Origin: Craspedostauros australis
Lineage: Eukaryota
DNA: 33,640 bases
Direction: 5' to 3'
Assembly (NCBI GenBank): GCA_030167865.1
Contig: JALAGF010000484.1
Location: 1 to 33,640, forward strand
This document shows positions 1 through 33,640 of the stretch, piece after piece. Both the position numbers and the translations under genes were made by a program. Under the pieces are notes generated by a model that was given only the letters and a program-made list of their open reading frames with translations, was not told the DNA's origin and made no database searches. Positions within the stretch are counted from its first letter, which is position 1; each line of letters opens with the position of its first letter.

Positions 1-2685
1 ACGAGGATTACTAAGACGTTGGAATACCCCATGGAGGCAATCACTCTTACCCAACGGCAGTGGGACTTCATATACGCGCCGATTTGGACTAAGGCCCTTC
101 CCCGAGGGGGTGTGGCCCGGTCGTTCCCAAGAGCTGTGCTTTACGGGCCCAGGGCCCATGGGGGGATTGGGATGCGCAACCCCGCGGTTTGGCAGCTGTC
201 GGTGCAAATACAGTCGATGGCTCATGAGGTGAACACAGGCTCCATCACAGGCCGAATGATCCAGCTGTCGATCGAACAAACCAAGCTTGAGACCGCCGGA
301 GGCGGACCACTTTTCCAGCAAAGCTTTGCCGAATGCAAGGGCCACATCACGCCGACGTGGGTGACCCAAGTGTGGTCGAACGCCCAGCGCTTCGGTGTTT
401 CCATTGTGGAGACGGGGGTGTCAATCGAGAGACAACGAGTGGGAGATGTGTTCTTGCTGGACAGCTGGCGCTGTCAGGGGTATAGCTCCAAGCAGAAGGC
501 GGTGCTCAATGAATGCCGCATGCAACTGGGGGTGGTTACCCTTGCGGATATGGTGACAGCGGATGGTACCAGCATCATGCGACTGGCCTTTGACGGAGTT
601 CAGGCGGGAACCCAGGGATCCAGCGGGCGCCCTCGCGTGCCACGGAAGCTTACCCGCAAACACTGGCTGCTGTGGCAAGAGTGGATTGAAGGATTGACGG
701 AGGGCCGCCATCTGCGCTTACGACGACGAATGCAGGCGTGGCTGCGGGATGACAGGGGGTGGTTGTGGTGGCGACGGCCCAATGACGACGGTGTCGCATG
801 GCAGCGGTTGGACTCCGGCTTCCGAGTGTGGCGCAGGACGCAAGGTCGGAGGGCAAGAAGGGCGGAGTTCCAAGCCACCAACGAGGTGAGCGCACGCCTG
901 CCTACGCATGCCCGGCGCTCCTCCGTCCAGTGTGTGAACCCCCATGGGGTGGTGCTCGCAGTGGTAGAAACGCCACGAATAGGGGAGACAGTGCCAAATA
1001 CTCCGCGCGACAAGCCCGACGGTTCAAATCAAGCCTGGGAGCGGGACCAGGTGTCGGGCGATGCGTCAGACGCGGAACTGAGAGCGGCCATTCGCAGAGG
1101 GGATCTTATGGCGGTCAGTGATGGCTCGTTCAAGCGAGGATTTGGGACGTCGGCCTACGTCTTACACATCATGGACTCCGGGGTGCAGCGCACGGGGTGC
1201 AACGTAGTGCCAGGGGCAAGGGAAGTGCAGTCGGCGTACCGAAGTGAACTAGCTGGAGTGGCTGGGGTTCTGCGTGAGCTCGTGGAGCTGGAAAGGGGCG
1301 GCGACCTCGGACCAGGACCGGTAGTGATAGGGTTAGACGGGATGAAGGCGATGGAGAACAGCAGGGATGGAGTGGCACATGTGGGCAGGCCGTCGTTCGA
1401 TATGCTAGATCATATCAAGGCGCTGCGTCGGAGGTTGGCTGTGGCGGTGCGTTTCCGGTGGGTGCGAGGGCACCAGGACGACCAGTCGGAAGTGCTGGAT
1501 CAATGGGCGCTTCTCAATGTCCACTGCGATTCGGAGGCCAAAAAGTACTGGGACAAGATGCAGCACAAGACACCACCCCAGTGGCGCAGCGACGGCTCAT
1601 TTGCCTGGAAGTTGTACGTGGGAGACATGAAGTCGTCTTGGGCGGCCGCAGGCATACATGATGCAGTGGTAGGCGGGGCGGTTGAGACCTATTGGGACAA
1701 GAAAATGGGGCGAGTGCGACAGGACAGCGGCTCTATTGAGGCCCACGGGCGCCGAAGTGCATGTGCGAGAGCATCCTGGAAGCAGCGGCTGTTTGTGGCA
1801 AAGATGTCCACGGGCTTTATCGGGGTCGGCGTCAAGCTGAAGCAGTACGGCGCCGAAGAGCGGTGCCCGTGGTGTGGGCAGGCCGAGTCCGTTATGCATG
1901 TGGTCAGGTGTTCAGCTTCAGGAGGAGGCTGGGAGGAGTGCTTTCAACAGTACGTGGAGGAGTTGGAGACCATCGGTACGAGTGGTCCGCTTGTCAGCTT
2001 GGTCTACTCAAGTCTTCGGGGGTTCTGTGGCCGTGCTGTGAGGGAGGGCTTCCAGGAGGAGGTTCCTGTGCGATGGTGGCCCGTTCTCATGGGCTGGATA
2101 CCGCGAGATTGGTGTGAGCAGCAACAGAGGTGGTTCGTGGAGCACGGGTCGGGACGGCGTTTCTACACCGTGGAGTCCTGGGCCCGCGACGCGGTTCTGG
2201 CAGGTTGGCGCTTTGTGCACAGCATGTGGCGGTGTCGTAATCAGGCTAAGCAAGCGGAGGCGGCAGTCCTCGCCGCGATGAGTGCGCGACGTGAGGAGCT
2301 AGAGGAGGTCACGGAGAGACACAACGGTTTCAGTGGGTGGGAGGGGTGCGACTTGGCAGTGGCCGGGAGTGGTGCTGCACCTAGTCCGTTGGCGGGGGCT
2401 GACACGAGACGAGCATGGCTTCGGTTTGTGCGCGCAGTGCGTGCACGGGCCCCGGACAATGTCGCTGTGGAGGCGGCGGACTCCGGCGGCAGTGCGGTCG
2501 GCTCGAATCCACCAGATACGGGAGGGTCAGGCGAGTTTGCATGGTACAGCAGGGAGGACGATGGCGACTATCGGGGCATTGTGGTCGACGATACAGACGC
2601 CGAAGGCGCTCCAGCCCGAGCACAGGCCGCCTGCGGCGGCCTGTGCAGGGCAGAGCGCCTTCGGCTGGGCATGGTGGGCGATTGA
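1..2685 (+). CDS. Non-LTR retrotransposon ORF2 polyprotein, C-terminal part (RT thumb/connection, RNase H, CCHC zinc finger); 5'-partial
   Basis: Frame is open from base 1 (TRITKTLEYPM...). Motifs: FPRAVLYGP...GGIG after the RT core; RNase H VSDGSF / SAYRSELAG / GLDG / WVRGHQD...LNVHCDSEAK with the D-E-D-D acidic set; CPWCGQAESVMHVVRC finger; MWRCRN. Confidence 0.9.
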   Translation, partial: TRITKTLEYPMEAITLTQRQWDFIYAPIWTKALPRGGVARSFPRAVLYGPRAHGGIGMRNPAVWQLSVQIQSMAHEVNTGSITGRMIQLSIEQTKLETAGGGPLFQQSFAECKGHITPTWVTQVWSNAQRFGVSIVETGVSIERQRVGDVFLLDSWRCQGYSSKQKAVLNECRMQLGVVTLADMVTADGTSIMRLAFDGVQAGTQGSSGRPRVPRKLTRKHWLLWQEWIEGLTEGRHLRLRRRMQAWLRDDRGWLWWRRPNDDGVAWQRLDSGFRVWRRTQGRRARRAEFQATNEVSARLPTHARRSSVQCVNPHGVVLAVVETPRIGETVPNTPRDKPDGSNQAWERDQVSGDASDAELRAAIRRGDLMAVSDGSFKRGFGTSAYVLHIMDSGVQRTGCNVVPGAREVQSAYRSELAGVAGVLRELVELERGGDLGPGPVVIGLDGMKAMENSRDGVAHVGRPSFDMLDHIKALRRRLAVAVRFRWVRGHQDDQSEVLDQWALLNVHCDSEAKKYWDKMQHKTPPQWRSDGSFAWKLYVGDMKSSWAAAGIHDAVVGGAVETYWDKKMGRVRQDSGSIEAHGRRSACARASWKQRLFVAKMSTGFIGVGVKLKQYGAEERCPWCGQAESVMHVVRCSASGGGWEECFQQYVEELETIGTSGPLVSLVYSSLRGFCGRAVREGFQEEVPVRWWPVLMGWIPRDWCEQQQRWFVEHGSGRRFYTVESWARDAVLAGWRFVHSMWRCRNQAKQAEAAVLAAMSARREELEEVTERHNGFSGWEGCDLAVAGSGAAPSPLAGADTRRAWLRFVRAVRARAPDNVAVEAADSGGSAVGSNPPDTGGSGEFAWYSREDDGDYRGIVVDDTDAEGAPARAQAACGGLCRAERLRLGMVGD

Positions 2686-2813
2686 GGTGACGCGCTTCCC
2701 GTGTCGGCACGTGAGTGGGCCCCAGCCCCAGCCGAAGACGATCGGGCCCGAACCCGGGCCGCCTCCGGCAGCTCGGGTGCAGGCCGATCGCCTTCGGCTG
2801 GGGCCGTGGGCCC
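2599..2813 (+). other. Two tandem homologous RNA hairpins at the 3' end of the LINE
   Basis: Hairpin 1 (2599-2665): gccgaaggcgctc/gagcgccttcggc plus gcacaggccgcc-tgc-ggcggcctgtgc. Hairpin 2 (2717-2813): gccccagccgaagacgatcgg/ccgatcgccttcggctggggc plus acccgggccgcc-tcc-ggcagctcgggt. Confidence 0.75.
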
Positions 2814-3103
2814 GTAGCAAGGCGGCCGTTTGGCGGGGACGGGTCTCAGGTCCGGCGCCCTAGGCACGGTGGTCGTCTGGATTTAGTGAGTGGGCGTGGC
2901 AGGCGCTCTTGTTTGTAATGCTCGACCTGGCCGTGGCCGTGCGTCGCGGTCGGGCGAGCCTAAAGCCCTCGGGGCACCCCTTTCTTGGGTTAGTCATTGT
3001 GGTTATTATTATTATTGTTGTTCTTGCGGCTGCTGTTGTTGTTGTTGGTCTTCTTCTTCCTTCTTAGCGAAGGCTGCCTTCATCTTCGTCGCCATGGTGC
3101 GAT

Positions 3104-3127
3104 GGTGCAAGGGTGCAAGGGTGCAAG
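3104..3127. repeat. Tandem repeat (GGTGCAAG)x3
   Basis: Read directly from the sequence. Confidence 0.9.
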
Positions 3128-3550
3128 GGTGGAATGGTATTACTACTATACATACAATCGCCAAGCCTTGAGTGCTCCTACATCAATGGTGTCAATGTGG
3201 AGAGGAACGCAAGAGTCGGCGGAGTAGGTATCAATGGAGCATCTGTGGACTATTGTCATGTGCGCCACTGCGACCACCATCATCGCTGTCATCTTCGTTG
3301 CTGACAATGGAACTGTTGTGGCTGTTGTCGTTGTTGATGTTCGCGGTTGGGACCGACTGCGGGTCCCGTCACTCAAGTGGGTCCTAGGTTGTTCACTGGT
3401 GTACGACTATATACATAATTTATGTAATTTACATCAGCCCCCACAAATGATGGCGCCAGGCGACCACGCATCATTCCACTGCACTCTGCATGAGCGGCGG
3501 CACGTCGATACGAGCAGAGTGAGGTAAGCTACTCTGCTCCACTCTACTTG

Positions 3551-4408
3551 TTACTCCTCGCCGGTCCTGCCCCAGAACATCTTTCGCACTGCCTTGGAGT
3601 TGCGAAATCCCGGCTGAGACGCGAATGTGAGAACCGCCACGAGCCTGGAGCAGCTGCCTTCGATCTTCGTCACGCGATGCAAGGATCTGGATCCTGCGAA
3701 CAGGGAGAGTGTGCCGACTCGGAAGTCCAACGTGTCCAGCCTTGGGACTTCCCCGTCCTCGTCGGCGCCCTCCAGTTCGGCGAATTTGACGCCACGGGCT
3801 GTCTCCTCGTACGCTGCGATGGTTCTGGCTGTGGTGGCGTAGGCCATGTCGGTTTTGTCCTTGCGGGTCGGATTGGTGTATTGGAACAGTCCGGACCCGG
3901 GCACTTCTGATTCTCGCAGCATGAGCGTGGTTGAGAATTCGCTTTCGTCGAAATGGAAGGCGAGGCGCATTGGTGGGCGGAACGCGTTCACGGAGCAGGA
4001 ACCCACCGGATCTTCGGATGGATACAAGGTGTCCATGCCGATGATCTTTGCCACCAACTTGGCAAGGGCGGGATGGCGGTAGATCTGCTTCAAGAGGACG
4101 CCGTCTGCCGGTAGCTCGTCGGTTGCGACGGTCGCCACGTGCGTTTGCATCTCGAAGTTCTGCACGGAGTTGGCGGGCAGGTCCTTGTTGACTGGTCGGA
4201 GGTAGGGCGTGTGCATATCATCGATCGTGAAAGCATCGGCCTCCACGACTTCAATGTCCCGAACGCATTCCTTCACGGCTGCGTCGGTGATGAAGTTGGG
4301 GAAGGTTACGGCGCCGTTCTTCACGAACGACTCGCGCGCCTTGCGGATCGCCTCGATGGCCTCGTCGGATTCGAGGTCGTTGAGCCATGGGTACTTTTCG
4401 AAGTTCAT
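3551..4408 (-). CDS. 2-oxoglutarate/Fe(II)-dependent oxygenase (BesD/HalD-related hydroxylase-type)
   Basis: Intronless 285 aa ORF. HxD...H facial triad (AFHFDESEFSTTLML ... SLHRVT), 2OG-binding Arg (SRLVAVLTF) and C-terminal FWGR typical of this bacterial-type family. Confidence 0.8.
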   Translation of the reverse strand: MNFEKYPWLNDLESDEAIEAIRKARESFVKNGAVTFPNFITDAAVKECVRDIEVVEADAFTIDDMHTPYLRPVNKDLPANSVQNFEMQTHVATVATDELPADGVLLKQIYRHPALAKLVAKIIGMDTLYPSEDPVGSCSVNAFRPPMRLAFHFDESEFSTTLMLRESEVPGSGLFQYTNPTRKDKTDMAYATTARTIAAYEETARGVKFAELEGADEDGEVPRLDTLDFRVGTLSLFAGSRSLHRVTKIEGSCSRLVAVLTFASQPGFRNSKAVRKMFWGRTGEE

Positions 4409-4522
4409 CGTGACGAGTGTTGTTGTTGTTGCTTGCGTTTTGTGAGGCGTTGAAGTCGAGGAGGGTGGATCCTATTGATGGTGATGGGTTGTTGTCATTC
4501 CTTGCCAACAGAACAGACCTGC

Positions 4523-4882
4523 TATTGAAACGTAGGCGTGTGATGAGGTATGAAGTGGTTCGAATGATGGATGATGTATTGGAGCGAAGACACCACCCGA
4601 GTCCAAGTAGTCGGGAACACAGCAACAGACTGCGACAGACAGCAGAACGAAAACAAAAAGGAGCAACAAAAGCAATCGAATCAACACATCAAGCTCACAA
4701 TCCCAAATCGATAACTTAGTACACATCACTTCATACCAAAGACATCCACGCTTCAATATGATGACCGAAGTCTGTGTTTTTGTTTTGGGCGACCACCTCT
4801 GTTGTCGTGTGATCTGCTTGTCGGTATCTTGGATACGGTTTCCGACTCGTTCGACCGCACTGGTGCTGCCTTGGATCCAATA
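4523..4882 (-). repeat. 3' LTR of the copia element (about 170 bp plus a nested insertion)
   Basis: Bounded by TATTG...CAATA. Immediately preceded on the minus strand by GAAGGGGCG (4883-4891). Colinear with 6844-7034 once 4577-4763 is removed. Confidence 0.85.
4577..4758 (+). mobile_element. Solo LTR (182 bp) of a related copia family, nested in inverted orientation
   Basis: Termini TATTGGAGCG...CGCTTCAATA and a 5-bp TSD TGATG (4572-4576 and 4759-4763). Shares the start TATTGGA and CACTTCATACC with the host LTR read on the minus strand. Confidence 0.85.
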
Positions 4883-4891
4883 CGCCCCTTC
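4883..4891 (-). promoter_or_regulatory. Polypurine tract (PPT)-like sequence
   Basis: Minus-strand GAAGGGGCG abuts the first base of the 3' LTR. Confidence 0.6.
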
Positions 4892-5019
4892 AGGACATGA
4901 TGGGACGCATATTCGGAGGCGTCCTGGTCAATGTATACATATACGTATGCAATGCGTAGTTCACTGGTGCTTGCTTTTGCTTGTGGATCAGCTGGTGGCT
5001 TCATCGTGTCTTTGGTCTT

Positions 5020-6510
5020 TGCTAAGTGTTTCAGGATGTGGAAGAGTGACATGCGCCGGATGGTGTAGAATCTGTGCTTGGAAACTGGCTTTGTCAAGAT
5101 ATCTGCTTCGTTGTCTGAAGATGGGATGTGAACGAACCGTACTGCCCCTGCAGCGATGGCTTCGCGGATTCGGTGATATGCGATACCACAGTGATTCTTT
5201 TTGAGGATGCTGGACAGGATGGTAGTGTTCAGAACTACCGATTTGTTGTCACCCAACAGGAGAGCAGAACCGTCCACAGGCACACCGATCACACAAAGAG
5301 ATGTGCGTAGTTCCACGGTCATATCAATGGCAATGCGAGCAGCCACGAGTTCTGAGCCATAGGTGGATGACTCCACTGTCTTCTGGCGTTTGCTGAGCGA
5401 CCGCACAACCATTCCAGTGATCTTGGCCATGATGCCGGTGACTGACCGACGGGCTACCAAATTGTGTGCATGGTCGGCATCAACGAAGACGGTGATCTTG
5501 GCAGGCTTTCCTCGTGCTGTTGGCATGTTGTGAGGCATCTCTTCTGTGGCGTAAGGGTAATATTCCATCCATTTGTTGCTGTTGTTGCTTGGATAGGCAG
5601 AGTGGTCAGGTGGAGTAAGATCACACAAGAGCTGTCCGTTCCGATGTGTCTTGAGGTATCCGAACACATGTAGAATTGCCTCGTAGTGTCCTTTTCTAGG
5701 CGCCATTGAGAATCTGGAGAGCGCCATGGTTGCAAACTGAATATCGTATCGTCCCAAGGTGATGATCCAGTTTGCACTGCCGATGAGTGTGCGAAACTTG
5801 CTGGCCTCTGTTCGATCAAGCATGTCTGAGTCATCGGTTTCAGGATGATATGATTCTGCCATGGGAGTTGGGTAGCTTGGAAGTGATCGTTTGATCGATT
5901 CCTTGATCGTCTTGCACGCGCTGCCAATGTAGGTTCTGGCAGACAGTGCGGTTAAAATCCCTTCCTTTTGCCATGGGTCATCCAGCTGTTCGATGTTGCC
6001 ACCAAGGTAGTACATGGGTGTACCAACGCCCTTCATCACGTACTTTGCCTTGAGGACATCCATGATCTTTGTTGGGTCCTTGCTGAACACCAATACGTCA
6101 TTGACATGGGAAGAAATCATCTCGTAGTGGTCTCCTTGGGGTTGTATCCATAGGTCGGTGTCATGCTGGGTTGGTTGGAAGCCGAGGTCACAAAAAGTAT
6201 GAGCGAGATGCTCATGGAACCGAGCACTGGATGTGCGGAGTCTGTACAACCCTTTGTGGATGATCAATGGTTGTCCCTCCAGATCGTCAAACTCCAGCCC
6301 TGCGATGACATAGCAACGTTCATTGGTTGTGGCATACGGGAATGTATTGCCAACGTCGTCAGCACACACGTGGAGTCCGTTCATCGCTGCGATGACGAAT
6401 GCAATGCGCATGGTTTTGAACACCACTACTCCGGAATACACATCCTCAATGGATGGGTCGGATTTGTTCCCGTTTGCTACAAGTCTGGTTTTGTGGCACA
6501 GGTTGATGTT
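5020..6510 (-). pseudogene. Copia pol remnant: reverse transcriptase plus RNase H, catalytically dead
   Basis: In-frame HKTRLVANG (KARLVA motif, 6475-6492), DVGNTF, KGLYRL, YVDD degenerated to HVND (6097-6108), YLG; RNase H FVDADHA...RRSVTG, SSTYGSE, GDNKSV, NEADILTK. The ORF-track extension to 4753 is read-through into the LTR. Ends are approximate. Confidence 0.9.
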
Positions 6511-6843
6511 GCTCCTTGTATATCAATGATTCCATGGTGTGGCATCGCCCTTGGACTGCAGTCTCTTTGATTGTCTGATGTGTGGTGTTGTCGGTTGCTC
6601 GCTGGATGGTGCAGCAGCTGCCTTCTTTGGTGCAGGACACGCGTCAAGGATTCCCCCCCCCCCGTTCGCCGAAACCAGACGTCCCTCTGTCCCAATCGTC
6701 AAATCTCCAGTGGTCCACTCCACCCTCGCTCCCTCATGCGCTCAACAGCTATACGAGATGCAGCCATGACAGGCACAGCTGTCAGAGTGTCAGGCGCTGC
6801 AGGGACCAAAGGTCATGATGGAGCAAGCCAAAGGTCAATAAAC

Positions 6844-6990
6844 TATTGAAACATAGGCATGTAATGAGGTATGAAGCGGTTCTAATGATGGATTATGGCC
6901 AAAGTCTGTGTGTTTGTCTTGGATGACCTCCTCTTTTGTTGTTTGGTTTCTTTTCCAGTCTTTTTGATACAGTTTCCAACTCATTCAACC

Positions 6991-7022
<32 letters not shown>

Positions 7023-7034
7023 GTAGCTCCAATA
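6844..7034 (-). repeat. 5' LTR copy, diverged, with an internal (TGC)n expansion
   Basis: TATTGAAACA...GCTCCAATA, alignable to 4523-4882 along its length. A (TGC)n run at ~6992-7021 replaces ctggtgctgcc. Confidence 0.85.
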
Positions 7035-7099
7035 ACCATCACCAACTTCGCGCCCAAAATTGCAACTCCTCCATCACCCCACATCGTCTGTCATGTTCC

Positions 7100-8000
7100 T
7101 TGAAGCTTTGGATCCTCTTCCATGATGGAACACCATGTGGCATCACCATCCTTTTTCCATCAGGTTGCGTCATGATTACTTTCTGCTGTATCCAAATCAA
7201 TCCACCATGCACTATTCAAGTTGAATTGGTTCTGCACGAATCACAGCTGTCACTTTCTGGCTTGACAATTTTGGCAGAGGCATCAGTACCACGGTTGAAG
7301 AGCATCTGCGTCCAATCTCAGCCTTATGTTGCAGCGATATGTGCATCACCTATTTGTTTCAGGGAATGAGCAGATGCATCACCAGTAAAGTAATGCATTC
7401 ATGATGCAGCAGCTGTTTGATCATGGCCAATGTGGATGAGGTGTCTCCATCCCTCCATCCGTTCAGCCATTGCATCCTTCTTCATTTTGGAGGAAGGGAA
7501 GGAAAAGTTGGCCTGTGTGTGGGGGTTCATCGTGGATACATGGAGCCAACGTATTTGAAATGGTGCGATGGTGTCTATACCTTCATCAGCAAAACACGAC
7601 GATGATCAGGCGTGATCCGAAGCACACATTCGCCTGATGCGGCTTGTGATGAAAGCGCCCGACGCATCGGAGACGAGGTGGCGAGAGTCTGCAAGATTTG
7701 CATTGTTCGTCTCAGCTCTTCGACACACATTGGTGTGCAGAGGCTGACAATGGAGAATCCCCAAACTGCAAGGCATCGTGGGAGGCATTCGAAGCATCCT
7801 TTTGGATGTGATCGAAAGGTCAAAGCGAGTGGATCATTACATCTGGGATCACCATCTGGCCGAAGGGCCAGCAATGATTGGCATCGCTAACAGAGCAATC
7901 ATCATTCCGAATTGCAAAAGGGAATCTCAGATCCTGACGTCGGAACGGCTGTCCGCAGACTCGACATGGCGCATCTTGACACGTGCATTCCAACCGTCAC
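7100..8000 (+). pseudogene. Possible highly decayed DIRS/Ngaro-type retrotransposon RT remnant
   Basis: Fragments in shifting frames resemble YR-retroelement RT regions: ILFHDGTP, HDYFLLYPNQST, FWLDNFGRGI, ANVDE (YVDD-like position) and WGFIVDTWSQRI (7520-7555, LGF.IDT-like). Many stops; recognised from memory only. Confidence 0.35.
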
Positions 8001-8831
8001 CACCCTGAAAGTGAACAGGATGTAGCCTTGGATAAGGGGTCATGTCCGCGAATGAATGATGGAAGACGGCTGAATAGCGCATACCACACCATACCATATC
8101 TTCATTTCTTGCTTCCCTTTCCTACTTTCCTTTCCTGCTTTCGTAACCATCTCATTTCTTTCTCCATCCGGATATCATTCGTTTCTGTCCTCCGAGTATG
8201 GCCCGAACAGTCCAGAAATACAGATGTTGCACTTGAATACCTGATCGCTCACCGTACTTGATAACTTGATAACCGGCAAAGATGAGATCGTGTCAAAACT
8301 GAGGCAGGTTGTGACTGGCATGTGAGTGAGTGAGTGTGATGCATGTGATATTAGTCTTTGTGGATGCATGAATTGGGAGGATCGCGGATGCACCAATCGA
8401 AATGCCTGCTCCTGTTCCTGATGACGTTGTTGGTGGTGCTCGTTGGCACTTCCCGCCATGAGGATCGGACGGCGCTTCCGTTGACGACAACGGTTGCGGT
8501 CTGACGAAGACGGGTACGATCATGATCTGGACTATGGTGATCAGGCATCTACTCTACTCTGTCCAACTCCAACCAGAAAGAAGTGAGGCACATGTGAAAG
8601 TACGTAAATGATAACTGTGTTGCTGTTTAATACGATGTTGAAAATCGACATTGCCGTTGTGCAGTGCACTGCCATGCATGGCATTGCTGTGTATCTGTAT
8701 TGCCTCTATCTGTGTCTGTGTGTATCTGTATGGTGTGGCGTGGTATGTATGTGCGATTTAGAACGGCACGCACCATGCTATGTGCCATACTAGTATGGAA
8801 GGTTGTCTGCTGTTGCTGTTGTTTCAGCATG

Positions 8832-9752
8832 TTATTGTTGATAGACGCTGTTGCTGTCCTCTTCGTCGAAGGAAATGCTGTTGGGGATGAACAGTCCTGT
8901 GGACTCGACACCACTGCTCTGCCCGAAACGTGGTCGAAGAGTGGTGAGCATGCAAGAGAATCCGCTGGTGCTGTCCTCTTCGGCGTCATTGGAGGCGCTG
9001 GTGGCATCGAGCTGGTCCAATGATGGAAGAACTGGAAGTGGACCTCTTGTGGACAGAGGTGATGCCGCTGACTCCTCCATCGAGAGGGATGTCCAACGTT
9101 GTGGGCGCAACTGCATGACTGATGTCATCGACGTTGACACGATTGGGGAGTCGTACTTGCATGCATTGTATTCGTTGTTGTTCTCAGTACTGTTGACATC
9201 GTCGCGCTGCTCTGCCACTCGCTGCAAAGGTGCTGGCGTCATCGGGCCATCGTCCATGCTGGGCGATGGTGATCGTGGATACTGTTCCTCGGAATCGAAG
9301 CTGAGAAGGCGTGATCTCATTCGTGGGAGGAAGTGGAAGGTCTGTGTGTTGAATCTCTGGCTGCTGGAGGCACAGGCGCTGTCATCCTTGTCAGTGTCGT
9401 TGTTGTTGTCATCTTCGTCATCATCATCGATGATTGGCAGTGTGTACGATGATGAGGATGGCAGCGATGGGATGCTTGCTACCATTGAGGTCATGGCGAG
9501 AGGAGACATTGAGTGGAGCGGGATGATGGTGTCATCTTCGCGGCTGTCACCATCGTGATGATGATGGTCATGATCATCATGATGAATGCTTTCTGTGCGG
9601 CAGCGCTTGGCAAGTCGGAAGATGGATTCTTCACGTCTGCATCGTCGTTCTCTGTCGAGGGTTTGCACTGATCGCTTTCTGGTTGGTGCGATGGGTGTGG
9701 ATGGCATGGATGCTGACATGGCTGACGTCATGTTGTTGGTATCGTTGATCAT
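8832..9752 (-). CDS. Hypothetical low-complexity (Ser/Asp/His-rich) protein
   Basis: 306 aa ATG-initiated ORF with composition typical of disordered diatom proteins; no recognisable domain. Confidence 0.6.
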   Translation of the reverse strand: MINDTNNMTSAMSASMPSTPIAPTRKRSVQTLDRERRCRREESIFRLAKRCRTESIHHDDHDHHHHDGDSREDDTIIPLHSMSPLAMTSMVASIPSLPSSSSYTLPIIDDDDEDDNNNDTDKDDSACASSSQRFNTQTFHFLPRMRSRLLSFDSEEQYPRSPSPSMDDGPMTPAPLQRVAEQRDDVNSTENNNEYNACKYDSPIVSTSMTSVMQLRPQRWTSLSMEESAASPLSTRGPLPVLPSLDQLDATSASNDAEEDSTSGFSCMLTTLRPRFGQSSGVESTGLFIPNSISFDEEDSNSVYQQ

Positions 9753-10239
9753 GGTGATGGTTGTTGCTTGGTTACTCAGTTGGTTGATTGGATGGAGAGT
9801 TGGTTGACTGGAAGAGGTGGGATGAGGAGATCAGTTCGTTTTGTGATTTGTGGGAAGGTGGGATGTGGAGATTGTGTGCCTGTTGATCTTTGTGGGAGAT
9901 GGATGCCGATTATGTTTGGCTCTGTTTGGCTCTGTTTGGCTTTTGAATCGTAGATGGGATGTGTGTTCGGAAGTTGGATTATGAAGGGTTGGTTGGAAGT
10001 GAGACGTGAAGTATGAGGTGCCGAGCATACCAGCCAACGTGAATGAATCAATGATTTGCAGGCGTGTGTTTGTATGTATTTGTGATGCCTGTTTGGTTGT
10101 TTGTTTGGATGGATACAGTGATCGATCGAAGTCCAACCAGTGCTCAAGCCAATCTGCGCCCAACACCAACACCACCACCACCAACAACCACGACGCGCAA
10201 CGACGCACAACCACGAACGAGAACACAGACATCCGTCAC

Positions 10240-10253
10240 AGAGAGAGAGAGAG
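10240..10253. repeat. (AG)n microsatellite
   Basis: Read directly from the sequence. Confidence 0.85.
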
Positions 10254-11778
10254 GAACAAGGAGAGAAGGAAGGAGGGAAGAAAGCGGAGAGGAGATCGCT
10301 TCGTGTCTGGGCTTCCTTTCATTTCCTTGTTTTCTCATACGCTATTTGTGCACGCGTCAGTTCCGCGTATTTTTTGGCGGTGCTTTTGTGGTTTGCTGGA
10401 AATGTGATGGACTTCAAGTTCCCAAAGCCCAAACACAACATGGCGAAGGGAAGAGGGCAAGCACATTTGTCGCTGAGACAAGAAGCACGGACAAGAAGCG
10501 GCACGTCCGCGAGCTCGCATTCCCCACGAACCGATGATCAATCCCACGAAATACACAATTGACGTTTCATTGCGGTTATTTTGGCGGAAGCACGAATGCG
10601 CCAAACTTGAATAGACCAATCATATCACGTTGATAAAGTGGGCTGTTGAAGCGGCTTCCGATATGACGTGTTGCAACGCCATTCGCTTCTTGATTGAAGT
10701 TCCACGATTGCAGGTCGACGTGCGCGTCACGTCGGAAGGCGCAACGCCGGCCGATGGTGGAATGACAGGGTGCGCCATGAATCGGGAGTGGAGTTGAATC
10801 GGGAATGGACTTGGATGTTGTTGGTTTTGATCATTTTCACGACTGAATCGTGATGTGGTACGACTCGTTTGACTAGAAAGTGATTCGTGACAACACGGAA
10901 TGAAGTTTGGATTTTGGATCGTTGCATCATACTCTACGTGAACTGCATGGATTCAGACGATACATCCACAACACATCGACGATACGGCAGGCGCTTTTGA
11001 TGGCGAAGCTCAACACCCAAGCGAAGTTGGACGAGAAATTGTTCGTGTTTCTTGTAGTAGTGTGAAAGGCTGATTCATGATTACTTGACTGTCGTCTTCT
11101 GATTGCTGTTTGAGAGTGAGCAATGCCCTACATGGATTGTGCGATAGCACGAGATGTCAGCTCTTGATCTTCGAAGAGCGGTGGGTGGAACAGGATGACC
11201 GATGACTCTGACGTTGCTGATCTGCTGATCTGCTGATCGAAGAAGGATGATGATGCTGAATGACGCTGCGTCACGCAAGAGGATCCGAAGCTTCAACGAA
11301 CATGACAGACGACGCAGGAGGATGGAGGAGTTGCGATTTTGGGCGCGAAGTTGGTGATGGCGCCATTTGTTGATTGGTATCTTCCACCGAGTCCTCAGTC
11401 ACGAATAAAATTGGAAGCAGCGGTTATTAAAGCGACATTCCAACACAGCGAGGCATTGTGTTCGTTTTGGTTCGTTGATTGTCTTTCAGGACGAATTGTG
11501 ACCGTTAAAAAACGAACAAAAACGTGCAGAGTACCACAAACGATTTTAACGTACTCTCTGAAAAGTACTTTCTCACAACAGAACCACAAAATAGAAGCCA
11601 TCAACCATCACCCATCACCCATCACGAGGATCACTTTCAAACCACAATCCAACTTGCATGTTCGTCTTCCACTTGCGTTGCACTCTCTCTGGACTTGTGG
11701 GAAGTAGCACAGGAACGAGCGTCCCCCCACTTCGTGCTGCGAGTGACCAACCACAACAACAATAACTTCGCAAGCGCC

Positions 11779-12996
11779 ATGTTTGGTCGTGGCAAGCTGC
11801 CGCAGATGCTCATTGCAACGCAACGCACGCACAGAATCCGACGTGCGTTGCATTGGCATCGGCGTAGCGATGGATCGCGGAAGCTCGCATCATCGTCTCG
11901 TCCCAAGAGAAAGCCCAAATCGAGAAGCAACGGGCTGCCTCTGTCAACGAAACAGCGCATCCGTCAGAAGCTGCTGATCTACGACGCCCAAGGCAACCGC
12001 GTGACACCACGCTTCGAGCTGCTCTTGAACACGGCCACGACGCGCATGCAGTGGCTGCAGGATGGATTGGCGAGCATCTGGAAATCGTCATCGCCACGGC
12101 GGCATCACGTAATCGAATTCAATGCCAACTGGTGGTTTTGGAATGTGTTGCTGGCCTTGTCTCCGTCCGTGGCCGTGGCTCTGTACTGCGAGCTCATCGC
12201 CGAGCCGGCGTTACAAGCGGCGGCGGAGGCCGAGAAAGTGAAGGCCAACGATGGCGACGTGCTGCAATCGCCCATGGCGAAGCGTCGTCAGCAGAGTGCG
12301 GAAGGGGTTGATGCACGCTCCGTGCAACAAGACGAGGCCAAAGAAGTGGATAGTGTGTGGGATCAGTCCTTGTGGGATGCCGCGGTTCAACTGTATGGAT
12401 CGTACTTGATGCCATCGCAAGAATCAGACGGTGACAATGCCCCAGCAAAGGACAAAGAAGACGAAGAAGAAGAAGCGCCACAGCAGCAGCAACAACAACA
12501 GAAGAAGCACGATGTTCAGAAGTCACCTGTACAGCAACAATCTGAGAACCAACAATCAACGCTGGGCAACGAGGAATTGCTGTCGGAGATTCGATCACTG
12601 CAGCGGCGCTTGGATACCTTGCAAAGTAAAATCGCCCCGGCGCATGTCGCCGGAAAGCCAGATGAGGTGTCGACTGCACAGCCCATGCCAAACGAAGCGA
12701 CAGATGCCGCATCGATATCCCTGCTGGATCGAGTTCCCAACCAACTGAAGCGGTGGATTGGGATGGGGTCAACACAGAAGACGGAGGAACCCGAAGCTCA
12801 ATCAAAGACGGTATCGCAAACCTTGCTGATGAAGGAAATACGAGGGCCAGAGACTATTTCCGATGTGAGAGAAATGAAATGTGCGGAAGAAACACTGCGT
12901 CACGTTGATTCCGGAGACTCAGAATCGTCGCAACAACAGCCAGAGCAACAGGGAGAGCACGGACAACGACAACGGCCGTGGTGGCGCGTTTGGTAG
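11779..12996 (+). CDS. Hypothetical single-pass membrane protein, possibly mitochondrial
   Basis: First in-frame ATG of the 11524 ORF (MFGRGKLPQML...). Arg-rich, acid-poor N-terminus; hydrophobic segment WWFWNVLLALSPSVAVALYC; short coiled coil ELLSEIRSLQRRLDTL; ends PWWRVW. Confidence 0.7.
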   Translation: MFGRGKLPQMLIATQRTHRIRRALHWHRRSDGSRKLASSSRPKRKPKSRSNGLPLSTKQRIRQKLLIYDAQGNRVTPRFELLLNTATTRMQWLQDGLASIWKSSSPRRHHVIEFNANWWFWNVLLALSPSVAVALYCELIAEPALQAAAEAEKVKANDGDVLQSPMAKRRQQSAEGVDARSVQQDEAKEVDSVWDQSLWDAAVQLYGSYLMPSQESDGDNAPAKDKEDEEEEAPQQQQQQQKKHDVQKSPVQQQSENQQSTLGNEELLSEIRSLQRRLDTLQSKIAPAHVAGKPDEVSTAQPMPNEATDAASISLLDRVPNQLKRWIGMGSTQKTEEPEAQSKTVSQTLLMKEIRGPETISDVREMKCAEETLRHVDSGDSESSQQQPEQQGEHGQRQRPWWRVW

Positions 12997-13165
12997 AAAA
13001 GCTACCGATTCCTTCAAGTAACAAAAGCCTGCCGAGAGTACTCTATCCACCCTATCTTACTCGTATCCTGCTTCACTTTGTGTAGAGTAAACTCGACTCG
13101 ACTATTGTTTTGTTTTGTTTTGTTTACCATCTTCACCATACACAATGTTCGACGCATCCAACAAA

Positions 13166-15370
13166 TCAACCCCGACGCTCCACGAGCTTATCAATAACGG
13201 CGAACTGCCGCGGCCACTTGGTGTTGTACAAGAACTGCCGCAAATCGAAGCGATTGTCATCGGGACTGTACCCCTCCGCATGATACGCCGGCGTCAACGT
13301 GCACATCTTGTGCCGATTGATGGAATAGTAGACGAAGAAGCGCTTCACCTTGACCGCCACTTGCGCCGCCGACAGATGACTCCACACGCCGAGCAATTTG
13401 CGGAACATGCTGACGGGACCGCAACGTTGCAATTTGCGCAAGCCGCCGTACAGTCCCAGTTCGGCGTACGTCATGCCCATCTCCTCTTCATCGAGCTGAG
13501 AATGTTCCGGCGACGACGTTTCTTCGACTTGCGGTCGCAGCTCGGCCGTGGGCGGGGCACCGGCAATCTCGGCCAACACCGGCCATTCGAAGTGATGCGA
13601 GGCCCACAGCAGCATGCGCTTCAGATCGCCCTTGGAGATGGCGCCGATGGGATTGAGATCGGCGCTGGAGCAGTCGTACTTGGTGAGGTACCCGCGCAGG
13701 CCCTCGTCGACGTTGGCCGATCCCAGGACGAGGAGGAATCCCTGATTGCCACGCACCCACGGCAGCAGCTGGGCGAAGAGGTAGGCCGTGACCATGCGGA
13801 TGCGGGCCTGGATGTTCTGCAAGGCCAGATCTTGTGTCATGGTGCCGCCGTGCAGCTGGAATTTGGGCAGCTTGCCCGTGGCCAGCCGGAAGACCTGGAC
13901 CATGGCGTCACACATCGTATCGATGGGCACGCAGAGGTGATACGCGCCGATGGTCTCGGCCAACCGTTGGGCACGTCCCGTCGTCGCCTGCGAGGAGTGC
14001 TCGGTCCCCAAGAAGACTGTGTGAAAGACGTGCGATGCAATCTCTTGCGAACTGGCCGGCAACCAATCGGATGGTTGCGCACAGATGCGGCGCACATCGG
14101 CCGCGACGGGTCCCGCTGGATTTTCGTTGGCGTGCTGGTAGGCCATCTGACACATGGCCCCGACGATGGTGGCCACGCTGGACGAGTCGGCGCCGCCGCT
14201 GAGAGGCAGGAGGAAACCGGACGCGCCGGACCGACGCAGGTAATCCCACAACCAGCAGGCCGGGCCCAAGCAGCATTCCTCCTCCGGCTTGTGGATATGC
14301 AGCTGGATGGGACTCGTGGGCAACCCGAGAGCCGTGCACGATGGCGGCAGCGCGCCGCCCTCCGCCGTCACGAGCTGGTTGGGACGAGCATCGCGCACAA
14401 GATGGACGTTCGCGCACGCGATGCAACCACCGTCCTGCGCCTTATCGGCCTGGATGCCGAAACTCGGAATGGAGGCACGGTAGCTGCGGACCTCATCGAG
14501 ATCGACCGTCGCCACGATGACCTCGACGTCGTCGACATCGAACTGCTTGGCCTGCGCCAGCACGTTGCCGTTGCAGACGATGATGGCGCCGCCGTCGTAG
14601 TAGCTCCGCCCGCCGTCGCATCCGCGCTGATTGGAATAGAGATAGACGCCGCCGCATTTGCGCGTGGCCGAGATCATGAGCTCCAACCGCTGATTGAGCT
14701 TGCGCAGCTCGTGGTGGCTGCCGGAGGCGTTGCCGATGATCTCGACGCCGCGTAGGGACAATCCAATGTGCGTGGCGGCCGGCGTCCATAGCTCTTCGCA
14801 TGATTCGCAGCCGATGGAGACGGGCGTGTTGCCGCACTTGAGATAGGACGTGCCGAACGGCGCCGTGCGCTGTCCGAACTTGGTCGCGAAGATGGGCGGC
14901 AGCCACAGGGTCTGGTTGGCGGCGTCGTTGCTGTAGGCCGTGAAGTATCGCGATTCGCGGTAGTTGCCGCCATCGGCATTGGCCAGCTTGGGCCGGATGC
15001 AGAGGATCTCGCGATTGTAGCACAGCACGCGGCAGTTGTAGCGCACGCTCTGGTGCACGATGGGCATGCCCACGTCGATGAGGATGTCGTCGCTGCCTCC
15101 GCGTTCGAGCAGCAAGGCCAGGGACTCCCAGCAGTGATGGATGGTGTCCATCTCGTAGAAGTGGTCCTCGCAGCCGTAGCCGCTGAGCTCCAGCTCCGGT
15201 CCCAGTCGGTAGGTGGCGCCGGCCTCGCGGGCCACGATGCAGCTGCGCAGCGTGCGTTCGAGGTTGCCATCGAAGTCCAGCGCCCATTGGTTCAACGTGC
15301 ACGTGGCCACCGTAATCAGGGAGGCAGGGTAGGGCGCGGCCTCAGCGCCGTCGTTGCTGCTGGTCGTCAT
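13166..15370 (-). CDS. NADSYN1: Glutamine-dependent NAD(+) synthetase
   Basis: Nitrilase-fold glutaminase domain (LNQWALDF, GPELELSGYGCEDHF, RPK, ESCEELW giving the E-K-C triad) fused to a synthetase domain (LLPLSGGADSS, QNIQARIRMV, YLTKYDCSSADLNPIG, NRHK). Intronless, 734 aa. Confidence 0.98.
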   Translation of the reverse strand: MTTSSNDGAEAAPYPASLITVATCTLNQWALDFDGNLERTLRSCIVAREAGATYRLGPELELSGYGCEDHFYEMDTIHHCWESLALLLERGGSDDILIDVGMPIVHQSVRYNCRVLCYNREILCIRPKLANADGGNYRESRYFTAYSNDAANQTLWLPPIFATKFGQRTAPFGTSYLKCGNTPVSIGCESCEELWTPAATHIGLSLRGVEIIGNASGSHHELRKLNQRLELMISATRKCGGVYLYSNQRGCDGGRSYYDGGAIIVCNGNVLAQAKQFDVDDVEVIVATVDLDEVRSYRASIPSFGIQADKAQDGGCIACANVHLVRDARPNQLVTAEGGALPPSCTALGLPTSPIQLHIHKPEEECCLGPACWLWDYLRRSGASGFLLPLSGGADSSSVATIVGAMCQMAYQHANENPAGPVAADVRRICAQPSDWLPASSQEIASHVFHTVFLGTEHSSQATTGRAQRLAETIGAYHLCVPIDTMCDAMVQVFRLATGKLPKFQLHGGTMTQDLALQNIQARIRMVTAYLFAQLLPWVRGNQGFLLVLGSANVDEGLRGYLTKYDCSSADLNPIGAISKGDLKRMLLWASHHFEWPVLAEIAGAPPTAELRPQVEETSSPEHSQLDEEEMGMTYAELGLYGGLRKLQRCGPVSMFRKLLGVWSHLSAAQVAVKVKRFFVYYSINRHKMCTLTPAYHAEGYSPDDNRFDLRQFLYNTKWPRQFAVIDKLVERRG

Positions 15371-16892
15371 GGTTGTGCTCTATCAACGTATGTCAACGTA
15401 TGCCAAGGTGTGTCAACGTGTGGGAATGTATTACAACAACTGAAAATATTATGGAGACAGGCAGAGACGTAGATGGGGACGACGTCATGTCATTGTGATG
15501 TGTTGTGCTGCGTCGTGCTCTGCAGTTGTTCGGTGTTTGGTCGGGTTTGGATCCACGTTCCGGATCTTCACGCCGACATTTCGCCCCATAAATCGAATCC
15601 ATCGAGTCGGACGTGATTGTGTTTGGATCGTGACACATCGCTGTCGGAAGTTCTTCTCAGAACTCATCCCACGATCGTGTGTCATCAGGCTGCTGTTGTC
15701 TTCCATTGTCATTGTCGTCGTGCAACTTCCGATGAGTCCACACGAGAACGAACTCTACCCCAAGCGAGGTTTCGAAAAGATGCAGCCCTAAAGGGTCCAC
15801 GCATCGTGGATAGGAACTCCTCAGCTTTTTGGAGCTCCGCCATCTTCGATGCGATGCTGTGTTGGTTTCCCAACGCAGCAACATGGAAGGCTGCGCGCAG
15901 CATTTGCGCTTGATGCCATTGTTGATGTCAATGCTGATGTTATTGTTCATTGCTCTGCTTCCATGAGATGTGATGCAATGTAATGGAATGGAAAGAGATC
16001 AAAAGTGATGAACCCAAATGCCATTCGAAAGAAGAGGATGATGTTGGCGGATGCAGCATTCAAGTTCGCCTTTTCGGTCAGTTGTTGACTCTTTGCTCAC
16101 TTCTGTCTTCTCAGTCGGTGACAATGACATAAAGTTACTTAGTGGGACTTCTGTTGGATTGACCCATGATTATCGAAAATTAACGCCGCGACACACAAAG
16201 TAGCCCATTTCCATGTCGCAACGAACGTCGTGCGAAAGACGAATCGATCGCGAGACGAAATGTAAAGACTCTGCGGCCCCTGTTGTGAAGAAATGGACCA
16301 GCCGGTCATTGCACCCAATCCAACAAGGAGCGACGAAGAAATGCCGTAATTACTGACCCAAAGTCCGGCCTCAACCGAATTGCCCCGAATCGCTCTTTCT
16401 ATCGACGGACGACATCCAACGCGCACAGCGCATCGCGTTGATGAACGCGCTCGCCGCCAAACAAGGCACCACCACAGAGAGAGAGACAAGAAGGGAAGAG
16501 AGGAACGGAGAACGGGATCAACCCGAACATTTTGTTGTCGCGGCAGCAACAACAACAACACCAACAACACCATGCACAGTCACATCAGCAAGGAAGAAGA
16601 CAAGAGCAGACAACGTGCCAACAATTCAGGGATCATTGTCGAACCAACGTTGCATGTGACACCATACCACAGTCGTACCGTATCTGCTCTTCATTGTCGG
16701 TGCTCTCCCACAAATACACACGCCGCAGCTTAACAGTGCATAAGGACAATAGCACAGACAGCAACACACGCAAGAGGGAGGGGCATCATCATCCAACGCA
16801 TCGAAGGACCATCTCAAAAGAGAAGAGAAACAACTTGATTTTGGCAGGAGAAACAAGCACGTTGCTTGACGAGATATCACACCCCCTCGCCA

Positions 16893-18001
16893 ATGGGCAT
16901 GTGCTCCAGCGACCCCCACATCCGCAGCGATGGCAAACCCAAACGCAGCAAGAGCCGCAGTTCGAGATCGCTGATGAAGACGGAGACAAGGTCGGAATCG
17001 CGGCAACACGATGGTGCAAAAACCAAGGTCCGCAGCAGATCACCATTGTCGAAACGACGCGAGCGGCGGCTGTTTGGAATTTTGAGCCCATCGGGAAATC
17101 CAGTAAGTGGTCGGACGAGTCGTGAGCAGCAACAAGAAAGGACGCGGCTGTTGATACCAACAGCAAGAACATCGCATGACTCTCACCAAGACATCTCCTT
17201 CTCCTTCTCTTTGGTCATTGTCCGTCTTGTCCGTCTTGTCCATCTTGTCCATCTTCTTGGTCTTGTCCATGTTCCGTTCTGTGTGATCATTGACAACGAT
17301 CGTGCATCCAACTCTGGCTTTGACTTTGACTTGACTTTGGCTTGATGGCTTGACTTGCATCCGCATCCGCCATGACAACAGAGCAGCACCAGCGGCAGTA
17401 ATAACAGCAGCAGTAATAACAGCAGCAGTAATAACGGCAGTAGTAATAACAACAGCAACAATCACAGCAGCAGGAGCAGGAGTCGAAGGAAGATCACTTC
17501 AGGTTCCGTCCGACCAACGCTGGTCCCCTCCAAGGCATCGAAGAGAAGTCTGGAGACGGAGGGATCTGGCACAACAGCAACAACAGCGTCAACAGCAACA
17601 ACAGCATCAACAAGCACTCTATCCGAATGTGCAGACGACAGCAGCCACACCCTGAAAAGCCAGGCAAGCCCGCGCTCCTTCCGCAAGCGACACTCCAGCC
17701 ATCACAGCTCGTTGGCCAACGACATTGACAGCTGCCACGACAGCGCTCGCTCCTTCCGCAGCTTTGCAGACGACGACGACGACGAGGTCAGCCTTCCTCT
17801 TGCCAAGCCCAGCGACGAAGCCAGCAGCAGCCTGCATCACTCCTTCGCTTCGCTTACCAGCCATTCCGGGTGTTCGTCTCTTGTCAGCGATCTCGATCTG
17901 TCCTTTGAGGAGGACGACGATCACCTTCCGCACCAGTCGCAAGACAGCAAGAGCAGTACTAGAGCGAAGCAGAAGGAGTCAGGGGTTGCGTCCGATACTC
18001 A

Positions 18002-18036
<35 letters not shown>

Positions 18037-20339
18037 AGCAACAACAACCACCGAGGCAAGCCAGACGAAGGCACAGCGGAAGTCGCAGAACACGGGACAG
18101 GAAGGAGTCGTCCCGAACATCATCATCAGCGTTAACATCATCATCAGCGTTAACAGCATCAGCGTTAACAGCATCAGCGTTAACAACAACAACAGCAACA
18201 ACATCATCAGCAACAACAACAAACAAGGAACCGCTCAGCTCCAAAAGCACGCACAGCGTCAGAAGTCGAGGATCCAGGCGAAGCCTGCTCCAGGTCAGCA
18301 AGAGCGTCGAGTTTGCAGCTCCCAAGCCCGCCGACAACACCGACAACGCTGCTGCTCAGAGCAAAGTGGACGAGCTCCTGGTGGCGTCGACGACCTACAA
18401 CCCGGTTCCGATCCGATCCACGTTCGTCGTTCCATCCCGCAACTCCACTGGAAAGCTGCTTGCAACCACACCCAACGACAGGAAGCCTCACCAACGCACC
18501 AACCGCAAGAAACGGGATCCCCTGGCTTCGCAGAGCGAGCACTGTCGATCTTTGCGCAGATCAACGAGCCACCGTCAGCTGTCGACATCGCAGCACCGCA
18601 GAAGCGCAGGCAAGCGAGCGACGCTCACGAGGGGGACATCGACGCCGCGTTTGCTCGTCAACACTTTGGCAACGTCGACCACAACAACTGCCGTCCGCAA
18701 ACCCAGAAAGGTCGATCCGCTTGCTTCCAGAAGCGAGCACTGCGTCCTGCATCGGTCCAAGCCGCACTCTTCCAACAGCTTCCACCAGAAACGCCGGCTT
18801 CCAACGAGCTGTCTCAAACAGCCGCCTCCCATCGCCGAACGTGCGGCCTCGTCTCATTCTGCCAGCCGCCAATACCCACAGCAGCAAACTCGACGTCCCA
18901 AAAAGGTCCGAGACAGCCTCACGGTTTCAGAACACGGACAGCGCACCGCATTTCGTCCCACCCTCGCGCCACCCTCCTCATTCGCCAACGTCTCCTTCCG
19001 ACACTTCCGCACCGCACCACGTCCCACCCTCCAAAGATCGCGATCCGTCGTCAGCCTCACAGCACCCTTCCGATCCGTCACGGCCCACGAACGCTTCGTG
19101 GCCGCCGTCCATATCCAGAGGATCACGAGGGGCATCCAAGCGCGCCACAAGCACCGCCGCACCATGCCGCCATCGGATCATGCCCTGCAGCCCATCACCG
19201 TCCTCATTCCCAAGAATGACGATCTCGCCAACAAGATCAAGGCCACGAAGGCCAGGTTGGCGCAAGTCCAGGCGCAGCGTCAACGCGCGACGTCACAGCG
19301 TCAACAGCATCTGCAGCAACAGCAGGATGAGACCCTGCAAGCGCATCGCGCCAAGCTCACGGCGCAACATCGCGAAGCGCAATCGCGCAAGGCCCGCATG
19401 GTGCAGATGGCGTCGCCCGTCCTGCTGGGATTCAAGGCCCGCGATATTCGTCAACAGCGCGAGCGGCTCCTCGAGGACATGGACATTGCCGAGGAGAAGA
19501 ACGGCCGCCTCAAGATCGCCACGAAGAAAGCACGCGATGCCTTCGAGACCCTCAACGCGAGTGCCAAGAGCTTGAAGGAGACGAATGATCAACTCATCAC
19601 GCAGGTCACATCGATCAAGGACTGCCTCCAAGAATGCCAGCTGCAGACGAAGCAACATCGCGCGCGGTTGCGCAAGCATTCGCATGCGCGTGTCGATTAT
19701 CAGACCATCATCCGCAAGATGCATCTGCTCGTGCGTTCGCGTCGCGATATCGCCGACAAGTTCCTGCAGCTGGCGCAAGAGCATGAGGCGGAAGCTCAGA
19801 ATCAACGCCGAGGTGATATGTCGTCGAAGCGGGTGGCGCAGAAAGCGGTCGCCATTAACACGACGAACACAGCGGCCGGCGAAACCACGCGCCAAGTCCG
19901 ATTCGGACCCACCACGATCGCCGAATTCGCCCACATCAAAGGCGACAATCCCAGCTGCTCGCAAGGTTGTCCCATCGCGCTGCATCCCGTCCACACGCGC
20001 CAAGAATCCTTCTCGACGGACGACTTCCAATCGGTGCGCGCCATGCTGCCCAGACGCAAAGGCAAGCGACTCGTCATCCCTTCCAACGTGCGCACGCATC
20101 TACTCAAGGAATCCGGTTATTCCGAATCCGATATAGCGGCGGCGGCCTTGCAGGTTCTCGTCGATAAGAAATTGCGTGCCGAGAGCGTGTGGCAGAGTCT
20201 CAACGATCTCATGCAAGATCAAGGACAAAAGACGCCGGAGGAGATCAAGTTCATTGAGAAGTTCGCCGACAGTATCAAGCAGAAGGAGGCAGCGGCGCAA
20301 GTCAACAACGGCGGGGCCGCTGCGACCGTGGCGAGGTGA
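16893..20339 (+). CDS. Two-exon gene (16893-17102, 17382-20339), ~1055 aa: MGxCxS N-terminus, disordered region, IQ motif, coiled coil, GDNPS-type C-terminal motif
   Basis: The frame of the 17712 ORF is open back to 17376 without an ATG. A GTAAGT donor (17103) and CAG acceptor (17381) join it in phase 0 to an upstream exon beginning MGMCSS. IQRITRGIQAR at 19113-19145; VRFG...GDNPSCSQGCPIAL at ~19896-19982. Confidence 0.75.
17103..17381 (+). other. Predicted GT-AG spliceosomal intron (279 bp)
   Basis: GTAAGT...pyrimidine-rich repeats...TTGAC branch-like motifs...ACAACAG. Removes the in-frame stops at 17343 and 17373 and preserves frame. Confidence 0.7.
17218..17253. repeat. Tandem 9-mer (TTGTCCRTC)x4 inside the predicted intron
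   Basis: Read directly from the sequence. Confidence 0.85.
18000..18047 (+). repeat. (CAG/CAA)n tract encoding poly-Gln
   Basis: Read directly; in frame as a Gln run in the IQ-motif gene. Confidence 0.9.
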
Positions 20340-20642
20340 TGTGCGAATGATGCACATCGACAATATTGTACTTCTATGTGTTGTAGTAGTAATACTAGTA
20401 TGTACTTACGATAGAGAGATATGCAAACAGCAATGGTGTTTTGACATTGTGTGTGTGTTGGAGCAGTCGGCGCGCATTCCGGAATGGTGAACATCAATTT
20501 AAATGCAGCATTGCTATGAGACCAAGTGGCGTGAGTGCTCTATGTCTGTTCGCGTATAGAATACCATTATCGACATAATCTGATTTAGTTCTACTCCTCA
20601 TCTTGTTGCTATCGCTCTTCGTTCGAATGTTACGGTTGGTCT

Positions 20643-21512
20643 CTAAAACTCTCCTGTATCTGGGTCGAGTCGAATTCGAACACGCGCATTCTTCTTCTTG
20701 GGTCGCCTCTTCGCCATGACCGAACTCCGATCAAGCACCTGGCCGTCGTCACGTTGATGCTGCTGCTGCTGTTGTTCATAGAGATGCACGAGGCGTTCGT
20801 GCTTGGCCTGCTGCTGGTGAAGCTGTCGCAAGAACTGTTGCTGCATCGGATCTGGCGTTGCGGCCGCGGCAGCCGAGGCAGCGGCCGCCGTCGTGTTGGT
20901 GCGGCCGCTCATATCCATGGTGTTGCTATTGTAGATGATGCTCTTGTTCCTGCGCAGGTTGCTGTTCTTGGCTTTGCTGCCGTGCACGGCCATGCTTTCA
21001 TCCATGACTTCCGTCGACGATGCGCACAGCGACGTCGGCATGCTGTCGCACGAGAATGGCGTCGTGAGGGTGCTCAAGAACGTACCCTTCGTCTTGATCG
21101 AACCGTGATCGTCTTCGGCGTCTTCGGGATGACGCAGGCTGTCGTCTATCGCGTTGGCCTCCTCCGCGATGGCCTTGTCGATGAGCGCCTGCTTCAGCGC
21201 GGCCACCTCGGCGCGTTGCCGACGCAGCTCGTTGCTCGTGTCGATGATCTCCTGCTGCTGCTTCGTCTTGATGTGCCGATGCATCTTGTTGCAGTAGTCC
21301 ATCTGGTACTGCAGCTCCGAGCAGCTGTCGTGGATGGACATCTGATCGGGCTGCGTGTTCTGCAGGAAGAGGCGCTGCTTCTGCTGTTTGCGGCGGTGAC
21401 GTTCCATGACGTGCAGTCCTCGGCGTCTGCTGCGGCTGCTGACGGATCGCAGCGTGGCGCCGTCATTGTCATCGGACATGTCCTCGGTATTTCTGCGACG
21501 CAGGAACCTCAT
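20643..21512 (-). CDS. Hypothetical coiled-coil protein
   Basis: ATG start MRFLRRRN within the 315 aa ORF. GC3-rich codons like neighbouring genes; heptad region ELRRQRAEVAALKQALI; basic C-terminus KRRPKKK. Confidence 0.7.
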   Translation of the reverse strand: MRFLRRRNTEDMSDDNDGATLRSVSSRSRRRGLHVMERHRRKQQKQRLFLQNTQPDQMSIHDSCSELQYQMDYCNKMHRHIKTKQQQEIIDTSNELRRQRAEVAALKQALIDKAIAEEANAIDDSLRHPEDAEDDHGSIKTKGTFLSTLTTPFSCDSMPTSLCASSTEVMDESMAVHGSKAKNSNLRRNKSIIYNSNTMDMSGRTNTTAAAASAAAAATPDPMQQQFLRQLHQQQAKHERLVHLYEQQQQQHQRDDGQVLDRSSVMAKRRPKKKNARVRIRLDPDTGEF

Positions 21513-22494
21513 CGTGGACTCGGGGGGACGTCCCGTTGGATGCGTTTGGTGCGGGTGCTTGTGGTGGATGCGACTTGTGCGGATTAGCAATTGTGAATGA
21601 AGGAATGATGCCGATGCCTTGTTGTGGTGACATGAGCGACGGATTGGTGCTGATGTTGATGTTTGCGTGGATTTTGTGGGCTGCGCGTTCTGCTTTGCGC
21701 CTTTTTACGAGCTGTGGTCGTGTGGGCTTGCGAAGGGAAAATGGCGCGAGGGTGAGGAAGTCACATCGGACATTCATAGAGGGCCGGCTCGCATGGAACC
21801 CCTATGTATTTTCGGAGTTTAGCGAAAGTGCGACATTTCCGACGCATGAAGCACGTAAAAGTGGCGATCTATGTGACATCAAACTGACGGACTAAAATAT
21901 CTATGTGACATGGCTGGTTCCATTGTTGACTCGTGTTGTCGGAGGCATGTGTCGCGAGCACAAGTGTCCACAACACGCGTTTGTGCTTGTGCGAAGCGGG
22001 TGGATGGAGCGTGACAGGGCAGTTCGTCGCCAACTCTGGAAGCGCTGTGCCGAACACGTGCATTTCGTTGCATTGGCGTCCTCTGTGAAGGTTTGGTTTG
22101 GTGCGAGTAGTTGTTGTTGTGGGTAGACGTCAGAGCTGTGGCACCCGCATGATCGGCTTCGACGACGTTGTCGCCGATGTGTGCATCCTTCTAAATCGCT
22201 CTCGGCACTTGTGGAGGATAAAAGGTGTTGGTATTGGAGCTAGACCAACATGTCGATGCTACGAACGTTAGTGTAGAACTCTACTACAGAGAGAGAGTGT
22301 GTGTATGAGTTTCTCGAATAATGTTGTATCGGACTATTCCTCTATTACATAATACCCATACAGCGTTACTGCGGTTGCCATTCAAGGATATCGCTGTATT
22401 CTGTATGCGTGGATGGAGAGCTGTGACTGCAGAAAGACGCCGATGGACTGATTCATGTTGATGGGCAACAGCTTCATTCCGTGCGTTTCGCATG

Positions 22495-22986
22495 TCACGC
22501 CGGTTGCTGTCGACACACCCCCACAAAGTCTGGCACCATGTGACACTGATCCTGCCTGCGTTGCGACGAGCAGCTGCTGTCGATGCTATCGTCGTCCAAC
22601 AGCGACACGTGCCGCAGTGTTTCAAATTGCTCTCGCGTGCGTGATGCAATGTCATTTGCTTGCTTGCCGTATCGTTTCTGCAGATGATCCGTGATGCTGA
22701 CGATGGTTTCGGCTTCGTCGTTGGACGACGGTTGTTTGCTTTGTTGCGGCTGTGGTAACGATGGTGGTGCAGCAACCTCTGTGGGAGCCGTCGTGTCTTT
22801 GCTTGGCTTGTCATTGGGCGTCTGATTTCCCAACGAGATGACATCATCGCAGGGAGCCGTCTTCTTTTGCGTCTCATCTTGTTGCTTGGCAGATGACTTG
22901 CCGCTCTTGACTGAGAATCGTCGCACTTCGTTGGCCTCCGGCGTGATGGCATTCTTGCGCCTGCGTCGGAATGGAATTAATCTCAT
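22495..22986 (-). CDS. Hypothetical small disordered protein
   Basis: ATG start MRLIPFRRRRK, 163 aa. The upstream part of the ORF-track call is microsatellite or UTR-like. Confidence 0.5.
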   Translation of the reverse strand: MRLIPFRRRRKNAITPEANEVRRFSVKSGKSSAKQQDETQKKTAPCDDVISLGNQTPNDKPSKDTTAPTEVAAPPSLPQPQQSKQPSSNDEAETIVSITDHLQKRYGKQANDIASRTREQFETLRHVSLLDDDSIDSSCSSQRRQDQCHMVPDFVGVCRQQPA

Positions 22987-23103
22987 GGCTTGGCTCGTAT
23001 TGGGGCGATGTGATGCTGTTGATGTGCGGTGTTGCGGTGTGCTGTGAGAGCCGTCCAATGTGGAGGCACTTGTCGCTTCCGTTGCTGCTTCTCGAAGGAC
23101 GAT

Positions 23104-23140
23104 CACACACTCTCTCTCTCTCTCTCTGTGTGTGTCTCTC
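23104..23140. repeat. Compound (CA)(CT)(GT)(CT) microsatellite
   Basis: Read directly from the sequence. Confidence 0.85.
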
Positions 23141-23952
23141 TGTCTTTCGATTGATCTCCGCTTGGTGGAACAAAATGTGTCGGTGGGAGCGATGGTTTGT
23201 CGAAGAGGAGAAGATAAATGCGAGTCTGCCACTGTGGCCGGAGAACACCAACTGCAAAATGCTCCCAACCACACAAGCGACATCTCTTGTGGAGGCGTCG
23301 TGATCCCCAACACGACGTCATCGCCCATCCGTTGCAACGCATCCCATCGATGTAAAAACTCACACCATCACCAGTTTGTCATTCTCCTTTCCCCGGCTCG
23401 CGCCACAATTTCGCCGCGTCCATTCGGCGACTTGGTCGGAAAACAAGCTTCTGCTTCGCCACACGAAACTCCCCTTTGAGCAAAGTCACCCAGCACCTTC
23501 CTCCACCAATCATCAACCCCACTTTTACTTACTTCTCCTCCACCATCTCCAACACTCCAATTGTGAGGATGTTGCCTATTATAATATTATAACAGAATAG
23601 TTGTCAAAGTACTCCGCTTCTTCCTAAAACAAACACGCTCTGATCATCTTCATCGTCGCGCTGCTGGATGTGTTGTGCGATTGTTCACGTTTCGCACCTG
23701 TTCGCCCGGCGTTCTGTTGTGACCGTTGAAAATCGACCAATTCGACTCATCGCTTTCTGCTGATTCATCACAAATGCTGGTCATCGATGTTGTTGCGAGT
23801 TGTTGAGGTTGGCGGCGCAGGTGAGAAAGGTGTTGCATCATGACTGCGACGCAACGCAATGCAACGCAATGTAGTGTAGTGCTGATCGGCCATACTTCAC
23901 GTTACGTTGCTATTGGTGGAAGTCATCATCGAAGTCGCCTTGGATCTTCCTG

Positions 23953-25767
23953 ATGTTCTCATCTTCGACAAGATCAACATCATCAACAATATCGTCATCA
24001 TCAAATATCATCATCGCGATATCACAAATGCCATCATCTCGACCGTTGTCGCAACCATCGGATGGTCCGGTCATTCGCCCCAACCAACGCGATGCATCCA
24101 CCAGGACGGCTTCCAAGCAGAAGAAGAAGACGAGGAAGAAGGCAACACCTACAACCAATCGCAAGAACAAGGGCCGACGCAACAAGCACAAGAAGAGCAG
24201 ATTGAGATATGGGGTCTATGGCGCGCTGGCCGTTGTCGTCATCTTCTTCATCGCGGTGCAGCACTTTGCGTTTCGTTACCTTTCATCCCATCCAACGATG
24301 CCGACCAACGACCTCATTCCACAAGCCTTGACCGATCTGCGCCATTCCGAATCTGGCGTGCATGACATTGGCGTCGCGCAGCAACCGCAGCAGCAATCCG
24401 AAGAACAGCAGCAGGAACAACCACAACAGCAACAAGAACCAAAGATCTACTTCGACTACTACCAGGACCACTTGGACGAGCTGCTGGAACCGCTGCCCGA
24501 TTGGATCCAGAACTACCTGCACTGGCACGCCGAACAACGACGCAAATTCCCCGGCATGCAGCTCTTCACGCATCCCGACGCGCCCAACCTCCTCGTGCGC
24601 GTCTGCCTCGGCTTGTGCGGCGGCCTGCACGACCGTCTGGGACAGCTGCCATGGGATCTCTACCTCGCCAACCAAACGCAGCGCGTCCTGCTGCTGGCAT
24701 GGCAGCGACCGCGCGCGCTGGAACATTTCCTGCAACCCGCCTTTCCGCAGCTCTTCAATTGGAGTATCCCGCCCGAGGCCGATTACGGCTTTGACGGTTT
24801 GGTGCACGTGCGCGATCATGTCAAGGAGCTGTTCGACTACCCCGCCATGCCCGAGGCCAATCCGACGCAGGCCTTCTGGCAGCACGATGTCGACACCGCG
24901 ATCGCACGCGCCAACGCGGGCGACGACAAGGTGCTGCGGCATCGCATATTGGGACATCTCGGCGAGTACCAGCTGGAGCAGCGGTTGCAGCAGCTGCACG
25001 GCGAGACGAACACGAAGCTGCATGAATACCCCATCTTCGGCAACCTCTTCTGGCTCTTCTTCCGTCCCAACCCCGCCATCGCGACGCAGTTCAAGGCCGT
25101 CCTGCACGACGAGCTGCAATTGTCACCGCAAAACTACACGGTCGTGCATTGCCGCGTGCGCCATCCCAAGGCCGTCAAGGGACATGTGCTGGGCAAGAAT
25201 CCCAACTACCCCGCCGATAAGACGGGGTTGCCGTGGGTCGGCGAGGCGCGGACCTTTGCCATCGAGACGGCGACGCATGCCGTTGCCTGCGCGCTCTATA
25301 TTCTGCAAGCGCAGCCCATCTACTTCATGAGTGATTCGAACGACCTCGTGCGGCACGTCGCGTTCGAGCTGCAAGACGCCGCGCAGAATGACAGCGATGT
25401 CGATCGTCCATTGTTGCAGATGCTTGCGGCGCAACGGATTCGCGCCCGCGATCCGACCATGGAGAATCCGCATATCGATCGACAGAAGGGACGGCCGCCG
25501 GCCGAGTATTATCCCGTCTTTGTGGATCTGCTGTTGGCCATTCATGCTCGTTGCGTCGTCTACGGTATCGGATACTACGCCAAATTCGCCGCCAAGTTGT
25601 CGGGGACGACGTGCAAATTGCGGTATGCGGAGGAAGTGTGGGGCAAGAATACGGATGGACGGCACAAGAAAAAGGATGCACGGCACAAGAAGAAGGATGC
25701 AGAGACGGAAAAGGATGATGGAGAGGCCACCTGCACACGCCCCATGTATCAGAAGTATCTGGCATGA
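23953..25767 (+). CDS. Type II membrane glycosyltransferase, GDP-fucose-utilising (O-fucosyltransferase / FUT8-NodZ superfamily-like)
   Basis: Basic cytosolic tail, TM GVYGALAVVVIFFIAV, Gln-rich stem. Catalytic-domain motifs CGGLHDRL, VHCR (motif I), IYFMSDS (motif II) and DLLLAIHARCVV (motif III). Alternative start at 24028. Confidence 0.75.
   Translation: MFSSSTRSTSSTISSSSNIIIAISQMPSSRPLSQPSDGPVIRPNQRDASTRTASKQKKKTRKKATPTTNRKNKGRRNKHKKSRLRYGVYGALAVVVIFFIAVQHFAFRYLSSHPTMPTNDLIPQALTDLRHSESGVHDIGVAQQPQQQSEEQQQEQPQQQQEPKIYFDYYQDHLDELLEPLPDWIQNYLHWHAEQRRKFPGMQLFTHPDAPNLLVRVCLGLCGGLHDRLGQLPWDLYLANQTQRVLLLAWQRPRALEHFLQPAFPQLFNWSIPPEADYGFDGLVHVRDHVKELFDYPAMPEANPTQAFWQHDVDTAIARANAGDDKVLRHRILGHLGEYQLEQRLQQLHGETNTKLHEYPIFGNLFWLFFRPNPAIATQFKAVLHDELQLSPQNYTVVHCRVRHPKAVKGHVLGKNPNYPADKTGLPWVGEARTFAIETATHAVACALYILQAQPIYFMSDSNDLVRHVAFELQDAAQNDSDVDRPLLQMLAAQRIRARDPTMENPHIDRQKGRPPAEYYPVFVDLLLAIHARCVVYGIGYYAKFAAKLSGTTCKLRYAEEVWGKNTDGRHKKKDARHKKKDAETEKDDGEATCTRPMYQKYLA
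25660..25701 (+). repeat. 21-bp in-frame tandem duplication (RHKKKDA x2)
   Basis: cggcacaagaaaaaggatgca followed by cggcacaagaagaaggatgca. Confidence 0.9.
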
Positions 25768-27170
25768 AGCGATGCAGAGCGTGCGGCTACGCACACGGAG
25801 TGATAGCACAGTGTCATGATACAACTGCGTGATGAATTGTGAGTTGTGAGCTGTACTGCATTGGACTGCGTTGGGCTGCATCAGACTGCGCTGGACTCGA
25901 TTGAATTGCGTTGGACCAAAAAGACTGAGGATGCTGCATGCAGCGAGACGGATAACAACAACCAGCAAACCAAGCCCAAGAGCGAGAACGTCTCCTTGTC
26001 ACTTTCCTGCCGATGGCCGAGAAGCCCGACTATCCATCACGATCTCTGGTTCGAGCATTCTGAGCACAAGAGGCAACCTGGAAATGTGACGGTGCCAGCC
26101 CGATGCGAAAATCGTGAACAGCGAACAAAGAGAGAAAGAAGGGAAACGAAAGATCCAAAGCTGACGTCACGGACGGGACAAGAACGTCAATGAAAAGTAT
26201 TCATCTCCGTATACATTTCAAAATTAGACTCGGCCTTCTCCTCCCCGCCGCTCAGCACTTTTCCATCATTCACGGTTGTCAACAACACACAGTTCAACGG
26301 TGCACAGGTCCGTACGACTGGGAGGAGGTCGTTGTCTTGGTGTCGTGGTAACCGGCAAATCCCTGCGTTGCTCCAAACAATGCGCAAATGTGATGACCGC
26401 GGTTTTGTGCACGAGTAAATTGGGCGCGCGCATTTTTCCACGATAAATCCCGGCACGACGTGACAAGCGGTGATGCGGGACATTCAAAGACCTCACAAAA
26501 CTGAAAAACCGAACCAAACAGAGCAACAGATCGTGACAAACTGATCACAACAAAGAGAAGATCCAAGCAACAGCTTGTCTCATCGTCAATCAAGAGAAAG
26601 GGATAGAACGACACCATACTCCGCACATCAAGACACGGACAAGAAAGGCGACGGATACGGAAACCCGAGCAACCACGCAGCCGACGCCCATTTTGTCGAT
26701 TATCCTTGATTGGAAGGACGAAATCACATAACGATCAGCACGCTCCGAAGTCGTTGCTGACTGCCCAACGACCACGTGCTGGACAACACTCTCTGCTGTC
26801 GCTTGTCCTCCGTCCAATCTCGCATCTCCCGCTGCACTGCGCTGCACTACACTGAGCAGCTGCTTTTGTTCACTCCTCCAATTTCGCACGATCGTCCGCA
26901 GAAGCGAACAACATCCGAACAGAACAATTCAACAAACCAGAAGTTGGTGGGATCGAACGCAGCCAGAGCTCAGAGACCTGACTCCAACACGCCTCCTCCA
27001 GTCTCTGCAACAGGCGATCTCTGCCTCTGCGATCCTCACAAGATCTGCGAAGCCATAAAATCAATCAGGGCATCATCAGCACAGCTCGAATCCATTCCAT
27101 TCATTCCGCATCAAAATCACATCAAAATCACATCACCAACACAAGCACCAACACAAACGCACACATCAAG

Positions 27171-27689
27171 ATGAGACGATCACGACGCACAACGGCCCGC
27201 ACACAGCGAGCGGCCAAAGCCCTGGGCGCGGATACGAGCAGCAGCAAGTCATCGTCATCCAAATCCAAGAAGCGCAGCGGCAAGAGCAAGTCCACCCAGG
27301 TGACGGGCAGCACGCGGAGCACATCCGCATCATCCACCTGCTCGAGGCAGAGTGCGCACACGCGCAGTCATGTGCGCAGTACCACTACCACCACTACCAA
27401 CAAGCCAAGCAAGTCCTTGTTCAAACGCCTCTTCTCCAAATCCAGCAACACTTCAACTTCCAAAAAGCAGCAGCAGCAACCACAGCACAGAGACGCGCTC
27501 TCCGAGGTCCACAGCGACCCCGATACAGCCTCCTCCACCTCGGACGAGCGCGACGACGTGCCAACTCCGCTGCTCAGCGAGCGCCGCCAACTCACGGCAC
27601 ACAATCTGCATACCCGTTATTACAGGCACTCCGTTCGGAACAGTCATCAGTTCTCGTCAACGGAGATGAACAACGGTTACGATCCTTGA
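27171..27689 (+). CDS. Hypothetical small basic Ser/Lys/Arg-rich protein
   Basis: 172 aa ATG ORF preceded by a CA-rich 5' leader, with GC3-rich codons; no domain recognised. Confidence 0.6.
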   Translation: MRRSRRTTARTQRAAKALGADTSSSKSSSSKSKKRSGKSKSTQVTGSTRSTSASSTCSRQSAHTRSHVRSTTTTTTNKPSKSLFKRLFSKSSNTSTSKKQQQQPQHRDALSEVHSDPDTASSTSDERDDVPTPLLSERRQLTAHNLHTRYYRHSVRNSHQFSSTEMNNGYDP

Positions 27690-28297
27690 CACAATCGTGC
27701 GTGTCGAGCAGCAGCACCACATTTTTCCGCCATTTGCATCCATTATCATGTCATACATAGACTACGCGCCTCGCTTGTTTCATGACACCAACAACATACA
27801 TACCAATAGCACAATCCTTTGTACCATACTCTGCTCTGCATCATGGTTTGTCGCACACCGCGCGTTTGCCCACAGATACGACAATACTCACAGAGGGATA
27901 CGATCTGCGCTGGTTGCTGCGATCATGCCAACATTTCGGTATCCCCGCATCGACGTCACGGACAAATTGTGATTTGAAGTGTTTCACGGTTTCCGTTGGC
28001 ATAGAACAGAATGCGACACGGCCAATCAAGACCGGGCCGGTTCAACACGAATGAATTTTGCAGCTCGAACTCTCCGTTGCTTTCAATATAACATGCAATT
28101 AGAGTATTTACCGCATACTACAATATGTTCATCAAATATTACGTCTGTACTTGATCCCAAATCGGTTTGCACAGAACTGCCAGAATCGGCGAATTGGATT
28201 GGCGCGGAGGAATCGAAGAGGAGTGACAACGAAGTCCAGAGATGAAGGCATGGATAGATGCTTTCGATCGGAAGCGCTTCCTGATCCAACCGTCCGG

Positions 28298-28900
28298 TTA
28301 GATGTGGTTGCGCAACCAATGTGTTTTACAAGCACTCATCGTTCTGTTCAGCGCACAACTGACGAAGGTGCCTTCAAGTCGATCTATGATGGCCAAGGCC
28401 AACCACTCTCGCATCGCAACAATCACCTTCGTTTCGCATCGTTCGATCCTGTTTTTGCCGAGGATGTCCTTGGCGGTTTCTTCGTTGACCATAATTGCCC
28501 CTTCTAACTTGCGGGTTGATGGTAATTGTACTGTGTTGTGGAGTAGGTGGTTGTCCATGTTTCTCCTTCAGGAGGAATTGTTTGGGCGTCTACGATCACA
28601 GATCGATGGGTTTTGGTTGCGTCAAGGGCTGGTCGTTGGCATCCACTCCAAAGAAGCCTGAGGCTTCGTGTTCGTTCGCAATGAGATCGATAGTTGCAGC
28701 GAAGAAGAAGGCTGAAATTGGCCGTTCCAAGTCATTTGTGCATGAACGACTTTTTTCCTCCGTCACCCATGCCTCCGACGTTCACTCCTGAGGGACAAAC
28801 GGAAACATGACCAACATGGGACCCAAAGCCGCCCTTCTTGCGACACTGAAAATGCCCTCCGCCTTTCACATGGCATTCTTTTTAGTATCAACGGAGGAAT
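28298..28900 (-). pseudogene. Possible decayed BTB/POZ-BACK gene
   Basis: One minus frame with stops reads KAEGIFSVARRAALG...SCTNDL...IDLIANEHEASGFFGV (BTB-like). A shifted frame reads KDILGKNRIERCETKVIVAMREW (BACK-like). Confidence 0.3.
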
Positions 28901-29713
28901 GTGAAGCAAGCGACCACAGCCGCAAGCGAATCAACTGCAACAGGTTAGTTGAACTCGTCCCTATCATTCTTTCATGGTGGTCACAAAACTTATGCTCGCC
29001 ACCAACAACGGGAATACTTGGCCGAAACAGCCACATTCCATGCGCTTCTTTTCCCGTGGTTTATCCGAGAATGACACTACGTGAAACGGAGGAATCGCGA
29101 AAGAAGTGTCCCTGCAGTTCGCCCGTGATTCTGATGCGCCAACATTCGCAAACACCACCAGCTTGCACCTTGCGCGGCTCGGCAAAATACGGAGTGCCTC
29201 CGCAAGCACAAGTACCTGTATTTGCGTGTGCGCAAAGTGTGAGGTGCAATCACATGAAGATCGGCAGAGAGCTCTGCTGCGATTCTCCCAGCCTCTGGCC
29301 GCTGAGTTCATCGGTTCCTCGGCGTTGGTCTGAATGGCATGGTTATGTGTTGTTGGTATTGCTCTGCGCCATGCACTTCTCCGAAAAGAATCCATTTGTG
29401 TCTGATGCAACCGCTCAAACCGAGAAGTGGCCACCTCTGTTCTGGTGAGCTGAGGAACAACTTCCGATGGTATGCTGACACACGTCAGGAATCAAAAGTG
29501 TTTGCACTTGCATTCGCACTTTAACTGCGTTGCGTTGTGTTGTGCCGTATTGATAGATCGCAGAACAGAGCGGAGCAGTTTTTTCCACAGCTGATGTCAC
29601 AACTGCATTCACCATCACCACCATTGCATCACCATCGCATCACAAAACGAAGTCCAAGTCCAACTGCAACTCCAAGCGATACAGAGCAACATCACCGCAG
29701 TAGCACAATCATC

Positions 29714-30820
29714 ATGAACATGACAATGAACGACAGCAGCAGCAGCAGCAGCAGCGAGACACGCTGGTCTTCGACGCACGAATCCATCGGCAGCATCTGC
29801 GACGACCAGATACAACAGAGCTCGGCTGGATGCCGGGGCCGCACGAGGAGACCCGGTAAACTGTCGCGTGGCCGCCGACGCAACACATTCCTCAGCGACC
29901 TCCTCCTGCAGCAGCCTCTGGCCATCGTGGACGACACGAAGCAGCTGCCTCCCGTATCCATCATGGAACTGAAGCGACGCCACAGCGCCGATGGCACCGT
30001 GCACAGACGCAGGCGCAACGCAGCGCGCCGCGCGAAGAAGTCCTGCGTCCACGACGCCAGCAACAAGCCGCAGCGATCGATTTCGTGCCAGCCATTCACA
30101 GTGAGCAACGATCAGCCAGGCATCGCCGAAGGTGATTCCATGGCGAGGCTGAGTTCGGCTCTGATGGACGAGTTCCTGCATCAGTCGAGGTGGAGCGCGG
30201 AGCCTGCAACTCGGCAACGGCATTCGATGCCCAAAGGTCTGATGGCTGACATCGCAGCATCCATGATGAGTGAGGTTTCCGCAGCTGAGAACGACCTCGC
30301 CGCATCCACATCCACAACAACGACTCGCAACAATATCGACATCAACAGCAGTGTCAACAGCAACGAACACGAAGAAAGTGACGCCGGCAGCGATGCAATG
30401 CGGAGTATCACCACATTCAAGGACGACTCCATGCCACGGCTCCCCATCCGCCGCCGATCAGTCGAATGCAATACTGGGGATGTGGACATGGAGATCTCTG
30501 ACAACGACCAATCTCCCTCACACAACCAGCCCCAAGGACAGGATCATGGTCCGCAAACAACATCGCCGATCGCACCGCCGCCGCTCTACTATGCGACTCC
30601 AAAGCACGCCAAGCCAGCCCAACGCACTCGATCCGTGAACCGCCATCGCCTCATGGCGGCACTGACGCAAGCCATCTCCATCTCGGAATCCACGAAGTGC
30701 GTGCCATTCTCGCTGCCCTCGTCGCCGTTGGTGTCGTTGTCTCCATCCGCGAGGCCCAGGCTGTGCCTTGACAGCCGCAGCACGTCCCGATCAACGCTCA
30801 AGTTGTCCAAGAGTGTCTGA
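29714..30820 (+). CDS. Hypothetical disordered Ser/Arg-rich protein
   Basis: Probable start MNMTMND within the 427 aa ORF (an upstream in-frame ATG at 29594 is possible). Short motifs TRWSS, SRWSA and DSMPRLPIRRRS; no globular domain. Confidence 0.65.
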   Translation: MNMTMNDSSSSSSSETRWSSTHESIGSICDDQIQQSSAGCRGRTRRPGKLSRGRRRNTFLSDLLLQQPLAIVDDTKQLPPVSIMELKRRHSADGTVHRRRRNAARRAKKSCVHDASNKPQRSISCQPFTVSNDQPGIAEGDSMARLSSALMDEFLHQSRWSAEPATRQRHSMPKGLMADIAASMMSEVSAAENDLAASTSTTTTRNNIDINSSVNSNEHEESDAGSDAMRSITTFKDDSMPRLPIRRRSVECNTGDVDMEISDNDQSPSHNQPQGQDHGPQTTSPIAPPPLYYATPKHAKPAQRTRSVNRHRLMAALTQAISISESTKCVPFSLPSSPLVSLSPSARPRLCLDSRSTSRSTLKLSKSV

Positions 30821-31517
30821 ACTTGGGAGGTCGACTGGACATAGAGCACTCTTGTTGAGTATTTCTCCTTCATATTCCATTATAGAATACAATGCAACAT
30901 CATACAATAGCATAGAATGCAGATTTCTGTTGAATAGAAGTATAGGCATTGTGCAATGCTTGCAGATCGGCGATGTCTCTAGAGAGCGACGCATAACACG
31001 CAATAGATGCAGACCAAGCTCGATCCAGCACACAAGAGACACTCATCGAACTGCCACCATACCGCTCTCGTCCGGAGAAAGTTGGAATACGTTGCTCCAC
31101 TCACTCTACCCTACGCTAATCCATCACCTTTTGCGGTGCTCCGATCCGCTTTCACCACCATTACTCTAACTCGTATCCGACTCCATACCTCCGTTCTTAA
31201 CACAACATTGACGAGAAGTCATCCCATCCAATCTCCGTGAACCGTTGATGGTTGGTGCCACCACCGATGTTCTTTGGCGCGAAGGAGAAGGCAAAGGAGT
31301 CGAGGAAACGCTCCACGTGGCATAGAGAGACGTGCACAAACGAACAACAACAACGACTTTTCTGAGACAACACGAGCAACATCAACGATACCCTAATCCT
31401 GACGCCCATCCTCTCAGTGTGTGTCCACACTCTATTCTCTCCCCCAACAAGCGTCACATCTCGACACCACAGAGGGATTGCAAGATCCCAACCAACACGC
31501 ACTCGCCAATCACTATC

Positions 31518-32225
31518 ATGAAGCGCCCTTTGGTTACGGCAATCGTCGGTTGCCTCTTGGCTCACCCCGTCAAGGGATTGGCGGCATCTTCAACGTCAAC
31601 TCCCATACCACCGCCACCACCGATATCCGTCCCCGTCTGGTCATTGGCCTGCGATGGCAGTCCACGGCAGCACACCTCCATGAACATCGTCACGTTCGCC
31701 ACGCCGGTATCCGTCCAACCCAAGCTCTGGGCCGTGTCGCTGTACCACGGCACCAAGACGAAGGACACATTCCTGCAATGCAAGCAGGGCGTCTTGCAAC
31801 TGCTGTCGCAGGATCACAAGCACCTCGTGCCCGTCCTGGGCAAGCACACGGGGTACGACACATCGTATTCCAAACAAGACGAGTGCACGAGGTTGGGTTA
31901 TGCTTGGATCTGCCGTGGCGGCAGCAGTCTCGACGCCAGCAACATTCCGAAGGACGGCCAGCCAGCTGATACCGAGATACAGTCGGCATCACAGGTCCTG
32001 CCGCAGTGTCCGCTGTACATACAGCTCAAGCTCGAAAGTGTCATGGAGGATGCAGGAGATCACGTCGTCGCGATTTGCTCCGTGTCCAAGACGTCGAGAT
32101 GGAACGAAGAGCTGCAGCGTGTTGAGGCTCTCACAGTCGAAGATGCCACATCGCCATTGGATTCGGGGAGCGAGTATGGCAACGTATTGTACTCTGGGCA
32201 GCTGCGGAAAGATGGTATCATATGA
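31518..32225 (+). CDS. Flavin reductase-like FMN-binding split-barrel protein with N-terminal signal peptide
   Basis: Signal MKRPLVTAIVGCLLAHPVKG, then a Ser/Thr/Pro linker. TSMNIVTFATPVS, WAVSLY, GVLQLL, LGKHTG and DAGDHVVAIC (GDH motif). Confidence 0.8.
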   Translation: MKRPLVTAIVGCLLAHPVKGLAASSTSTPIPPPPPISVPVWSLACDGSPRQHTSMNIVTFATPVSVQPKLWAVSLYHGTKTKDTFLQCKQGVLQLLSQDHKHLVPVLGKHTGYDTSYSKQDECTRLGYAWICRGGSSLDASNIPKDGQPADTEIQSASQVLPQCPLYIQLKLESVMEDAGDHVVAICSVSKTSRWNEELQRVEALTVEDATSPLDSGSEYGNVLYSGQLRKDGII

Positions 32226-32866
32226 TATGAGTGCGCAGCGTGAGAGGAAAGTAGAACGAAGAAGAGGTGATAGAATCGGAGTGGAAGACTCTACATGGCA
32301 AGAGAAAGAGAGAGAACTGTGCCAATGTTGACAGAGCGTAAGGTTCTAGCATTCGATATCCAATAGCTACGATCTTGAAGTGTCATTGGAGTATGGTAGA
32401 GCCCACAGACTCCACAGATTAGAGAGTAGAGCAGCAGAAAATCAGCATTGAAGTTGACATCGACCATCCTGCTTTTGGCGATACCAACCAAGGCACCGGA
32501 TCTGGCAGTAGTACGCCGGTCATGTCTAGAGAAGCGCAAAATCGAGGGCTCCACAAAATTAAAATAAGACCTTGGAGCAAAATCGGCGTTCACTAAGCAT
32601 CTTATTATATTTATCTAGTTGGAAAAGATGTGAGTGGTATCGTCGAAAGCCCTGTGCCATCTCTCCGGAACCGACTACGGGATGTGCGGAGGCACGGATG
32701 AGCTTTGACACCATTTCCAGCCACCTTGGGTATCACCATCAACGATCTCTCGCATTCGTTGCGCTTCGACAGATGTTAAGAGCCCGATCAGTGAGTCGAC
32801 CTGCACTTTGTCATGGGACTCAATAACATTTGTCTCCGATATCCAAACAAAGCACATATTCGTAAT

Positions 32867-32899
32867 NNNNNNNNNNNNNNNNNNNNNNNNNNNNNNNNN
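32867..32899. other. Assembly gap (N run)
   Basis: Run of n characters; isolated n bases also occur at 33289 and 33335. Confidence 0.99.
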
Positions 32900-33640
32900 G
32901 ATTTTTAAGTTAGATCCTATTTTAAGTTTTATGGACCCGTCAATGTGCGCATTTTTAGACTGCTTTAGGGACTCAGCCTTTTTCTTCCGACTACATCGAT
33001 TCAGTTTAACCCTTTGCTGTTCTTCGTTTCAGCAAGGTTGTTCCGATTTTGAATTGTTTAGTCTCTTTTTCAGGTGTTCGGGTGGAACCATCCAACAGTC
33101 CATCCACGATAGCACTAGTTGTAGAATGTTGGGGGAAGCGGTGTATTATCGTTTACGTTACTTACACCATGTGCTTGTCCAATCCGTCATCGACGTCACG
33201 AAATTGGATACTTCGTCATGAAACACCAATGATATGACGATGCGCAACATCATCAGGTCTGCTTCGTCGTGGCGAAGTGGTTGAGTGGNGTTGGTACTCC
33301 TCGAGTGTTTTGTGTCGTGGTCTTTTTGGACAGTNGGTACAATTGGAGGTAAATCTCCACATCCCCCAACATGTGAGGCCGGTTGAGAGTGGCAAACTCG
33401 ACACACCGACATGGAAGTGGAGCAAACACCAAAAAAATACCACAATGGCCGTCGAACGGTATGCTTGGCGCCGCAACAACCAGCCGGCCAATTCAAGATT
33501 CAAGCATATCGCCGTCACCTCCACGCAACGTTTGGTGGGTGGACGAACGGAGGCAGGAAGAGGGGTTGATTTGGGGCCGTCGTAGGCCCCAGAAATACGA
33601 TCAACAATTTGGCTCCAAATCGGCTCGTTGGTTTTGGCCT

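Follow-up and report, generated by a model that had tools for sequence, protein, structure and literature searches.

Two diverged copies of a long hairpin at the 3' end of a diatom LINE: a candidate sense-RNA module

The LINE reading frame and its neighbourhood

The window, by which we mean the whole 33,640-nt stretch of Craspedostauros australis DNA that was analysed, opens inside a long plus-strand reading frame. Judged by its domains and its protein relatives, this frame covers the 3' portion of a non-LTR retrotransposon (LINE) with the layout APE-RT-RNase H-CCHC. Its coding features are as follows.

1..2685, plus strand: 5'-cut LINE ORF of 894 codons, running open into the window edge
1111..1542, plus strand: RNase H domain, with D374, E416, D446, H491 and D510 of the ORF invariant
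1864..1911, plus strand: CCHC zinc-knuckle-like motif (C622, C625, H633, C637), invariant in 16 of 16 aligned sequences
2683..2685, plus strand: stop codon TGA of the LINE ORF

From its amino-terminal side, the ORF is laid out as a post-RT region, the RNase H domain, the CCHC knuckle, a C-terminal helical region and a non-conserved tail. Protein relatives are 22-36% identical to it, and the full-length ones measure 1616-2077 aa, with both PF03372 (APE) and PF00078 (RT) present among them. PF03372 is precomputed in 18 of the 65 full-length relatives, and PF00078 occurs in many of the 65 (the relative P0011 scores 36.1 bits against a cut-off of 29.6). The window cuts the element, the APE region of which lies outside it; residues 1 to about 300 align with the post-RT region of the relatives, and the RT core lies 5' of the window. 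Pfam gave zero matches on the window ORF, even at an E-value of 10, as did a search of PDB sequences with the protein-family profile.

The five residues of the catalytic D-E-D-(H)-D set (D374, E416, D446, H491 and D510) are identical in all 16 aligned sequences. An AlphaFold2 model of the region reached a pLDDT of 84.9 and a pTM of 0.85, and Foldseek with this model matched 227 PDB chains at E <= 0.001, the top ranks being all RNase HI chains (E from 3.7e-7, probability 1.00). By these residues and the predicted fold, the ORF carries a type 1 RNase H domain. The preliminary description of this DNA had named an RNase H-bearing LINE in a diatom, and both halves of that assignment stood: the first on the invariant residues, the model, its Foldseek matches and the PF03372 and PF00078 domains of the relatives, and the second on the adjacent NAD synthetase, whose named matches (62-71% identity) are all from diatoms except one. 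As its 894 codons are open, the element looks like a recent, possibly active LINE copy.

Two copies of one hairpin module

Around the end of the reading frame and beyond it, three hairpins and a microsatellite succeed one another.

2599..2665, plus strand: hairpin 1, stems of 13 + 4 + 12 bp, internal loops CA/A and GA/A, loop UGC
2717..2812, plus strand: hairpin 2, core 2731-2798, loop UCC, 1 G-U pair and 2 mismatches (A-C, C-A)
2920..2959, plus strand: hairpin 3, 5 + 12 bp, 4 G-U/U-G wobbles, 5-nt loop
2997..3047, plus strand: (TTA)4(TTG)n-like microsatellite, the inferred 3' end or tail of the element

Two long hairpins had been described here from inspection, and folding bore them out. Hairpin 1 (folded as 2596-2672) has an MFE of -65.1 kcal/mol (z -8.25) and hairpin 2 (folded as 2725-2803) an MFE of -62.5 kcal/mol (z -6.59), with 0 of 200 dinucleotide shuffles as good in either case. 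The stems of hairpin 1 are Watson-Crick throughout, 29 bp with no wobble and no broken pair. The outer stems were present but longer than had been proposed, those of hairpin 2 extending over 2717-2745 and 2784-2812 (arms of 29 nt, 86% complementary). The 3-nt loops and the internal loops were likewise found in both copies as described, whereas the single mismatch assigned to copy 2 proved to be two, A-C in the outer stem and C-A in the inner stem. The minus strand of the two hairpins folds equally well, at -66.7 and -71.3 kcal/mol; copy 2 has two A-C oppositions versus one G-U pair on the sense strand, so its antisense strand pairs slightly better (-71.3 vs -62.5 kcal/mol).

When positions 1-3480 were scanned in sliding 80-nt windows with 30 shuffles each, z fell below -4 in 3 of 170 windows, and all three lie on hairpins 1 and 2. 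Across the whole 33.6 kb, the inverted-repeat pairs of hairpin 1 are the sole ones that are both 100% complementary and mutually nested, and no comparable palindrome was found elsewhere in the window. The comparison with Rfam that the preliminary description had suggested returned no family at its gathering threshold: the 11 matches at E <= 10 all scored far below it and were limited to miRNA-precursor models, the best being mir-607 (43 bits vs a gathering score of 94, E 1.5e-6). Such sub-gathering miRNA matches are expected with any long hairpin.

The final 29 codons of the ORF contain hairpin 1, which ends 18 nt before the stop, and the overlap with the final codons that had been noted earlier falls in a tail that the relatives do not conserve. 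Their ORFs stop about where hairpin 1 begins. We considered the hairpin 1 codons as a conserved protein tail and rejected this, the conservation among relatives ending near residue 825. Hairpin 2 lies 32-46 nt beyond the stop codon.

As had been proposed, the two hairpins are copies of each other that have diverged; the module they share measures about 82 nt. The copies match at 78% over 73 nt by blastn, individual copy-to-copy repeats, spaced 132 and 133 nt apart, reach 79% identity (42 nt) and 90% identity (21 nt), and local alignment pairs 2599-2680 with 2731-2812, the spacers beyond giving no alignment. That the modules can be aligned at 78% while the intervening and following sequence cannot suggests that the modules have been more strongly constrained than the spacers. 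Tandem Repeats Finder did not report the module as a tandem array.

The pair-preserving differences between the copies were recovered by RNAalifold, which found 26 shared pairs, 4 double changes with the pair kept (C-G>A-U in the outer stem; G-C>A-U, A-U>C-G and A-U>G-C in the inner stem) and one G-C>G-U change. Over the 28 alignable pairs of copy 1, 11 of the 56 paired sites carry another base in copy 2; they resolve into 4 kept doubles, 0 broken doubles, 1 wobble and 2 broken pairs. In a simulation of independent substitution (200,000 runs per setting), at least 4 kept doubles arose with P = 0.8-1.5e-4, a value drawn from two copies at a single locus. Judged against independent substitution, pairing within the two copies has been retained non-randomly. 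However, three of the four double changes sit together at positions 1, 3 and 5 of a single stem, a span of 5 bp, and a single template-switch event could have produced them; counted as 2 independent events, the kept-pairing test gives only P of about 0.06-0.08. The copies have diverged more at unpaired positions (6 of 11) than at paired ones (11 of 56), and their terminal loops are not the same (UGC in copy 1 vs UCC in copy 2). The internal loops lie at the same places in both copies, the 5' GA being kept in each. Each of the three positions left unrepaired in copy 2 is a single transition, and G-U on the sense strand is not favoured among them.

Hairpin 3 is of a different kind. On the plus strand it folds at -30.5 kcal/mol (z -4.42, matched by 1 of 200 shuffles) and also appears in the fold of 2590-3010, whereas the minus strand reaches only -15.9 kcal/mol (z -0.67), making it a sense-only structure. 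At 2997..3047, G+C drops from about 0.65-0.75 to about 0.45-0.5, and the 3' boundary of the LINE was placed here from this drop and the microsatellite alone, in a single copy. Measured from that boundary, the module of hairpins 1 and 2 lies about 200-400 nt upstream and hairpin 3 about 40 nt. Its sense-only fold and its position near the inferred end make hairpin 3 fit a terminal recognition stem-loop, and the classical LINE 3' stem-loop, better than hairpins 1 and 2 do.

Relatives and known stringent LINEs

A covariance model built from both copies found only the module itself in the window and nothing in the three loci of related elements (L056-L058). Two of these, both distant relatives, were examined for hairpins: neither L056 (30% identical, with 950 nt after its stop) nor L057 (only 82 nt after its stop) has a window with z below -2.8 or a comparable inverted repeat. 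Searches with blastn and tblastn gave no second copy of the element in the 33.6-kb window. By protein, viral contigs yielded zero relatives, genome contigs 3 loci (distant relatives only, one copy per MAG) and protein collections no near relative of the LINE ORF. A metagenome scan with the outer-arm pattern returned 54 loci, plus one from viral contigs. We rejected these as copies of the module, since they were bacterial-looking coding stretches and other palindromic repeat families, and the matched palindromes have nothing in common with the module beyond the arms that the pattern itself specified, its inner stems being absent from them.

The stem-loops of UnaL2 and the ZfL2 elements sit directly before terminal repeats. 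The diatom hairpins, unlike those of UnaL2 and ZfL2, lie about 200-400 nt from the inferred end and partly inside the ORF, and their loops differ. The UnaL2/ZfL2 hairpins are moreover short (the solved UnaL2 RNA has 36 nt), single and shared with partner SINEs, whereas here two hairpins of about 67-96 nt, with about 29 bp each, stand in tandem. R2, the endonuclease of which is of the non-APE type, and SART1 are site-specific elements with complex multi-helix 3' UTR folds, in contrast to the duplicated long hairpin described here, and their 3' UTRs gave no sequence or Rfam match to the diatom module. The hairpins nevertheless resemble those of UnaL2, ZfL2-1 and ZfL2-2, as described in PMC4176376 and PMC1636434, in that the predicted sense RNA of the 3' region of an APE-type LINE has a stem interrupted by an internal loop or bulge. 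According to these papers, stringent LINEs need for retrotransposition a 3' stem-loop that is bound by ORF2 and in which the loop gives specificity (PMC4176376), and eel UnaL2 requires an internal loop or bulge in the stem (PMC1636434). For R2 and SART1, the proteins are described in PMC4176376 and PMC11194090 as needing an RNA structure in their own 3' UTR for target-primed reverse transcription. In the open full-text literature, by title and start of abstract (subscription journals and Repbase Reports lying outside this scope), we found no description of a 3' RNA element of diatom LINEs. The preliminary description had spoken of Ambal-like elements, and Ambal is named as a non-LTR clade of Repbase in PMC4455052 and PMC5753468.

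Possible roles and origins of the hairpins

The reading that we favour, tentatively and short of calling it probable, is that the hairpins form a duplicated, lineage-specific sense-RNA structural module of a diatom APE-RT-RNase H-CCHC LINE. The module would begin about where the proteins of the relatives end and run on into the 3' UTR, and in the LINE transcript each copy would fold into an interrupted stem of roughly 30 bp. The element's own protein may bind these stems, probably along with hairpin 3, which folds only as sense RNA and lies near the 3' end, and binding would mark the RNA as template for target-primed reverse transcription, as in LINEs of the stringent type, pairing having been maintained while the copies diverged by about 20%. 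Transcription, protein binding and the role in template choice are what we infer for this element, and the earlier proposal of a selected cis-acting RNA element, to which ORF2 would bind, is plausible. The more specific proposal, that the duplicated interrupted hairpin of about 30 bp is the specific handle through which the diatom LINE protein selects the element's RNA as template for target-primed reverse transcription, we consider rather unlikely.

Several observations speak for a sense-RNA module. Stability on the ORF strand is extreme, and only hairpins 1 and 2 stand out in the 170 windows; 4 kept double changes stand against 2 broken pairs of 28; copy 1 is paired over all of its 29 bp despite about 20% divergence; hairpin 3 is sense-only, with 4 wobble pairs; and the 33.6 kb hold no comparable palindrome elsewhere. 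Against it stand the small sample (two copies, one locus), the greater variability of unpaired sites and the differing loops, a position away from the tail, with about 200-400 nt between the module and the inferred 3' end, and the absence of the hairpin from the distant relatives L056 and L057. Were the module a true recognition element, the stringent-type mechanism, in which the protein recognises a 3' stem-loop, would extend from animals to diatoms, and no cis-acting RNA element would have been defined before it for a non-LTR retrotransposon of stramenopiles. The same module should then mark hidden partner SINEs in diatom genomes, and it would serve as a search handle for non-autonomous partners and active LINE copies.

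The remaining points against a sense-RNA module lead to the best-surviving alternative, which we regard as possible but somewhat unlikely: that the hairpins are quasi-palindromes of the DNA that serve no purpose as RNA, made by template switching during replication or reverse transcription in a G+C-rich tail and then duplicated, their near-perfection being kept by further switches that copied one arm onto the other. Both folds are strand-symmetric, with no feature that singles out the sense strand as the one under selection; copy 1, wholly Watson-Crick in its 29 pairs and with zero wobble, is typical of a DNA-level inverted copy; the double changes are clustered (3 of 4 inside 5 bp); and the three unrepaired positions of copy 2 are all single transitions, free of sense-strand G-U bias. 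The module is also missing from the distant relatives that were fetched. Template switching is described in PMC8794818 as creating perfect stems and, by a single event, compensatory changes of several bases, and the diatom hairpins share with such template-switch hairpins their near-perfect inverted copies and clustered multibase compensatory changes; quasi-palindromes are mutational hotspots for template switching according to PMC7202029 and PMC3820800. However, that work (PMC8794818) concerns a mutational mechanism and no function; the mechanism explains the persistence of pairing but not two loop-conserving copies in a LINE tail. The internal loops and the 3-nt loop occupy the same places in both copies and have not been filled in, the modules are still alignable while the spacers are not, pairing in both copies at about 20% divergence would need several separate events in 70 nt, and the 33.6-kb window contains no other such palindrome. 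If the hairpins are a template-switch palindrome only, they are a clean case of clustered compensatory changes mimicking RNA covariation.

We think it improbable that a selected sense-RNA structure served a role other than recognition by the reverse transcriptase, such as shielding the 3' part of the transcript from exonucleases, delaying ribosomes at the ORF end, or localising or packaging the RNA. Such a role would suit the placement of hairpin 1 in the last 29 codons and of hairpin 2 32-46 nt past the stop, the distance to the inferred 3' end suits a priming-site element poorly, and hairpin 3 is better suited as the terminal recognition stem-loop; the same two limits apply as for the favoured module, namely two copies and strand symmetry. 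Very improbable, in our estimate, is that the hairpins are small-RNA substrates, long near-perfect double-stranded RNA cut by Dicer, either in host silencing of the element or to yield miRNA-like RNA. Their near-perfect duplex of about 30 bp would fit, the Rfam matches are to miRNA-precursor models only (such as mir-607 at 43 bits) and small RNAs in diatoms are the subject of PMC4247016 and PMC3155517, but those matches are far below gathering (43 vs 94 bits and worse), and a structure attracting silencing would be selected against in an active element. Least probable of all is a foldback or MITE-like repeat inserted twice into the LINE tail and unrelated to LINE biology: the modules are discrete units of about 82 nt between unalignable spacers, and palindromic repeat families with similar outer arms occur in unrelated metagenome contigs, but a target-site duplication is visible at neither copy, the other 33 kb of the window hold no further copy, and the metagenome palindromes share the pattern-specified arms and not the inner stems.

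A short box recurs around the hairpins at three places.

2575..2587, plus strand: box GGCAYNGTGGKCG, first exact copy, 12 nt upstream of hairpin 1
2668..2680, plus strand: box GGCAYNGTGGKCG, second copy, within the module of about 82 nt, with a counterpart at 2799-2812 at hairpin 2
2863..2875, plus strand: box GGCAYNGTGGKCG, third exact copy

All 3 exact copies fall inside 2575-2875, against 1.17 matches expected over the whole window at up to 1 mismatch.

A duplicated hairpin module

On the plus strand, 2590-2830 folds into two long hairpins with a minimum free energy (MFE) of -171.2 kcal/mol (z -9.28), which none of 200 shuffles equalled. When 1-3480 was scanned with an 80-nt sliding window, z fell below -4 in 3 of 170 windows, all of them on these hairpins, and across the whole 33.6-kb window only hairpin 1 contains nested inverted-repeat pairs that are 100% complementary.

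Hairpins of the module
2599-2665, plus strand: hairpin 1 (copy 1); three stems (13, 4 and 12 bp) with Watson-Crick pairs throughout, separated by internal loops CA/A and GA/A; loop UGC; MFE -65.1 kcal/mol, z -8.25
Core 2731-2798, plus strand: hairpin 2 (copy 2); layout as hairpin 1; loop UCC; three imperfect positions (one G-U, two A-C/C-A mismatches); MFE -62.5 kcal/mol, z -6.59; outer arms reach 2717-2745 / 2784-2812

The top local alignment, 2599-2680 against 2731-2812, comprises the hairpin and a short 3' box; blastn between the hairpin copies gave 78% over 73 nt, and the direct-repeat families D1 and D4, spaced by 132 and 133 nt, are 79% and 90% identical. These results bear out the preliminary description, which had regarded the hairpins as diverged copies of each other. 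Its internal loop and 3-nt loops were likewise recovered, but the single mismatch that it reported proved to be two in copy 2. The stretches between and after the modules gave no local alignment, and Tandem Repeats Finder did not call the module as an array.

The differences between the copies had also been said to preserve pairing, and they do. RNAalifold found 26 shared pairs, four of them double-changed yet still paired and one changed from G-C to G-U. Copy 1 has 28 pairs that can be aligned (56 paired sites), and copy 2 differs at 11 of these sites, compared with 6 of 11 unpaired columns, leaving four kept doubles, no broken doubles, one wobble and two broken pairs. When 11 changes were placed randomly among paired sites (three transition/transversion settings, 200,000 runs each), at least four kept doubles arose with P = 0.8-1.5e-4, and random dealing of the 3'-arm changes among pairs gave 1.7e-4; pairing has therefore been kept by a non-random process. 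Within the inner stem, positions 1, 3 and 5 account for three of the four doubles, and counting these as one event leaves only two independent doubles, with P about 0.06-0.08 in the same simulations. Replication template switching is documented to produce, in one event, both perfect stems and compensatory changes of several bases (PMC8794818), and quasi-palindromes are described as hotspots for it (PMC7202029, PMC3820800).

Hairpins 1 and 2 do not single out the sense RNA as the target of selection, because folding of the minus strand is as good or better (-66.7 kcal/mol for hairpin 1, -71.3 for hairpin 2), copy 1 has no wobble pairs, and the imperfect positions of copy 2 read on the sense strand as one G-U against two A-C.

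The LINE and its relatives

1-2685, plus strand: LINE ORF, 894 codons, open from the window edge

Pfam gave no match on this ORF, the portion within the window starting just after the RT core. It matches 18 proteins of similar length (E 4e-37 to 4e-17) and 65 longer ones (1616-2077 aa, E down to 1.7e-83, 21-31% identity). Because many of the longer relatives carry PF00078 and 18 carry PF03372 (APE endonuclease), the family architecture appears to be APE-RT-RNase H-CCHC in one long ORF. 'Ambal' is a non-LTR clade in Repbase (PMC4455052, PMC5753468). The RNase H previously ascribed to the LINE is confirmed: D374, E416, D446, H491 and D510 are invariant in the alignment with relatives, and an AlphaFold2 model of residues 335-535 (pLDDT 84.9) matches 227 PDB chains at E <= 0.001, the closest being RNase HI without exception (E from 3.7e-7, probability 1.00).

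As had been noted, copy 1 overlaps the last codons of the ORF. Conservation across relatives stops near residue 825 and their ORFs end some 25-45 residues further, which corresponds in the window to roughly the start of hairpin 1 (residue 867). The 29 codons spanning hairpin 1 thus seem to be an incidental extension of the ORF into G+C-rich 3' sequence.

Protein collections yielded no close relative of the ORF (best match 36% identical), and viral contigs no relative of the element or module. Three MAG contigs, L056, L057 and L058, encode distant relatives, one copy per MAG. L056 (30% identical) offers 950 nt beyond the stop codon; a single weak inverted repeat (11 nt) occurs there, none of 55 windows of 80 nt falls below z -2.72, and the covariance model of the module has no match. 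L057 shows nothing hairpin-like in its only 82 nt beyond the stop, and the relative in L058 is truncated short of its 3' end. Since neither L056 nor L057 has a comparable hairpin, the module appears not to be family-wide, on a thin sample of one informative relative and at a distance where 3' UTRs are not expected to align. L056 also has a 123-aa ORF (1636-2007, plus strand) starting about 110 nt past the stop of its LINE relative.

A metagenome scan with the outer-arm pattern returned unrelated palindromes and coding stretches only. One family among the palindromes, at L002, L006, L008, L010, L020, L024, L028, L034, L051 and L054 (one metagenome) and also L049, consists of repeats of about 66-71 nt with A+T-rich centres and many copies in one metagenome assembly (two in L051, 946 nt apart), and shares with the module only the 13-nt outer arms that the pattern required.

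A third hairpin and readings of the module

Features of the 3' region
2920-2959, plus strand: hairpin 3 (40 nt), 5 + 12 bp, four G-U/U-G
2575-2587, 2668-2680 and 2863-2875, plus strand: 13-nt box GGCAYNGTGGKCG, three exact copies
2997-3047: microsatellite resembling (TTA)4(TTG)n, where G+C falls

Hairpin 3 folds at -30.5 kcal/mol on the plus strand (z -4.42, equalled by 1 of 200 shuffles) against -15.9 kcal/mol (z -0.67) for the minus strand of the region, and recurs in the fold of 2590-3010; since the 3' region amounts to about ten independent windows, its significance is marginal. It lies about 40 nt 5' of the microsatellite start, where G+C drops from 0.63-0.76 to 0.44-0.51. This boundary is probably the 3' end of the LINE, and the microsatellite may be its tail. 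Hairpin 3 alone is sense-specific, and its position suits a classical LINE 3' stem-loop best, making it a better candidate for one than hairpins 1 and 2. The box copies at 2575 and 2668 flank hairpin 1 and the third lies in the 3' UTR; chance would give only 1.17 matches across the whole window even if one mismatch is tolerated. A weaker relative of the box follows hairpin 2 (2799-2811). After the microsatellite, 3096-3131 holds 4.5 copies of GGTGCAAG.

The hairpin structures and their kept pairing are real. The selected cis-acting element of the preliminary description is a plausible reading of them; the strand symmetry of hairpins 1 and 2 and the lack of the module in L056 tell against it. 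The pairing could have been kept in a few ways. First, we tentatively favour selection acting on the RNA of the LINE; the module would then most likely serve in protein binding or template recognition, for which stringent LINEs provide a precedent (PMC4176376, PMC1636434). The module is preserved although its spacers do not align, both copies keep their internal loops at matching positions, copy 1 has stayed intact despite about 20% divergence between them, the long ORF is open, and the sense-only hairpin 3 is close by. Second, and somewhat less likely, a quasi-palindrome at the DNA level, kept up by template switching, would fit the strand-symmetric folds, a copy 1 free of wobble, the clustered doubles, loops that vary between copies, the distance of the module from the inferred 3' end and its absence from L056. 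Another RNA-level role is improbable, and a small-RNA source or a foldback insertion deserves little weight.

Host and neighbouring genes

13169-15370, minus strand: glutamine-dependent NAD synthetase

The host is a diatom: the named matches of this neighbouring gene are all from diatoms (62-71% identity; including Bacillariaceae sp., Seminavis, Cylindrotheca, Entomoneis, Epithemia, Nitzschia, Chaetoceros, Thalassiosira and Cyclotella), except one plant protein at 49%. A 285-aa ORF (3551-4408, minus strand) runs convergently towards the LINE tail and matches Pfam HalD (Halogenase D) at 36.3 bits; its neighbours in the ESM Atlas are, without exception, bacterial clusters of HalD/BesD-family Fe/2OG halogenases. 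This gene of bacterial type lies on a diatom contig. A Copia-type reverse transcriptase fragment (4753-6441, minus strand; PF07727 RVT_2, 47.3 bits) forms a second retroelement adjoining the LINE.
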